Source: Patescibacteria group bacterium
GTDB taxonomy: Bacteria > Patescibacteriota > Minisyncoccia > Minisyncoccales > DG-74-3
NCBI GenBank assembly: GCA_043818355.1
Contig: JBDRFX010000008.1
Location: forward strand, 1-56,761
Direction of reading: 5' to 3'
DNA: 56,761 nucleotides
Shown: positions 1 to 56,761 of the stretch, in pieces
Numbering within the stretch: the stretch's first letter is position 1
Layout: each line of letters begins with the position of its first letter
Program-made: the position numbers and the translations under genes
The notes under the pieces: generated by a model
The model's input: the letters and a program-made list of their open reading frames with translations, nothing else
What the model was told of the DNA's origin: nothing
The model's database searches: none

Positions 1-171
1 GTTTATGGCCACAGGAAATTTAATATGAAAGGAGACGGATCTTTGATATATAATGAATATGCCATAACACCAACAGAATTTGTTTTAAAAACTAAAGATG
101 AAGAGATTACTTTAGATGACTTGGGAAAAGGGGGAGTGGGAACATTTGAAGATACATATTGGACAGAATAA
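1..171 (+). CDS. 3' end of an ORF cut by the window edge (56 codons ending ...TYWTE*); product unknown
   Basis: Frame 1 is open from base 1 to TAA at 169-171. No recognisable motif. Confidence 0.3.
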   Translation, partial: VYGHRKFNMKGDGSLIYNEYAITPTEFVLKTKDEEITLDDLGKGGVGTFEDTYWTE

Positions 172-202
172 TATCACAAAAGTAATTATTTTTTGATTGC
201 TC

Positions 203-232
203 TTGACAATAGTTTTCGTTTTGATATACAAT
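203..232 (+). promoter_or_regulatory. Sigma70-like promoter: TTGACA (203-208), then TATACA (spacer 16) or TACAAT (spacer 18)
   Basis: Consensus -35 hexamer and near-consensus -10 read directly, in the intergenic region upstream of the acidic micro-ORF. Confidence 0.4.
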
Positions 233-236
233 TTCA

Positions 237-260
237 AAAAGTGATTTTTTAATCACTTTT
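237..260. promoter_or_regulatory. Perfect 10-bp inverted repeat AAAAGTGATT-TTTT-AATCACTTTT at the predicted transcription start; operator or bidirectional terminator
   Basis: Reverse complement of 237-246 equals 251-260. It sits 5-8 nt downstream of the -10 element. Confidence 0.35.
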
Positions 261-311
261 AAAAGGCGAGAAAATATTATTAATCAACAATGAAAATTGT
301 ATTTTAAATCA

Positions 312-440
312 ATGATACAAGAAGAAATCTTCAACGAAGAAGAAGAGTTAGATGAAGAAGATGTTGACGAAGATGTTGATGACTGGGAAGAAGACGAGGA
401 ACTAGATGACGATGATGACGAGAAAGAAGGAAGCTGGTAA
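312..440 (+). CDS. Stand-alone 42-aa extremely acidic micro-ORF (MIQEEIFNEEEELDEEDVDEDVDDWEEDEELDDDDDEKEGSW)
   Basis: ATG 312 to TAA 438-440. Too short for the ORF track. Bracketed by a promoter-like element upstream and a hairpin plus T-run downstream. No SD, but most genes here lack one. Confidence 0.3.
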   Translation: MIQEEIFNEEEELDEEDVDEDVDDWEEDEELDDDDDEKEGSW

Positions 441-453
441 AAAATTTAAAATT

Positions 454-486
454 AAAGAGAGGTACTTATTATGGGTATCTCTTTTT
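454..486 (+). terminator. Intrinsic-terminator-like hairpin (AAAGAGA..TCTCTTT with inner TAC/GTA) followed by a T-run
   Basis: Stem 454-460 pairs with 478-484; T-run to 486. Confidence 0.5.
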
Positions 487-545
487 AATTTTGAGAATGT
501 GTTTTATGATGTATAATTGTTAAATATTAAAAGAAGATTAATTTT

Positions 546-1613
546 ATGTCCCTAAGCGTTGGAATCGTTGGTTTGCCTAATGCCGGAAAGTCAACTCTGT
601 TTGAGGCCATAACCAAAAAACAAGTTAATAGAGAGAATTATCCCTTTTGCACCATTGAACCCAATATCGGTGTTATTGCTGTACCAGATGAAAGACTAGA
701 GGCTCTAAATAGTCTTTTTAACTCTAAGAAGAAAGTGCATACAACCATAGAGTTTGTAGATATTGCAGGATTAGTTAGAGGTGCTTCAGAGGGTAAAGGA
801 TTGGGGAATAAGTTTTTAGCTAATATCAGAGAAACCGACGCCGTAGTATATGTTTTAAGGGGATTTAATGATCCTGATGTTGTGCACGTTGAAGGCAGAA
901 TTGATATTTTATCTGATAAAGAAATTCTAGATACAGAGATGGCTCTTAAGGATATGGAAACAGTTGAAAAAAGATTGTTTGCTTTAGAAAAAGAAGCCAG
1001 AACAAGAGATAAAGAGGCTATAAAAGAAGTTGGAATAGTGAAAAAAGCTTTTGAGCTTCTTAAAGAAGGGAAGATGTTGTTTGATTTTGGATGGAACGAC
1101 GAAGAGAGAGATATATTGAAAAGCTATCAATTATTAACTTTAAAACCCAGACTTTATTTTATTAATGGGAAAGATGAAGATATAGATTCAAAAATTATAG
1201 AAGAATTTAAAAAGAATAATTGGAATTTTCTAATTATTGACGTTATGACAGAATTAGAAGCAGGACAGTTAAATAAAGAAGAAAGATTAGATCTTGGGTT
1301 TCCTGAAGAATTAGAATTTAATAATTTTGTTCAAAGTTCATATTCTTTATTAGACTTGATTACTTTCTTTACAATCGGAGAAGACGAAACAAGAGCCTGG
1401 ACTATTAAAAAGGGGAGTTTTGCTCCTCAGGCAGGAGGAGCCATACATTCTGATTTTGAAGAAAAGTTTATTAAGGCTGACGTTATTTTTTGGAAAGATT
1501 TAGTTGAAGCTGGTTCTTTGAGTAAAGCTAAAGAAAAAGGAAAATTGAGAACAGAAGGAAAGGAGTATTTGGTACAAGATGGAGATGTGATTGAAATTAA
1601 GAGTAACGCCTAG
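546..1613 (+). CDS. ychF: Ribosome-binding ATPase YchF (Obg-like GTPase family)
   Basis: N-terminal G1 motif GLPNAGKST, DIAGLV G3 motif, C-terminal TGS-like region, typical length of 355 aa. Confidence 0.93.
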   Translation: MSLSVGIVGLPNAGKSTLFEAITKKQVNRENYPFCTIEPNIGVIAVPDERLEALNSLFNSKKKVHTTIEFVDIAGLVRGASEGKGLGNKFLANIRETDAVVYVLRGFNDPDVVHVEGRIDILSDKEILDTEMALKDMETVEKRLFALEKEARTRDKEAIKEVGIVKKAFELLKEGKMLFDFGWNDEERDILKSYQLLTLKPRLYFINGKDEDIDSKIIEEFKKNNWNFLIIDVMTELEAGQLNKEERLDLGFPEELEFNNFVQSSYSLLDLITFFTIGEDETRAWTIKKGSFAPQAGGAIHSDFEEKFIKADVIFWKDLVEAGSLSKAKEKGKLRTEGKEYLVQDGDVIEIKSNA

Positions 1614-1679
1614 TTCTGACAAAATAATTAGTTTTAGGTCAAATTTGCAAAGTAAAAATCAAAAATGTAAAATGGGATA

Positions 1680-2444
1680 ATGTTTATTAGAGCCATAAAG
1701 ACAAAAGTTTTTATTCCACCCAAAGATGATTTGCTTTCCGTAATTAAGGAAAGTTTTTCTAAGATTCAATTAAAAGAAAAATCCATTTTCATTATTACTT
1801 CTAAGGTTGTTTCTATTTGGCAAGGAAGATGTGTGACTAGAGAAGAATTTCCAGACAAAGATCAGCTTATAGTTAAAGAAGCTGATTTTTATTTAGATAG
1901 AAAAGAGATACCTAATGAATATGTAATGTTAACCATTAAGAATAATGTTTTATTGCCAACTGCAGGAATAGATGAAAGCAATGCTAAAGGTTACTATATT
2001 TTGTTACCTCAAGACCCATATAAAACTGCAAAACAGATTTATGACTTTATTCAAAAAGAATTTAATTTAAAAGAATTGGGAGTCATTATTACAGATAGTA
2101 GATGTACTCCATTAAGAAGAGGAACTACTGGTGTGGCTTTATCGTATTATGGTTTTAACCCTCTGAGAGATTATAGAAAAACGCCCGATTTATTTGGTAG
2201 AAATTACAAGGTGAGTGTTCTTAATATTGCTGATTCTTTGGCTGTTGCAGGAGTCTTGGCTATGGGAGAGGGTTCTGAGCAAACCCCAATTGCCATTGTT
2301 GAAGATATTGATAACGTTAAATTCGGGAATTTTAAACTTGAGGGCAATGATTCCTTTGATATGAATCCTGATTTTGACATATACGCTCCTTTATTAAAAG
2401 GAATGAAATGGAAAAAAGGAGAAGGAGGTTTAAAAAATAATTAA
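1680..2444 (+). CDS. CofE-like gamma-glutamyl ligase family protein (F420-0:gamma-glutamyl ligase fold)
   Basis: Family-like segments ITSKVVSIWQGR, TAGIDESNA and ITDS. About 250 aa, the size of stand-alone CofE domains. Confidence 0.65.
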   Translation: MFIRAIKTKVFIPPKDDLLSVIKESFSKIQLKEKSIFIITSKVVSIWQGRCVTREEFPDKDQLIVKEADFYLDRKEIPNEYVMLTIKNNVLLPTAGIDESNAKGYYILLPQDPYKTAKQIYDFIQKEFNLKELGVIITDSRCTPLRRGTTGVALSYYGFNPLRDYRKTPDLFGRNYKVSVLNIADSLAVAGVLAMGEGSEQTPIAIVEDIDNVKFGNFKLEGNDSFDMNPDFDIYAPLLKGMKWKKGEGGLKNN

Positions 2445-2460
2445 TAATTAATTAAAAAAT

Positions 2461-3792
2461 ATGGAGTATCTAAAAAAAGTAGATCCTCAGATGAATGAAA
2501 TCTTAGAGAAAGAAACAGAAAGACAGGAGACCACTCTGATGATGATTCCTTCTGAGAATCATACGTCCCAAGCCGTTAAAGAAGTAGTAGGTTCTATTTT
2601 TCAAGATAAATATTGTGAGGGTTATCCATACAAAAGATATTATCAAGGCCAAGAATACTATAATCAGCTAGAAGAGCTTTGTCAGGATAGAGTTAAAAAA
2701 GCTTTTGGGGTTCCTTTTGTAAATGTTCAGCCATTATCTGGTAGTCCGGCTAATTGTGCTGTATATTTTGGTGTTTTAGAGCCAGGAGACAAGATGATGG
2801 GATTAAGACTAGATCAGGGAGGGCATATTACTCATGGGCTGGATATTAATTTTTCTGGTAAGTTTTACGAAAACATTTTTTACAATGTTAATGAAGAGGG
2901 ACAGATAGATTATGACGCTATGGAGGAAATGGCTCTTAAAGAACATCCTAAAATTATTATTGCAGGAATTACTTCCCATCCTATGGCATTAGACTTTGCT
3001 AGATTTTCTCAAATAGCTGAAAAATGTGGGGCATACTTAATGGCAGACATAGCTCATGTTTCGGGATTGATTTTAGCTGGTGTTTACCCAAATCCTGTTC
3101 CATATGTACATATTATTACAACAACAACCCATAAGACTCTAAGAGGGCCCAGAGGAGCTTTAATTATGGTGACAGATAAGGGAATGACTAAAGATCCTGA
3201 TTTGCCTAATAAAATTAATAAAGCAGTTTTTCCTGGCTTACAAGGAGGTCCTCATGAAAATAATATTGCTGGTATAGCGGTTGCTGTTAAAGAAGCAATG
3301 TCTCCTGCATTTAAGGAGTACGGAAAACAAGTAATTAAAAACGCTGCCATTTTAGCTGAAAGATTAAAAGAAAAAGGCGCTACTCTTTGTTCTGGAGGAA
3401 CCAATACACATTTAATAATGATGGACTTAAGAAGTTTTGATATTCTAGGAAATACAGCTGCTGAGGCTCTAGAGTCTTCTGGTATTGTTGTAAATAAAAA
3501 TTGTGTTCCCGATGATTCTAATCCTCCATTCTATCCTTCTGGTTTAAGATTCGGTGCTCCCGGCATAACAAGTAGAGGAATGAAAGAAGAAGAGATGGTG
3601 ATTATTGCTGATTGCATGATTAGGGTTTTGTCAGATATTTCTAGAATTAGAAAAGAAATGAGAGTCACTTTTGACCAAGAGAAAAAACTTGCAACCAGGA
3701 AGCAAATGATTGAAAAATCAGATGTTGTCAAAAAGGTGAGAGAGGAAGTAAGAGATCTTTGTTCAAAATTTCCCTTAAAGAAAGAATACTAG
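2461..3792 (+). CDS. glyA: Serine hydroxymethyltransferase
   Basis: SENHTS, YPYKRYYQG, and TTTTHKTLRGPRG around the PLP-lysine. Confidence 0.95.
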   Translation: MEYLKKVDPQMNEILEKETERQETTLMMIPSENHTSQAVKEVVGSIFQDKYCEGYPYKRYYQGQEYYNQLEELCQDRVKKAFGVPFVNVQPLSGSPANCAVYFGVLEPGDKMMGLRLDQGGHITHGLDINFSGKFYENIFYNVNEEGQIDYDAMEEMALKEHPKIIIAGITSHPMALDFARFSQIAEKCGAYLMADIAHVSGLILAGVYPNPVPYVHIITTTTHKTLRGPRGALIMVTDKGMTKDPDLPNKINKAVFPGLQGGPHENNIAGIAVAVKEAMSPAFKEYGKQVIKNAAILAERLKEKGATLCSGGTNTHLIMMDLRSFDILGNTAAEALESSGIVVNKNCVPDDSNPPFYPSGLRFGAPGITSRGMKEEEMVIIADCMIRVLSDISRIRKEMRVTFDQEKKLATRKQMIEKSDVVKKVREEVRDLCSKFPLKKEY

Positions 3793-3793
3793 A

Positions 3794-4618
3794 ATGAAAC
3801 AATATTTAGATATTTTAAAAAAGATAATGGAAGAGGGGACAGATAAGCCCAACAGAACTGGCATTGATACGAGAGCCTTATTTGGTATTCCCATGAGGTT
3901 TGATTTATCTAAGGGTTTTCCAGCAGTCACTACTAAAAAATTGGCTTTTAAATCTTTGAAAGCAGAATTGTTGTGGTTTTTAAAAGGGAGTAGCGATGTT
4001 AAGGAATTGCAAAAAATGGGATGTCATATTTGGGATGCCAACGCAGAAGCTGACTATTGGAAACCTAAGGCAAAATTTGAGGGAGATTTGGGTCGAATCT
4101 ATGGTGTCCAATGGAGAAAATGGAAATCCCCTTATTCTGACACACCCATTGACCAAATAGCTGATGTTATAGAAAAGATTAAAAATGATGCATATAATAG
4201 AAGAATTATTTTCTCTGCCTGGAATCCAGCTGAATTAGATAAAATGGCTTTACCTCCTTGCCATATGTTTTCTCAATTCTTTGTGGCTGATGGAAAACTA
4301 TCTATGTCTATGTATCAGAGAAGTTGTGATATGTTTTTGGGCGTACCATTCAATATCGCTTCGTATTCTCTTTTGTTAAGTATGATTGCTCAGGTTACGA
4401 ATTTAAAGGTGGGAGAGTTTGTTCATATTTTGGGAGATACGCATATTTATCATAACCATTTTGATCAAGTTAAGATTCAATTAGAAAGAGAACCCTTGCC
4501 TTTGCCTAAACTATGGTTGAATCCCAATGTTCAAAATATTGATGACTTTACTATGGATGACATTAAATTGGTTGACTACAAACATTATGATTCAATTAAG
4601 GCTGAAATGGCAGTATGA
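3794..4618 (+). CDS. thyA: Thymidylate synthase (ThyA type)
   Basis: DRTGIDT-like NRTGIDT, active-site LPPCH, DMFLGVPFNIASY. Confidence 0.95.
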   Translation: MKQYLDILKKIMEEGTDKPNRTGIDTRALFGIPMRFDLSKGFPAVTTKKLAFKSLKAELLWFLKGSSDVKELQKMGCHIWDANAEADYWKPKAKFEGDLGRIYGVQWRKWKSPYSDTPIDQIADVIEKIKNDAYNRRIIFSAWNPAELDKMALPPCHMFSQFFVADGKLSMSMYQRSCDMFLGVPFNIASYSLLLSMIAQVTNLKVGEFVHILGDTHIYHNHFDQVKIQLEREPLPLPKLWLNPNVQNIDDFTMDDIKLVDYKHYDSIKAEMAV

Positions 4619-5142
4619 TAATTTCAATCATTGCAGCCTTGGGGAACAATAGAATTATTGGTAATGGAAATAGCCTACCATGGGATTTGCCAGCTGATAT
4701 GAATCATTTTCGTGAATTGACTTTGGGTAAACCCATTATTATGGGACAAAAGACTTTTGAATCTATTGGTAAGGCTTTACCAAAAAGACATAATATTGTT
4801 TTGACTAGAGATAAAGAATTATCTATTGCTGGATGTGACATGGCTTATTCTTTAGACCATGCTATTGAGTTGGCTGAAAAAAGTGAAATGGGCCAAAAGA
4901 GCGGAGAAGTGATGATTTGCGGAGGTGCTTCAATTTATAGTCAGTATTTATCCAGAGCTGAGAAAATGTATTTAACCTTTATTGAGGGAGACTTTAAGGG
5001 AGATATATTTTTCCCTGAATTTAATTATGAAGATTGGAAAGAGATTGAAAGAGTTTTGCATAAATCCGATGAGTGCAATAAATATAATTATTCTTTTGTT
5101 ATTTTTGAAAGGAAAAAAGTTATTTTAGGGGAACAGCATTGA
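4615..5142 (+). CDS. folA: Dihydrofolate reductase
   Basis: IIAALGNNRIIGNGNSLPW, IMGQKTFESIG. ATGA start/stop overlap with thyA. Confidence 0.9.
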   Translation: MIISIIAALGNNRIIGNGNSLPWDLPADMNHFRELTLGKPIIMGQKTFESIGKALPKRHNIVLTRDKELSIAGCDMAYSLDHAIELAEKSEMGQKSGEVMICGGASIYSQYLSRAEKMYLTFIEGDFKGDIFFPEFNYEDWKEIERVLHKSDECNKYNYSFVIFERKKVILGEQH

Positions 5143-5167
5143 CAAAAAAAGAATTTTAGAGTATCAT
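5139..5167 (+). promoter_or_regulatory. Promoter TTGACA-N17-TATCAT for the RRM protein gene, leaving a ~100-nt leader
   Basis: Consensus -35 overlapping the folA stop; exact 17-nt spacer. Confidence 0.5.
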
Positions 5168-5276
5168 TCTAATTATCCTTTATGTGTTTTTCAAAAGGAT
5201 CGTGCTCGAAAATCTTAGTCTCTCTGAGATACAAAGAAAAAGAGTAGGTCGTTAATTAAAAGAAAATAGAAAATAA

Positions 5277-5537
5277 ATGAGTACCAAACTTTATGTTGGC
5301 GGTTTCCCTTACGAAACCAGTGAAGATGAACTAAAAGAACATTTTGGTTCAGCTGGTGAAGTAAGTTCTGTTACTATTATTATAGACAGAATTTCAGGCC
5401 GCTCTAAAGGTTTCGGCTTTGTAGAAATGTCTTCTGATGAAGAAGCCAAGAAAGCAATTGAAATGTTTAATGGCCAAGATTTTGGCGGAAGAAACATTAC
5501 AGTTGACGAAGCTAGACCAATGAAAAAGAATTTTTAG
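5277..5537 (+). CDS. RRM-type RNA-binding protein
   Basis: RNP2 LYVGGF and RNP1 KGFGFVEM motifs; 86 aa. Confidence 0.88.
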   Translation: MSTKLYVGGFPYETSEDELKEHFGSAGEVSSVTIIIDRISGRSKGFGFVEMSSDEEAKKAIEMFNGQDFGGRNITVDEARPMKKNF

Positions 5538-5571
5538 AAGACACTTCGTGTTTAATAAGTAATTTTTTTTG

Positions 5572-5601
5572 AGAGAGCCCTTAACGGGCTCTCTTTGTTT
5601 T
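5572..5601 (+). terminator. Intrinsic terminator AGAGAGCCC-TTAAC-GGGCTCTCT followed by TTTGTTTT
   Basis: 9-bp GC-containing stem followed by a T-tract. Confidence 0.75.
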
Positions 5602-5652
5602 GTTAAAGATTTTTGATACAATTAAAAAATATTATTAATTGTTTTTTATAAT

Positions 5653-6123
5653 ATGAATCAAAAGATTATTACTTATTCAATGACTTTTTTAGTTGTTTTT
5701 TTTAGTTTTTACTTTCTAAATGAAATATTTAGAAAGCATGAACCAGAAGTAGAAATATTAAATGAAGAAAAAATGCCAGAAGAAAAAAATACAGAATCTG
5801 AAAGTTTAGAAGTAGAAATATTAAAAGGAGGTGAGGGAGAACAAGCTCAAATAGGGGACACTGTTTCGGTCCATTATACCGGGACCTTAACGGACGGAAC
5901 TAAATTTGATTCTAGCCTAGATAGAGGGACACCATTTTCTTTTACTTTGGGAGAAGGTAGGGTTATACAAGGATGGGAGCAAGGAGTTTTGGGAATGACT
6001 GTTGGAGAAAAAAGAAAGCTAACCATTCCTGCCCACCTGGGTTATGGAGACTTAGGATCTGGAGAATTAATTCCTCCTGGAGCTACTTTAATTTTTGAAG
6101 TTGAACTATTAAGCATTAATTAA
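5653..6123 (+). CDS. FKBP-type peptidyl-prolyl cis-trans isomerase with N-terminal membrane anchor
   Basis: [27 protein letters not shown]....[14 protein letters not shown]. Confidence 0.88.
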
Positions 6124-6851
6124 TGTTTAAACTTATTGTTTTAGGAATTATCCAGGGAATATTTGAATGGCTTCCTGTTTCTAGCGAAGGAATAGTTGCT
6201 TTATTGAGTAAATATCTTGTTTCAGACTTTAACCCAATTGAAATTGCTTTGTTTCTACACTTAGGAACTGTTTTGGCAGTTTTAATATATTTTAGAAAAG
6301 AATGGAGAAAAGTTATTGAGTTAAAAGATAACAAGCTTTTAAGATTTTTAATTATCTCTACAGCCATTTCTTTTTTGATTGGATATCCGTTGTATAATAC
6401 TATTACTGATTTTGTTATTGGTAGTAATTTATTGATTTTAGTAGGTTTTGGATTATTGATTACAGCATTCTTTCATAAAAAGAAGATTTCTTTGAATATG
6501 TCAGAAGATAAAACAGCTTTGTTAACTGGGTTTTTGCAGGGACTATCTGTTATTCCTGGATTATCAAGATCTGGAAGTACAATTTTTGGTTTATCTTTGG
6601 GAAGCCATGACACAGAGAAGATCTTGACGACCTCATATATGATGTCTTTGCCAGTAATTTTAGGGTCCACCATATATTTGTTTTTAAACAATCCTGTTTT
6701 TATTATTGAAACTTGGCCAGCCTTGTTATCTAGTTTCTTGGTTGGGTTGGTGAGTTTAGACTTCTTGATAAAAAAATCTAAAGAAATAGACTTCTTTAAA
6801 TTTGTTTTAACTTTTAGTGTTTTATGTTTCTTGGGAGCTTTATTAAAATAA
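6123..6851 (+). CDS. uppP: Undecaprenyl-diphosphatase (BacA/UppP family)
   Basis: GIIQGIFEWLPVSSEG and PGLSRSGSTI motifs; polytopic. Confidence 0.85.
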   Translation: MFKLIVLGIIQGIFEWLPVSSEGIVALLSKYLVSDFNPIEIALFLHLGTVLAVLIYFRKEWRKVIELKDNKLLRFLIISTAISFLIGYPLYNTITDFVIGSNLLILVGFGLLITAFFHKKKISLNMSEDKTALLTGFLQGLSVIPGLSRSGSTIFGLSLGSHDTEKILTTSYMMSLPVILGSTIYLFLNNPVFIIETWPALLSSFLVGLVSLDFLIKKSKEIDFFKFVLTFSVLCFLGALLK

Positions 6852-6991
6852 GTTTAATTTTAAAAAACAGTCCTTTCGAGGTTGTTTTTTGATTTTGTTA
6901 ATGGGAGGTGCATTGATTTTTTGAAAATGTTAAGATAAAAATAATTACGAAAGTAATTAGATAATTAAGATAATTAATAATATATAAATTT

Positions 6992-7234
6992 ATGGACCCA
7001 ATAGAAACAAGAGATGAAAGAGTTCATGGGTTTTGGGTAACATTCGGAAAAGATTTATGGGAAGGAATTACTTATTTGTCCAGAGACTTGCAATTTGAAG
7101 AAGCCAAAACTCTTTTTGACGCAGCCAGACTAAGGGGTAATGCTGAATTTGAAGATGACGACGACAGAGATTGGACTCTAACTTACATTAGAGGAAAGAA
7201 TAGTTACGTTTTAACATTAAGAGATAGAGAATAA
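6992..7234 (+). CDS. Hypothetical 80-aa protein with an acidic patch (EFEDDDDRDW)
   Basis: ORF only; sits in its own intergenic context. Confidence 0.4.
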   Translation: MDPIETRDERVHGFWVTFGKDLWEGITYLSRDLQFEEAKTLFDAARLRGNAEFEDDDDRDWTLTYIRGKNSYVLTLRDRE

Positions 7235-7239
7235 AATAT

Positions 7240-7386
7240 ATGAAAATTGATGCAAAAGGGTTATTCGCCTTTATGGGTATTTCAGTAATAGTTTTATTTT
7301 TTCTTTTTGGCTGGGATAAAACAGTCATGTTATTCACGCTTGGTGTGTTGATAGCTGGATATTACAGCTATCTTGAAATGTCATAA
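7240..7386 (+). CDS. Possible 48-aa two-TM micro-protein (MKIDAKGLFAFMGISVIVLFFLFGWDKTVMLFTLGVLIAGYYSYLEMS)
   Basis: ATG 7240 to TAA 7384-7386. Tightly packed between the neighbouring ORFs. Two hydrophobic stretches. Confidence 0.25.
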   Translation: MKIDAKGLFAFMGISVIVLFFLFGWDKTVMLFTLGVLIAGYYSYLEMS

Positions 7387-7391
7387 AACAA

Positions 7392-7946
7392 ATGATTCTA
7401 GGTACAGACAAAATATTAGAGCTCATCAAAAGCCAAAATTTAATTTCAGGATTAGACGAGAAAGAAATGAATGTTGAAGGTTGTGGAGTGGACTTGAGGT
7501 TGGGTGAACTGTATGAAATGAAAGAGGGAAGCAAGGGATTTATTTACAGAGAAACAAGGAATACTGCTGATTATGAGATGATTGCTAAGTTTGAGGAGGA
7601 AAAGTCCACCAAAGTGAAGCTAGAGCCTCAGAAATACTATACAGCTAAGACCATTGAGGTTATTAATACCCCTAAAAACATTTTTGGCATATTTGTTCCC
7701 AGAGGAACATTTTTTGTTAATGGTATTTTAATTCAAGGATTTAGAGTAGATCCAGGATACAAGGGCAATTTCAGATTTAATTTAATGAATTTAACTAACA
7801 ATGAATTTGAATTAGAAATGGGATCTCGTATAGCTAATATGATTTTTTTAGAAGTTTCTGGAAAAACCAATCTTTATCAAGGGCAATGGCAGGGAGGTAG
7901 AGCTTTTATTGAAAAAGAAGAAAAACAAACCAAACAAGATTTTTAG
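7392..7946 (+). CDS. dCTP deaminase/dUTPase-superfamily protein (Dcd-like)
   Basis: GVDLRLG near the N-terminus and the VDPGYKG..F.L.N core, typical of the Dcd/Dut beta-barrel; 184 aa. Confidence 0.7.
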   Translation: MILGTDKILELIKSQNLISGLDEKEMNVEGCGVDLRLGELYEMKEGSKGFIYRETRNTADYEMIAKFEEEKSTKVKLEPQKYYTAKTIEVINTPKNIFGIFVPRGTFFVNGILIQGFRVDPGYKGNFRFNLMNLTNNEFELEMGSRIANMIFLEVSGKTNLYQGQWQGGRAFIEKEEKQTKQDF

Positions 7947-9227
7947 ATGGAAAATAAAACAAATGGGTCTGAAGTTTATGATGTTGTCGTGATAGGAGGA
8001 GGTCCTTCTGGCATAATGGCAGCAGGAAGAGCTGCTGAATTGGGAGCTAAGGTTTTGCTTATAGAAAAAAATAGGAAATTAGGCAAAAAGCTTTTATTGA
8101 CCGGGAAAGGAAGATGCAACCTGACTCAGGCCGAATTTGATACAAGAAAATTTATTGAAAAATTTGGAAAAAAGGGGAGATTTTTATTCTCTCCACTTTC
8201 TATTTTTGGGATAAAAGAAACAATTGATTTTTTCGAAAAAAGAGGATTAAGAATTAAAATAGAAAGAGGGCAAAGGGCCTTTCCTGAAAATGACAAATCA
8301 GAAAGTGTTTTAAGTGTTTTAAAAAAATATTTAAGAGATAATGGAGTAGCTATTATGACAGGAGCTAAGGTTTTAAAGTTTAGAAAACAAAAAAATAATA
8401 TCAGAGGAGTTTTGCTGGCTCCTAAAAAAGAAATTTTGGCTAAGAATTTCATTATTGCTACAGGAGGTAAATCATATCCAGAAACTGGATCTACTGGATC
8501 TGGGATTCAGTGGGCTAAAACTCTTGGTCACAGTATTTCAGACCTAAGCCCGGTTTTAACCCCCATTGTGATTGATGACGCTTGGGTTAAAGACTTGAAG
8601 GGATTAGCTTTAAAAAATATTGAAATTTCTGTTATTCAAAAGAAAAAGAAAGAAGCTAAATTTTTTGGAGAAATGTTGTTTACTCACTTTGGAGTGTCAG
8701 GTCCTATTATACTAGACATGAGTAAGTTGGTCGGAAAGCTTTTAAAGAAAGGAGGAGTAGTTTTATCATTTGATTTAAAGCCAGCACTGGACGAACAAAA
8801 GCTAGATAAAAGGTTACAAAGAGATTTTATTAAATACAGTAAAAAAAGTTTTAATAATTCTCTTGACGACTTATTGCCCAAAAGAATGATTCCTGTAATT
8901 ATAAATCTTTCTGGTATAGATGAGAAAAAAAGAATTAGTGAAATTACCAAAGAAGAGAGGCAAAAATTAGTTAAATTGTTGAAAAATTTAAAGGTAAAAG
9001 TTAAGAAATTATGTGGATTTAAAATGGCTATTGTGACTTCTGGGGGAGTAAATCTTGACGAGATTGATTCAAGAAGTATGAAATCCAAGATAATCAATAA
9101 TTTATTTTTTGCAGGCGAAGTTATTGATTTAGATGGACCCACCGGAGGATATAATCTTCAGCTTTGCTGGACAACGGGATACGTAGCGGGAGAAAGCGCT
9201 GCTATTAGCGTTAACAAACACTTTTAG
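7947..9227 (+). CDS. NAD(P)/FAD-dependent oxidoreductase, HI0933/BaiN-like flavoprotein
   Basis: N-terminal VVVIGGGPSGIMAA Rossmann motif, GKGRCNLT, C-terminal FFAGEVIDLDGPTGGYNLQ. Confidence 0.82.
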   Translation: MENKTNGSEVYDVVVIGGGPSGIMAAGRAAELGAKVLLIEKNRKLGKKLLLTGKGRCNLTQAEFDTRKFIEKFGKKGRFLFSPLSIFGIKETIDFFEKRGLRIKIERGQRAFPENDKSESVLSVLKKYLRDNGVAIMTGAKVLKFRKQKNNIRGVLLAPKKEILAKNFIIATGGKSYPETGSTGSGIQWAKTLGHSISDLSPVLTPIVIDDAWVKDLKGLALKNIEISVIQKKKKEAKFFGEMLFTHFGVSGPIILDMSKLVGKLLKKGGVVLSFDLKPALDEQKLDKRLQRDFIKYSKKSFNNSLDDLLPKRMIPVIINLSGIDEKKRISEITKEERQKLVKLLKNLKVKVKKLCGFKMAIVTSGGVNLDEIDSRSMKSKIINNLFFAGEVIDLDGPTGGYNLQLCWTTGYVAGESAAISVNKHF

Positions 9228-9228
9228 T

Positions 9229-9257
9229 TTGATTTTTTAGCTTAAAAGTGTTATAAT
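9229..9257 (+). promoter_or_regulatory. Promoter TTGATT-N17-TATAAT with a TGn extended -10
   Basis: Hexamers and spacer read directly. TGT immediately precedes TATAAT. Confidence 0.55.
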
Positions 9258-9278
9258 AATTGTTATATTAATAATATT

Positions 9279-10451
9279 ATGAAAAAAATATTCCTAGGCA
9301 TTCTAATTGGCTTATTCCTGTGTTCTGGAATTGTTTTAGCTGAAGGCACAGGTGCGGAAATAAATATGTTTTATAGTGAAACCTGTCCTCATTGTCATGA
9401 TGAAAGGATATTTTTGGATAAATTAGAAGAAAAATATGATAATTTGATTGTTAATAGATACGATGTGGCCGATAAAGACAATATAGAATTATTAAAAAAA
9501 CTTTATGAAGAATATGAAGTTCCTGAAGATGAGTGGGGATTGGTACCTGTTACATTTTTAAAAGAAAAATATTTGGTTGGCTATGGTAGCGATGAAACCA
9601 CTGGAAAAGAAATCGAAACCTGTATTGAGGAGTGTTTAGTTCAAAAGGAGAATGAGAACGAATGGGTGGAAGCATCTTTGCAAAAGATAAAATTTCCATT
9701 TGTGGGAGAGGTTGAGGTTTCTAATTATTCTCCATTAATCCTAGCTGTTATATTTGGCGTTTTAGATGGATTTAACGCTTGCGCTATGGTTGCTTTGGGA
9801 TTTCTATTAAGCGTTTTAGTTGCTTCTGGAACAAGGAAAAGAATTATTCTTATTGGAGGAACATTTATTTTAGTTTCGGGGGCTGTATATTTTCTATTTA
9901 TATCAGCTTGGTTAAATTTGTTTTTAATTACTTTTAATATTGGACTCATTACTAATATAGTTTCATTGATTATTATCTTATCCGCTATTTTTATATTGAG
10001 AGATTATTTTACGGGAATCGTTTGTAAGTTGTGTGAAGTACCAACTGGAAAACAAGGATTGCTAGTTAGAATTCAAAGAAATCTTTTTATTAAAATGCAA
10101 GAATTTTCAGCTCAAGATTTTCCTTTGCCATTAGCTTTACTTGGGATTGCTGTTGTAGCTGCTGGGGTCAATATGGTGGAATTAGCCTGTTCTTTTGGGC
10201 TTCCTTTAGCTTTTACCAAAATATTGACTGGTTTGAATTTATCTAAAGCATCTTATTATTTTTATCTTTTAATCTATATTGTTTTTTATATGATTGATGA
10301 CTTTATTATCTTTTTAATTGCAGCATATACCTTAAAAACAACCCAAGCTTCAGAGAAGTACTTAAAGACAATTACTCTCATTTCTGGTATAATTCTCTTG
10401 TTTTTAGGACTTGCAATGTTATTAAAGCCAGAATTATTAATTCTTAATTAA
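9279..10451 (+). CDS. Fusion of an exported thioredoxin-fold domain (CPHC) with a polytopic DsbD/CcdA-like membrane domain
   Basis: Signal anchor and a CPHC redox motif. Membrane cysteines in DGFNACAM and VELACSFG, plus CKLC. Confidence 0.6.
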   Translation: MKKIFLGILIGLFLCSGIVLAEGTGAEINMFYSETCPHCHDERIFLDKLEEKYDNLIVNRYDVADKDNIELLKKLYEEYEVPEDEWGLVPVTFLKEKYLVGYGSDETTGKEIETCIEECLVQKENENEWVEASLQKIKFPFVGEVEVSNYSPLILAVIFGVLDGFNACAMVALGFLLSVLVASGTRKRIILIGGTFILVSGAVYFLFISAWLNLFLITFNIGLITNIVSLIIILSAIFILRDYFTGIVCKLCEVPTGKQGLLVRIQRNLFIKMQEFSAQDFPLPLALLGIAVVAAGVNMVELACSFGLPLAFTKILTGLNLSKASYYFYLLIYIVFYMIDDFIIFLIAAYTLKTTQASEKYLKTITLISGIILLFLGLAMLLKPELLILN

Positions 10452-10456
10452 ATATT

Positions 10457-11218
10457 ATGGAAGATTTTAAAAATAAGGTAGTGGTTATTACTGGCGCTAG
10501 AAGGGGAATGGGTAGAGTTGATGCTTTGCTCTTTGCTCAGAATGGTGCCAAAGTTGTTGTTTCTGACATTTCTCAAGAAGATTGCCAGGCAGTGGTTGAT
10601 GAGATTGAAAAGAAAGGAGGAGAGGCAATTGCTGTTAAGTGTGATGTTTCTCAGAAACAAGAAGTAGATAATTTATTCCAGAAAACAATTGAAAAATTTG
10701 GTCGGGTTGATGTTTTAGTTAATAATGCTGGTATCGCTGAATTTAAACCTTTTTTAGAAATAACCGAAGAAGAGTGGGACAGAACATTAGACATCAATCT
10801 TAAAGGATATTTCCTTTGTGCTCAGATTGCGGCTAAAAAGATGGCAAAGCAAAAATCTGGAGTAATTGTTAACATTGCTTCAATAGCTATGGGACAGGTT
10901 GGTGTTGGTTTTCCAAACATTGTTCATTATTGTGCTTCAAAAGGCGGTATTGCTGCAATGACCGAAGCCATGGCTTTGGAATTAGCCCCTTACAATATTA
11001 GAGTTAATGCTATTGCTCCTGGAATGATAGAGACTCCAATGGTTGATTCAATAAAGCAAGATCCTAAAGCAACGGAGGGAATATTAAACAGAATTCCTCT
11101 TGGTCGAATGGGAAAGCCAGAAGAAATAGCTGATTTAGTTGTATTTTTGGCTTCAGATAAAAGTTCTTATATCACTGGTTCAATTGTTGTGATTGACGGT
11201 GGTTGGTTAGCGGGATAA
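10457..11218 (+). CDS. Short-chain dehydrogenase/reductase (FabG-like)
   Basis: TGARRGMG, NNAG, YCASK catalytic motif. Confidence 0.9.
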   Translation: MEDFKNKVVVITGARRGMGRVDALLFAQNGAKVVVSDISQEDCQAVVDEIEKKGGEAIAVKCDVSQKQEVDNLFQKTIEKFGRVDVLVNNAGIAEFKPFLEITEEEWDRTLDINLKGYFLCAQIAAKKMAKQKSGVIVNIASIAMGQVGVGFPNIVHYCASKGGIAAMTEAMALELAPYNIRVNAIAPGMIETPMVDSIKQDPKATEGILNRIPLGRMGKPEEIADLVVFLASDKSSYITGSIVVIDGGWLAG

Positions 11219-11422
11219 ATGAAAAAGATTACTGAAAACACTAGTTTAATTGATATTTTAGAATATTCAGGCGCTGAGAAGATTTTGGCTAAACATAATG
11301 TTCCTTGCGTCACTTGTCCATTTGCCAAAATGGAAATGGATAAGCTTAAGATAGGGCAAATTTGTGAAATGTATGGAATTGACTTGGAGAAATTACTTTC
11401 TGACTTAAATAAGGGAAAATAG
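11219..11422 (+). CDS. DUF1858-like small redox-disulfide protein
   Basis: 67 aa with a CVTCP motif and a fold-typical C-terminal helix region. Confidence 0.55.
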   Translation: MKKITENTSLIDILEYSGAEKILAKHNVPCVTCPFAKMEMDKLKIGQICEMYGIDLEKLLSDLNKGK

Positions 11423-11545
11423 TAAAAAACTGATTTTGGGCTTGACGAACTCTTTTGCTTAAACTAAGTTTAAATAATGCATTAATAAGCATAAAACCCA
11501 TAAAAGGTCGTTCGGTTTATAAAAAAATTATAATATTACAATCAA

Positions 11546-11704
11546 ATGGAAGGATATTGCGTAAAGTGTAAAGCTAAAAGAGAAATGAAAGACGTTGAAG
11601 AAGTTGAAATGAACGGAAGGGGTGGAACAAAAAGACGAGCTGCCAAAGGTACTTGTCCTACATGTTCAACCAAGATGTTCAAGATTCTTGGAGCAGCAAA
11701 ATAA
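11546..11704 (+). CDS. 52-aa C4 zinc-ribbon micro-protein (MEGYCVKCKAK...GTCPTCSTKMFKILGAAK)
   Basis: ATG 11546 to TAA 11702-11704, CxxC...CxxC, followed by a terminator. The track instead lists only an antisense ORF (11542..11760). Confidence 0.5.
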   Translation: MEGYCVKCKAKREMKDVEEVEMNGRGGTKRRAAKGTCPTCSTKMFKILGAAK

Positions 11705-11752
11705 AAAGGCTGAGCATAGAATTCCCTAAAATATTCTAGAATATTTTGAAAA

Positions 11753-11781
11753 GCCACCATCTATAGATCGGTGGTTTTTTG
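11753..11781 (+). terminator. Intrinsic terminator GCCACC...GGTGG followed by TTTTTTG
   Basis: CCACC (11754-58) pairs with GGTGG (11770-74); T-run 11775-80. Confidence 0.65.
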
Positions 11782-11799
11782 TTGTGTTATACTATTAAA

Positions 11800-12660
11800 A
11801 TGAATCTAAAAACAAAAGCGAAGCTTTTATTCCTTTTATTTTTTTTTAATCTCATTGCTTGGATGGTTGTTTTTGACTTATCGTCTAACAATTTAAAAGT
11901 TATTTTTTTTGATGTTGGACAGGGGGACGCTATATTTTTAGAAACACCCAATAATCATCAGATATTGGTTGACGGAGGACCAAACGCAAAAGTTTTAGAG
12001 GGACTGGGAAGAGCTATGCCTTTTTATGACAGAACTATAGACCTAGTTGTTTTAACTCATCCAGATCATGATCATACGGGAGGTTTAATGGAGGTTTTTG
12101 AAAGATATGAAGTAAAAAATATAATGTGGACAGGAGTTATAAAAGAGGGAAGCGAATTTGAAGAGTTGGGTAAAAGAATAAAAGAAGAGGGAAGTAATGT
12201 TATTGTGGCTCGGGCTGGGCAAAAAGTATTCTCTGGCAAAAAATTTGTTATGGAAACCCTTTATCCAATAGAGAATTTAGAAAATCAGGAATTTAAAGAT
12301 TATAACAAAACATCCATAGTAAACAGAGTATTGTTTGGTCAAAATGTTTTTTTGTTAACGGGGGACGCACCAAAAAGCATAGAAAATAGTCTTATGGCAG
12401 AAATGGATTTAAAAGCTGATGTTTTGAAATTAGGACACCATGGAAGCAAAAGTTCAACAAGTAAAGATTTTGTAGAAAATGTTAATCCTGAGATAGCGAT
12501 TGTGTCTTGTGGTAAGGATAACAAGTATAATCATCCACACCCTGAAGCTGTTGAGATTTTGAAAGAATATGGTATAAACATTCTAAGAACAGATGAAATT
12601 GGCGATATTAAAATTATCGCTGATGGTAATAAAATAATTAATCATTATGAAAAAAAATGA
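11800..12660 (+). CDS. Membrane-anchored ComEC/Rec2-type metallo-beta-lactamase domain protein
   Basis: GQGDA, HPDHDHTGG, LGHHGS motifs and an N-terminal TM. The ATG at 11800 is preferred over the track's TTG at 11779, which lies inside the upstream terminator. Confidence 0.75.
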   Translation: MNLKTKAKLLFLLFFFNLIAWMVVFDLSSNNLKVIFFDVGQGDAIFLETPNNHQILVDGGPNAKVLEGLGRAMPFYDRTIDLVVLTHPDHDHTGGLMEVFERYEVKNIMWTGVIKEGSEFEELGKRIKEEGSNVIVARAGQKVFSGKKFVMETLYPIENLENQEFKDYNKTSIVNRVLFGQNVFLLTGDAPKSIENSLMAEMDLKADVLKLGHHGSKSSTSKDFVENVNPEIAIVSCGKDNKYNHPHPEAVEILKEYGINILRTDEIGDIKIIADGNKIINHYEKK

Positions 12661-13736
12661 AAAACATTCAATTTCCTGTTTTCCAAACTAAAACAGAAGG
12701 AGTGACTCAAAGTTTTGATTTAATTTCTCCTCAAGAGAGAAAAGAATATTTTCAGGCTAAGGCTGGTCCAGAGATAGAAAAGATTCAACAATATCTGAAA
12801 GAGAATTCTTTTATTGCTTATTTACTAGGTAAGAAGAACGCTGGAAAGGGGACTTATGCAAAAATGTTTGCTGAGATTATTGGACAAGATTCAGTGAGTC
12901 ATTTTTCTGTGGGTGATATGATAAGAGATGTAGATCTTGAATTGGCTGATGAAAATAAAAAACTGGAATTAATTAAATACTTAAAGAGGAATTATAGGGG
13001 ATGGGTTCCTTTTGATAAGATAATGGATTTTTTAGAAAATAGAAGCACTAGAAACTTATTACCCAATGAACTCATTTTGACTCTTTTAAAAAGAGAAATA
13101 GAAAAACAAGATAAGAAGGCTATTTTCCTAGATGGTTTTCCAAGGAATTTAGATCAAGTTTCATTCTCTCTATTTTTTAGAGAACTGATTGGTTATAGAC
13201 AAGATCCAGACATTTTCGTTTTGATTGATGTTGCAGAAAACGTTATTGATGAAAGAATTAAATACAGAAGAATTTGTCCTGAATGTAAAACTTCTAGGAA
13301 TTTGAAATTATTGCCAACAAAGGAAATAGGATACGACGAAGAGAAAGATGAATTCTATTTATTATGTGATAGTGGGGAATGTGACAATGTTAAGATGGTT
13401 CAGAAAGAAGGGGATGAGTTGGGAATTGAAACCATTAGAGAGAGATTGATTACAGATGAAGAAATTATTGAAAAAGCATTTTCCCTATATGGCATTCCAA
13501 AGATTCTTTTGAGAAATTCAGTTCCTGTATCCCAGGCTAGAGAAGTCGTTGACAGCTATGAAATTACTCCTGAATATGTTTATCATTGGGATGAAGAAAA
13601 CAAAGAAGTTAAAGTTGAAGAAAAACCTTGGGAGGTCGTGGATGATTCTGGAGAGAATTCTTACAGCTTGTTACCACCACCAGTTGTTGTTTCTATGATT
13701 AAGCAAATGGCTGACATTATTTCTCAATTTGACTAG
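12657..13736 (+). CDS. Long adenylate-kinase-family paralogue with a C4 zinc LID and N- and C-terminal extensions
   Basis: P-loop GKKNAGKGT, LDGFPRNLDQ, LID CPECK...CDSGEC. 359 aa against about 190-230 for Adk. Confidence 0.6.
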   Translation: MKNIQFPVFQTKTEGVTQSFDLISPQERKEYFQAKAGPEIEKIQQYLKENSFIAYLLGKKNAGKGTYAKMFAEIIGQDSVSHFSVGDMIRDVDLELADENKKLELIKYLKRNYRGWVPFDKIMDFLENRSTRNLLPNELILTLLKREIEKQDKKAIFLDGFPRNLDQVSFSLFFRELIGYRQDPDIFVLIDVAENVIDERIKYRRICPECKTSRNLKLLPTKEIGYDEEKDEFYLLCDSGECDNVKMVQKEGDELGIETIRERLITDEEIIEKAFSLYGIPKILLRNSVPVSQAREVVDSYEITPEYVYHWDEENKEVKVEEKPWEVVDDSGENSYSLLPPPVVVSMIKQMADIISQFD

Positions 13737-13756
13737 ACCGCTTGGTTTGCTAAAAT
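13729..13756 (+). promoter_or_regulatory. Promoter TTGACT-N16-TAAAAT overlapping the stop of the preceding gene
   Basis: Hexamers read directly. The predicted start falls just before the long hairpin. Confidence 0.45.
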
Positions 13757-13762
13757 ATATCT

Positions 13763-13908
13763 GAGAGCTCCACAAAACTTTTGTATATTTTGGGACATTA
13801 GTAAATTTGTTGGGTAGTTGATTTGATTTATAGCGCGTGCGCTATAACTTAGATTACCCACTTTGGTTTTTTTCCCAAAAATATGTAGGGGTTGGTGGAG
13901 CTTTTTGT
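13763..13908 (+). ncRNA. Candidate ~145-nt structured RNA: extended four-helix hairpin ending in a U-tract
   Basis: Nested complementary arms: AGCTCCAC/GTGGAGCT, ATATTTTGGGA/TCCCAAAAATAT, TGGGTA/TACCCA, and apical TATAGCG-CGTG-CGCTATA. TTTTTGTTT follows. It lies between convergent genes. Confidence 0.4.
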
Positions 13909-13912
13909 TTGA

Positions 13913-13940
13913 ACAAAAAAACCGTTTAGAGACAGTTTTC
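13913..13940 (-). terminator. Terminator for the tRNA-Pro/rpmB transcript (minus strand AAAACTGT-CTCTAA-ACGGTTTT plus T-run)
   Basis: The stem has one G-U pair on the minus strand but a C-A mismatch on the plus strand. Confidence 0.5.
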
Positions 13941-13949
13941 TTTTTTTTG

Positions 13950-14021
13950 TCGGGGCGCCGAGAGTTGAACTCGGGTCGTAGGACCCCCAGCCCTATATAA
14001 TGGCCGTTATACTACGCCCCG
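13950..14021 (-). tRNA. tRNA-Pro (anticodon GGG); no encoded CCA
   Basis: Hand-folded cloverleaf. Acceptor CGGGGCG/CGCCCCG. Anticodon stem TAGGG/TCCTA with loop CTGGGGG. T-arm CCGAG-TTCAACT-CTCGG. Discriminator A. Confidence 0.85.
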
Positions 14022-14031
14022 CGTAATTCAA

Positions 14032-14250
14032 TTATTTTTCTTTGCCAATAGCTTTAATGCATTTAGTACAAGCTAAAATTCTTTTACCAGCGAATTCTTT
14101 GAAGAGAGGTTTTTTAATTTCAACTGGAATAGTGACCCATTGTAAATTGGGTTTTTGTCTTCCCGCCCTAACTGGATTATATTTTCCTCTTAGCTTATTG
14201 AGTTTATTCACTAAGTGGCTTCTTTTGTCACAAATTGTACAAGTTTTCAT
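14032..14250 (-). CDS. rpmB: 50S ribosomal protein L28 (zinc-ribbon C+ form)
   Basis: CxxC at the N-terminus, NLQ motif, CTKC at the C-terminus; 72 aa. Confidence 0.8.
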   Translation of the reverse strand: MKTCTICDKRSHLVNKLNKLRGKYNPVRAGRQKPNLQWVTIPVEIKKPLFKEFAGKRILACTKCIKAIGKEK

Positions 14251-14323
14251 AATAATGAGAATATCATATCAGAGTATTAATTTTTTTTCAATACATATTA
14301 ATGTTATAATATAAAATGAAATT

Positions 14324-14926
14324 ATGCTAATAACCTTTTTTACTCTTATTGTTTTATTATTTTCTATTATACTACATGAAATAGCTCATGGTAGCATGGC
14401 TCTTTCTTTGGGAGACGATACAGCAAAAAAGGCAGGTAGGTTAACTATTAATCCCATAGAACATCTAGACCCCATTGGTTCTGTTTTGCTTCCTTTGCTT
14501 TTATTTTTTATAACCTCTGGTAATGGTCCTATTATTGGATGGGCAAAACCTGTTCCAATTAATCCGAGTAACTTTAAAGATAAGAGATGGGGGAATTTGA
14601 AAGTTGCTTTAGCAGGCCCCATGGCTAATTTTTCAATAGCTATTTTGTTTGGATTAATAATGAGATTTTTTAATTTAAACTTTGCTCTTCTAAATTTTCT
14701 CAGCATTATTGTTATCTATAATTTATTTTTGGGTCTATTCAATTTGGTGCCCATTCCACCGCTAGATGGATCACATGTTTTATTTTCCCTCCTTCCCAAA
14801 AATACAGCTAAGCTAAGAGTTTTTTTAATAAAGAATAGGCTATTATTGCTCTTTTTGTTTATCTCTTTTGGGTTAGATATTTTATTCACTTTAGTTGTCA
14901 TTCTTTACAGTTTATTAGTCGGATGA
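14324..14926 (+). CDS. Site-2 protease family (M50-like) membrane metalloprotease, small form
   Basis: HEIAHG zinc motif in TM1 and a PLDG-containing distal TM (PIPPLDGSH). Confidence 0.75.
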   Translation: MLITFFTLIVLLFSIILHEIAHGSMALSLGDDTAKKAGRLTINPIEHLDPIGSVLLPLLLFFITSGNGPIIGWAKPVPINPSNFKDKRWGNLKVALAGPMANFSIAILFGLIMRFFNLNFALLNFLSIIVIYNLFLGLFNLVPIPPLDGSHVLFSLLPKNTAKLRVFLIKNRLLLLFLFISFGLDILFTLVVILYSLLVG

Positions 14927-14932
14927 TACAAT

Positions 14933-14961
14933 TTGACAATAATTTATTATTTTGTTAATGT
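14933..14961 (+). promoter_or_regulatory. Promoter TTGACA-N17-TAATGT for the str operon
   Basis: Consensus -35; exact 17-nt spacer. Confidence 0.5.
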
Positions 14962-15030
14962 GCATTATCAGTATTAAGTGTATTAAGTGTTTTTTGAGCA
15001 TTATTAAATGTTAAATATTGCCATATTACC

Positions 15031-15441
15031 GTGCCAACAATTAATCAAATAATTAAAAAAGGAAGAAAAAGTAACAAAAAGGGAGCCAAAACTCCTGCTT
15101 TGGATTTTAGTTTTAATGTTTTAAAAAATAGACCTCAACTTGCTCATACTCCATTCAAAAGAGGAGTGTGCACAAAAGTTTTCACAACTACTCCTAAAAA
15201 GCCTCACTCTGCTTTAAGAAAAGTTGCTAAGGTTAGACTTAGTAATGGCAGAGAGGTTACGGCCTATATACCGGGTGAAGGACATAACTTACAAGAAAAT
15301 TCAATAGTTCTTATTAGGGGAGGAAGAGTAAGAGACTTGCCTGGTGTAAGATATCATATAGTCAGAGGAACGCTTGATGCAGGAGGGGTTGAGAATAGAA
15401 AAAATAGTCGCTCTAAGTACGGAGTTAAAGCAGAGAAATAA
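15031..15441 (+). CDS. rpsL: 30S ribosomal protein S12 (GTG start)
   Basis: PTINQ, KKPNSALRK-like [18 protein letters not shown]. Confidence 0.96.
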
Positions 15442-15442
15442 T

Positions 15443-15907
15443 ATGGCAAGAAAGAAAGAACCAAAAAGAAACATAGAACCTGACTTTGTTTACGATAACG
15501 TTAAACTTGCAAAATTCATTAATTACGTCATGAGGGGGGGCAAAAAAACTATAGCTAGAAAAATAGTTTACGGAGCCTTAGAAGAAATTAAAGAAAAGAT
15601 TAAAAAAGACCCTCTTGAGGTTTTTGAAACAGCTATTAAAAACGCTTCTCCTGACATAGAAATTCAATCAAAAAGAGTTGGTGGAGCTACTTATCAAGTT
15701 CCTGTTGACGTCAGAGAAGAAAGAAAGCAAGCCTTGGCCATGCGCTGGATTTTAAATGCAGCTCGAAGCGGGAAAGGAATGCCAATGAGCCAAAAACTTG
15801 CCAGAGAATTGATTGAAGCTTCAGAAAACAAGGGAACAGCCATTAGGAAGAAAGAAGACACAAGAAAAATGGCAGAAGCCAATAGAGCCTTTGCTAGAAT
15901 GAGATAA
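15443..15907 (+). CDS. rpsG: 30S ribosomal protein S7
   Basis: Conserved start MARKKE at ATG 15443. The track ORF starts upstream at 15374 and overlaps rpsL. Confidence 0.95.
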   Translation: MARKKEPKRNIEPDFVYDNVKLAKFINYVMRGGKKTIARKIVYGALEEIKEKIKKDPLEVFETAIKNASPDIEIQSKRVGGATYQVPVDVREERKQALAMRWILNAARSGKGMPMSQKLARELIEASENKGTAIRKKEDTRKMAEANRAFARMR

Positions 15908-15920
15908 ATCATTAACTACC

Positions 15921-15949
15921 ATACATGTTCTTTAGGGAACATGTATTTT
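15921..15949 (+). promoter_or_regulatory. Perfect 10-bp hairpin ATACATGTTC-TTTAGG-GAACATGTAT followed by TTT, between rpsG and fusA
   Basis: Arms are exact reverse complements; short T-run. Confidence 0.5.
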
Positions 15950-15964
15950 GAATATTAAAAAATT

Positions 15965-18070
15965 ATGCCAAGAGAATATCCCATAAATCGTTATCGTGAT
16001 ATCGGCGTTATCGCCCATATTGATGCTGGAAAAACTACAGTTTCTGAGCGTATTTTATATTACACGGGTGTTTCTCATAAAATAGGAGAGGTTCATCATG
16101 GAGAAGCTACTATGGACTGGATGGAACAAGAAAGAGAAAGAGGTATTACTATTACAGCAGCTGCTACAACTTGTTTTTGGACTCCTACAGATGCAGAGAA
16201 AATCAAAGAGAATGAATGCAGAATTAATATTATTGATACCCCCGGACATATTGACTTTACAGCTGAAGTTCAGAGATCTTTGAGAGTACTTGATGGAGCA
16301 GTGGTTGTTTTTGATGGAGTGGCTGGAGTAGAGCCTCAATCAGAGACCGTTTGGAGACAAGCCGATAAGTTTGAAGTTCCAAGAATCTGTTTTATTAATA
16401 AAATGGATAAGATTGGCGCAGATTTTATTAAAAGCGTAGAAAGTATTTGGGAGAAACTTACTCCAAAGGCAGTGATAGCCCAACTTCCAATAGGAGCTGA
16501 GGGAGATTTGTCTGGTACTATTGACCTGTTGACAATGAAGGCCATGAGATATGAAGGAGAAATGGGGAAAGAAATCAAGTTTGAAGAAATACCAGCAGAC
16601 TTTAAAGAAGAAGCTGAAACCTGGAGAGCAAAATTAATTGAGAAGATAGCAGGAGAGGACGAGGCCATATTAGAAAAATATTTAAATAAAGAAGAGCTTT
16701 CTGTTGAAGAACTAAGAGCTTCTTTAAGAAGATCAGTTATTGCTTATAGGCTAGTCCCTGTTTTTGTTGGTTCTGCCCTAAAGAATATAGGAGTTCAGGC
16801 TATGTTGGATGGAGTTGATTATTATCTCCCAAGTCCAATAGATTTGCCTCCTGTTAAGGGACAAGCTTTAAAAACAGAAGAAGAACTAATCAGGAAGCCA
16901 GACGATAATGAACCATTTTCTGCACTAGCCTTTAAAGTTGCCACAGATCCTTACGTTGGAACATTAACTTTCTTTAGAGTTTATTCTGGATTTTTGAAAA
17001 AAGGTTCCTATGTTTTGAATACAAATTCTGGAGAAAAAGAAAGAATAGGAAGAATTTTAAGAATGCACGCTAACCAAAGAGAAGAGGTGGACGAGATTTT
17101 TACAGGAGACATTGCCGCTACCGTTGGTTTGAAGAAAACCAGTACAGGGCACACTCTATGTGATGAAAACAATCCAATCATTTTGGAAAATATTACTTTC
17201 CCAGAACCAGTTATTTCTATTAGGATTGAGCCCAAAACAAAGGGAGATCAAGAAAAAATGGCTCTTTCTTTGAAGAAATTAGCTGAAGAAGATCCAACCT
17301 TTAGAATTAAGACTGATCCTGATACAGGAGAAACTCTTATTTCTGGAATGGGAGAATTACATTTGGAAATTATTATTGATAGAATGAAAAGAGAATTTGG
17401 AGTGGAAGCCAGTGTTGGTAAGCCTCAAGTAGCATATAAAGAAACCATTAAATCTGAAGCTCAAGCTGAGTCTAAATATGTTCGCCAATCTGGTGGTAAA
17501 GGACAATATGGTCACGTAATGATTAGGGTTATGCCTCAAGAAAGAGGAAAAGGATTTGAATTTATAGATAAGATTAAAGGTGGAGTTATTCCTAAAGAAT
17601 TTATTCCGGCAATAGAAAAAGGTATTAAAGAAGCTATGGATAAGGGTGTTTTAGCTGGGTATCCTTTAGTTGATTTATCAGCTACACTCTATGATGGTTC
17701 TTTCCATGATGTTGATTCTTCTGAAATGGCCTTTAAAATTGCAGGATCTATGGCTCTTCAAGATGCGGTTAAAAAAGCCAATCTTATTCTTTTGGAACCA
17801 GTTATGAAATTAGAGGTAATTATTCCTGAAAAGTTTTTTGGAGACATTATATCTGACCTATCTTCTAGAAGAGGAAAAATTAATGACACACAGGATAGAT
17901 TACAGCTTAAAATTATTGATGCCAAGGTTCCTTTAGCTGAAATGTTTGGCTATGCCACATCTCTTAGGAGTTTAACTGAAGGAAGGGGAAACTTTACAAT
18001 GGAGTTCGATTCTTATGAAGAAATCCCTCAAAATATTACTGATGAGGTGATCGCTGGGAAGAGGAAATAG
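15965..18070 (+). CDS. fusA: Elongation factor G
   Basis: [21 protein letters not shown]; 701 aa. Confidence 0.97.
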
Positions 18071-18076
18071 AATAAC

Positions 18077-18105
18077 TTGACTTTTTTTGAGAAAACTAAT
18101 AAAAT
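18077..18105 (+). promoter_or_regulatory. Internal promoter TTGACT-N17-TAAAAT ahead of tuf
   Basis: Hexamers and spacer read directly; an A-rich 80-nt leader follows. Confidence 0.5.
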
Positions 18106-18184
18106 AGGAGATATTAAAAAAATTAAAGGAGAAATTAATTTTTAAAAAAATTAAAAAAAGTAAAAAAATTAAATAAAAAAAATT

Positions 18185-19390
18185 ATGGCAGAAAAAGAGA
18201 AATTTCAAAGAGGAAAACCTCACGTTAATGTTGGGACTATTGGCCACGTTGACCACGGAAAAACCTCACTTTCAGCAGCTATCCTTAAGATTTCAACCTT
18301 AAGGGGTTTTAAGGCTTCTGAAAAATTTACGGTTGACGATATTGATTCTTCTCCTGAAGAGAGAGCAAAAGGTGGAGTAACAATTACTGTTTCTCATCTT
18401 GAGTTTGAAACAGAGAAGCGTCATTATGCTTTGATTGATTGTCCAGGACATGCTGACTACATTAAAAATATGATTGTTGGAGCCGCTCAGATGGACGGTG
18501 CTATTTTAGTTGTATCAGCTCCTGATGGACCAATGCCTCAGACAAGAGAACATATTCTTTTGGCTCGTCAGGTTGGTTTGCCATCATTAGTGGTTTTCTT
18601 AAATAAAGTTGATCTAGTGGATGATCCTGAAATGCTAGACTTGGTTGAATCTGAAATCAGAGAGCTTTTGAACAAATATGAGTTTCCAGGAGACACTACT
18701 CCAATTATTAGAGGTTCTGCTATGAAAGCTATGGCAGTCAAATCAGTTGATGATGAGGCAGCAAAACCAATTCTAGAACTTATGAAAATAGTGGATGAGT
18801 ACATTCCACAGCCAGAAAGAGTACTCGACAAACCATTTTTAATGTCCATAGAAGACGTTTTCTCTATTGAAGGTCGTGGTACAGTTGCTACTGGTAGAAT
18901 TGAAAGGGGAATAATTAATGCTAACGAAGAAGTAGAAGTAGTTGGCTTGAAAGATACTCAAAAAACTACAGCTGTTTCAGTTGAGATGTTTAACAAGATG
19001 CTTGACAGAGGAGAGGCTGGAGATAATGTCGGTATTTTATTGAGAGGATTAAAGAAAGATCAAGTAGAAAGAGGACAAGTTTTAGCAAAACCAGGGTCAA
19101 TTCAACCTCATACAGAGTTTGTAGGTGAAATTTATGTCCTAACTAAAGATGAAGGTGGAAGACACACACCATTCTTTAAGGGATATAAGCCTCAGTTTTT
19201 CTTTACTACAACTGATGTTACTGGGGACGTTGTCCTACCCGAAGGAACAGAAATGGTTATGCCAGGAGATACAGTTAGTATAACCGTTAATTTGATGGCC
19301 CCTATTGCCATGGAAGACAAACAAAAATTTGCTATTCGTGAAGGAGGAAAGACCGTTGGATCTGGGGTTATAGTTAAGATAATTAAGTAA
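18185..19390 (+). CDS. tuf: Elongation factor Tu
   Basis: [20 protein letters not shown]. Confidence 0.97.
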
Positions 19391-19408
19391 AATTTAATTT
19401 TGAATTAG

Positions 19409-19753
19409 ATGGCAGTTAAGTTAGCACAGAAAGAACAAAAAAATGAAAGTGCCTTGAAAATAAGGATTAAACTTAGGGCATATGACCATAAGGTGATTGA
19501 TAATAGCTGTAATCAAATTGTTGGCGTAGCTGAACGCTATGGAGTTGAGTACTTAGGACCAGTTCCTTTGCCAACAGAGATTAATAAATATACAGTTAAC
19601 AGATCAACTTTTGTTCATAAGAAAGCTAAGGAGCAATTTGAAATGAGAATTCATAAAAGATTCATTGACATTTTGAGTCCTAGCCCCAAGGTTATTGATT
19701 CTTTAATGAACTTGACATTACCAGCAGGAGTTGAAATTGAAATTAAAATGTAA
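19409..19753 (+). CDS. rpsJ: 30S ribosomal protein S10
   Basis: IRIKLRAYDH, GPVPLPT. Confidence 0.95.
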   Translation: MAVKLAQKEQKNESALKIRIKLRAYDHKVIDNSCNQIVGVAERYGVEYLGPVPLPTEINKYTVNRSTFVHKKAKEQFEMRIHKRFIDILSPSPKVIDSLMNLTLPAGVEIEIKM

Positions 19754-19780
19754 ATTTCGCAGACCTGAGATTTTGGAAAT

Positions 19781-19808
19781 GCCGGGTTTAAAACCCCGGT
19801 ATTTTATT
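19781..19808 (+). promoter_or_regulatory. GC hairpin (G)CCGGG-N8-CCCGG(T) followed by a T-rich tract, between rpsJ and rplC
   Basis: 5-6 bp GC stem read directly, followed by TATTTTATT. Confidence 0.4.
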
Positions 19809-19819
19809 AAAGAAATAGC

Positions 19820-20413
19820 ATGAAATTCATATTAGGCAAAAAACTAGATATGTCCCAGATGTTTGATGAAGCAGGTAATTTGATTCCTGTGACTTTGATA
19901 TTGGCTGGACCTTGTGAAGTGACCCAACTGAAAGACGAAGAGAAAGATGGGTATTTTGCCGTACAAGTTGGTTTTGAGAAAATTGAGAAACCTAAAAAAT
20001 CTCTAAAAACTAAACCATTCAAGGTTTTAAGAGAATTTCAAACAGACGAAGAACTTAAGATTGGAGACCTAATTGATGTTTCTATTTTTGAAGTAGGCGA
20101 TAAAGTTCAAGTCGCAGGCACTACCAAGGGAAAGGGATTTCAGGGAGGGGTGAAAAGATATGGTTTCCATGGCCAAAAGGCCACCAGAGGTACAAAGCAT
20201 GAGCATAGAACAATTGGATCTACGGGATCTAGATATCCCCAGAGAGTTGTTAAGGGTAGGAGAATGCCAGGTAGAATGGGTGGAGAAAGAAGAACAGTTA
20301 AAAATCTCACAGTTTTTAAAGCAGATAAAGAAAATAATTTATTAGTTTTAAAAGGAGCGACTCCTGGAAATAAGGGCGCTCTTTTAATGATTAAAGAAGT
20401 TGTCAATCTCTAA
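19820..20413 (+). CDS. rplC: 50S ribosomal protein L3
   Basis: GKGFQGGVKR.GF motif; operon position. Confidence 0.95.
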   Translation: MKFILGKKLDMSQMFDEAGNLIPVTLILAGPCEVTQLKDEEKDGYFAVQVGFEKIEKPKKSLKTKPFKVLREFQTDEELKIGDLIDVSIFEVGDKVQVAGTTKGKGFQGGVKRYGFHGQKATRGTKHEHRTIGSTGSRYPQRVVKGRRMPGRMGGERRTVKNLTVFKADKENNLLVLKGATPGNKGALLMIKEVVNL

Positions 20414-20418
20414 ATAAC

Positions 20419-21066
20419 ATGGAAACACCTCTTTACAATATAGAAGGAAAGGAGATAGAAAAGATTTCTTTACCCAAAGAAATTTTTGAGGTTGAAGTGA
20501 AACATGAATTAATTCATCAGATTTTTGAATCTCAGAGAGCCAATCAAAGGAAAGTTATAGCTCATACTAAAGATAGATCAGAAGTTTCCGGTGGAGGTAA
20601 AAAACCTTGGAGACAGAAAGGGACAGGAAGAGCTCGTCATGGATCTAATCGTTCTCCAATTTGGAGAAAGGGTGGAGTTACATTCGGCCCAACCAATGAA
20701 AGAAATTTCAAGAAAACGATTCCTAATAAAATGAGAATCAAAGGGCTTTTAATGGTTTTATCAGCTAAAGCTGTTGATAAAAGACTTTTTGTTGTTGAAG
20801 AATTAAAATTAGAAAAACCAAAGACTAAAAAAATGGTTAAAATGATTGATAACATGAGAGCAAATGTTAAAGAATTTGAAAAAGGAAGTGTATTGTTAGC
20901 TTTACCTGAATTAAACAAGAATGTTATTTTGTCTACCAGGAATATTGTTAAAACTAAAACAATTGAAGCAAGAAATTTGAATGTTTTGGAATTATTGAAT
21001 TATAAAAATTTGATAATATCAAAGTCTTCAATAAAAGTAATTAAAGAAACCTTTTTAAAGAAATAA
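20419..21066 (+). CDS. rplD: 50S ribosomal protein L4
   Basis: GGGKKPWRQKGTGRAR. Confidence 0.95.
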   Translation: METPLYNIEGKEIEKISLPKEIFEVEVKHELIHQIFESQRANQRKVIAHTKDRSEVSGGGKKPWRQKGTGRARHGSNRSPIWRKGGVTFGPTNERNFKKTIPNKMRIKGLLMVLSAKAVDKRLFVVEELKLEKPKTKKMVKMIDNMRANVKEFEKGSVLLALPELNKNVILSTRNIVKTKTIEARNLNVLELLNYKNLIISKSSIKVIKETFLKK

Positions 21067-21067
21067 T

Positions 21068-21523
21068 ATGGCAGCTATTTTTGATGTATTCAAAAAAAAG
21101 GTCTCAGAGGCCAAAAATAAAGAAAGAATTGAGAAAAAACCTGTTGTAGAGAAAGAAGAAGAAAAAGCTCCTTTTATTAAAGATGAAAAAGAAAATAAAA
21201 CGAAAAAGATTATTAAGAAAAAAAAAGTTAATATTAAAAAATCAGAATTGATTGCAAAAACGATAAGAAATCCCCACATCACCGAAAAGGCCACTCTTTT
21301 ATCAGAAAGCGCTAAATATGTTTTTAAAGTGTATAATAGAGCTAATAAGATTGATGTAAAAAGAGCTGTAGAGGCACTTTATGGAGTGAATGTCCTTTCT
21401 GTGAATATCTTGAATACGAAGTCTAAGAAAGTAAGGGTGGGTAAAATTATTGGTAAGAAATCTGGTTTTAAAAAGGCTATAGTAAAAATTAAAAAAGATC
21501 AAAAGATTGATATTACATCATAG
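21068..21523 (+). CDS. rplW: 50S ribosomal protein L23 with a ~55-aa Lys/Glu-rich N-terminal extension
   Basis: Conserved core starts at about IRNPHITEKA. The ATG lies 1 nt after the rplD stop. Confidence 0.88.
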   Translation: MAAIFDVFKKKVSEAKNKERIEKKPVVEKEEEKAPFIKDEKENKTKKIIKKKKVNIKKSELIAKTIRNPHITEKATLLSESAKYVFKVYNRANKIDVKRAVEALYGVNVLSVNILNTKSKKVRVGKIIGKKSGFKKAIVKIKKDQKIDITS

Positions 21524-21531
21524 ATAAATCG

Positions 21532-22341
21532 ATGAGAAGAAAAACCGTCCAAAGAACTGCATATAAGATATTAGCGAAGAAAAAACCTGAAAAGAAGTTG
21601 CTTTTAAATTTGAAGAAAAAAGCAGGACGATCTAGCTCGGGAAGACTTAGTATCAGACATAGGGGTGGTGGAGTGAAAACTCTTTACAGGATAGTTGACT
21701 TTGGGCAAAAAATGATTGATATGCCTGCTAAGGTTATAGCTTTAGAATATGACCCAAATAGAACTGCCTTTTTGGCGCTTTTAGAATACGAGAATGGTGA
21801 AAAGACATATAGAATCGCAGCTCATGGAATGAAAGTAGGAGATAGTGTTATTTGTGCAGAAAAAGCAGAGCCTGAAATTGGGAATAGAATGAAATTAAAA
21901 AATATTCCTTCTGGTACACCAATATTTAATATTGAAATTATTCCTGGTAATAGAAGCAAAATGGTTAGAAGCGCTGGAACTTCGGCTCAGATTATTGCCA
22001 AAGAGGGAAAATATTGTAATATACAAATGCCTTCAAAAGAGATTAGAAAAATTTTGTTAGAAAGTTTTGCTACAATGGGGCAAGTTTCTCATCCAGAGAA
22101 AAGATTTGAAAAATTAGGAAAGGCGGGAACAAAGAGAAGAAAGGGATGGAGACCAACAGTTAGGGGATCAGCAATGAACCCCAGAGACCATCCTCATGGA
22201 GGTGGAGAGGGAAAAGCTCCTATTGGAATGCCTGGCCCAAAAACTAAATGGGGTAAGCCTGCTATGGGAGTAAAAACTAGAACGAGAAAATCAACCAATA
22301 AGTATATAATTAAAAGAAGACAACAGCAAAAAAGAAAATGA
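21532..22341 (+). CDS. rplB: 50S ribosomal protein L2
   Basis: GGGVKTLYRIVDF, MNPRDHPHGGGEG. Confidence 0.96.
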   Translation: MRRKTVQRTAYKILAKKKPEKKLLLNLKKKAGRSSSGRLSIRHRGGGVKTLYRIVDFGQKMIDMPAKVIALEYDPNRTAFLALLEYENGEKTYRIAAHGMKVGDSVICAEKAEPEIGNRMKLKNIPSGTPIFNIEIIPGNRSKMVRSAGTSAQIIAKEGKYCNIQMPSKEIRKILLESFATMGQVSHPEKRFEKLGKAGTKRRKGWRPTVRGSAMNPRDHPHGGGEGKAPIGMPGPKTKWGKPAMGVKTRTRKSTNKYIIKRRQQQKRK

Positions 22342-22368
22342 TTATTCAGAAATCATTAATTAATTAAT

Positions 22369-22653
22369 ATGGCAAGATCAATCAAAAAGGGTCCATACGT
22401 AGATCCAGTAATACTGAAGAAAATAAAAGATAAAAACCCTGGTGACATTATTAAAACTTGGTCTAGGGCTTGTGTTATTTCTCCAGAAATGATCGGCTTT
22501 ACTTTTGCTGTTCATAATGGTAAAGATTTTATACCAGTAAAGGCAACAGAAAATATGGTAGGTCATAGATTGGGGGAATTTTCTCAGACTACTAAATTTG
22601 TTAGGCACGGAGGAAGAATGCAAAGAGAAATAGAATCAAAATCTGAAAAATAA
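22369..22653 (+). CDS. rpsS: 30S ribosomal protein S19
   Basis: [16 protein letters not shown]. Confidence 0.95.
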
Positions 22654-22654
22654 T

Positions 22655-23194
22655 ATGAGAGCAAAATTAAGTTATTTAAGAATAGCGCCTAGAAAGACCA
22701 GAATGGTAGCAGATCTGATTAGAGGAAAAACAGTTGAGGAAGCTCAGACTATTTTGAAATTTACTGTAAAAAAGTCTTCCTTGCCTATTTTAAAACTTTT
22801 GAAGTCAGCCGTAGCTTCAGCAGTTAATAATTTTAAACTAGAAGAGCTTAATTTAAAAATTGCTAAAATTGTTGTTGACGGAGGACCAATGCTCAAAAGA
22901 TGGAGACCAAGGGCTAGAGGTAGAGCTTTTCCAATTCAAAAGAAGACTTCCAATGTTACAATAATCTTAGAAGAAATTGAAAAAAGTGAAGAGAAAAAGA
23001 TTGAAAAGAAAAAAGCAATAAAAACGATTGAGAAGACTGTTAAGATTGTTAAAACTAAGGCTGATTCTAAGGAAGAGAAAGAAGAAAATAAGGAAGATAA
23101 AGATAATAAAGCGAAAATTAATCTTAAAGACGATAGACTAAAGAGGTCAGTGAAACCTACTGGCAAAAGATTTTTTAGAAGAAAATCATTCTGA
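22655..23194 (+). CDS. rplV: 50S ribosomal protein L22 with a ~70-aa Lys/Glu-rich C-terminal extension
   Basis: Core through ITIILEE, then a KE-rich tail. Confidence 0.9.
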   Translation: MRAKLSYLRIAPRKTRMVADLIRGKTVEEAQTILKFTVKKSSLPILKLLKSAVASAVNNFKLEELNLKIAKIVVDGGPMLKRWRPRARGRAFPIQKKTSNVTIILEEIEKSEEKKIEKKKAIKTIEKTVKIVKTKADSKEEKEENKEDKDNKAKINLKDDRLKRSVKPTGKRFFRRKSF

Positions 23195-23203
23195 TAAAAT
23201 AAA

Positions 23204-23950
23204 ATGGCACATAAAGTACACCAAAAGATATTTAGAATAAAGGAAATGAAAGACTGGGAAACCAGGGGCTTTTACAAGAGCAAAGATTTTTCTAAATTAC
23301 TGGAAGAAGATTTTGTGATTAGAGAATTCTTGAACGAAAAATTAAAGAAAGTCGGTATTGAAAGCATTAAGATAGAACGCTTTCCTAGTAAAACCAATGT
23401 GATTATTTCAACTCTAAAGCCAGGCTTTATTATTGGTAGAGGAGGAAAAGGAATAGAAGATTTGAAGGTGGCTTTGATAAAAGAAATTTCCAAGATAAGG
23501 AAATTAAGAACTAAAAATGATCAAAAAAAGGAAGAAGACCTTCCAATGAAATCAGGAGAAATAAGATTAGATATTCAAGAAGTTAAAAATCCTTGGGGTT
23601 CAGCTATTTTAATAGCTCAATGGATGGCTCAACAGATAGAAAGAAGGGTGGCTTTCAGAAGAGTATTAAAACAAGCTTTATCTAAAACTGATACAGTGAA
23701 AGAAATTAAGGGTTGCAGAGTACAGGTTGCCGGAAGACTGAATGGAGTAGAAATTGCTAGAAAAGAATGGTTACAACAAGGCAAGATGCCAAGAAACAAT
23801 TTGAGAGCTGACATTGATTATGCCGCATACGAAGCCAATTGTACCTATGGAGTAGTTGGAATAAAGGTTTGGGTTTATAAGGGAGAAAAATTTGAAGAAA
23901 AACAAGAAGAAAAGAAAGCAAAAACAGAAAAGAAAAGCATTGTAAAATAA
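23204..23950 (+). CDS. rpsC: 30S ribosomal protein S3 with a Lys/Glu-rich tail
   Basis: KH-domain GRGGKGIEDLK; operon position. Confidence 0.95.
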   Translation: MAHKVHQKIFRIKEMKDWETRGFYKSKDFSKLLEEDFVIREFLNEKLKKVGIESIKIERFPSKTNVIISTLKPGFIIGRGGKGIEDLKVALIKEISKIRKLRTKNDQKKEEDLPMKSGEIRLDIQEVKNPWGSAILIAQWMAQQIERRVAFRRVLKQALSKTDTVKEIKGCRVQVAGRLNGVEIARKEWLQQGKMPRNNLRADIDYAAYEANCTYGVVGIKVWVYKGEKFEEKQEEKKAKTEKKSIVK

Positions 23951-23954
23951 AAAC

Positions 23955-24368
23955 ATGGCTATATTAACACCCAAAAAAGTTAAACATAGAAAACAGTTTA
24001 AGGCACGAACCAAAGGTATATCTCAAAAAGGAAATACTATTGCTTTCGGATCTTTTGCCTTGAAATCTATGGGAACTAAATGGATTACTGCCCGTCAGAT
24101 AGAAGCTTCTAGAAGAGCTATTATGAGATATTTAAAAAAAGGAGGAAAGCTTTGGATTAGAATGTTTCCAGATAGATCTGTTACTAAAAAAGGTGGAGAA
24201 GTTGGTATGGGTGGAGGAAAAGGGAAGGTAGATCATTATATTTTTCCAATTAAAGCTGGTAGAATAATGTTTGAATTAGCTGGAGTGACAGAAGAGATAG
24301 CCATAGAGGCTTTTAGAAAGGCTTCTGATAAAATGCCAATCAAGACAAAATTTATTAAAAAAGATTAG
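23955..24368 (+). CDS. rplP: 50S ribosomal protein L16
   Basis: PKKVKHRKQ, MGGGKG. Confidence 0.95.
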   Translation: MAILTPKKVKHRKQFKARTKGISQKGNTIAFGSFALKSMGTKWITARQIEASRRAIMRYLKKGGKLWIRMFPDRSVTKKGGEVGMGGGKGKVDHYIFPIKAGRIMFELAGVTEEIAIEAFRKASDKMPIKTKFIKKD

Positions 24369-24369
24369 T

Positions 24370-24552
24370 ATGAAATTTGTTGAATTAATTAAAAAGGACA
24401 AAAAAGAACTGACAACATTGTTGGCCGAAAAGCGTGATAAATTGAGAGCTTTAAGATTTGGTTTGGCTGCAGGAAGAGCAAAGAATATTAGAGAAGTGAG
24501 AGTTTTAAAAAGAGATATAGCCAAAATTTTGACTAAAATTTCAAATATTTAA
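24370..24552 (+). CDS. rpmC: 50S ribosomal protein L29
   Basis: 60 aa; operon position; LR..R. Confidence 0.88.
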   Translation: MKFVELIKKDKKELTTLLAEKRDKLRALRFGLAAGRAKNIREVRVLKRDIAKILTKISNI

Positions 24553-24556
24553 AATT

Positions 24557-24790
24557 ATGCCTAAAAAACAATTAGAAGGAATAATAGTTTCTGACAAAAT
24601 GGATAAAACCGTTGTGGTTAAAGTTGAAAGAATGAAAGAGCATCCCAAATACAAGAAAAGATATAGAGTGCATAAAAAATTTAAAGCTCATGACGAAAAG
24701 GGTGAATTGAAAGTTAACGACAGAGTTGTTATCGAAGAATGTAGTCCTATTAGTAAAGATAAAAATTGGAGGGTGATTAAAAAATTATGA
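24557..24790 (+). CDS. rpsQ: 30S ribosomal protein S17
   Basis: G.VVSDKMDKTVVV; operon position. Confidence 0.93.
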   Translation: MPKKQLEGIIVSDKMDKTVVVKVERMKEHPKYKKRYRVHKKFKAHDEKGELKVNDRVVIEECSPISKDKNWRVIKKL

Positions 24791-25158
24791 TTCAAGAAAG
24801 ATCAATGTTAAATGTAGCGGATAATTCTGGAGCTAGATTGGTGCAATGCATCCGTGTTTTGGGTAGTACTCGCAAAAGATATGCTGGAATTGGTGAAATT
24901 ATAGTAGTGGCCGTTAAGATAGCAGAACCCAGAAGACCCGTTAAAAAACATGAGGTTGTTAGAGCCGTCATTGTCAGACAGAAAAAGAATTTTAAAAGAA
25001 AAGATGGATCTTACATTAAATTTGACGATAATGCAGTTGTTATTTTAGAAGGGCAAACCAAAGAACCAAAGGGTGGAAGAATGTTGGGACCTATTGCGCG
25101 TGAATTAAGAGAGAAAGGATTTGACAAAATAGCATCTTTAGCTAAAGATTTGATTTAA
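24787..25158 (+). CDS. rplN: 50S ribosomal protein L14
   Basis: MIQERSMLNVADNSGAR. Confidence 0.96.
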   Translation: MIQERSMLNVADNSGARLVQCIRVLGSTRKRYAGIGEIIVVAVKIAEPRRPVKKHEVVRAVIVRQKKNFKRKDGSYIKFDDNAVVILEGQTKEPKGGRMLGPIARELREKGFDKIASLAKDLI

Positions 25159-25168
25159 TCTTACTATT

Positions 25169-25474
25169 ATGAAAATCAAGAAGAACGACACAGTATTAAT
25201 AATATCAGGTAAATATTCCAAAAAAACAGGCAAAGTTTTAAGGGTTTTTCCAAAAGAAGAGAAAGTTTTAGTTGAGGGAATTAATTTGAAGAAAAAACAT
25301 CAAAAACCCAAAAGATCTGGAGACAAGGGAGAAATTATAACAATTCCAGCCCCAATGCAGGTTTCTAATGTTAAACTTATTTGCCCAAAGTGTGCTAAAG
25401 CTGTTAGAGTGGGATATAGAACAGAGGGAGGAAAGAAATATAGAATTTGTAAAAAATGCGACAAGGCTATTTAA
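25169..25474 (+). CDS. rplX: 50S ribosomal protein L24 with a C-terminal CPKC...CKKC zinc-ribbon-like motif
   Basis: KOW motif (KKNDTVLIISGKYSKKTGKV); operon position. Confidence 0.92.
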   Translation: MKIKKNDTVLIISGKYSKKTGKVLRVFPKEEKVLVEGINLKKKHQKPKRSGDKGEIITIPAPMQVSNVKLICPKCAKAVRVGYRTEGGKKYRICKKCDKAI

Positions 25475-25478
25475 TATC

Positions 25479-26036
25479 ATGAAAACATTAAAAGAAAAAT
25501 ACGAAAAGGAGGTTATTCCAGCCATGAAAGAGCAGTTTGGTTATAAAAATAACATGGCTATCCCTAAAATTGAAAAAGTAGTTATCAATATTGGTTTTGG
25601 TAAAAAAGTAGCTGGAAAGACTGGAGACGAAAGAAAGAAGATTGCAGAGACCATAAGGAATGACATAAAGATAATTGCTGGTCAGACTCCTGTTTTAACT
25701 AGAGCCAAGAAATCCATTTCAAGTTTTAAAGTTAGAGAGGGAATGGCTGTTGGGGCATCTGTTACTTTGAGGGGTCCCAAGATGAGAGATTTTTTAGAAA
25801 GGGTTATTAATATTGTTTTACCAAGAACAAGAGACTTTCAAGGATTAAACATTAAATCAATTGATAAGGGAGGAAATTTAACTTTTTCTATTCTTGAACA
25901 TATCGCTTTTCCAGAAATAGAACCAGAAAAAGTTAGAGAAATATTAAGTTTAGAAATAACAGTAGTAACTACCGCTCAAGATCAAGAAAGAGGTTTGGCA
26001 TTATTAAGATTATTAGGTTTTCCAATCAAAAAATAA
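25479..26036 (+). CDS. rplE: 50S ribosomal protein L5
   Basis: Conserved start [12 protein letters not shown] at ATG 25479. The track ORF from 25368 overlaps rplX. Confidence 0.94.
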
Positions 26037-26037
26037 A

Positions 26038-26223
26038 ATGGCAATTAAGTCCGCAATAGCAAAAGCTAACAAAAAACCAAAGTTTTCATCCAGAAAAGAA
26101 AATCGTTGTTTTAAATGTGGTAGAGGAAGGGGATATATGAGAGCTTTTGGTTTATGTAGAATTTGTTTTAGAGAAATGGCTAACAAAGGTCTTATTCCTG
26201 GAGTTAAAAAAAGTAGCTGGTAA
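26038..26223 (+). CDS. rpsN: 30S ribosomal protein S14, type Z (zinc form)
   Basis: 61 aa; CFKCGR...CRIC. Confidence 0.94.
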
Positions 26224-26229
26224 AATATA

Positions 26230-26622
26230 ATGACAGATAAAATTACTGACATGTTAAATAGAATTAAGAATGCTCAAGCTGTTAATCACAAAACAGTTGA
26301 GATGCCTTTTTCTAAATTTAAATTTGCAGTAGCTAAGGTTTTAGAAACTAATGGTTTTATCGGGAAGATTGAAAAAAAAGGAAGAAAGACTAAAAAAGTT
26401 TTAGAAATTGTTTTAAAATATAATGACGACAAGACACCAGCCATGAATGGCTTTAAGAAAATTTCAAAACCTGGCCAAAGAATTTATCAGTCTCATACTG
26501 AAATCAATAGGGTAAAGTCGGGTCTAGGAAAAGCTGTTGTGTCTACCTCAAAAGGACTTTTGATAGATGATCAAGTAAGATTTAGAAAAATCGGAGGAGA
26601 AGTATTATTCCATATTTGGTAA
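26230..26622 (+). CDS. rpsH: 30S ribosomal protein S8
   Basis: ITDMLNRIKNA; operon position. Confidence 0.95.
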   Translation: MTDKITDMLNRIKNAQAVNHKTVEMPFSKFKFAVAKVLETNGFIGKIEKKGRKTKKVLEIVLKYNDDKTPAMNGFKKISKPGQRIYQSHTEINRVKSGLGKAVVSTSKGLLIDDQVRFRKIGGEVLFHIW

Positions 26623-26627
26623 AACAT

Positions 26628-27176
26628 ATGTCAAGAATAGGTAAAAAACCAATTTTAATACCGCAAGGAGTAAGTATTGCAATAGACGGAGAAACCGTTA
26701 AGGTTTCAGGTCCAAAAGGAAACTTGGAGCAAGTAGTCAGATCAGAAATTAAAGTTGAAATTCAGGATGGTCAGATAATTGTTTCCCCAACCAATGAAAC
26801 CAAGGAAGTTAGAGCTTATTGGGGTCTTTTTCGCAGTTTAATCGCCAATATGGTAGAAGGTGTAGTAAGTGGATTTGAAAAGAAACTAGAAATATCAGGA
26901 TTGGGATATAGGGCTGCTATGGAGGGAAGAGATATAGTTTTACAAGTTGGTTTTTCTCATCCTGTTAAAGTTACTGTTCCTGAAGGAGTTGAAGTTTCTG
27001 TAGAGAAAAATATTATTACGGTAAGCGGATTAGACAAAGGAATAGTTACTCACACTGCTGCTAGAATTAGAAAAACAAAACCAGCTGAACCCTATAAAGG
27101 TAAAGGTTTGAAATATGAAGGAGAACAAATTAGAAGAAAAACCGGTAAGAGAGTTGGATCTGGTAGTGCCGCTTAA
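26628..27176 (+). CDS. rplF: 50S ribosomal protein L6
   Basis: MSRIGKKPI at ATG 26628. The track starts at TTG 26616. Confidence 0.94.
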
Positions 27177-27186
27177 TTTAAAAAAC

Positions 27187-27540
27187 ATGATTAATCCAAA
27201 AATAAAAATTGAAAAAAGACAGAGAAGACATAGGAGGGTGAGAGCTAAAATTTCAGGTACCAAAGAAAGACCTAGGCTTTGTGTTTTTAGATCTAATCAA
27301 CATATATATGCTCAGTTAATTGATGACGAAAGTAAGAAAGTTTTACTTTCCTCAAATGATTTAAAAATTAAAAAAACAGAAGGCAAAATAATACAAGCTT
27401 TAGAATTGGGAAAAGCTGTAGCCAAAGAAGCTGTAGAGAAAGGAATTAAAGAGGTTGTCTTTGATAGAGCGGGGTATATTTACCATGGTAGAGTTAAGGC
27501 TTTGGCCGAAGGAGCCAGAGAGGGAGGATTGAAATTCTAA
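27187..27540 (+). CDS. rplR: 50S ribosomal protein L18
   Basis: [28 protein letters not shown] 27187 is preferred over the track start at 27115, which overlaps rplF. Confidence 0.94.
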
Positions 27541-27550
27541 ACAAAAAATT

Positions 27551-28093
27551 ATGATTACTGAAAAACCAAAAAATTATAGAAAGAGACCACCAAGAAAAAA
27601 AGAGGATGACCTTGATTCTCAGCTTTTAGATTTAGCTAGAGTGGTTAGAATGACAGCTGCTGGTCGTAGATTAAGATTTAGAGCAGTAGTTATTATTGGA
27701 GATAAAAAGGGAAGTATTGGTTTAGGGGTTGCCAAGGGGCAAGATGTTTCTTTGGCCATGGAAAAAGCTAGGAGAATAGCTAAAAAAAATATGGTTAAGA
27801 TTGAGATGACAGAAGATTCTATCCCTCATGAAGTTGAAGCTAAATTTGGCTCAGCTAGAGTTTTATTGAAACCTCAAAGAAAAGGAAGGGGATTGATAGC
27901 CGGAGGAACAGTTAGAATTATTTGTACTTTAGTTGGAATTAAGAATGTTTCATCTAAAATGTTGAGTAAAACTAAGAATAAATTGAATAACGCAAGAGTT
28001 ACCATTAAGGCTTTGGAAAAATTGAGACTTCAACAAGACGATCAGAAAAAAGTTGAAGTTAAAACTGAAATAGAAGAGTTAAAAGTTTTTTAA
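27551..28093 (+). CDS. rpsE: 30S ribosomal protein S5
   Basis: RVVRMTAAGRRLRFRAVVIIGD, GLGVAKG. Confidence 0.95.
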   Translation: MITEKPKNYRKRPPRKKEDDLDSQLLDLARVVRMTAAGRRLRFRAVVIIGDKKGSIGLGVAKGQDVSLAMEKARRIAKKNMVKIEMTEDSIPHEVEAKFGSARVLLKPQRKGRGLIAGGTVRIICTLVGIKNVSSKMLSKTKNKLNNARVTIKALEKLRLQQDDQKKVEVKTEIEELKVF

Positions 28094-28097
28094 ATAT

Positions 28098-28538
28098 ATG
28101 CAACTACACGAATTAAAAATTAAAAATCCCAATAAAGATAGAAAAAGAGTAGGAAGGGGAGGCAAAAGAGGTACGTACTCTGGTAAGGGACAAAAAGGAC
28201 AAAAATCAAGATCAGGACATTCTTTCCAACCCGCTATCCGTAATTTAATTAAAAGATATCATAAATTAAGAGGTTATAGATTGGGAAGGAGAGACGATAA
28301 ATACTCTATTGTAAATCTCGGAATTATAGAGAAGACTTTTTCTGTTGAAGAAGTTGTTAATGTTGAAACCTTGGTTACAAAAGGAATTATTCGTAAAATT
28401 AAAGGTAGATTTCCTAAAATTAAAGTTTTAGGGAATGGGGAAATTATCAAAAAACTTGTTTTTGAAAATTGTGAAGTTTCTGCGAAAGCTAAAGAAAAAA
28501 TTGAGAAAGTGGGAGGAACAATTAAGATTAGTAAATAA
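28098..28538 (+). CDS. rplO: 50S ribosomal protein L15
   Basis: RVGRGGKRGTYSGKGQKGQKSR. It starts 4 nt after rpsE, leaving no room for rpmD (L30). Confidence 0.94.
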   Translation: MQLHELKIKNPNKDRKRVGRGGKRGTYSGKGQKGQKSRSGHSFQPAIRNLIKRYHKLRGYRLGRRDDKYSIVNLGIIEKTFSVEEVVNVETLVTKGIIRKIKGRFPKIKVLGNGEIIKKLVFENCEVSAKAKEKIEKVGGTIKISK

Positions 28539-28543
28539 ATTCT

Positions 28544-29818
28544 ATGTTTAAGAAAATTGTTCAAATATTTAAAGATAAAGAGTTAAGGAATAAGATGCTC
28601 TTTATTTTAATGTGTTTTGCTATTTTTAGATTAATGGCTAACATCCCAATTCCTGGAGTAGACCCCGAGAATCTTAAGAAACTCTTTACTGATTTTCAAG
28701 CCTTTGGATTATTGAACTTGTTTACAGGAGGAGCCCTAGAGAATCTATCTATTGTTATGTTGGGAGTTGGACCATATATTACAGCTAGTATTATTTTTCA
28801 GCTTTTAACAATGATTTTTCCTCAAATTGAAGAAATGTATAAAGAAGAAGGTGAGGCAGGAAAGCAAAAATTTAATCAATATACTAGAATAGCGACAGTG
28901 CCCTTGGCTATGTTGCAGGGTTATAGCATGTTATCTCTTTTTGAAAAAAGAGAGATTATTGGAGCTATGGACCCTATGGGTCTCATTACTTCAGCCCTAA
29001 CAATCACGGCCGGTACTATTATTTTAATGTGGTTAGGGGAATTAGTTTCAGAAAAAGGAATTGGAGAAGGCGTTTCCTTGTTTATTTTTGCTGGTATTGC
29101 AGCCGACTTTCCTAGTAATTTATTACAGATATTTTCTTCTTGGACAATAAGCCAATTACCATCTTATGTCTTGTTTTTTGTAATGGCATTTTTAATTATT
29201 ACAGGAGTAGTTTTGGTTAATGAAGGAAAGCGCAATATTCCTGTTTCTTATGCAAAGCGCGTAAGGGGTGGAAAAATGTATGGAGGAAGTTCTACTTTTT
29301 TGCCTTTAAACATTAATCCAGCAGGAGTAATGCCTATTATTTTTTCTTTGTCTTTCTTAACCTTGCCAGCCATGCTTGGTAGTTTATTGGGAGGAGGGGA
29401 TACTGGAGTAGCTGGCTTCTTAATGAAAGTGGCTGGATTTTTTGAAAATTCCATTGCATACGCTATAGTATACTTTATTCTCGTCTTTGGATTTACTTAT
29501 TTTTATACCATGATTACTTTTGATCCTAGTAATATTGCTGACAATCTAAAGAAAATGGGAGGATTTGTTCCAGGAATAAGGCCAGGCGAATCTACGGTTC
29601 GTTATTTATCTACTGTATTGAATAGAATATTGCCCTTTGGAGCTTTGTTCTTGGGAATAATTGCAGTTTTGCCTCAGTTTATTGGAAACATTACAGGTAT
29701 TTTTGCTTTTAGATTTTTGATAGGAGGAACTTCGTTGCTGATTGTGGTTAGTGTTGTTTTAGAGACAATGCGCCAGATTAATGCCCAGTTGCAAATGAGA
29801 GAATACGATACATTCTAA
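28544..29818 (+). CDS. secY: Preprotein translocase subunit SecY
   Basis: 10-TM profile, GV.PYITASII, operon position. Confidence 0.95.
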   Translation: MFKKIVQIFKDKELRNKMLFILMCFAIFRLMANIPIPGVDPENLKKLFTDFQAFGLLNLFTGGALENLSIVMLGVGPYITASIIFQLLTMIFPQIEEMYKEEGEAGKQKFNQYTRIATVPLAMLQGYSMLSLFEKREIIGAMDPMGLITSALTITAGTIILMWLGELVSEKGIGEGVSLFIFAGIAADFPSNLLQIFSSWTISQLPSYVLFFVMAFLIITGVVLVNEGKRNIPVSYAKRVRGGKMYGGSSTFLPLNINPAGVMPIIFSLSFLTLPAMLGSLLGGGDTGVAGFLMKVAGFFENSIAYAIVYFILVFGFTYFYTMITFDPSNIADNLKKMGGFVPGIRPGESTVRYLSTVLNRILPFGALFLGIIAVLPQFIGNITGIFAFRFLIGGTSLLIVVSVVLETMRQINAQLQMREYDTF

Positions 29819-29834
29819 AATTTAAATAATCAAA

Positions 29835-29858
29835 GGCGGGTATATTCCCGTCTTTTTT
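29835..29858 (+). terminator. Intrinsic terminator GGCGGG-TATATT-CCCGTC followed by TTTTTT, after secY
   Basis: 6-bp GC-rich stem (one G-U pair) followed by a 6-T run. Confidence 0.7.
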
Positions 29859-29866
29859 GATATAAT
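29858..29866 (+). promoter_or_regulatory. Extended -10 promoter TGATATAAT for adk-map
   Basis: TGn plus a consensus TATAAT, 15 nt before the adk ATG. No good -35. Confidence 0.4.
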
Positions 29867-29880
29867 AGAAAAACAAAGAT

Positions 29881-30573
29881 ATGAAAAAACAAAAAGCTAT
29901 TATGGTCATTGGTTCTCCAGGAGCTGGAAAGGGAACACAAGTTAATTTGTTGTCAGAAAAATTAGGTTTTTATCATTTTAAAACTAGCGCTATAGTGGGA
30001 AGAATTATTGAAGAAGCAGATCCAGGTTCTTTTGTAGAAATTGAAGGTGATAAGTATTATTTTGAAGAGCAGAAGAAATTAAGAGCAGATGGCAAACTAT
30101 GGGACGATGCTTTTGTTACTTATTTTACCAATGAAAAGGTTAAAGAGCTTCATGGGGAGGGTAAAAACATTATTTTTGATGGTTATCCTAGAACCCTATA
30201 TGAAGCAAAACATACAATCCCTATTTTAAAAGATTTATATGGGAAGGATAATGTTGAATTTTTATATATTGAAATTTCAGAGGAAGAGGCTATTTTTAGA
30301 AATACTCACAGGCGTGAATGTGAATTAATGCGCCACCCTGTATTGTATTCTGAAGAAAACTCTAAATTAACTAAATGCCAAATAGATGGTTCAGATTTAG
30401 TAGAAAGGAAAGATGATGATTCAGAAATTATTAAGGTTAGATTGAGAGAATTTAGAGAAAAAACTATGCCCATTCTGAGCGTTGTTGAAGAAGAAAATAT
30501 CAAGATTCATAATATCAATGGTTCTCCTGCTCCAGTTAAGGTTTTTAAGAATGTCCTAAAAGCAATTGAATGA
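29881..30573 (+). CDS. adk: Adenylate kinase (operon-canonical copy; LID without a full Cys4 set)
   Basis: GSPGAGKGTQ, FDGYPRT; position between secY and map. Confidence 0.9.
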   Translation: MKKQKAIMVIGSPGAGKGTQVNLLSEKLGFYHFKTSAIVGRIIEEADPGSFVEIEGDKYYFEEQKKLRADGKLWDDAFVTYFTNEKVKELHGEGKNIIFDGYPRTLYEAKHTIPILKDLYGKDNVEFLYIEISEEEAIFRNTHRRECELMRHPVLYSEENSKLTKCQIDGSDLVERKDDDSEIIKVRLREFREKTMPILSVVEEENIKIHNINGSPAPVKVFKNVLKAIE

Positions 30574-31310
30574 TTCCAATCAAATCAGAAAAAGAAATTG
30601 AGATAATGGCTGAGAACGGAAAAATTTTATCTTCTATTTTAAAAGAGATAAGAGAAAAGGCTGTTATGGGTATTGAAACACAAGAACTAAATAAGATTGC
30701 TGAAGTCCTTATTTCTCAATATGGAACGCCTTCCTTTAAAGGATATGATAATTTTCCTGCCGGTCTTTGTGTTTCTATAAACGAAGAAATAGTTCATGGG
30801 ACTCCCTCTAAGAGAAAGCTTAAAGAAGGAGACATTGTTTCGCTTGATATTGGTCTTTATAGAAATGAATTTCATGTAGATATGGCCACCACTTTTGCCA
30901 TAGGAAGTATTCCACCAGAAGCTCAGAAATTAATTCAAGTTGGAAAAAAATCATTGAAAAGAGGCATTAAGAAGATTAAAGTGGGGAATACTTTTGGAGA
31001 CATTGGAAATACCATTCAGAGATATGTTGAAGATCAGGGTTTTGCGGTAGTGAGAGATTTATGTGGTCATGGGATAGGAAGAAATCTTCACGAGGATCCT
31101 CAAATTTTGAATTATGGAAAAAGACATAAGGGAATGGAAATTCAAGAGGGCATGGTTTTTTGTTTAGAGCCAATGGTTACAGCAGGTAGTTATGAGATTG
31201 AACTTACTAAAGATGGGTCTGGATATAAGACAATAGACAATTCTTTATCGGTTCATTTTGAGCACACTATAGCTGTTACTAAGAATGGGGTTAAGATATT
31301 AACAGAATAA
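30570..31310 (+). CDS. map: Type I methionine aminopeptidase
   Basis: VHG.P, D.G, CGHGIG, and the LEPM...HFEHT metal ligands. Confidence 0.94.
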   Translation: MIPIKSEKEIEIMAENGKILSSILKEIREKAVMGIETQELNKIAEVLISQYGTPSFKGYDNFPAGLCVSINEEIVHGTPSKRKLKEGDIVSLDIGLYRNEFHVDMATTFAIGSIPPEAQKLIQVGKKSLKRGIKKIKVGNTFGDIGNTIQRYVEDQGFAVVRDLCGHGIGRNLHEDPQILNYGKRHKGMEIQEGMVFCLEPMVTAGSYEIELTKDGSGYKTIDNSLSVHFEHTIAVTKNGVKILTE

Positions 31311-31344
31311 AAAGTTCATTAGTTGTTGCTTATTAATTTTGATT

Positions 31345-31373
31345 GGTAGAGAGAAATCTCTGCCAGTTTTGTT
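31345..31373 (+). terminator. Terminator-like hairpin inside the repeat: GGTAGAGA-GAAA-TCTCTGCC followed by AGTTTTGTT
   Basis: 8-bp stem (one G-U pair), GNRA loop, T-rich tail, directly downstream of map. Confidence 0.55.
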
Positions 31374-31390
31374 GTGAGAAGAGAAATTTA

Positions 31391-31399
31391 TGTTAAAAT
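31391..31399 (+). promoter_or_regulatory. Extended -10 element TGTTAAAAT inside the repeat
   Basis: TGn plus TAAAAT. A second identical copy lies 23 nt before the GT2 gene. Confidence 0.35.
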
Positions 31400-31410
31400 T
31401 AAAGAATTAC

Positions 31411-31431
31411 CAACGAGACCCGGCCTCGTTG
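31411..31431. repeat. REP-like palindromic hairpin copy 1: CAACGAG-ACCCGGC-CTCGTTG
   Basis: 7-bp arms are exact reverse complements. Lies between the repeat and the likely ATG of the transposase. Confidence 0.9.
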
Positions 31432-31448
31432 ATTTAAATCATAATCAT

Positions 31449-32168
31449 ATGCCTATAAGAAAAGTACAATTTGCTAATGGAGAATTCTATCATATCACTA
31501 AAAGAGGAATTGAAAAAAGAGAAATTTTTTTAGATGATGAAGATTATTTTCGTTTTGTTAATAGTCTATTAATTTTTAATGATAAAATGTCAGCACCTTG
31601 GGCATCTCGTGGTTTCTGGCGTCAACGAGACCCGGCCTCGTTGTGTACGAGTGAATATAAACCAAAAGTTCCAATAGTGGAAATTCATGCATTTGCTTTA
31701 ATGCCAAATCATTTTCATTTATTGGTGCGACAATTAGTTGATAATGGGATTGTTCTTTTTATGCAAAAGCTCGGTGGTTATTCTTATTATTTTAATAAAA
31801 AATATGAACGAGAGGGAACTTTATTTCAGAATAGATATAAAATTAAAAGAGTGAAATCAGAAGAGCAGCTAGAAAATAATTTTGTTTATATTAATACAAA
31901 TCCAATAAGCATAATTGAATCAGGATGGAAAGAGGGGAAAGTAGAAGATGTCAGAAAAACAATTGAATTTTTAGAAAATAAATATCGATGGTCAAGCTAT
32001 TGGGATTATATAGGTAAGAAAAATTTTCCATCAGTGATCACAAAAGATTTTTTTCTAGAATTTTTTGGAGAAGAAGAAAAGATAAGAGAGAAGATAGAGT
32101 CTTGGATTCTTTACAAATTAGAGTCAGAAGCGTCAACGAGACCCGGCCTCGTTGATTTTGAAGATTAA
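31449..32168 (+). CDS. HUH/Y1 transposase of the IS200/RayT (REP-associated tyrosine transposase) type
   Basis: HUH motif in LMPNHFHLLV, FQNRYK, and the catalytic-Tyr region NNFVYINTNP. ATG 31449 (MPIRKVQF...) is preferred; the track's GTG 31374 lies inside the duplicated repeat. Confidence 0.7.
   Translation: MPIRKVQFANGEFYHITKRGIEKREIFLDDEDYFRFVNSLLIFNDKMSAPWASRGFWRQRDPASLCTSEYKPKVPIVEIHAFALMPNHFHLLVRQLVDNGIVLFMQKLGGYSYYFNKKYEREGTLFQNRYKIKRVKSEEQLENNFVYINTNPISIIESGWKEGKVEDVRKTIEFLENKYRWSSYWDYIGKKNFPSVITKDFFLEFFGEEEKIREKIESWILYKLESEASTRPGLVDFED
31623..31643. repeat. REP-like hairpin copy 2, inside the transposase coding sequence (translated as QRDPASL)
   Basis: Same 21-mer as copy 1; shares the 5' flank GCGT with copy 3. 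Confidence 0.9.
32134..32154. repeat. REP-like hairpin copy 3, encoding the last residues of the transposase ORF (TRPGLVD)
   Basis: Same 21-mer; arms extend to 8 bp (TCAACGAG/CTCGTTGA). Confidence 0.9.
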
Positions 32169-32169
32169 A

Positions 32170-32234
32170 TTTGATTGGTAGAGAGAAATCTCTGCCAGTT
32201 TTGTTGTGAGAAGAGAAATTTATGTTAAAATTAA
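32170..32234 (+). repeat. Right copy of the perfect 65-bp direct repeat, again containing the terminator hairpin (32177-32205) and the extended -10 (32223-32231)
   Basis: Identical to 31338..31402. Confidence 0.95.
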
Positions 32235-32253
32235 TAAATAAATTAAAAAACAT

Positions 32254-32982
32254 ATGAGTAAAATTAAACTTTCGGTTGTAATGCCAGCCTATAATGAAGA
32301 AAAAAGACTTCCTAAAACTTTGAAGGAAGTTGATGAATATCTAAAGACTCAAAATTATGATTATGAGATTTTAGTAGTGGACGATGGATCAAAAGACAAT
32401 ACAGTTGAGATTGTAAAATCCCTTCAGTCAGAAATTAAGAATTTAAAAATTATAAGTTATAAAGTAAATAGAGGAAAGGGTTATGCCGTAAGATTTGGAT
32501 TGCTAGAAGCTCAAGGAGAATATAGATTATTGACAGATGCCGATAATTCAACTTCTTTAGACCAGATTGAAAAAATGTGGCCTGAATTTTATAAAGGATT
32601 TGACGTTGTAATTGGTTCAAGAGATGTGGAGGGAGCTGTTTCAGATCCTCCACAGCCCGCATTCAGGGTTTTTACTGGCGACGTTTTTATGTACTTAAGA
32701 AAAATTATTGTTGGGCTTTGGGAAATAGATGACACGCAATGCGGTTTTAAGGCTTTTAGTGCAAAGTGTGTTAAAGAAGTTTTTCCTAAAGGAAAAATAG
32801 ATAGATTTGCTTTTGATCCTGAAATTTTAATTCTAGCTAAAAGAGCTGGTTTCAAGATTAAAGAGGTTCCAATTTATTGGAAGAATGACCTGGATAGTAA
32901 GGTTAAGTTTAAATCAATGGTGAAGATGTTAATTGATTTATTTAAAATTAGATTAAATTTAATTTCTAGAATTTATGAATAA
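32254..32982 (+). CDS. Family 2 glycosyltransferase (polyprenyl-phosphate sugar transferase-like)
   Basis: VVMPAYNEE, DDGSKDNT, TDADNS, QCGFKAF. Confidence 0.88.
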   Translation: MSKIKLSVVMPAYNEEKRLPKTLKEVDEYLKTQNYDYEILVVDDGSKDNTVEIVKSLQSEIKNLKIISYKVNRGKGYAVRFGLLEAQGEYRLLTDADNSTSLDQIEKMWPEFYKGFDVVIGSRDVEGAVSDPPQPAFRVFTGDVFMYLRKIIVGLWEIDDTQCGFKAFSAKCVKEVFPKGKIDRFAFDPEILILAKRAGFKIKEVPIYWKNDLDSKVKFKSMVKMLIDLFKIRLNLISRIYE

Positions 32983-33997
32983 AAATATTTATTCAGAGTT
33001 AAGATACGATTTAATTTCTAAAGATTGGGTTGTTATAGCAACCTCAAAAGGAAAGAAGCCTCAGGGTTTTAAGTTTAAAAAAATGAAGGTAGAAAAGATT
33101 GCTAAAAAAGATTGTCCTTTTTGCAATATTGAAACACAAAGAAAACCAACCTTAATTTATTCTAAAGGAAAACAATATCCATTAGATAGGGGAATTCCAA
33201 AAGACTGGACTACGATTGTTATACCAAATCTTTTTCCAGTCTTTAAGCCATCAGATTCTCTAGATGAAAGTATAGAGGGGGGTTTGTATAAAAAAATGAA
33301 AGCAGTGGGATTTCAAGAGATAATTGTTTCAAAAGATCACGAAAAATCTTTAGCGCAATTGGGAGTTAAGAGAATTAAAGAATTACTTGATGCATATCAG
33401 CAGAGATATCTAGACTTAATGAATGAGAAGCACGTTAATCATATTTCTGTTTTTATGAATTACGGACTAGGTTCAGGAGCCTCTCAACCCCATCCTCATT
33501 CTCAGATTATTACCACTCCATTGATTGATAAGGATTTAAGAATTTCTTTAATGAATGCTCAAAAGTATTATCAAAAAAATAAAGATTGTGTTTATTGCAA
33601 AATGATAAGATGGGAAAAGAAGGCAAAAGAAAGAGTTATTTTTGAAAACCAGGATTTTTTAGCTCTTTGTCCTTTTGCTTCAAAGTCTTCTTTTCAAATT
33701 ATTATTACTCCCAAAAAACACAAATCTAATTTTGAAGACATTACAGAAAAAGAAAAAGAACAGTTAGCAGAAGCCTTTGAAAAGGCTTTGAAGAAGCTAT
33801 ATAAAGGACTTAATAATCCTCCATATAATATTTATTTACATACTGCTCCTTGTGACGGTAAAAAACATGATGATTATCATTGGCACTGGACTATTATACC
33901 AAGACTGTCTATTTGGGCTGGATTTGAGGCAGGAGTAGGAATGGAGATTTCAACAATCTCGCCAGAAGATGCAGCAAAATTCTTGAGAAAACAATAA
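32975..33997 (+). CDS. Galactose-1-phosphate uridylyltransferase-type HIT-superfamily nucleotidyltransferase
   Basis: N-terminal CPFC, active-site HPHSQII, second half-domain with HWHW. Confidence 0.78.
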   Translation: MNKNIYSELRYDLISKDWVVIATSKGKKPQGFKFKKMKVEKIAKKDCPFCNIETQRKPTLIYSKGKQYPLDRGIPKDWTTIVIPNLFPVFKPSDSLDESIEGGLYKKMKAVGFQEIIVSKDHEKSLAQLGVKRIKELLDAYQQRYLDLMNEKHVNHISVFMNYGLGSGASQPHPHSQIITTPLIDKDLRISLMNAQKYYQKNKDCVYCKMIRWEKKAKERVIFENQDFLALCPFASKSSFQIIITPKKHKSNFEDITEKEKEQLAEAFEKALKKLYKGLNNPPYNIYLHTAPCDGKKHDDYHWHWTIIPRLSIWAGFEAGVGMEISTISPEDAAKFLRKQ

Positions 33998-33998
33998 C

Positions 33999-34748
33999 AT
34001 GAAACCATTAATTGTTGGAAATTGGAAAATGAACATTAACAGCTTGACTGAAATCAAGAAGCTTTTTAATTCTATTAAAAGAAAAGCAAAAGGATTAGAA
34101 AGAAAAGCAGAGATTGTTGTTTGTCCTTCAAGTGCTTATTTATCTAATCTGAAAACACAAAATTCTTCTGTTGTTTTGGGAGCTCAAGATTTGTTTTGGG
34201 AAAACGAGGGTAATTTTACAGGGAACATTTCTCCTTTGATTTTAAAAGAAACAGATTGTAAATATGTTTTAGTGGGTCACTCTGAAAGAAGGAAGCATAA
34301 TAAAGAAACGAATGAAATGATTTCGAAAAAACTTAAAAAGGCCATTGATAATGGATTTAAGGTTATTCTCTGTGTTGGAGAAACAGCAACAGAAAAGAAA
34401 ACAGGACAAGCTTTGAGAGTTTTGAATACTCAAGTTTCAAAAGCATTGAATAGAATTGACGATAAAGAAATTAAGAATGTGATTATTGCTTATGAACCAG
34501 TTTGGGCAGTGGGCACAGGAAAGCCATGTGAATCAAGTGTGGTTTTAACTCAGAATCTATTAATTAGAAACATGATTAAGAAAAGGTATTCTTCTAAAAT
34601 AGCTAAGGATTTTAAGATTCTTTATGGTGGTAGTGTGAATTCAGATAATGCTAAAGAGTATATTGATGTAGCTAGAACACAGGGATTATTAATAGGAGAG
34701 GCTTCATTAAATTCTCAAGAGTTTATTAAAATAATTAAAAACATATGA
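33999..34748 (+). CDS. tpiA: Triosephosphate isomerase
   Basis: GNWKMN, GHSERR, AYEPVWAVGTG. Confidence 0.94.
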   Translation: MKPLIVGNWKMNINSLTEIKKLFNSIKRKAKGLERKAEIVVCPSSAYLSNLKTQNSSVVLGAQDLFWENEGNFTGNISPLILKETDCKYVLVGHSERRKHNKETNEMISKKLKKAIDNGFKVILCVGETATEKKTGQALRVLNTQVSKALNRIDDKEIKNVIIAYEPVWAVGTGKPCESSVVLTQNLLIRNMIKKRYSSKIAKDFKILYGGSVNSDNAKEYIDVARTQGLLIGEASLNSQEFIKIIKNI

Positions 34749-35770
34749 GGAGGAAGAAGGTTCTTGTTGGGATGTCTGGGGGCGTAGACAGCTCTGTATC
34801 AGCTTTTCTATTGAAAAAGGATGGATATGACGTGTCTGGTGTTTTTATGAGACTCGCTAACTCTAAGAAGTCTTTTAATGCTGAAAAAGAAGCCAGGGGA
34901 GTAGCTAAAAAACTAGGAGTTCCTTTTGTTATTTTTGATTTATCTAAAGAGTTTAAGAAAATTGTTATTGATTATTTTATAGATAGTTATGGACTTGGTA
35001 TTACTCCCAATCCTTGTGTTTTATGTAATAAAGAAATTAAGTTTGGCTTATTGTTGAGAAAGGCCATGAGTTTGGGAGCTGATTATTTAGCCACTGGCCA
35101 CTATGTAATAAAACAGAGAAGGGGGAGTGGATATAAATTATTTAAGTCTAAAGATAGCAAGAAAGATCAAAGCTATTTTTTATGGAGATTAAATCAAAAG
35201 CAATTAAGCAAGGTTTTGTTTCCTGTGGGAGGTTTAATCAAAGAAAGAGTTAGGGAAATAGCTAGAAAAAATGATTTTTTAAAAAAAGTTGGTAAAGAAT
35301 CAGAAGATATTTGTTTTATTGAAAAAGATATTGTTGGATTTTTAAAAGATAGTTTAAAAATGAAAGAGGGGGATATTATTAATGAAAAAAATGAAAAGAT
35401 TGGCAGGCATTCAGGTTTATTTATTTATACTATTGGGCAAAGAAAAAATATTCGTGTTTCAAGTTCTAAGCCATATTATGTGAGGAAGATAGATATTAAG
35501 AAAAACATTCTTTTTGTCACTTCTGACGAAAAAGATTTATATGCAAAAAAGATAAAAGTTAAAAACATGAATTGGCTTTCTAAAAATACCAAATTTCCTA
35601 TTAAGGTTTTAGCAAAGACAAGATATGGCCATGAAGGAGCCAGAGCTGTTGTTGATGGAAATATGATTGAGTTTGTGAAAGCACAAAGAGCCATAACCCC
35701 AGGCCAGTCAATTGTTTTCTATAAAGGCCAAGAACTTTTGGGTGGTGGCATTATATCGGAGATAAAATAA
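34745..35770 (+). CDS. mnmA: tRNA 2-thiouridine(34) synthase
   Basis: PP-loop GMSGGVDSSV, NPCV.CN, DQSYFL. Confidence 0.93.
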   Translation: MRRKKVLVGMSGGVDSSVSAFLLKKDGYDVSGVFMRLANSKKSFNAEKEARGVAKKLGVPFVIFDLSKEFKKIVIDYFIDSYGLGITPNPCVLCNKEIKFGLLLRKAMSLGADYLATGHYVIKQRRGSGYKLFKSKDSKKDQSYFLWRLNQKQLSKVLFPVGGLIKERVREIARKNDFLKKVGKESEDICFIEKDIVGFLKDSLKMKEGDIINEKNEKIGRHSGLFIYTIGQRKNIRVSSSKPYYVRKIDIKKNILFVTSDEKDLYAKKIKVKNMNWLSKNTKFPIKVLAKTRYGHEGARAVVDGNMIEFVKAQRAITPGQSIVFYKGQELLGGGIISEIK

Positions 35771-35808
35771 TTTTAATAATTTTAGTTTTTCTGATAAAAT
35801 CAAAAAAC

Positions 35809-37485
35809 ATGAAAGCAGTAGAAATAAGAGAAAAATTTTTAAAGTTTTTCGAAAAAAACGGACACACCATAGTTCTGTCTTCTTCGCTTATTCCGACTGA
35901 TCCCAGCGTTTTATTAACAACTGCTGGAATGCAACAGTTTAAGGATTATTTTTTAGGAAAACTTTCTCCATATGGAAACAGAGTAACTTCTTGTCAAAAA
36001 TCCTTTAGAACCTCTGACATTGAAGAAGTGGGAGATGAGAGACATCTAACTTTTTTTGAAATGATCGGAAATTTTAGTTTTGGAGATTATTTTAAAGAAG
36101 AAACTATTAAACTGGCATGGGATTTTATTTTTAATGAATTAAACCTTGATTTAGAAGAATGCTATTTTACTGTTTTTGAAGGAGATGACGAAGTTCCTTT
36201 TGATAAAGAATCATTTGATGTTTTAAAGAAATTAGGTGTTCCCGAAGAAAAAATTAAAAAAATGCCTAGGGGAGAAAATTTTTGGGGCCCCACTGGAGCG
36301 GAAGGTCCTTGCGGTCCTACTGTAGAAATTTACTGTAGAGATTTAGAAATTTGGAATTTAGTGTTCAATGAGTATTTTATGGATAAGGATAATAAATTAA
36401 CTCCTTTAAAACAAAGAGGCGTTGATACAGGAGCTGGACTAGAAAGAGTTGCTCTTATCATGCAAAGAAAAGAATCAGTTTTTGAAACAGACTTGTTCGA
36501 ACCCATAATGAGTCAGATTGTTGTTGGCAGTGAAGTTCAGAAAAGAATTATTGCAGATCATATTAAAAGTTCTGTGTTTTTAATTTCTGATGGAGTCTTG
36601 CCTTCTAATAAAGAAAGGGGATATATTTTAAGAAGATTAATTAGAAGAATGGTGGGAATTGAAAAATATTTGGAAATACCTACTAAATTTATTTTAAGTT
36701 TAGTTCCTTCTGTGTTGAGTATTTATAAAGATGTTTATCCTGAACTAAAAGAAGAAATAATTGTTAGCGTTCTTCAAGAAGAGATAGAAAAATTTGAACA
36801 AACTTTAGAAAAGGGATTAAAGCAATTTGAAAAAATTATTGAAAAAGGAGATATATCTGGAATTGATGCTTTTCATCTTTATGATACATATGGGTTTCCA
36901 CTGGATCTCACTATTGAATTAGCTCAAGAAAAGAATTTGAAAGTTGATAAAACGGGCTTTGAAAATGCTTTTGAAAAGCATCAAGAAATTTCTAGGGCTG
37001 GAGTAGAGAAGAAATTTGGAGGAGTTGGAAAAGGAGTCGGAGAAGAAGAAGCTAAATTACATACAGCCACTCACTTATTGCATCAAGCATTAAGAACTAT
37101 TTTGGGTGACCATATTCAGCAAATGGGATCTGATATTAATTCTGAAAGACTAAGATTTGATTTTTCTCATTCTGCGAAATTAACTGAAGAAGAAATTAAA
37201 AAAGTTGAAAATTTAATTAATCAAAAAATTGAAGAAGATTTAATTGTTGAAATGAAAGAAATGTTATACAAAGACGCAGTGAATGAAGGAGCATTAGTTT
37301 TCTTTAAAAATAAATATCCTGAAAAAGTTAATGTTTATTCTATTGGTGATTTTTCTAAAGAAATTTGTGGAGGTCCTCACGTTAAGAGGCTTTCTGAGTT
37401 GGGAAAATTTAAGATTATTAAAGAAGAATCTTCTTCCGCTGGAGTTAGAAGGATTAAGGCTCTTTTGGAACAATCGTCTTTCTGA
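35809..37485 (+). CDS. alaS: Alanine--tRNA ligase, shortened form (558 aa)
   Basis: N-terminal FL.FF...GH, TTAGMQQFK, FFEMIGNFSFGDYFK, editing-domain HTATHLLHQALR and CGGPHV. It ends soon after, with no C-Ala region. Confidence 0.88.
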   Translation: MKAVEIREKFLKFFEKNGHTIVLSSSLIPTDPSVLLTTAGMQQFKDYFLGKLSPYGNRVTSCQKSFRTSDIEEVGDERHLTFFEMIGNFSFGDYFKEETIKLAWDFIFNELNLDLEECYFTVFEGDDEVPFDKESFDVLKKLGVPEEKIKKMPRGENFWGPTGAEGPCGPTVEIYCRDLEIWNLVFNEYFMDKDNKLTPLKQRGVDTGAGLERVALIMQRKESVFETDLFEPIMSQIVVGSEVQKRIIADHIKSSVFLISDGVLPSNKERGYILRRLIRRMVGIEKYLEIPTKFILSLVPSVLSIYKDVYPELKEEIIVSVLQEEIEKFEQTLEKGLKQFEKIIEKGDISGIDAFHLYDTYGFPLDLTIELAQEKNLKVDKTGFENAFEKHQEISRAGVEKKFGGVGKGVGEEEAKLHTATHLLHQALRTILGDHIQQMGSDINSERLRFDFSHSAKLTEEEIKKVENLINQKIEEDLIVEMKEMLYKDAVNEGALVFFKNKYPEKVNVYSIGDFSKEICGGPHVKRLSELGKFKIIKEESSSAGVRRIKALLEQSSF

Positions 37486-37497
37486 TATAATACTTCA

Positions 37498-38763
37498 ATG
37501 GTAAAAAAACTCATAGATATTTTTCCCCCAGAGGAAATAGAAGATAAAAAATTAATCACTACAGAAGAAATTCTTCTGGAAGAAAAGATACCAGGGATTT
37601 CTTTGGATGTTCCTAAAATTTCTCTTCCCAACAAGAAACGTTTATTTTTTGTATTAGTGGCAGTTTTTTCTTTTTTTGGATTATTATCTTTATCTAAAGC
37701 CAAAATTGAAATTTATCCTAAAACTGAAATCGTAGATTTTTCTACCAGTTTAAAAGTAAACGAAAAAACAAAAGAAATAAATTTATCTTCTTTATCAATT
37801 CCAGGACAGGTCTTGGAAAATACGAAAATTATTACAGAAGAATTTAGTTCAACCGGCAAAACTATCAAAGAAGGAAAAGCAACAGGTATTATTCGTGTGT
37901 ATAATTCTTATTCAGCAGAACCTCAATCTCTTATTGCTACCACTAGATTTGTTTCTAAAGATGGGAAAGTGTTTAGAACGCCCAAAAAGGTAACTATTCC
38001 AGGTCAAAAAATTGATAAAGGAGAAAAAATACCAGGTTTTTTAGATGTTGAAGTAGAGGCTGAAGAGACTGGAGAAGATTATAATATAGGAACGTCTACG
38101 TTCTCTATTCCTGGACTTGCAGGTGGTCCCAAGTATACTTATTTTTATGGTAAGTCTTTTCAATCAATGTCTGGAGGGCATAAACAGGAAACAAATCAAA
38201 TTAGTCAAGATGATTTAGATAATGCTAAGAATATTCTTGAAAAAAAATCCAAAGAAGATTGTAAGACAGAACTAGAGGGAATGGTTTTGGTGGGATATGT
38301 TTTATTGCCCGAAACACTTGAAGTCAAAGTAGTTGATTCGGGATCTATTTCTAAAGCAGGACAAATATCAGATAATTTTATTTTTAGAGCGAGAGCTGAA
38401 TGCAAAACAATTGTTTTTAAAAAAGAGGATGCTAATATTTTTACAGATCAATACATTTCTTCTAAAATTGAAGAAGATAAAAAAGTATATGGACCAAGCA
38501 TTGAAATAGTTTATGACTTAGGGGTAATAGATTTTGAATTGGGTAGTGCTCAATTCGTTATAGACACTAAAGCTAAAATATATTCTGATATTAATGAAGA
38601 GGTTTTGAAAATAGCTCTCAAGGGGAAAACTTTTAATGAGGCAAGGTTTTATTTAATGGGTAACGATAATATAGAGGAAGCAACAGTAGAATTTTCACCT
38701 TTTTGGGTAAGCAAAGTGCCTAAGGATGACAAAAATATTGAAATCAAGTTCATCATTGACTAA
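37498..38763 (+). CDS. Hypothetical membrane-anchored, probably extracytoplasmic 421-aa protein
   Basis: Single TM (FFVLVAVFSFFGLLSL) after an acidic N-terminus. Beta-rich remainder. I cannot assign a family by eye. Confidence 0.5.
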   Translation: MVKKLIDIFPPEEIEDKKLITTEEILLEEKIPGISLDVPKISLPNKKRLFFVLVAVFSFFGLLSLSKAKIEIYPKTEIVDFSTSLKVNEKTKEINLSSLSIPGQVLENTKIITEEFSSTGKTIKEGKATGIIRVYNSYSAEPQSLIATTRFVSKDGKVFRTPKKVTIPGQKIDKGEKIPGFLDVEVEAEETGEDYNIGTSTFSIPGLAGGPKYTYFYGKSFQSMSGGHKQETNQISQDDLDNAKNILEKKSKEDCKTELEGMVLVGYVLLPETLEVKVVDSGSISKAGQISDNFIFRARAECKTIVFKKEDANIFTDQYISSKIEEDKKVYGPSIEIVYDLGVIDFELGSAQFVIDTKAKIYSDINEEVLKIALKGKTFNEARFYLMGNDNIEEATVEFSPFWVSKVPKDDKNIEIKFIID

Positions 38764-38802
38764 TTTCAAAATATTTGTTAGCCTTGAAATATTAAATTAT
38801 CA

Positions 38803-39024
38803 ATGAAACAAAACATTTTAAGGAAACAAGGTATCGTTTTGGAATCACTGCCAAATACTCTTTTTCGTGTCAAGCTGGAAGATGGTAAGGAGGTTTTAGC
38901 TCATTTAGCTGGCAAATTAAGAGTTTTTAGAATAAAGATTTTGATTGGTGACGAAGTTACAGTTGAAATGACTCCCTATGACGTGAATAGGGGAAGAATA
39001 GTTTATAGAGGTAAAAAAAGATAA
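38803..39024 (+). CDS. infA: Translation initiation factor IF-1
   Basis: G.V.E.LPN..FRV.LE.G..VLAH..GK.R..RI.I..GD.V.VE..PYD...GRI.YR. Confidence 0.95.
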
Positions 39025-39028
39025 TTTT

Positions 39029-39142
39029 ATGAAAGTGAGACCATCGGTAAAAAAAATTTGTAAAGATTGTAAAATTGTCCGCAGAGGGGGCAGGGTTTAT
39101 GTGATTTGCAAAAACCCAAAACATAAACAACGTCAAGGATAA
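39029..39142 (+). CDS. rpmJ: 50S ribosomal protein L36 (zinc form)
   Basis: [40 protein letters not shown] 39029 to TAA 39140-42. Too short for the track. Confidence 0.92.
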
Positions 39143-39148
39143 AAAATT

Positions 39149-39538
39149 ATGGCAAGAATTGCAGGGATTAATATCCCAGATAATAAAAAAATATTAATTT
39201 CATTAACTTATATATTTGGGATAGGAAGAGTTTTGAGTTCAGAGATTTTAAAGGCAGCTAATATTGATCCTATTAAAAAAACCTCTGAATTATTACCAGA
39301 AGAAACCAATAAATTAAGAGAGGTTATTGAAAAAAATTATAAGATTGAGGGTAATTTAAAAAGAGAATTATTGACTAACATTAAGAGGTTGAGAGACATT
39401 GGTAGCTATAGAGGAAGTCGTCATGCCAAAGGATTGCCTGCGAGAGGTCAGAAAACTAAAACTAATTCAAGGACTGTAAGGGGGAATGTGAGAAAGACTG
39501 TTGGTTCCGGAAGAAAACCACCTCCAGCAGCAAAGTAA
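39149..39538 (+). CDS. rpsM: 30S ribosomal protein S13
   Basis: MARIAGINIP, GSYRG.RH..GLP.RGQ.T. Confidence 0.95.
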   Translation: MARIAGINIPDNKKILISLTYIFGIGRVLSSEILKAANIDPIKKTSELLPEETNKLREVIEKNYKIEGNLKRELLTNIKRLRDIGSYRGSRHAKGLPARGQKTKTNSRTVRGNVRKTVGSGRKPPPAAK

Positions 39539-39548
39539 AAATAATCAA

Positions 39549-39998
39549 ATGGGGAAGAAACGTATTATACAACAAAGCAAAGAAGAGTTATTGAAGGAGA
39601 CAAGCAATATAGAGTCAAAACTTAAAAAAGAAGTTAAAAAAACCTCTAAAAATATTGGAGAGGCTAAAATTTATATTCACTCCACCTACAATAACACAAT
39701 TTTAACCCTTACTGACACTAATGGTAATGTTTTGTATTGGAGTTCATCTGGCGCAGTTGGATTTAAGGGAACAAAAAAGGGAACACCTTTTGCAGCCTCT
39801 AAGGTAGCTGAAACAATTTGCCAGACCGCAGAAAAAATGAATATTAAAAAAATAGCCATTGTTTTAAAAGGAATTGGAGCTGGTAGAGATTCTGCTATTC
39901 GTTCAATAGCTGCTAAAGGATTTGATGTAGTTTCTATTACTGACGTAACACCTGTTCCGCATAATGGTTGCAGAAGACGTAAACCAAGAAGATTATAA
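39549..39998 (+). CDS. rpsK: 30S ribosomal protein S11 with a short basic N-terminal extension
   Basis: IHSTYNNTILTLTD, ITDVTPVPHNGCR. ATG 39549 is preferred over track start 39501. Confidence 0.93.
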   Translation: MGKKRIIQQSKEELLKETSNIESKLKKEVKKTSKNIGEAKIYIHSTYNNTILTLTDTNGNVLYWSSSGAVGFKGTKKGTPFAASKVAETICQTAEKMNIKKIAIVLKGIGAGRDSAIRSIAAKGFDVVSITDVTPVPHNGCRRRKPRRL

Positions 39999-40008
39999 TT
40001 TTTTAGCT

Positions 40009-40638
40009 ATGAAAACTGATAAATGTAAAATTTGTAGAAGGGCGGGGGATAAACTTTTCTTGAAAGGAGACAGGTGTAATTCTGTTAAATGTTCTATGAT
40101 TAGGAAACCCTATGCTCCCGGTCAAAAAGGAAAAAGAAGACCAAAGCCACTTTCTGAATATGGAAAGCAATTGAAGGAAAAACAGAAACTTAAAAACTGG
40201 TATAACTTAAGAGAAACACAATTTAGTAATTATGTTAAAAGTGTTTTGGAAAAAAAGAGTGGAGCCGAAGATGCACCAGTAAAGTTAATTCAACTTTTAG
40301 AGAAAAGACTAGATAATGTTATTTTTAGGCTTGGATTTGCCGCTTCTCGTAATAAAGCTAGGCAGATAGTTTCTCATAGACATATTTTAGTTAATGGTAG
40401 AATTGTTAATATTTCATCTTTTTCTGTTAAAAAAGATGATAAAATTCAAATTAGACCATCTTCTGTGAATAAACCAATTTTTAAAGATTTGGCTGCTAGT
40501 TTAAAAAAATATGTTACACCCAGTTGGTTACTTTTAAAAATTGATCAATTTGAGGGAACAGTAAAATTAGAGCCAGTTCTTGAAGAAGCTGCTCCACCTA
40601 TTGAATTATCATCTGTGTTCGAATTTTACTCAAAGTAG
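40009..40638 (+). CDS. rpsD: 30S ribosomal protein S4 (zinc-finger form)
   Basis: CKICRR...CNSVKC, S4 domain RLDNVIFRLGFA.SR..ARQ...H. ATG 40009 is preferred over track start 39964. Confidence 0.94.
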   Translation: MKTDKCKICRRAGDKLFLKGDRCNSVKCSMIRKPYAPGQKGKRRPKPLSEYGKQLKEKQKLKNWYNLRETQFSNYVKSVLEKKSGAEDAPVKLIQLLEKRLDNVIFRLGFAASRNKARQIVSHRHILVNGRIVNISSFSVKKDDKIQIRPSSVNKPIFKDLAASLKKYVTPSWLLLKIDQFEGTVKLEPVLEEAAPPIELSSVFEFYSK

Positions 40639-40670
40639 TATTTATTTAATATTAATTAAAAAGATACAAT

Positions 40671-41477
40671 ATGATTTCTTATCCAAAAAAACCTCAAATT
40701 ATTGAGCAAAAGGATAATTGGGCAAAATTTCAAATAGAAGATCTTTATCCTGGGTATGGGGTAACTGTTGGAAACAGTCTTAGAAGGGTTTTACTTTCAT
40801 CTCTTCCTGGATCAGCCATAACTCAGATGAAAATTACAAATGTTCCTCATGAATTTTCAACTCTACCTGGCGTATTGGAAGATATTATTTTAATAATGCA
40901 GAATTTGAAAGAAATTAGTTTTAAAGTTCATGGGGACGAACCACAAATAGGAGTATTAAAGATTAAGGGAGAAAAAGAGATTAAAGCTTCTGATTTTAAA
41001 TTACCAAGTCAGGTTGAATTGATTAATAAAGATTGTCATGTAGCTACTTTGACCAGAAAAACCGCTGAACTAGAAATGGAAGTTAAAATTGAAAAAGGAG
41101 TTGGATATGTTCCAAGAGAAAACAGAAATAAAGAAAAACTTGAGATAGGAGCCATATTGCTTGATGCAATTTTCTCTCCAGTTCAAAAAGTGAGTTTTAG
41201 AGTAGAGAATATGAGAGTGGGAAACAGAACAGATTTTGATAGATTATTTTTAGAAATTGAGACAAACGGAACTATTACACCAGAAGAAGCTTTGAATCAA
41301 TCTTCAGAAATTTTAGTAAAACATTTTTCTTTAGTTGAAACATTGAATGGTAAGAAAGAGAAAAAGGCAGTCGAAGAAAAGGTTCCAGTTAAGAAAGAAG
41401 AAAAAAAGACAGTAAAAACTAAAAAAGCTGTTATTAAAAAAGATGAGAAAAAGAATAAAAGGAAGAAAGTTAAATAG
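40671..41477 (+). CDS. rpoA: DNA-directed RNA polymerase alpha subunit: N-terminal domain followed by a Lys-rich tail, no recognisable C-terminal domain
   Basis: GNSLRRVLLSSLPG, NTD through about residue 220, then a ~45-aa K/E-rich low-complexity stretch. 268 aa in total. Confidence 0.88.
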   Translation: MISYPKKPQIIEQKDNWAKFQIEDLYPGYGVTVGNSLRRVLLSSLPGSAITQMKITNVPHEFSTLPGVLEDIILIMQNLKEISFKVHGDEPQIGVLKIKGEKEIKASDFKLPSQVELINKDCHVATLTRKTAELEMEVKIEKGVGYVPRENRNKEKLEIGAILLDAIFSPVQKVSFRVENMRVGNRTDFDRLFLEIETNGTITPEEALNQSSEILVKHFSLVETLNGKKEKKAVEEKVPVKKEEKKTVKTKKAVIKKDEKKNKRKKVK

Positions 41478-41790
41478 AGAATCCTCTCAAAGGAAGGCAT
41501 TGTTGAAGAGCTTGGCCAGAGCATTGTTTTTGAGTGGAAAAATTAAAACCACCCAAGCAAAAGCTAAAGAATTATCAGGTGTTGCAGAAAAAATAATTAC
41601 TAGAGCTAAGAAGGGGGATTTAGCCTCAAAAAGATTGCTTTTAAAAACACAATCTCTCAAAATTGTTAAAAAATTGATTGAAGAGATTGCTCCAAAGTAT
41701 ATGAAAAGAGCAGGAGGTTATACTAGAATTATTAAAACTGTTCCCAGAAAGTCAGACGCATCAAAGATGGCAATAATCGAATTAGTATAA
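41443..41790 (+). CDS. rplQ: 50S ribosomal protein L17
   Basis: MRKRIKGRKLNRESSQRKAL matches the conserved L17 N-terminus. Overlaps the rpoA 3' end by 35 nt in another frame. Confidence 0.92.
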   Translation: MRKRIKGRKLNRESSQRKALLKSLARALFLSGKIKTTQAKAKELSGVAEKIITRAKKGDLASKRLLLKTQSLKIVKKLIEEIAPKYMKRAGGYTRIIKTVPRKSDASKMAIIELV

Positions 41791-41803
41791 GCACTAAAAG
41801 AAT

Positions 41804-42151
41804 ATGCAAAGAGAAACACATACAATTAATGCCGAAGGCAGAATATTAGGAAGACTAGCTACTGAGGTAGCCGTTCTTCTGAGAGGAAAAGGAAAGCCTG
41901 ATTTTGCACTAAATAAAGAAATTGGAGATATTGTAGTTATTGAAAATGTTGACAAGATGAAATTTACAGGCAAGAAATTAGACCAGAAGACATATTTTAG
42001 ACATTCAGGATATATTGGAGGAACAACAGAAGTACCTCTTAGGGTTTTATTTGAAAAAAGACCAGGAGAGGTTTTGAAAAAAGCTGTTTGGGGAATGCTA
42101 CCCAAAAACAAGCTAAGACAGATTCAAATTAAAAGATTAAAATTTAAGTAA
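41804..42151 (+). CDS. rplM: 50S ribosomal protein L13 (short, 115 aa)
   Basis: GRLAT.VA..LRGK.KP; Y.RHSGY.GG. Confidence 0.92.
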   Translation: MQRETHTINAEGRILGRLATEVAVLLRGKGKPDFALNKEIGDIVVIENVDKMKFTGKKLDQKTYFRHSGYIGGTTEVPLRVLFEKRPGEVLKKAVWGMLPKNKLRQIQIKRLKFK

Positions 42152-42152
42152 A

Positions 42153-42719
42153 ATGGCAGAGAAAAAAGAGAAAAAAATTATTGAAAAGATTGACAAAACC
42201 CCCTTAAAAGCCGTGAAGAAAATTATTAAGGCCAAAGTAGCAATTAAAAAAGCTGTGAAAAAGCCTGTTAAAGTTGCAAAGAAAAAAGTTGTTATAGAGA
42301 AAACGGTGAAGAAAGACAAAGTCATCAAGGGAGAATATTTTGAAGCTGTTGGGAGAAGAAAAACGGCAGTAGCCAGGGTAAGATTATATATTAAGGGCGA
42401 TAAAGAAATTATTGTTAACAATAAAACTTTTAAAGAATATTTTCCTACATTTGAATTACAAGAAATAGTTAAGTCTCCCTTAATTATAATGGAGTTTGAA
42501 GATAAATTTAGAATCACTGTTATATTAAAAGGCGGAGGAGTATCATCTCAAGCTGAAGCTTTAAGGCATGGAATTACTAGAGCTATAGAAATTTATGATC
42601 CTGAATCTAGGCAAAAATTGAAACAAGCAGGATTCTTGACCAGAGATTCTAGAATGAGAGAGAGAAAGAAACCTGGATTGAAGCGTGCCAGAAAAGCACC
42701 ACAATGGTCAAAGAGATAA
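42153..42719 (+). CDS. rpsI: 30S ribosomal protein S9 with a ~60-aa Lys-rich N-terminal extension
   Basis: GRRKTAVARV core, C-terminal RERKKPGLKRARKAPQWSKR. Confidence 0.93.
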   Translation: MAEKKEKKIIEKIDKTPLKAVKKIIKAKVAIKKAVKKPVKVAKKKVVIEKTVKKDKVIKGEYFEAVGRRKTAVARVRLYIKGDKEIIVNNKTFKEYFPTFELQEIVKSPLIIMEFEDKFRITVILKGGGVSSQAEALRHGITRAIEIYDPESRQKLKQAGFLTRDSRMRERKKPGLKRARKAPQWSKR

Positions 42720-42754
42720 TAGAAATTACGATGAGCTTAGCTTAGTAGATTAAT

Positions 42755-44035
42755 TTAGGGAATTAATTTTATAGATTGATAGATATTGTTGTCGCTTAAT
42801 ACGTATAGTTTTTTGTCAGACTGATTAAATATAATTTTGGGGTAATCAAAGATTGCTAAGTCAACCATATTAACGCCATTTCTTTCGTCTGTTTCGCCTA
42901 TTAGAACTTTATTGTTATTAGATAAAATAATATGATCAGAATCTAGCCAAGTAATGTCATTGATTTTTTCAGAAAGCCTAATTAAAAATATTTTATCTCC
43001 GGCTTTTTTATAGGGTTGAGATTTTTGATCTGCTAAAAACATAATCCAGACCTCATGTTCGGAAAAATATACTAATTTTTCTGAGTTGAAAGATTTTTTT
43101 ATTCCTTGGCAATCTTCAGCAAACAATTCAAAAGTTTTTGATTCTTCATCAAGCAAGTAAAGTTTCTCATTTTCTTTTAAAAAGATTAAGTTTCCTTGAA
43201 TTTCTAGAACATATTTTGTTTCTAGTTGAATTGGAAATGGACTTTCAGTTAACTTTATTTTTTCTTCAAAACTTTTGTTAGATTGAAAAAGATTACCATT
43301 ATTGTCTAGGCAATAATTTTTTTCTTCTAAGAATTTACATATAACAATGTTAACGAGTAGATTTTTTGGAGTTTTATCTTCTTGTAACGAAGAAGCTCCT
43401 TCGTCTATATTTAGAATAAAGTTTTTAATCTGCTCTTTCATCCCAATTTCTAAAAAAAGATTTTTAGAATCAGGAGACATCTCTAGACTTAATAGCTCGG
43501 CTCCTTTTGAATAAACTTCTTTTTCTTCCAGCAAATGGCTTTTGATTCTTTTGTCTGTATCATAAAGTTTTAGAGCCCATCCGTCATTATTTAATTCTTT
43601 GGTTATTATTTTTTTAGAATTTGGGATGGCATAAAAATCACTGACATTGGTTGATGTTATTTTAAATTCAGGATTTTCTGGGATTAAAAGGATATTTTCA
43701 AAGGCTATAACTTTTTTTTCTTCTACCCCTAATTGTTTATACCAAGAATGATACCCTTCTTTTTTAACAGTAACATTATATTTTTTAGGTATTAGGTTTT
43801 CAATTAAAGCTGAAGCAAAAAGAAAATCAGTTTTTTTTCTTAATTTAGAATTCAAATAAATTTCAGCTTCTTTTGGTTGAATTCTTAAAAACAAACCTCC
43901 TGTTTGCGTGATTTTTATATCTCCAGAGTTTAAATCTATTCTATAACCCTGAGAATAGAGCAAAGATAGTGGAGTTATAGTGATAAATAAAAAAAAGCAC
44001 AGTAAGAATAATAATTTTCTAAAGTTTCTATTCAT
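42755..44035 (-). CDS. Membrane-anchored PEGA-like domain protein with a beta-propeller-like C-terminal region
   Basis: N-terminal TM. PEGA-like IQPKEAEIYLN....KKYNVTVKKEGY. Repetitive beta-rich remainder. Confidence 0.55.
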   Translation of the reverse strand: MNRNFRKLLFLLCFFLFITITPLSLLYSQGYRIDLNSGDIKITQTGGLFLRIQPKEAEIYLNSKLRKKTDFLFASALIENLIPKKYNVTVKKEGYHSWYKQLGVEEKKVIAFENILLIPENPEFKITSTNVSDFYAIPNSKKIITKELNNDGWALKLYDTDKRIKSHLLEEKEVYSKGAELLSLEMSPDSKNLFLEIGMKEQIKNFILNIDEGASSLQEDKTPKNLLVNIVICKFLEEKNYCLDNNGNLFQSNKSFEEKIKLTESPFPIQLETKYVLEIQGNLIFLKENEKLYLLDEESKTFELFAEDCQGIKKSFNSEKLVYFSEHEVWIMFLADQKSQPYKKAGDKIFLIRLSEKINDITWLDSDHIILSNNNKVLIGETDERNGVNMVDLAIFDYPKIIFNQSDKKLYVLSDNNIYQSIKLIP

Positions 44036-44144
44036 ATTTTAAAATTATTAAAACAGCTTAATATATAGACATATTACACTAAATTAATCCCATATTACAG
44101 TTCCCAAGCAAAAATTCCATATTTTATTGGATAATTACCTCAAC

Positions 44145-44173
44145 TTGCTAATCTAATTAATTTTGGTTAGAAT
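44145..44173 (+). promoter_or_regulatory. Promoter TTGCTA-N17-TAGAAT ahead of the first mreB paralogue
   Basis: Hexamers and spacer read directly. Confidence 0.45.
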
Positions 44174-44203
44174 TAAAATAATCCTAAAACATAATTTACT
44201 AAA

Positions 44204-45214
44204 ATGTTTGTTAAAAAAATTGGAATTGATTTGGGAACATGTAATTCATTGGTTTTTTTACCTCACAAAGGAGTGGTTTTAAGGGAACCCTCTGTTGTGG
44301 CTGTAGATTTGCAAGATAATTCAATTTTAGCTGTGGGGGAAAAAGCCAAAGAAATGCTTGGTCGTACACCAGACACCATAAGAGTTTATCGTCCTTTGAA
44401 AGATGGTGTTATTGCTGATTATAGAGTTACTCAAGCCATGTTGAAGTATTTTATAGATAAAGTTTCGGGATCATGGAGATTCATTAAACCAGAGCTTTTA
44501 ATCGGTGTTCCAGCAGGCTCTACTTCTACAGAAAAAAGAGCTGTTGTGGAGGCGGGATTGGCAGCTGGTGCCAGGGCTGTTTATTTGGCTAAAGAACCCA
44601 TTTTGGCAGCTATTGGAGCAGATGTACCAATTAATTCATGCTCTGGCAATATGGTGGTTGACATTGGAGGAGGAACAGCAGAAGTAGCAGTTATTTCTTT
44701 GGGAGGAATAGTCACTTTTAGATCCTTGAGAGTAGCTGGAGACAAAATAGACGTTTCTATATCAGAATTTATTAAAAGGAAATATAATTTGGCTGTGGGG
44801 GAAAGAACAACAGAAATTATTAAAATGGAAATAGGATCAGCCATCCCAGAAAAAGAAGTTAGGATTATGGAAGTTAAGGGGAGAGATTTGATTTCTGGAT
44901 TACCAAGAATGATTAAAATTTCTTCTAATGAGGTTTGTGAGGCTATTTCAGATTCACTACAAGAAATTATTAAAGAAATTAAGTTGGTTTTAAAAGACAC
45001 CCCTCCCGAATTATCAGCCGATATTATGGACAAGGGAATGGTTTTGACTGGCGGGGGATCTTTGATTAGGAATTTGCCCACGTTAATTGCAAGGTCTACT
45101 GGAGTTCCTTGTATTTTGGCTGATGACGCTCTTTATTGTGTAGCTAGAGGAGCAGGATTAATTTTAGAAAATTTAGATTTGTACAAAAAGAGCATTATGG
45201 TTAAAAGGCAATGA
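44204..45214 (+). CDS. mreB: MreB/Mbl-family actin-like protein, paralogue 1
   Basis: GIDLGTCNS, VPAGSTSTEKRAV, VVDIGGGTAEVAVISLGG, LTGGGSLIRNL. Confidence 0.88.
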   Translation: MFVKKIGIDLGTCNSLVFLPHKGVVLREPSVVAVDLQDNSILAVGEKAKEMLGRTPDTIRVYRPLKDGVIADYRVTQAMLKYFIDKVSGSWRFIKPELLIGVPAGSTSTEKRAVVEAGLAAGARAVYLAKEPILAAIGADVPINSCSGNMVVDIGGGTAEVAVISLGGIVTFRSLRVAGDKIDVSISEFIKRKYNLAVGERTTEIIKMEIGSAIPEKEVRIMEVKGRDLISGLPRMIKISSNEVCEAISDSLQEIIKEIKLVLKDTPPELSADIMDKGMVLTGGGSLIRNLPTLIARSTGVPCILADDALYCVARGAGLILENLDLYKKSIMVKRQ

Positions 45215-46071
45215 AAACCATAGGACATAGAAAACAATGGGAATTTTTAAAAAACAGTTTTGAATCTGATAAATTATCTCATGCCTATATCTTTTCTGGT
45301 CAAAAAAAATTAGGGAAAAGAACAGTCGCCCTAGAATTAGCTTCTTTAATTACCAATTCTGCTAATTTAAATCAAAATCCGGATTTTGTTTTCATAGAGT
45401 CTCAGAATCAGAAAATTTTAATAGATCAAATCAGAGATTTAATTTGGAGAATGTCTCTTAAAAGTCCCATTGATTCTTTTAAAATAGCTGTTATTGACGA
45501 CGCTCATTTGATGGGAATAGATGCACAACATGCCATATTGAAAACCCTAGAAGAGCCGAAGGGCAAATCGGTTATGATTTTGATAAGTGAAAAGCCTGAG
45601 TTATTATTACCCACAATTTCTTCTAGATGCGAAATGGTTAAATTTTATTTAGTTTCCAATCAAGAAATATTAGAATATTTGAAAGATAAAACAGAAGAAG
45701 AAAAAATTAAAGAAATTATTGAGTTGAGTGGGGGAAGACCGGGAGAGGCAATTGATTTTATTGAATATCCAGAAAAACTAAAACAGAGGAAGGTCATTAT
45801 TAATAAATTCAATGAATTAATTAACTCTTCTTTAGCCGAAAGATTCAAATACGCTAAAGAATTATCTCAAAAAGATGACCATAAAGAGGAAATAGAAATA
45901 TGGATTAGTTTTTTAAGAAATAAGTTGATAAAAAGCGTACGAGACGAGAATGTTGAATCCATAATTAAAATTAAAAAAAGTTTAAATGTTTTACAAAGAA
46001 TTAATTCTCTCATTGCTAGTACTAATATTAATGCAAAATTAGCAATAGAAAATATACTTTTAAGTATTTAA
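45211..46071 (+). CDS. holB: DNA polymerase III delta' subunit-like clamp-loader protein
   Basis: HAYIFSGQKKLGKRT, LKTLEEP, SRC sensor motif. Confidence 0.75.
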   Translation: MKTIGHRKQWEFLKNSFESDKLSHAYIFSGQKKLGKRTVALELASLITNSANLNQNPDFVFIESQNQKILIDQIRDLIWRMSLKSPIDSFKIAVIDDAHLMGIDAQHAILKTLEEPKGKSVMILISEKPELLLPTISSRCEMVKFYLVSNQEILEYLKDKTEEEKIKEIIELSGGRPGEAIDFIEYPEKLKQRKVIINKFNELINSSLAERFKYAKELSQKDDHKEEIEIWISFLRNKLIKSVRDENVESIIKIKKSLNVLQRINSLIASTNINAKLAIENILLSI

Positions 46072-46075
46072 AAAT

Positions 46076-46633
46076 ATGTACGAAGAAATTATCAAAAATA
46101 TTAAACCAGAACTTCAAAAGGTAGTAGATTTTTTAGAAAAAGAAATAGCTAAAGTTAGAACTAATAGAGTTTCAGCTTCCTTGGTTGAAGACATTGAGGT
46201 AAATTGTTTTAATCAAAAATTCACATTGAAGCAATTGGCAGCCATTTCTACTCCCAAACCAAGAGAGATTGTTGTTCAACCTTGGGATTCTTCATATTTG
46301 GAGTCCATAGAAAAAGCCTTATTTGCCGATAAATCACTACAAGCTAGCCCAGTTGTTGATGGAGAAGTTGTTAGAATCAATTTTCCTCCTCTAAGCACAG
46401 AATACAGAGAAACTTTATTAAAATTAATTTCACAAAAAAAAGAAGAATCACGTCAGACAATAAGAAGATGGAGACAGGAAGCCTGGGATAAAATTCAGAA
46501 TTTCACTAGAGAAGGCAAGATTAGAGAAGACGATAAATTTAGGGCTAAAGATAAGCTTCAAGAGCTGGTTGACGAGTATATTGAGAAAATTGAGGCAATA
46601 ATTGAAAAAAAGAAAAACGAAATTTCAGAATAA
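46076..46633 (+). CDS. frr: Ribosome recycling factor
   Basis: 185 aa, R.GR..........V..YG, IP.LT.E.R..L.K. Confidence 0.92.
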   Translation: MYEEIIKNIKPELQKVVDFLEKEIAKVRTNRVSASLVEDIEVNCFNQKFTLKQLAAISTPKPREIVVQPWDSSYLESIEKALFADKSLQASPVVDGEVVRINFPPLSTEYRETLLKLISQKKEESRQTIRRWRQEAWDKIQNFTREGKIREDDKFRAKDKLQELVDEYIEKIEAIIEKKKNEISE

Positions 46634-47700
46634 TGTTTTTTAATATTTTTATCATATTATTAACACTAATCTTTTTAGCAGCAATCCATGAATTTGGTCA
46701 TTTTATTTTTGCTAAAAGATCTGGCGTTGTTGTAGAAGAATTTGGAATAGGATATCCTCCTAGGATTTTTGGTAAGAAAATGGGGGATACTTTTTATTCT
46801 TTGAATTGGTTACCGTTTGGAGCTTTTATTAAAATAGAGGGCGAAGAAAGTATTGATGCTTATAAAAACAAAACTATTGGACAGAGAGCTTTAATGGCAA
46901 TTGGAGGACCAATGTTTTCTTGGCTTGCCGGAGTTGTTTTATTAGCCATTATTTTTTTAACGGGAACATATGTGGCGATACCGGATGAAATTGAATCAGT
47001 TGATGCTAGAGTTCAAATTACTGCCGTGTCTTCTGGATCTCCAGCCGAATCATCGGGCCTTAAGGCTGGAGACATTGTTGTTGCTCTCGAGTCTACTTTA
47101 GAAGAAAAAATACAAATTAATAAGATTATTGATGTTCAAGAATTTATTGAAAAAAATAAAGGCAAGGAAGTGATTATATTGATTGAAAGAGCTAATAATA
47201 TATCTGAAGTTTCTCTTATTCCCAGAATAAATGTTCCAATTGGAGAGGGATCTATGGTAGTATCTTTGACCAGAACGACTCTAAAAAAAATTCCTTTTAG
47301 ATCTGTTTTTTATGAAGCTTTCGCCAATGCCATAATGCTGACAAAACAAATTACATTAGGTTTTATTGGAATATTCCAAAAAATCTTTAGCGGAAAATCT
47401 TTAACTGGAGTAGCTGTTGTCGGGCCTATAGGGATAGGTTCTTTGGCTAATCAAGCTATTGAAACGGGGATTGTTTTTTATCTTCAATTTGTAGCGATTA
47501 TAACTATTCACTTGGCTATTTTTAATCTTTTGCCCATACCAGCACTGGACGGAGGAAAGATATTATTTTTAGGATTAGAAAAAATTAATAAAAGACCGTT
47601 GAATTCAAATGTAGAAGAAAAAATCAATTCACTATTTTTTATGTTATTAATTATCTTAATGGTGATTATTGCTATAAAAGACATTATTAAATTTTTGTAA
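46633..47700 (+). CDS. rseP: RIP metalloprotease RseP (M50 with PDZ domain)
   Basis: HEFGHF, PDZ segment GSPAESSGLKAGD, NLLPIPALDGG. Confidence 0.9.
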   Translation: MFFNIFIILLTLIFLAAIHEFGHFIFAKRSGVVVEEFGIGYPPRIFGKKMGDTFYSLNWLPFGAFIKIEGEESIDAYKNKTIGQRALMAIGGPMFSWLAGVVLLAIIFLTGTYVAIPDEIESVDARVQITAVSSGSPAESSGLKAGDIVVALESTLEEKIQINKIIDVQEFIEKNKGKEVIILIERANNISEVSLIPRINVPIGEGSMVVSLTRTTLKKIPFRSVFYEAFANAIMLTKQITLGFIGIFQKIFSGKSLTGVAVVGPIGIGSLANQAIETGIVFYLQFVAIITIHLAIFNLLPIPALDGGKILFLGLEKINKRPLNSNVEEKINSLFFMLLIILMVIIAIKDIIKFL

Positions 47701-47701
47701 A

Positions 47702-48967
47702 ATGAAACAATCTAAACTTTTAGTAAAAACTCAAAAATCAGCACCAAAAATAGCAGAAGCTATTTCTCATCAATTGTTATTAAGGGGGGACTTTATTTCT
47801 CAACTTACTTCAGGAGTTTATAGTTTTTTACCATTGGGAATGAGAGTTTATAGAAAGATAGAGAGCATTGTAAGAGAAGAAATGGAGGCCCTAGGCGCTC
47901 AAGAAATTTTTATGCCCTCTTTAATTCCTCAACAATTATGGTTAGAGACTAAAAGATGGACAGAAATTGATCCTCCTTTATTTCAAGTTAAAGATAGGCA
48001 TAATAAATTATATGGTCTTGGACCAACCCATGAAGAGGTGGTGACAGATTTGGTTAGACAAAGAGTGAAGTCATATAAAGATTTACCTTTTTCTGTTTTT
48101 CAAATTCAAAATAAATTTAGGAACGAGATGAGAGCCCAGGGAGGATTATTGAGAACCAGAGAGTTTATTATGAAAGATCTTTATAGTTTTCATAAAAACG
48201 AAAAAGAAGTTGAGGTGTTCTATGAAAAAGTTAAAAAAGCTTATTTCAACATTCTTAAAAGAGTGGGCTTGAATCCAATTTGTGTTGCGGCTGACTCAGG
48301 AACTATAGGTGGTAGTTTTTCTAATGAATTTATGATAGTTGCTGAGGTGGGAGAAGATAAAATATTAGTTTGTCCAAAATGTAAATTTTCTTCTAATATT
48401 GAAAAATCAGGTATGATTAAGAATTGTCCCAACTGCAAGACTGTCTTGGAAGTTAAAAAAGCCATAGAGGTTGGACATATTTTTATATTAGGAACAAAAT
48501 ATAGCGAAGCCATGAAGGCTAATTTTACTGATGAAAAAGGTGAAACTAAACCAATCATTATGGGTTGCTATGGAATAGGATTGCCAAGATTATTGTCTGC
48601 AATAGTAGAAGTAAATAATGATGAAAGAGGAATTATTTGGCCACAAAACATAGCTCCATTTCAAGTTCATTTACTTTCTACTGCAGAAAATAAAAAAGTA
48701 GAAAGCGCAACTGAAAAGTTGTATAACGAACTTAAAAAGGCTAATATTGAAGTATTGTACGATGACAGAAACGATAAATCTTTTGGTGAAAAACTTTTTG
48801 ATTCTGATTTGATTGGTATTCCTTGGAGAGTTGTAGTTTCTGAAAAAACCTTGAAAGAAGATGCTTTTGAGATTAAAAATAGAGGGAAGAAAAAAATAGA
48901 ATTAGTAGATTCAAAAAAAATTATTAAAGAATTGAGCTCATGTTTGAAGAAACAAGAGAGAAAATAA
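47702..48967 (+). CDS. proS: Proline--tRNA ligase, bacterial-type core with the INS domain replaced by a short 4-Cys segment
   Basis: SGVYSFLPLG, DSGTIGGSFSNEF, then CPKC...CPNC, then EVGHIFILGTKYS and CYGIGLPR. 421 aa. Confidence 0.9.
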   Translation: MKQSKLLVKTQKSAPKIAEAISHQLLLRGDFISQLTSGVYSFLPLGMRVYRKIESIVREEMEALGAQEIFMPSLIPQQLWLETKRWTEIDPPLFQVKDRHNKLYGLGPTHEEVVTDLVRQRVKSYKDLPFSVFQIQNKFRNEMRAQGGLLRTREFIMKDLYSFHKNEKEVEVFYEKVKKAYFNILKRVGLNPICVAADSGTIGGSFSNEFMIVAEVGEDKILVCPKCKFSSNIEKSGMIKNCPNCKTVLEVKKAIEVGHIFILGTKYSEAMKANFTDEKGETKPIIMGCYGIGLPRLLSAIVEVNNDERGIIWPQNIAPFQVHLLSTAENKKVESATEKLYNELKKANIEVLYDDRNDKSFGEKLFDSDLIGIPWRVVVSEKTLKEDAFEIKNRGKKKIELVDSKKIIKELSSCLKKQERK

Positions 48968-50004
48968 AAAATTTTATTTATCATGATATTGCTATTGACT
49001 TGGGAACAACAAATTCTCTAGTTTATGTTAGAGGCAGGGGAATTGTTATGCATGAACCCTCAGTAGTAGCTATTAATCAAAAGACAGGACAAGTTTTAGC
49101 TATTGGAGAAGAGGCCAAAAAAATGGTTGGTAGAACTCCCGCCCACATTGTCGCCACTAGACCATTGATTTCAGGAGTTGTTTCTGACTTTGAGGTGACG
49201 GAGCAAATGTTAAGATATTTCATCGAAAAAGCTAGAAGAAAAAGATTTATTTTAAATCCTAGACCAAGAGTGATTGTTGGTATTCCTTCTGGTGTGACAG
49301 AGGTTGAAAAAAAAGCCGTTTCAGATGCTACTAGAAACGCAGGAGCCAGAGAAGTGTTTTTAATAGAGGAACCAATGGCTTCAGCTATTGGAGCTAGGCT
49401 ACCTGTCCAAGAGCCTTCGGGTATATTTATTGTAGAAATAGGAGGGGGAACTACTGAAGTAGCAGTAATTTCTTTGGGAGGATTAGTTTTGGCAAAATCT
49501 TTAAGGGTAGCAGGAGACAGATTGAATCAAGATATCATCCAATTTGCTGAGCAAGAATATAAATTGTTAATTGGTCCAAGAACAGCAGAAGCCATTAAGA
49601 TAGGAATAGGCTCAGCTTTTCCCCAGAAAGACAAAATGGAAATGCCAATGCGTGGCAGGAACTTAGTAACGGGACTGCCAGAAGAAATATTAGTTTCAAG
49701 TCCCGAAGTAAGAATTGCCATGGAAAAATCAGTCAGCTTAATTGTTAATGAGATCAAGTCAGCCATTGAAGAAACTCCACCTGAGCTTTTGGCCGACATT
49801 ATGGCTTCAGGCATTCATATGGCAGGAGGGGGATCCTTGCTGAGAGGATTAGACATCTTGGTACAAAGAGAAACAAAAATTCCTACCAAAAGAGTTGAAG
49901 ATCCAATGACGGCAGTGGTTAGAGGAGCTGGTATGGTTTTAGAAAATCTTGATGAGTTGAAAGAAGTTTTGGTAGAAACAGAATATCTAGACCCACCAAG
50001 ATAG
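48940..50004 (+). CDS. mreB: Rod-shape protein MreB, paralogue 2 (more canonical)
   Basis: IAIDLGTTNSLVYV, IPSGVTEVEKKAV, IVEIGGGTTEVAVISLGG, MAGGGSLLRGLD. Confidence 0.92.
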   Translation: MFEETREKIKNFIYHDIAIDLGTTNSLVYVRGRGIVMHEPSVVAINQKTGQVLAIGEEAKKMVGRTPAHIVATRPLISGVVSDFEVTEQMLRYFIEKARRKRFILNPRPRVIVGIPSGVTEVEKKAVSDATRNAGAREVFLIEEPMASAIGARLPVQEPSGIFIVEIGGGTTEVAVISLGGLVLAKSLRVAGDRLNQDIIQFAEQEYKLLIGPRTAEAIKIGIGSAFPQKDKMEMPMRGRNLVTGLPEEILVSSPEVRIAMEKSVSLIVNEIKSAIEETPPELLADIMASGIHMAGGGSLLRGLDILVQRETKIPTKRVEDPMTAVVRGAGMVLENLDELKEVLVETEYLDPPR

Positions 50005-50029
50005 AATTAGAAATTAAAGATTTCTAATT
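50005..50029. promoter_or_regulatory. Perfect 10-bp hairpin AATTAGAAAT-TAAAG-ATTTCTAATT filling the mreB2-gatC spacer
   Basis: Arms are exact reverse complements; no T-run follows. Confidence 0.35.
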
Positions 50030-50038
50030 ACCAAAAAA

Positions 50039-50326
50039 ATGATTGATAAAGAACAGGTTAAACATATAGCTAAATTAGCAAGAATAGGTCTTACTGATGA
50101 AAAGATTGAAAAAATGCAGAAAGAACTTTCTGCTATTTTGGATTATTTTGAAAAATTAAAAGAAGTTGATGTTTCTGATGTTGAGCCTACTTCTCACTCT
50201 ATGAGCTTAGAGAACGTTTTTAGAGAGGACGAGGAGAATAAGCAAAGATTAGAAAAAGATTTGATTGATATGGCACCAGACAAGAAAGACGGTTATTTGA
50301 AGGTGAGATCAATTTTAGATAAGTGA
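50039..50326 (+). CDS. gatC: Glutamyl/aspartyl-tRNA amidotransferase subunit C
   Basis: V.HIAKLARI.L.; 95 aa; precedes gatA. Confidence 0.9.
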   Translation: MIDKEQVKHIAKLARIGLTDEKIEKMQKELSAILDYFEKLKEVDVSDVEPTSHSMSLENVFREDEENKQRLEKDLIDMAPDKKDGYLKVRSILDK

Positions 50327-50330
50327 AAAT

Positions 50331-51779
50331 ATGGAATTAACCAAACTATCAATTAAAGAAATCCATGAAGGTTTAAAGTCAAAACAGTTTTTGGCTATTG
50401 ATCTTTGTAATGCCTATCTTGATAACATTGAAAAGAAAGATAAAGAGATTAATGCTTTTTTAACTGTAAGCAAAGATTTGGCTTTATCTCAAGCTGGGAA
50501 AGTTGATGAAATGATTGCTAATGGGGAGGATATTCCTTTGTTGGCAGGAGTTCCAATCGCTGTCAAAGATTTAATTTTGGTTAAAGGATTAAAGTGTACT
50601 GCAGGATCTAAAATTTTAGAAAATTATATTGCTCCATATGACGCAACAGTTATTACAAAGCTTAAAGAACAAGGAATTGTTATTTTGGGCAAAACCAATA
50701 TGGATGAATTTGCTATGGGTGCTTCAGGAGAAAATTCAGCTTATGGTCCGACTAAGAATCCTAATGATTTAGAAAGAGTTCCAGGAGGATCTTCTTCTGG
50801 TAGCGCTGCTGCTGTAGCATCAGACATGTGTTGTTTTGCTTTAGGAACTGATACAGGTGGCTCTATTCGTCAGCCATCTTCTTTCTCTGGAATAGTTGGC
50901 ATCAAACCTACCTATGGAGCTGTGTCTAGATATGGAGTTATAGCCATGGCTTGTTCTTTGGATCATGTTGGAGTTTTAGCAAAAACTAGCGAAGACGCTA
51001 GAATAGCTTTCGATGGTATTTCTGGTCCAGACCCACTTGATTCTACTAGTGCTCAAATGGCAACTGTTAGTAATACTGCTCCTAAAGAAAAAATTAAAAT
51101 TGAAAATTTGAGAATTGGTGTTCCCAAAGAATATTTTATTGATGGAATGGATAAGGGAGTGGAGGTTTTGATTAAAGAGGCTATTAAAAAATATGAAAAA
51201 GCAGGAGCTAAGATAGAAGAAATTAGTTTGCCACATACAGAATATGCTATTGCCACTTATTATATTATTGTTCCGAGTGAAGTTTCTGCTAATATGGCAA
51301 GATTTGATGGGATTAAGTATGGATACTCAGCTTTAAGAAATAATCGTGAAGATTGTGAGAATCTATTAGATGTTTACCTTAAATCACGCGGAGAGGGCTT
51401 TGGAGAAGAGGTAAGAAGAAGAATATTAATAGGAACGTATGTTTTATCCGCTGGTTATTACGACGCCTATTATTTGAAAGCTCAGAAAGTGAGAACTTTA
51501 ATTAAAAAAGATTTTGAAAAAGCCTTTGAAAATGTTGATGTTATTTTGGCTCCAACAACACCTAATACAGCTTTTAAGATAGGTGAGAATGTTTCAGATC
51601 CTTTGACAATGTATCTTTGTGATGTATTCACAGCACCACTGGACTTAGCTGGTATGCCAGGATTGGCTATTCCTTGTGGTAAAGTCAATAATCTTCCTGT
51701 CGGGTTACAGATTATTGGGAAGCCATTCTCTGAATCTCAAATTTTTGATGTTGCTGATGCCTTTAAAGAGTTAAAATAA
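50331..51779 (+). CDS. gatA: Glutamyl/aspartyl-tRNA amidotransferase subunit A
   Basis: Amidase signature GGSSSGSAAAVA, GTDTGGSIRQP. Confidence 0.95.
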   Translation: MELTKLSIKEIHEGLKSKQFLAIDLCNAYLDNIEKKDKEINAFLTVSKDLALSQAGKVDEMIANGEDIPLLAGVPIAVKDLILVKGLKCTAGSKILENYIAPYDATVITKLKEQGIVILGKTNMDEFAMGASGENSAYGPTKNPNDLERVPGGSSSGSAAAVASDMCCFALGTDTGGSIRQPSSFSGIVGIKPTYGAVSRYGVIAMACSLDHVGVLAKTSEDARIAFDGISGPDPLDSTSAQMATVSNTAPKEKIKIENLRIGVPKEYFIDGMDKGVEVLIKEAIKKYEKAGAKIEEISLPHTEYAIATYYIIVPSEVSANMARFDGIKYGYSALRNNREDCENLLDVYLKSRGEGFGEEVRRRILIGTYVLSAGYYDAYYLKAQKVRTLIKKDFEKAFENVDVILAPTTPNTAFKIGENVSDPLTMYLCDVFTAPLDLAGMPGLAIPCGKVNNLPVGLQIIGKPFSESQIFDVADAFKELK

Positions 51780-51818
51780 AAATAGACTTTTTGAGTAATT
51801 TATTGTATAAAAACATAT

Positions 51819-52331
51819 ATGGTAAGTGAAGTGTTGTCATATTTAATATCTCCAAAATTTCAGAATGAACTTTTTCCTGTAAAAATAGTGCTCTTGTTAT
51901 TCGCTGTTTTTTTCGGAATTTCTACTATTATATTTTTCTTTAAAACAAGCTGGTTCGAGGAAGTTTTCTTAAGAGATTTTATTGAAATATGGACTTATAG
52001 TCCACATTGGAAAAGGGGAGCTAAGAGCAAATGGAACAAGATTATTAAAAGATTAAAGAAAGGAAAAGAAGCGGAGCTAAAATTAGCTGTTATTGATGCT
52101 GATCAAATGTTAGCAGATGTTTTAAATAAAATTGGATATCCTGGAGAAACATTGTCGGAAAGCTTGGCCAAAATTGATGTAGAAACTTTAACCAATCTTG
52201 AAGAAGTTAAAGAGGCTCATAAGATAGCTAGCAATGTTATGCATGATCCTGATTATGATTTAGATATTAATTCAGCGGAAAAGGTTTTGAGAGCGTACAA
52301 GAATGCATTAATATCTTTAGAAGCGTTTTAG
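51819..52331 (+). CDS. Hypothetical protein with one N-terminal TM segment
   Basis: ORF with a hydrophobic segment VKIVLLLFAVFFGISTIIFFF; no recognisable motif. Confidence 0.5.
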   Translation: MVSEVLSYLISPKFQNELFPVKIVLLLFAVFFGISTIIFFFKTSWFEEVFLRDFIEIWTYSPHWKRGAKSKWNKIIKRLKKGKEAELKLAVIDADQMLADVLNKIGYPGETLSESLAKIDVETLTNLEEVKEAHKIASNVMHDPDYDLDINSAEKVLRAYKNALISLEAF

Positions 52332-52360
52332 TCATTTTTTGAGTTTTTTGACTTTGTAAA

Positions 52361-52389
52361 TTGATTAATTTGCAAATTTTGTGTATGAT
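52361..52389 (+). promoter_or_regulatory. Promoter TTGATT-N17-TATGAT for the tRNA cluster
   Basis: Hexamers and spacer read directly. The -10 ends 22 nt before the first tRNA. Confidence 0.5.
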
Positions 52390-52411
52390 GAGATTTGAAA
52401 AGATTTGATAT

Positions 52412-52482
52412 CGCGGTGTGGAGGAGTAGTACCTTGCCAGGCTCATAACCTGGAGGCCCTGGTGCAATTCCAGGCACCGCAA
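52412..52482 (+). tRNA. Initiator tRNA-fMet (anticodon CAT); no encoded CCA
   Basis: Acceptor CGCGGTG/CACCGCA gives a C1-A72 mismatch. A11:U24 in the D-stem GAGG/CCTT. Anticodon loop CTCATAA. Close to the E. coli initiator over the acceptor and anticodon arms. Confidence 0.82.
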
Positions 52483-52507
52483 CAAGAATTGTGGGTGTTG
52501 TGTGTGG

Positions 52508-52579
52508 GGCGGTGTAGCTCAGTGGTAGAGCAGCGGCATCATAAGCCGTCGGTCGCGGGTTCGAGTCCCTCCACCGCCA
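52508..52579 (+). tRNA. tRNA with anticodon CAT (elongator Met or lysidine-modified Ile2)
   Basis: Acceptor GGCGGTG/CACCGCC, D-arm GCTC-AGTGGTA-GAGC, anticodon loop ATCATAA, T-loop TTCGAGT. Confidence 0.85.
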
Positions 52580-52585
52580 CAAAAT

Positions 52586-52661
52586 GCGGGCGTAGCTTAG
52601 TTTGGTTTAAAGTGCCTCCCTGTCACGGAGGAGATCGTGGGTTCAAATCCCATCGCCCGCG
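52586..52661 (+). tRNA. tRNA-Asp (anticodon GTC)
   Basis: Acceptor GCGGGCG/CGCCCGC, anticodon stem CCTCC/GGAGG with loop CTGTCAC, T-arm GTGGG-TTCAAAT-CCCAT, discriminator G. Confidence 0.9.
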
Positions 52662-52682
52662 CATTTGTTTTTTTATCCACAG

Positions 52683-52707
52683 AAAAGAGTTGAATTTAAC
52701 TCTTTTT
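52683..52707 (+). terminator. Intrinsic terminator AAAGAGTT-GAATTT-AACTCTTT followed by TTT, after the tRNA cluster
   Basis: 8-bp stem followed by a T-run. Confidence 0.65.
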
Positions 52708-52724
52708 TGAGTTAAAATTAGAAT

Positions 52725-53741
52725 ATGTTAGATAAATTAAATAGCTTAAAAGATGAGGCTAAAACAGAACTGGAAAAGGCAACAGATCCAAGAGTTTTAA
52801 ATAATGCTTTTAATAAATATTTAGGGAAAAAGGGGGAAGTTAATCTCATTTTGAGATCTATTAAAGACTTGCCAGAAGAAGAAAGAATAAAGACCGGAAA
52901 AGAAGCCAATGAAGTTAAGAATATTCTTGAAAATATTTATAAAGAAAAAGCCAAAAGTTTTGAGATTAAAGATGATTCTCATGAGAAATGGATTGATATT
53001 ACTCTCCCTGGTGTTCAACAAGAAATAGGACATATTCATCCCTTGACTCAAAGCAGGAGAGAGATAGAAGAAATATTTTCTTCCATGGGTTTCTCTGTTG
53101 TTGATGGTCCGCAAATGGAAACAGAATTTTATAATTTTGACGGTTTGAATATTCCCAAAAATCATCCTGCCAGAGATTTATGGGACACGATTTATCTTAA
53201 AAATGGCAACCTATTAAGAACTCATACCTCTCCAATGCAGGTTAGATATATGGAGAAGCACAAGCCACCTTTGAGAATTATTATTCCTGGGCGTGTTTTT
53301 AGATATGAAGCCACTGACGCTAGTCATGAAATTAATTTTAATCAGGTTGAGGGATTAATGGTTGGAGGAAAGGGAGAGATAACAGTAGCTAGCTTTAAAG
53401 CTATTATAGAAGGATTTTTATCAAATTTTTTCGGCGAAGAAATTAAAATTAGATTGAGGCCAGGATTCTTTCCATTTACTGTTATTTCTTTTGAGATTGA
53501 TGCCTCTTGTCCTTTGTGTGACCAAAAAGGATGTCCTGCTTGTAAAGAATCAGGTTGGATTGAATTAATGGGAGCTGGAATGGTTCATCCCAGTGTTTTT
53601 AAAAACTCAGGATTAAATCCTGACGAATGCCAAGGATTTGCTTTTGGAATGGGGCTAGAAAGATTAACAATGATTAAGAGAAAGATTAATGATCTTAGAT
53701 TGTTTTATTCGGGGGACATTAAATTTTTAAAACAATTTTAG
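52725..53741 (+). CDS. pheS: Phenylalanine--tRNA ligase alpha subunit
   Basis: HP......E....F..MGF, LLRTHTSP.Q.R, FGMGLERL. Confidence 0.95.
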   Translation: MLDKLNSLKDEAKTELEKATDPRVLNNAFNKYLGKKGEVNLILRSIKDLPEEERIKTGKEANEVKNILENIYKEKAKSFEIKDDSHEKWIDITLPGVQQEIGHIHPLTQSRREIEEIFSSMGFSVVDGPQMETEFYNFDGLNIPKNHPARDLWDTIYLKNGNLLRTHTSPMQVRYMEKHKPPLRIIIPGRVFRYEATDASHEINFNQVEGLMVGGKGEITVASFKAIIEGFLSNFFGEEIKIRLRPGFFPFTVISFEIDASCPLCDQKGCPACKESGWIELMGAGMVHPSVFKNSGLNPDECQGFAFGMGLERLTMIKRKINDLRLFYSGDIKFLKQF

Positions 53742-53748
53742 TAAGTAT

Positions 53749-55755
53749 ATGATATTTTCATACAATTGGTTACAAAGCTTAATAAAACAAAAATTGCCTG
53801 AACCTAAAAAAGTGGCAGAGCTTTTAACAATGCATTCTTTTGAAATAGATGAATTGAAAAAGGTGGGGACTGACTATGTTTTTGATATTGCTGTTTTACC
53901 AAATAGGGGACATGATTGTTTTTCTCACGAAGGAATAATAAGAGAGATAGTTACTTTAATGGGCATAAAATATACGACTTTAGACATTCAGTTGAAGGAA
54001 GATGAAAGCATTCAAGCTAAGGACTTTATTTCTGTTGAAATTAAAGATAAGGAATGCAGAAGATATGTCGCAGGAGTAATGATAGATGTTAAGTTGGGCG
54101 AATCACCAGATTGGCTCAAAGAAAGATTGATGGCTTGTGGTTTGAGACCTATTAATAATATTGTAGATGTTGCTAATTATATAATGTTAGAAACAGGACA
54201 ACCTCTACATGTTTTTGATGCTGAAAAAATTCATGACAGAAAAATTATTGTTAGAAAAGGAAGATCTGGAGAAAAACTAGAAACTTTAGACGACGAAATT
54301 GTTGATTTAGATTCTGATATATTATTAATTACGGATTCATCTGGACCATTGGCTGTTGCTGGAATTAAGGGAGGAAAGGGAAGTGGAATAGACAAAAATA
54401 CCAAAACTATTATTGTTGAGTCGGCTAACTTTGAACCAATGGCCATTAGAAGAGGATCAAAGAAATTAAAATTAAAAACAGATGCTTCTTGGAGATTTGA
54501 ACATGATTTAGACGTTAATATAGCTCCAATAGCTGTTAAAAGGGCAATGTTTTTAATTCAAGAAGTAGCTGGAGGAAAAATTGCCAAAGGATTGGTGGAT
54601 ATTTTTTCTTCTGAAACAAAGCAAAGAAAGCTAGACTTTAGATTAAGTATGACTCAAAAAATGCTTGGCATTGAAATAGCAGAAAAAGATATTAAGGGCA
54701 TTTTAGATAGATTGGGATTTGGATTTAAAGAAAAAGAAGATGGTTTGTTAGAGATTTTAATCCCAACCATTAGAGGCGACATTACTATAGTTGAAGATCT
54801 TGTTGAAGAAATTGGTAGGGTTTGGGGATTTAATAATATTCCTGCTGTTTTTCCTAACGTTCTTTTAACTATTCCAAAGTTCGAAGAAAATGCCTATTGG
54901 GAACAAAAAATTAAAAAGAACTTAAAAGAAATAAAATTTATTGAGGTCTATAATAAATCTTTTATTGGAGAGAAGGAGATAGAATTGTTGGGTGTGTCTA
55001 AAGAAGACTTGATTGAAGTTACTAATCCTCCAAGCGCTGATTATCAATACATGAGACCTGATTTCTTGGTTCATTTGATGAACAACATAGCTTTTAATCA
55101 AAAATCATTTTCTCAGTTTAGATTATTTGAATTGGGTAAAATTTTTGATAATTCTGAAGGAGAAAGAAGACTATTGGCTGGAGTTATAATGGGGTATGAA
55201 TTTTATGATGCTAAGGGTGTGATTGAAGCACTATTAGCTAATTTTAATGTTAGCGACATTTCCTTTATTAAGCCAGAAAAAACAAAAGTTTGTTGGGATT
55301 CCAGCATGATTGCTGAAATTATGATAGGAAAAGAAATTATTGGAAGTGTTGGAAAGATTAATAAAAAATGGATTAATTTTTTTAAGATAAATGGAGATGT
55401 GTTTGGTTTTAAAATTGATTTTGAAAAATTACAGAACTTGGCTAAGAGATATAGAGATTATGTTCCTCTTTCTCCATATCCTTCAGCAACTAGAGATTTG
55501 GCAGTTTTAGTGCCACTAGAAATACCAGCAATGGATGTTGTTAAAAAAATTAAAAACAGTGGAAAACTATTAAAAAATATTGAAATATTTGATGTGTACT
55601 CAGGAGAAGGAATTCCTGATAACAAGAAGAATATTGCTTTTCATTTAATTTATCAATCTCAAGATCATACTCTTGAGACAAAAGAAATTGATGAAATTCA
55701 TCAAAATATAATTAAGGATCTGGAAGCAAACCCAGAATTTATGGTAAGAAAATGA
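53749..55755 (+). CDS. pheT: Phenylalanine--tRNA ligase beta subunit, short form (668 aa)
   Basis: N-terminal SYNWL, B3/4 and B5 regions, C-terminal FDVY...K.....L. Lacks the N-terminal OB/tRNA-binding insertion. Confidence 0.9.
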   Translation: MIFSYNWLQSLIKQKLPEPKKVAELLTMHSFEIDELKKVGTDYVFDIAVLPNRGHDCFSHEGIIREIVTLMGIKYTTLDIQLKEDESIQAKDFISVEIKDKECRRYVAGVMIDVKLGESPDWLKERLMACGLRPINNIVDVANYIMLETGQPLHVFDAEKIHDRKIIVRKGRSGEKLETLDDEIVDLDSDILLITDSSGPLAVAGIKGGKGSGIDKNTKTIIVESANFEPMAIRRGSKKLKLKTDASWRFEHDLDVNIAPIAVKRAMFLIQEVAGGKIAKGLVDIFSSETKQRKLDFRLSMTQKMLGIEIAEKDIKGILDRLGFGFKEKEDGLLEILIPTIRGDITIVEDLVEEIGRVWGFNNIPAVFPNVLLTIPKFEENAYWEQKIKKNLKEIKFIEVYNKSFIGEKEIELLGVSKEDLIEVTNPPSADYQYMRPDFLVHLMNNIAFNQKSFSQFRLFELGKIFDNSEGERRLLAGVIMGYEFYDAKGVIEALLANFNVSDISFIKPEKTKVCWDSSMIAEIMIGKEIIGSVGKINKKWINFFKINGDVFGFKIDFEKLQNLAKRYRDYVPLSPYPSATRDLAVLVPLEIPAMDVVKKIKNSGKLLKNIEIFDVYSGEGIPDNKKNIAFHLIYQSQDHTLETKEIDEIHQNIIKDLEANPEFMVRK

Positions 55756-56761
55756 CGCCTAAAAAAATTACAACCAAAAAATCCACAGCTAAGGAAAAAA
55801 AACCAAAAACAAAAAAAGTTGAATCTAGTTATTCTGCTAAAGACATTTTTGTTTTAAAGGGTTTGGAGCCAGTGAGAAAAAGACCGGGAATGTATATTGG
55901 TACTACTGGACCCGATGGTTTGCATCACTTAGTCTATGAAATTGTTGATAATAGCATTGACGAAGCTATTGGTGGATTTTGTAATGAAATTACAATTGCT
56001 TTATTACCGGGCAATAAAGTACAACTTACAGATAATGGTAGGGGAATTCCAGTAGACAAGCACAAGATGACTGGTAAGTCTGCTTTAGAAACTATTATGA
56101 CCACCCTACATACTGGTGGTAAATTCGGAGGAGAAGCCTATAAAGTTTCAGGGGGATTGCACGGTGTTGGCATTTCTGTTGTTTGTGCTTTGTCTAAATA
56201 TATGAGAGTTGAGGTTTGCAGAGATGGGGGTAGATATGCTCAAGAATACGAAAGAGGTAAGGTAAAAACTAAAGTGCAAAAGCTAGGTCCATGTAGGACT
56301 ACAGGAACAACTGTTATTTTTGAACCAGATGAAACTATATTTGAGACTGTAGAGTTTAATTTCCAAAAATTATTAACTCATTTGCGCCAACAAGCCTATT
56401 TGACTAAAGGAGTTAAAATTACAATTTCTGATTTAAGAGATAAGTCAGATGTTAAAAGTTATGTTTTTTACTTTGAAGGCGGTATTGTTTCTTTTGTTAA
56501 ATATCTAACTCGTGGTAGACCCCTAAGAAATGAAAATATTTTTTATTGTTCTGATGAAAAAGAAGGAATTTTAGTAGAAACAGCTCTAGTATATACAAGA
56601 GAATTCGAATTTCTAGAAGAATCTTTTGCTAATAACATTTACACCAAAGAGGGAGGAACGCATTTAACTGGACTGAGAACGGCTTTAACTAGAACTCTGA
56701 ATGACTATGCTAGAAAAAATAGCTTAATTAAAGAATCAGATAGTAATTTGTCTGGTCAAGA
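55752..56761 (+). CDS. gyrB: DNA gyrase subunit B, 5' part (runs off the window), with a Lys-rich N-terminal leader
   Basis: ATG 55752 overlaps the pheT TGA (ATGA). LEPVRKRPGMYIGTTG, LHHLVYEIVDNSIDEA, GGLHGVG. Absent from the track because no stop is reached. Confidence 0.92.
   Translation, partial: MTPKKITTKKSTAKEKKPKTKKVESSYSAKDIFVLKGLEPVRKRPGMYIGTTGPDGLHHLVYEIVDNSIDEAIGGFCNEITIALLPGNKVQLTDNGRGIPVDKHKMTGKSALETIMTTLHTGGKFGGEAYKVSGGLHGVGISVVCALSKYMRVEVCRDGGRYAQEYERGKVKTKVQKLGPCRTTGTTVIFEPDETIFETVEFNFQKLLTHLRQQAYLTKGVKITISDLRDKSDVKSYVFYFEGGIVSFVKYLTRGRPLRNENIFYCSDEKEGILVETALVYTREFEFLEESFANNIYTKEGGTHLTGLRTALTRTLNDYARKNSLIKESDSNLSGQ

Follow-up and report, generated by a model that had tools for sequence, protein, structure and literature searches.

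Single-strand transposases of the Y1/HUH type are the textbook case of seamless insertion, and we know of no Y1, IS200 or RAYT element that makes target duplications. In IS608, the right cleavage site lies about 10 nt 3' of the hairpin and the left end about 19 nt from it. Integrative elements that use att sites rebuild the target they interrupt, keeping neighbouring functions on both sides. The peel-and-paste transposition of IS200/IS605 elements is precise and single-stranded, and these elements prefer the lagging-strand template (PMC5027513). The genes of RAYTs, in turn, are described as flanked by inverted REPs (PMC2817692). Only the IS1634/IS1549 group, unrelated elements with a DDE transposase, is known for long and variable target duplications, reported at 8-514 bp and without a known mechanism (PMC2266710).

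The map/GT2 locus and its repeats

In the 56.7-kb stretch of Patescibacteria DNA analysed in this work (hereafter the window), a gene for a Y1/HUH protein stands between map and a GT2 glycosyltransferase gene. The features of the locus are as follows.

30570..31310, + strand: map (methionine aminopeptidase), the upstream neighbour; Pfam Peptidase_M24, E 2.5e-47.
31332..31407, no strand: left copy of the duplicated map/GT2 spacer, with the exact 65-mer at 31338-31402; 80-85% identical to the spacers of the related contigs L095 and L098.
31341..31368, + strand: terminator-like hairpin, the presumed map terminator; 12 pairs, GAAA loop, T-rich tail; kept in relatives.
31372..31399, + strand: promoter-like TTGTGA-16-TG-n-TAAAAT, now facing the Y1 gene; a sequence motif, the block being kept in relatives.
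31408..32163, + strand: hairpin-to-hairpin Y1 unit of ~756 bp, apparently inserted; absent from the related genomes L095-L098.
31411..31431, + strand: left-end hairpin CAACGAGACCCGGCCTCGTTG, with a 7-bp stem and a 7-nt loop; 35 nt ahead of the ATG, with 3 nt between it and the left repeat copy.
31446..32168, + strand: Y1/HUH RAYT-like ORF, 240 aa, intact; HUH H89/H91, Tyr motif Y148-x3-N152-P153.
31623..31643, + strand: internal hairpin CAACGAGACCCGGCCTCGTTG, in frame, encoding QRDPASL in a low-confidence loop of the model.
32134..32154, + strand: right-end hairpin CAACGAGACCCGGCCTCGTTG, encoding the C-terminal TRPGLV and followed by the 9-nt tail ATTTTGAAG.
32164..32239, no strand: right copy of the duplicated spacer, with the exact 65-mer at 32170-32234; carries the Y1 stop codon.
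32173..32200, + strand: terminator-like hairpin, now behind the Y1 ORF; as in the left copy.
32204..32231, + strand: promoter-like site facing GT2; as in the left copy.
32254..32982, + strand: GT2 glycosyltransferase, head of the GT2-GalT-tpiA-mnmA-alaS block; profile match, synteny with relatives.

The 65 nt at 31338-31402 recur without a single difference at 32170-32234, with a period of 832 nt, and no pair of this kind arose in 100 shuffles. With decreasing identity the repeat can be followed over 76 nt at 96% (31332-31407 / 32164-32239; 71 nt at 98.6% by blastn), the three mismatches between the copies all lying at the edges, at 31337 and 32235-32236, and it is the sole long high-identity direct repeat of the 56.7-kb window. 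Each copy comprises a GAAA-capped hairpin of 12 pairs with a T-rich tail (31341-31368; 32173-32200), for which an RNA fold of -16.8 kcal/mol (z = -4.45) was calculated, and the sequence TTGTGA-16-TAAAAT with a TG upstream of TAAAAT (31372-31399; 32204-32231). The initial annotation had reported both the 65-bp identity with its 832-bp period and a terminator-like and a promoter-like signal in each copy, and all of this was recovered at the same positions; the distance from the right 65-mer to the GT2 start at 32254, which it had given as 23 nt, is 19 nt. The stop codon TAA of the Y1 ORF (32166-32168) is supplied by the right repeat copy. The possibility that the 65-mer is a dispersed repeat was rejected, as the window has two copies only and relatives carry a homologous sequence as their single spacer, as described below.

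The GC-rich hairpin CAACGAGACCCGGCCTCGTTG, overlooked in the initial annotation, occurs three times in identical form, always on the + strand (31411-31431, 31623-31643 and 32134-32154), and is found nowhere else in the 56.7-kb window even with up to three mismatches allowed. The inner edge of the left repeat copy falls 3 nt short of the left hairpin, and that of the right copy lies 9 nt beyond the right hairpin. The premise that long direct repeats here take the place of REP-type hairpins, from which the initial annotation proceeded, found no support: the gene has both, the hairpins lying immediately inside the repeats. The hairpins flanking the Y1 gene of the window are in direct orientation, and direct as well as inverted arrangements occur in relatives. 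The + strand has a positive GC skew, which probably makes the strand with the hairpins the lagging-strand template. A foreign composition of the unit was rejected, its GC content of ~31-32% being like that of the surroundings.

The Y1/HUH protein

The protein encoded in the unit matches Pfam PF01797 (Y1_Tnp) over residues 78-151 with 31.7 bits (gathering score 23; E 1.9e-7), and its ORF carries NHFHLL and YINTNP. In 48 homologs, H89, H91, Y148 and N152 are invariant and P153 is nearly so; Y148 is placed within helix 139-156 in an AF2 model (pLDDT 87.6, pTM 0.86). A sequence-profile search of the PDB with this protein gave no match, and the fold search alone succeeded: Foldseek placed the E. 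coli RAYT-REP complex 4ER8 (YafM; E 7e-6) first, followed by the TnpA proteins of ISDra2, IS200 and IS608, all of them, 4ER8 included, at probability 1.00. The Pfam match, the conserved motifs and the best fold match bear out the previous description of the gene as Y1/HUH and RayT-like. The score against the NCBIfam RAYT equivalog NF047646 is 37.9 bits, below the cut-off of 80, and with the fold nearest to 4ER8 the protein is therefore a Y1/HUH enzyme closest to RAYTs, being neither a canonical RAYT nor an IS200 TnpA.

Altogether 2946 database proteins match it at E <= 1e-5; those named by source come from Parcubacteria/Patescibacteria, and the best are just 68-71% identical. All homologs begin with MPxRK where the window has ATG 31446, which makes this codon the start of a 240-aa ORF, in place of the GTG 31374 chosen at first. 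The unit encodes no tyrosine or serine site-specific recombinase, the Y1/HUH protein being its only ORF.

Empty sites in related genomes

The closest relatives of the GT2 protein are 81% (P0122), 78% (P0123) and 75% (P0124) identical. Their contigs, four from three related lineages (L095/L096, L097 and L098), which are other species-level lineages and not strains of the window's genome, keep the order adk-map-GT2-GalT-tpiA-mnmA(-alaS). In all of them map and GT2 are direct neighbours, separated by a single spacer copy, and the Y1 gene is absent. These spacers, of 99, 64 and 177 nt, hold a single homolog of the repeat, which consists of the terminator hairpin, GTTTTGTTGT(G/T)AG and then ATTTATG(T/C)TAAAA; in L095, L096 and L098 the promoter-like block runs on as TAAAATTAAAGAAT. 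The block ATTTATGnTAAA(A/C)T, which spans the -10 hexamer, is kept in all the relatives, each hexamer varying at one position only. The spacer segment of the window is 85% identical to that of L095 and 80% to that of L098, a conservation equal to that of the flanking genes (72-81%), and the 3' end of its left copy, AAAGAAT, agrees with the single-copy spacers. Removal of one 832-nt period from the window leaves a spacer of 111 nt, in line with the relatives, and hairpins of the CAACGAGACCCGGCCTCGTTG type are absent from the empty-site loci L095-L098.

Judged against these related genomes, the ~756-bp hairpin-to-hairpin unit is an insertion. The repeat, in its turn, is by the same sequence comparison a duplicated host spacer and not element DNA, because the relatives carry one homologous spacer without the hairpin. 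An empty map-65-mer-GT2 site in relatives, which the initial annotation had proposed to look for, is thus present in L095/L096, L097 and L098, and the four contigs with a single spacer and no Y1 gene support its central inference, a duplication of the ancestral map-spacer-GT2 junction on arrival of the unit.

Independent assemblies

Map, GT2 and GalT proteins identical to those of the window are found in the Logan assemblies of three other runs, which apparently were made with k = 31, as judged from contig overlaps. Two contigs carry the identical map protein, of which L002 stops 30 nt into the exact repeat and L001 at its last base; L083 and L084 begin 30 nt before the repeat end. These contig ends are k-1 breaks, and the repeat forms a node that two paths enter and two paths leave; both novel junctions are therefore present in the reads of independent samples. 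The Logan graphs fit an integrated copy and an empty site accompanied by an 832-bp circle equally. The Y1 protein, queried as the 240-aa, 264-aa M-start and V-start forms, is not on record in the Logan assemblies with the same genome.

Survey of the Y1 family

The survey covered 80 loci from GTDB genomes, 59 loci from JGI metagenomes, 10 places of the homolog P0016 and two short Logan contigs. In 59 of the 96 non-redundant complete loci, matching hairpins stand 15-134 nt upstream of the start and 640-820 nt downstream, a spacing of which the window (-35, +688) is typical. The hairpin sequence varies among lineages of the family. The same hairpin recurs inside the ORF in 30 of these 59 loci, at +158 to +190 in 27 of the 30 (window: +177), and there it follows the flanking hairpin of its lineage (...GGCCTCG..., ...GGACTCG..., ...CCCAACC..., CAACGAGGTCCGACCTCGTTG, TACAAGGTTCAACCTTGTA, ATCGGGGACAGTCCCCGAT and others). 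This three-hairpin architecture, of which no description was found in the RAYT/REP papers checked, may be a more general result than the spacer duplication.

Several loci have stuttered partial copies of the hairpin half-site adjoining the flanking hairpins, and no hairpin copies were found in the 3-4 kb flanks of relatives. A hairpin-to-hairpin unit of 790 nt is common to the loci L100 and L101 (99.2% identity); their left flanks agree at 92.5% and their right flanks are unrelated, and the boundaries of the unit therefore lie a few nt outside the hairpins.

The flanks of each locus, 800 nt on either side, were also compared with each other in direct and inverted orientation for matches of at least 28 nt. 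Among ~100 non-redundant family loci, a host-derived flanking repeat was found in the window only. The other matches of at least 28 nt are hairpins, hairpin doublets and other end palindromes, for example a 116-nt repeat in L122, a classification that leaves out one uninspected inverted match of 110 nt, situated at a distance from the gene in L144, and sets apart the pair in L118. The latter locus is the nearest parallel to the window: the same 33-nt bidirectional terminator stands on both sides of its unit, but in inverted orientation. Two ~905-nt Logan contigs, checked as possible loops, are not loops. The window has no second copy of the unit, and no database protein is more than 71% identical to that of the window. 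Duplication as a family-wide behaviour was accordingly rejected, the window standing alone among ~100 loci; as no other locus has a host-derived flanking repeat, the spacer duplication is, by this survey, a one-off event and not a family-wide mode.

Origin of the duplication

The reading that we favour, with about even confidence, is that the unit inserted into the 111-nt map/GT2 spacer and that the same event duplicated ~71-76 bp, leaving one copy on each side. Microhomology is absent from the right junction (GAAG|ATTAA, against GCTT|ATTAA in the left context), and the right-end tail passes into the right repeat copy without any remnant of post-target sequence; taken with the position of the repeat edges at the element ends, this speaks against random tandem duplication and against a template switch. 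The coincidence of repeat edges and element ends itself favours a joint made at the cleavage sites of the element. A template switch at the right junction was rejected on a further ground, since the microhomology ATTTTGA, shared by the right-end tail and the left copy, is unused by the joint GAAG|ATTAA.

As the mechanism behind the duplication we tentatively propose, giving it somewhat less than an even chance, a double cleavage of the target coupled to insertion and followed by repair. The Y1 enzyme would connect the ends of the element with target sites separated by 76 nt. These sites would belong to opposite strands or, at a replication fork, to the two strands of like sense, and fill-in or resolution would then produce a long target duplication, not the seamless single-site, single-strand insertion normal for the family. 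No target motif shared by the two proposed cleavage positions was identified. It may also be that the duplication is not catalysed by the element at all, because none of the other family loci examined has a host-derived flanking repeat.

Survival of the insertion can be considered separately. An ordinary insertion would sever GT2-GalT-tpiA-mnmA-alaS from its promoter; with the duplication, map would keep its terminator, GT2 would keep its promoter and the Y1 gene would gain both signals. Selection probably explains why the duplication was retained, since it preserves the map terminator and the GT2 promoter together.

A different course, raised already in the initial annotation and regarded by us as unlikely, is a Campbell-type event, in which an 832-bp circle composed of the Y1 unit and a spacer copy recombined with the chromosomal spacer through 65-76 nt of homology, by means of host RecA and not of the Y1 enzyme, so that a spacer copy would flank the unit on either side in the manner of att sites. 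The repeat edges would then fall on the unit ends by construction. The three mismatches are chimeric, the left copy being relative-like at its 3' edge (AAAGAAT) and the right copy at its 5' edge (TTAAAT), as expected from a single crossover between two alleles, although three edge mismatches also arise when a repeat is defined by extension until it decays. The de Bruijn graphs of the independent samples fit a circle with an empty site equally well, and contig L001 forks only after it has passed through the entire repeat, possibly a sign that its sample also contains empty alleles. A circle, however, merely pushes the origin back, for the right end first had to join the left end through the host spacer, whereas the canonical Y1 circle joins right end to left end without host DNA (PMC5027513).

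Sequential unrelated events followed by selection were considered in two versions and appear quite unlikely: (a) a tandem duplication of the spacer with later insertion exactly at the junction, or (b) an insertion, a tandem duplication of 832 bp and a precise excision of the distal unit, which would bring promoter and GT2 together again. Tandem duplications are frequent in bacteria, stutter duplications beside the hairpins of relatives mark these ends as duplication-prone, and strong selection is expected for linking the GT2 operon to its conserved promoter again. Excision in the Y1 family is precise (PMC5027513). Yet in both versions the duplication endpoint must coincide exactly with the element end, two or three events are needed where one suffices, and the repeats are still identical at 65 of 65 positions; the right junction has neither a post-target remnant next to the right-end tail nor microhomology. 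Tandem duplication and excision with a random endpoint is disfavoured by the missing remnant.

We consider it decidedly improbable that the 832-bp segment, that is, the Y1 unit with one spacer copy, is a cassette which loops out and re-integrates via the captured 65-76-nt spacer, possibly started by Y1 cleavage at the hairpins and possibly with the in-ORF hairpin as a third functional site; if true, an HUH/Y1 element would thereby have an att-like way of integrating that leaves regulation intact. An assembly artefact, in which a contig was threaded once through a graph loop and no molecule map-65-Y1-65-GT2 exists, is very improbable: the 65-nt repeat does exceed the k of many assemblers, and the Logan assemblies with identical map, GT2 and GalT have no record of the Y1 protein, but ordinary 100-150-nt reads would cross 65 nt, contigs break at the exact repeat boundaries in three independent samples, and any such graph needs both novel junctions in the reads, its sole alternative, an 832-bp circle or tandem array, being the same biology.

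Comparison with known systems

Returning to the insertion-coupled duplication that we prefer, the locus offers a clean case, controlled by empty sites, of a Y1 unit between 65 identical bases of its duplicated target. Either Y1 elements can occasionally resolve an insertion differently, or host recombination can rescue a harmful insertion that severs a promoter. The survey adds a testable picture of a large, Patescibacteria-wide RAYT-like family, no description of which was found in the RAYT/REP papers checked, with hairpin-ORF-hairpin units, a co-varying in-frame hairpin and stutter duplications; this family bears on the question of how, in very small genomes, RAYT-type enzymes recognize their DNA sites and keep them.

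The insert lies here between direct repeats of tens of bases, as in integrative elements, e.g. the islands that integrate at tRNA genes. Unlike these, the window unit is without a tyrosine or serine integrase, and its repeat is host spacer instead of an element-borne att. With the IS1634/IS1549 group the locus shares an insertion flanked by an unusually long direct target duplication, but that group has an unrelated DDE transposase with double-strand chemistry, and long repeats are the rule there, whereas the window is a single case in a Y1 family otherwise without them.

The likeness to IS200-type elements (IS608 and ISDra2 TnpA) extends to the Pfam Y1_Tnp match, the same fold, and a single-ORF unit of ~0.75 kb with subterminal hairpins at both ends on the same strand. 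The right end of the unit lies 9 nt past the hairpin, similarly to IS608, and its left end at most 8 nt from the hairpin, against ~19 nt in IS608. The window protein is longer, with a RAYT-like Tyr motif, and the window gives no evidence of multiple copies; IS200/IS605 elements insert without target duplication, whereas the window unit has 71-76 bp of it. The orientation of the unit is consistent with the lagging-strand template (PMC5027513).

To RAYTs, represented by E. coli YafM (PDB 4ER8), the window protein is linked by its HUH and single-Tyr Y-x3-N-P motifs and by its best structural match, and the gene is likewise bracketed by cognate GC-rich hairpins; it seems to occur once per locus and, in at least one relative (P0016), at a fixed site. 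It differs in falling under the NCBIfam cut-off and in its length of 240 aa with a C-terminal extension of ~90 aa. Its flanking hairpins are direct, whereas RAYTs are described with inverted flanking REPs (PMC2817692); the 56.7 kb of the window have no dispersed REP copies, a third hairpin copy lies inside the ORF, and the unit is present in one and absent from others of the related genomes. The window locus is a real and well-controlled but singular structural variant of a known element type.

Hairpins within and around the Y1 gene

The Y1/HUH RAYT-like ORF of the window carries, about 177 nt past its ATG, an in-frame internal copy of its flanking hairpin (31623-31643). An internal hairpin is present in 30 of the 59 family loci having flanking hairpins, 27 of these copies being found at the same position. 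The hairpin sequence differs between lineages, and the internal copy shifts together with the flanking non-coding copies, as was observed in the window and in L100, L110, L111, L116, L122, L124, L003, L015, L021, L026, L061 and other family loci. Judging from these sequences, the three hairpin sites (two flanking and one within the ORF) appear to be under concerted evolution. No description of a co-varying in-ORF hairpin was found in the RAYT/REP papers checked.

When two family contigs were compared, the hairpin-to-hairpin unit proved 99.2% identical (L100 2967-3756 versus L101 2085-2874), whereas the left flanks were just 92.5% identical and the right flanks unrelated; this pattern is evidence either for unit-level transfer or for a rearrangement whose breakpoint coincides exactly with the right hairpin. 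Immediately beside the flanking hairpins, a hairpin half-site and a few flanking bases recur as stuttered, partial tandem copies, such as repeated CATAAACAACGAGA and repeated CTCGTAGAG, which suggests that the unit ends are prone to local duplication.

Stuttered copies beside flanking hairpins
L101, 2020-2100 and 2860-2900
L118, 2140-2200 and 2970-3050
L115, L121, L123 and L125, also with stuttered copies

Genomic context of the Y1 unit and of a homolog

In many bacteria, infA immediately follows map. In the studied locus infA (eIF-1a family) is located about 6.5 kb downstream of map (window 32254-38900; gene table of the Logan neighbour L083), and between them lies a GT2-GalT-tpiA-mnmA-alaS-GlxA-like block, which is kept in the empty-site relatives L095-L098. 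The Logan contig L001 (SRR2544004) reads through the entire 65-mer, the identical part of the map/GT2 spacer segment duplicated in the window, and ends at its last base (window 31402), not 30 nt into it. Such an end fits a fork without a merge, and empty and filled alleles might thus coexist in the SRR2544004 sample. The Y1 protein itself had no record in any Logan assembly having identical neighbouring proteins.

P0016, a homolog 66% identical to the window Y1 protein (contigs L085-L094 and L102-L106), is encoded at one fixed site in every contig read; there its gene has a pilin-like gene on one side and the prepilin peptidase gene on the other, within a type IV pilus gene cluster. Its gene has the same hairpin core four times. 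P0016 looks like the product of a resident single-copy gene rather than of an active insertion sequence.

Repeats around other family members

Longer repeats enclose the Y1 gene or unit at two further loci.

L118, 2062-2094 and 3085-3117, inverted pair of 33-nt bidirectional terminators, one on each side of the Y1 unit
L122, 2856-2970 and 3698-3813, 116-nt direct repeat (92%) on either side of the Y1 gene

With its terminator, composed of AAACAAAAAAGCCC-GAAA/TTTC-GGGCTTTTTTGTTT, L118 is the sole family locus besides the window in which a host-type signal is repeated on both sides of the unit. Each L122 repeat consists of two oppositely oriented hairpins and a spacer, so that this locus has a REPIN-like doublet at both ends.

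Follow-up and report, generated by a model that had tools for sequence, protein, structure and literature searches.

Why does a short transposase-like gene carry the same palindrome three times, once in front of its start codon and twice within its own coding sequence? The locus lies in a stretch of 56,761 nucleotides from a Patescibacteria group bacterium, which is referred to as a whole as the window. The original prediction described three same-orientation copies of a 21-nt hairpin at a Y1 transposase gene and took them for cognate substrates of the encoded enzyme. Our analysis retrieved all three: CAACGAGACCCGGCCTCGTTG is present as an exact 21-mer at the sites H1, H2 and H3, each on the plus strand (Table 1). 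Recomputation returned the same 7-bp arms and 7-nt loop, and folding as single-stranded DNA yields -5.9 to -7.1 kcal/mol. The G+C content of the 21-mer is 67%, compared with about 32% for the window. When up to three mismatches were allowed, no further site was found in the 56.7-kb window, either near the gene or far from it; 100 shuffles of the window produced 0 matches, and the chance expectation is likewise 0. The 5' flank GCGT, already seen in the prediction, is common to H2 and H3, and the 3' flank ATTT to H1 and H3. GCGT is absent at the homologue loci L108 and L010. Directly 5' of H1 stands the tetranucleotide TTAC. H1 and H2 are spaced by 212 nt, which is not a multiple of three, while H1 and H3 are spaced by 723 nt, which is; H2 and H3 are thus read in different frames, and the readings QRDPASL and TRPGLVD given earlier are correct, the latter followed by FED and the stop. 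The 21-nt unit contains no stop codon in any of the six frames. No known RNA family was matched within positions 30500-33000. GC skew is positive across the window (1-56761), the gene and the three hairpins are on the plus strand, and this strand is probably the leading strand throughout.

The longest open reading frame at the locus starts with GTG at 31374 and would translate H1. Since all homologues begin with MP(I/R)RK, the start is placed at the equivalent ATG of the window gene (31449, MPIRK). H1 is consequently part of an untranslated 5' leader, 3' of a 76-nt repeat and before the start codon, as had been proposed. The stop codon (32166-32168) falls inside duplicated host sequence belonging to the right 76-nt copy. 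The window protein scores 31.7 bits against PF01797 (Y1_Tnp; cut-off 23), in an alignment that covers only profile positions 41-120 because of a loop insertion. Against NCBIfam NF047646 (REP_Tyr_transpos) it reaches 37.9 bits, below the equivalog cut-off of 80. The HUH motif is H88-F-H90 (31710-31718), situated in strand b3 of the structural model, and the catalytic tyrosine is Y147 (31887-31889) within YINTNP, situated in helix aD. H88, H90 and Y147 are invariant across 44 homologues. The Y-x-x-x-N-P motif, present as YINTNP in the window protein and as Y..TNP across the homologues, defines the class 2 (RAYT-like) TnpAY1 proteins (PMC6006769). The catalytic core is followed by a C-terminal helical domain with a conserved WSSY motif.

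Searched by sequence against the PDB, the family profile gave only weak ISDra2 matches (E 0.03), so that a fold search was required. An AlphaFold2 model was obtained from 44 homologues with a pLDDT of 87 and a pTM of 0.86. Its best Foldseek match in the PDB is 4ER8, the E. coli RAYT/TnpAREP bound to its REP hairpin (E 8e-6), with the IS608, ISDra2 and IS200 transposases ranking after it. The top 26 PDB matches are all RAYT, IS608, ISDra2, IS200 or Sulfolobus tokodaii transposases, 19 of them at E <= 0.001. As judged from the model, the gene product is a Y1 HUH protein whose predicted structure is closest to E. coli RAYT/TnpAREP. The H2-encoded residues form a loop between helix aB and strand b2, ahead of the HUH strand (pLDDT 60-68), and the H3-encoded residues lie in the C-terminal tail (pLDDT <50); these two peptides are the lowest-confidence segments of the model. 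Database relatives of the protein number 2282, and those that are named belong to Parcubacteria or other Patescibacteria.

Table 1. Features of the Y1 locus in the window and in-frame copies of the 21-mer in other genomes.
Feature	Position	Strand	Remarks
Left 76-nt direct repeat	31332..31407	+	host intergenic terminator and promoter module
H1, upstream palindrome copy	31411..31431	+	left cassette end, 5' leader, 17 nt 5' of ATG
Y1 HUH (RAYT/TnpAREP-like) gene	31449..32168	+	239 aa; PF01797, fold, motifs
H2, internal in-frame copy	31623..31643	+	encodes QRDPASL, residues 61-67
H3, C-terminal tail copy	32134..32154	+	encodes TRPGLVD, residues 230-236; 9 nt from right cassette end
Right 76-nt direct repeat	32164..32239	+	terminator 32173-32200, promoter-like 32204-32231
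21-mer in lepA	L002 2393, L015 1334		same site, two different MAGs
21-mer in gatB	L025 3792		
21-mer in ileS	L022 478		
21-mer in grpE	L021 7380		
21-mer in frame, further housekeeping-gene entries	L024 3068; L006 4897; L011 1480		

Outside the window, the 21-mer was searched for in a species-representative genome collection. Its exact sequence occurs in 27 stretches, all of them from Patescibacteria (Saccharibacteria, Paceibacterota and Staskawiczbacteria), and one MAG holds it on at least 12 contigs. Two of the 27 stretches contain a Y1 gene and 25 do not. Neither gene fragments nor H1-H2 or H2-H3 sub-elements were found near the dispersed copies, and the 21-mer was absent from viral contigs. 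At least ten dispersed copies reside inside long open frames, where they are mostly read as TRPGLV or QRDPASL; copies in non-coding DNA also occur, and the contexts vary. NCBIfam confirms lepA, gatB, ileS and grpE as in-frame hosts (Table 1). It is common for a dispersed copy to lie within a larger inverted repeat (gcaaattgtca-H-...-tgacattttgc) or in a cluster with partial and variant copies, as in the MAG H51-bin038_1 (L014 1853, L016 66, L017 786, L020 3438) and at L008 6784 and L009 2390, which suggests composite units resembling REPINs or BIMEs. Assemblies made independently also break at these repeats: the MAG contigs L007 (1-21) and L023 (2-22) end in the 21-mer, and the Logan contig L118 (1-58), which has an identical glycosyltransferase, starts inside the right 76-nt copy.

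To place the arrangement within its protein family, we fetched 80 metagenomic loci (homologues 35-67% identical), additional loci for the homologues P0016 and P0002, and two genome loci. Perfect palindromes were recorded for 85 homologous gene copies. In the window and in most of these copies, a palindrome particular to the lineage directly adjoins the gene on its upstream side, its downstream side or both. The same palindrome stands upstream and downstream in 25 of the 85, upstream, internally and downstream in 8, upstream and internally in 7, and internally and downstream in 4. Among the homologues, mostly 2-65 nt separate the end of the upstream hairpin from the start codon; sometimes this hairpin overlaps the ATG, and the downstream hairpin often overlaps the stop codon. 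Hairpin sequences are identical within a locus and unrelated between lineages (CAACGAG.., TCTGGAAGT.., GAAAGAGGC.., TATTGGTTT.., TCGGGACGT.., ATCAAGGC.., CGTGAAGGT.. and others). The layout of gene plus hairpin is a trait of the family, and the hairpins are specific to each lineage. The proposal that the hairpin is cognate to the Y1 enzyme gains from this pattern, as palindromes particular to each lineage flank or enter the genes across the 85 copies; at the level of sequence, such a pairing points to a probable enzyme-substrate relationship. Canonical REP tags (GTAG, GTGG, CGTC) were considered and dropped, as they are not enriched among the hairpins; GTAG or GTGG occurs near the hairpin foot in 6 of 200 instances.

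Two side observations concern the neighborhood of the homologues. Tandem Y1 paralogues are found in L096 (1981-2643 and 3421-4092) and L103 (12-647 and 1518-2189), and a separate palindrome family flanks each of them (CCCTAGGC[CTC] and GAGCTAGG[ACCGA] are examples). P0016 (L108-L115), a 65%-identical homologue, occupies one fixed site in a type IV pilus cluster in at least eight samples, with a pilin gene on one side and the gene for the prepilin peptidase on the other; of its four hairpin copies, the two upstream ones enclose an extended -10 promoter.

The internal copy is likewise a recurrent feature. In a relaxed search, the internal and flanking copies of about 26 loci differ by four mismatches at most, and in codon-shuffled controls the best match never had fewer than five mismatches. 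About a third of the homologues carry an internal copy, and about two thirds are without a recognisable one. At 22 or more other loci, the internal copies lie at q85-94 (264-aa numbering), the position of H2. The exceptions are at q120 (L049), at q215/216 (L064, L074) and in the C-terminal tail, all of them loops in the model. A flank-independent census along 86 genes placed 22 of 79 palindromes (stem >=7) at q80-99, over a background of 0-5 per ten residues, except for 7 at q50-59. These 7 of the 79 are A+T-rich palindromes in the region encoding ..R.IF.DD.D.. and are unrelated to the flanking hairpins. The internal site is occupied by at least 12 unrelated hairpin families and in all major clades. 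Copies in the tail or overlapping the stop codon are seen in the homologues L010, L057, L062, L086, L090 and L108. Comparing N- and C-terminal identity over 7140 pairs revealed no outlier above 3.3 sd that would indicate module swapping at H2.

Comparison of H2 between lineages separates conservation of the DNA from that of the peptide. All 21 of the 21 bases of H2 are identical between the window and L010, a locus of a Saccharibacteria MAG with 54% protein identity (tblastn), and between the window and L108, with 66%. No synonymous variation exists in these bases among the three. The remaining coding DNA is 64-74% identical in the same comparisons, and its third positions 52-63%. In other clades, the same site encodes unrelated peptides (NLEVGLPD, IERGFASFI, TSGRTTSRR, TIQGLALDK and others), each of which is the translation of the palindrome flanking its own locus. 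The earlier statement that the structure is conserved rather than the peptide agrees with these figures. As a sign of ordinary coding conservation, the original prediction had named a 21-mer absent elsewhere in the genome together with the same peptides in other DNA; what we found is the 21-mer in 27 CPR stretches, and peptides that differ. That QRDPASL and TRPGLVD are functional peptides, with the palindrome merely incidental, is hardly credible. Close homologues do keep a Q-R-x-P-x-x-L peptide at the internal site, but H2 and H3 are read in different frames, the 21-mer is untranslated at H1 and in non-coding DNA elsewhere, both peptides fall in low-confidence segments of the model, and neither the unrelated peptides of other lineages nor the invariance of the 21 bases, set against the divergent third positions around them, is accommodated. 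Peptide conservation was rejected as a cause on these grounds.

The way in which the copies within a locus are kept alike is best seen in L116. This locus has two copies upstream, one internal and one downstream, and the same changes, by which two stem pairs are lost, are found in all four. Copies would therefore be kept alike by copying, through gene conversion or replacement, and not by selection for pairing alone. A compensatory S-to-T change with a synonymous Arg change, considered for the QRNPATL homologues, was abandoned, as in the L116 DNA the stem pairs are broken in every one of the four copies; the idea that selection for pairing alone caused the concerted change was given up as well. 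In the QRxPxxL clade, the central residue of the internal peptide is always Pro, so the orientation of the internal copy is fixed. The flanking copies, unlike this internal copy, flip orientation. A fixed orientation fits with vertical inheritance of the internal copy, as far as can be read from the sequences. In some lineages just a decayed peptide trace is left; at L059 it reads QGVSL, and the flanking hairpin there has meanwhile become a different one.

The surroundings of the gene indicate how it came to its present position. The cassette extends from about 31408 to 32163 (~756 nt) and is enclosed by two copies of a host terminator-promoter module, the 76-nt repeats, which are 96% identical. 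In the left copy, a terminator-like hairpin at 31341-31368 (GGTAGAGAgaaaTCTCTGCC) is followed by a T-run. A promoter-like site (TTGTGA-16-TAAAAT with a TG extension), at 31372-31399 in the left copy, is present in both copies. The left promoter-like site probably drives the Y1 gene; H1 sits ~12 nt 3' of its -10 element. The right copy provides a terminator for the Y1 gene and restores the promoter of the glycosyltransferase gene (start 32254). A syntenic relative (L119/L120) lacks a Y1 gene and has the order adk-map-glycosyltransferase, with a spacer of 99 nt. Its glycosyltransferase is 81% identical to that of the window, and its map-glycosyltransferase spacer aligns with the 76-nt repeat, containing the module once (L119 1837-1937; L120 1359-1459). 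Because this relative is without the gene, the hairpin-bounded cassette is regarded as an insertion. A non-hairpin flanking duplication was found in none of the other homologue loci and is particular to the window. To our knowledge, transposition by Y1 HUH enzymes (peel-and-paste) makes no target duplication, and the 76-nt duplication is therefore unexplained by the known Y1 mechanism. A tandem duplication from which one cassette was then precisely excised could possibly have produced it.

An insertion of this form might also be an autonomous element of the IS200/IS605 type, with H1 and H3 as the left and right ends and H2 as an alternative end giving shorter excision products. We consider this quite improbable. 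With IS608 and ISDra2, the ~756-nt unit shares its small size, a single tnpA-like gene, subterminal hairpins in the same orientation, the Y1 HUH fold and an insertion polymorphism, seen here as the empty site of the syntenic relative. A further shared trait is the TTAC 5' of the left hairpin; in IS608, the left junction has TTAC 5' of its hairpin. The tyrosine motif, however, is the Y-x-x-x-N-P of class 2, RAYT-like proteins and not the Y-x-x-x-Q of IS200, and the closest structure is a RAYT. The hairpin is dispersed independently of the gene, as in 25 of the 27 stretches, and no H1-H2 or H2-H3 sub-element occurs elsewhere. The window holds one gene copy, and the fixed pilus context of P0016 across its samples is single-copy behavior. 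Moreover, a 76-nt target duplication flanking the insertion is foreign to IS200/IS605.

We therefore return to the reading of the three 21-mers as cognate REP-like hairpins, against which the main rival is autoregulation. Here, H2 would be a selected cis-regulatory or self-recognition site at which the enzyme binds its own gene, either the mRNA or the DNA made single-stranded in replication or transcription, and represses or limits its expression, and H1, at the 5' end of the mRNA, would occlude translation initiation in the manner of the IS200 stem-loop. We judge this unlikely, but it has several observations on its side: internal copies from at least 12 unrelated hairpin families, spread over all major clades, occupy one and the same loop, the internal copy tracks the flanking hairpin sequence, H2 is identical at 21 of 21 bases between proteins of 54-66% identity, its orientation is fixed in the QRxPxxL clade, and the upstream hairpin, mostly 2-65 nt 5' of the ATG, directly follows, in the window, L108 and L116, a -10 element of the extended type. 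On the other hand, the two thirds of the homologues without an internal copy retain intact genes and flanking hairpins, and some of them have just a decayed trace, such as that in L059. The 21-mer also stands in frame in unrelated housekeeping genes, which indicates that residence in coding sequence needs no special function. A role of H2 as an attenuator, put forward in the original prediction as one regulatory possibility, has no sequence support, since no T-run follows H2 on its 3' side. An attenuator or terminator at H2 was dropped for this reason; in the terminator scan, matches were confined to the 76-nt repeat, apart from a weak minus-strand one at H1. The positional recurrence and persistence of the internal copy would fit a selected function as well; a copy that is simply tolerated requires none.

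Taken to its full extent, the same line of thought would give a RAYT-like enzyme, in the aB-b2 hairpin, a conserved site of self-recognition for acting on its own gene, a proposal that we regard as doubtful. Action on its own gene would then mean auto-repression or templated renewal of the recognition sequence. The CPR palindromes would be coding-compatible mini-elements of seven codons, stop-free in six frames. REP-like spread would have adapted to genomes nearly free of intergenic DNA by way of loops in lepA, gatB, ileS and grpE, and the 76-nt duplication would represent an insertion route undescribed for Y1 enzymes.

Preferring the account of cognate REP-like hairpins, we compared the locus with known systems. 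REPtrons, in which a RAYT gene is flanked by its own REPs, are well known. The present family shares with them (E. coli YafM/RayT, 4ER8; class 2 TnpAY1, PMC6006769) the Y1 HUH core with its Y-x-x-x-N-P motif, the best structural match, a flanking lineage-specific palindrome, here also dispersed in other CPR genomes, tandem paralogues each with its own palindrome (L096, L103) and, in P0016, a single fixed context. It differs in that the palindromes are perfect or near-perfect and have no GT[AG]G foot, in that the protein of 239 aa has an extra C-terminal helical domain and scores below the NCBIfam RAYT cut-off, and in that the host is of the CPR/Patescibacteria type. In the literature searched, we found no description of REP/RAYT in CPR/Patescibacteria.

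The original prediction had further held that REP elements usually lie outside coding sequence. This does not apply generally: intragenic REPs are documented for the GTAG/CGTC REPs (Di Nocera et al. 2013, PMC3733652), and REPs inserted in frame in their own tnpAREP are described for subclass 2.4 in Cyanobacteria and Bacteroidetes (Quentin et al. 2018, PMC6006769). As in subclass 2.4, a cognate palindrome lies inside its own gene with the frame intact (here at H2 and H3, and at about 26 loci besides), in a peripheral loop and read as tolerated. The position differs, as the recurrent site of the present family precedes the HuH motif (aB-b2 loop, q85-94) and is accompanied by the C-terminal tail; only L049 (q120) has a 2.4-like position. 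The window protein, of 239 aa, furthermore has FQ instead of WQ, and YINTNP. Compared with the cases of Quentin et al. 2018, one site persists across the whole family. The motifs NHFH, FQ, YI[NH]TNP and the WSSY tail, together with a length of ~238 aa, are similar to those of subclass 2.1 TnpAY1 proteins, a resemblance of motifs alone; no REPs were found for subclass 2.1 (Quentin et al. 2018, PMC6006769). Short palindromic repeats standing in frame in housekeeping genes also recall the Rickettsia RPEs and the intragenic REPs of Di Nocera et al. (PMC3733652), but here the unit is 21 nt (7 codons), lacks a CGTC or GTAG tag and is linked to a Y1 gene that itself carries the element. The arrangement is a variant of the known REP/RAYT layout and not a separate system.

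In our view, the three 21-mers are likely to be cognate REP-like hairpins of the Y1 enzyme encoded between them, forming a compact REPtron-like cassette with hairpin ends. The central claim of the original prediction, cognate hairpins within the gene of their own enzyme, thus appears well founded on comparative evidence from sequence. By analogy with the solved mechanisms of E. coli RAYT and of IS608 and ISDra2, we postulate that the hairpins extrude on single-stranded DNA and that the enzyme binds them, cuts and rejoins nearby. Such cutting and rejoining would spread hairpin copies around the genome. H2 and H3 would be in-frame copies in two disordered protein segments, where a 21-nt unit adds seven tolerated residues. 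The internal site would be old and inherited, its copy staying like the flanking ones by local gene conversion or by enzyme-mediated replacement. From its place beside the start codon, at the mRNA 5' end, H1 might either limit expression or stabilise it, and H2 might be bound by the enzyme. The most likely account of the locus, with autoregulation as its main rival, is thus a REPtron-like cassette holding in-frame, inherited and homogenised copies in two disordered loops.

The function of RAYTs and the spread of REPs are still unsettled, and this family offers a minimal version of both, with a 21-nt palindrome and a 239-aa enzyme. A built-in substrate copy that tracks the flanking copies through changes of the hairpin provides a handle on the co-evolution of enzyme and hairpin. 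If the internal copy is only tolerated, the finding would add a further phylum and a further position to what Quentin et al. 2018 described. For the organisms themselves, it means that streamlined CPR genomes carry REP-like repeats inside essential coding sequences, which matters for their annotation and assembly.
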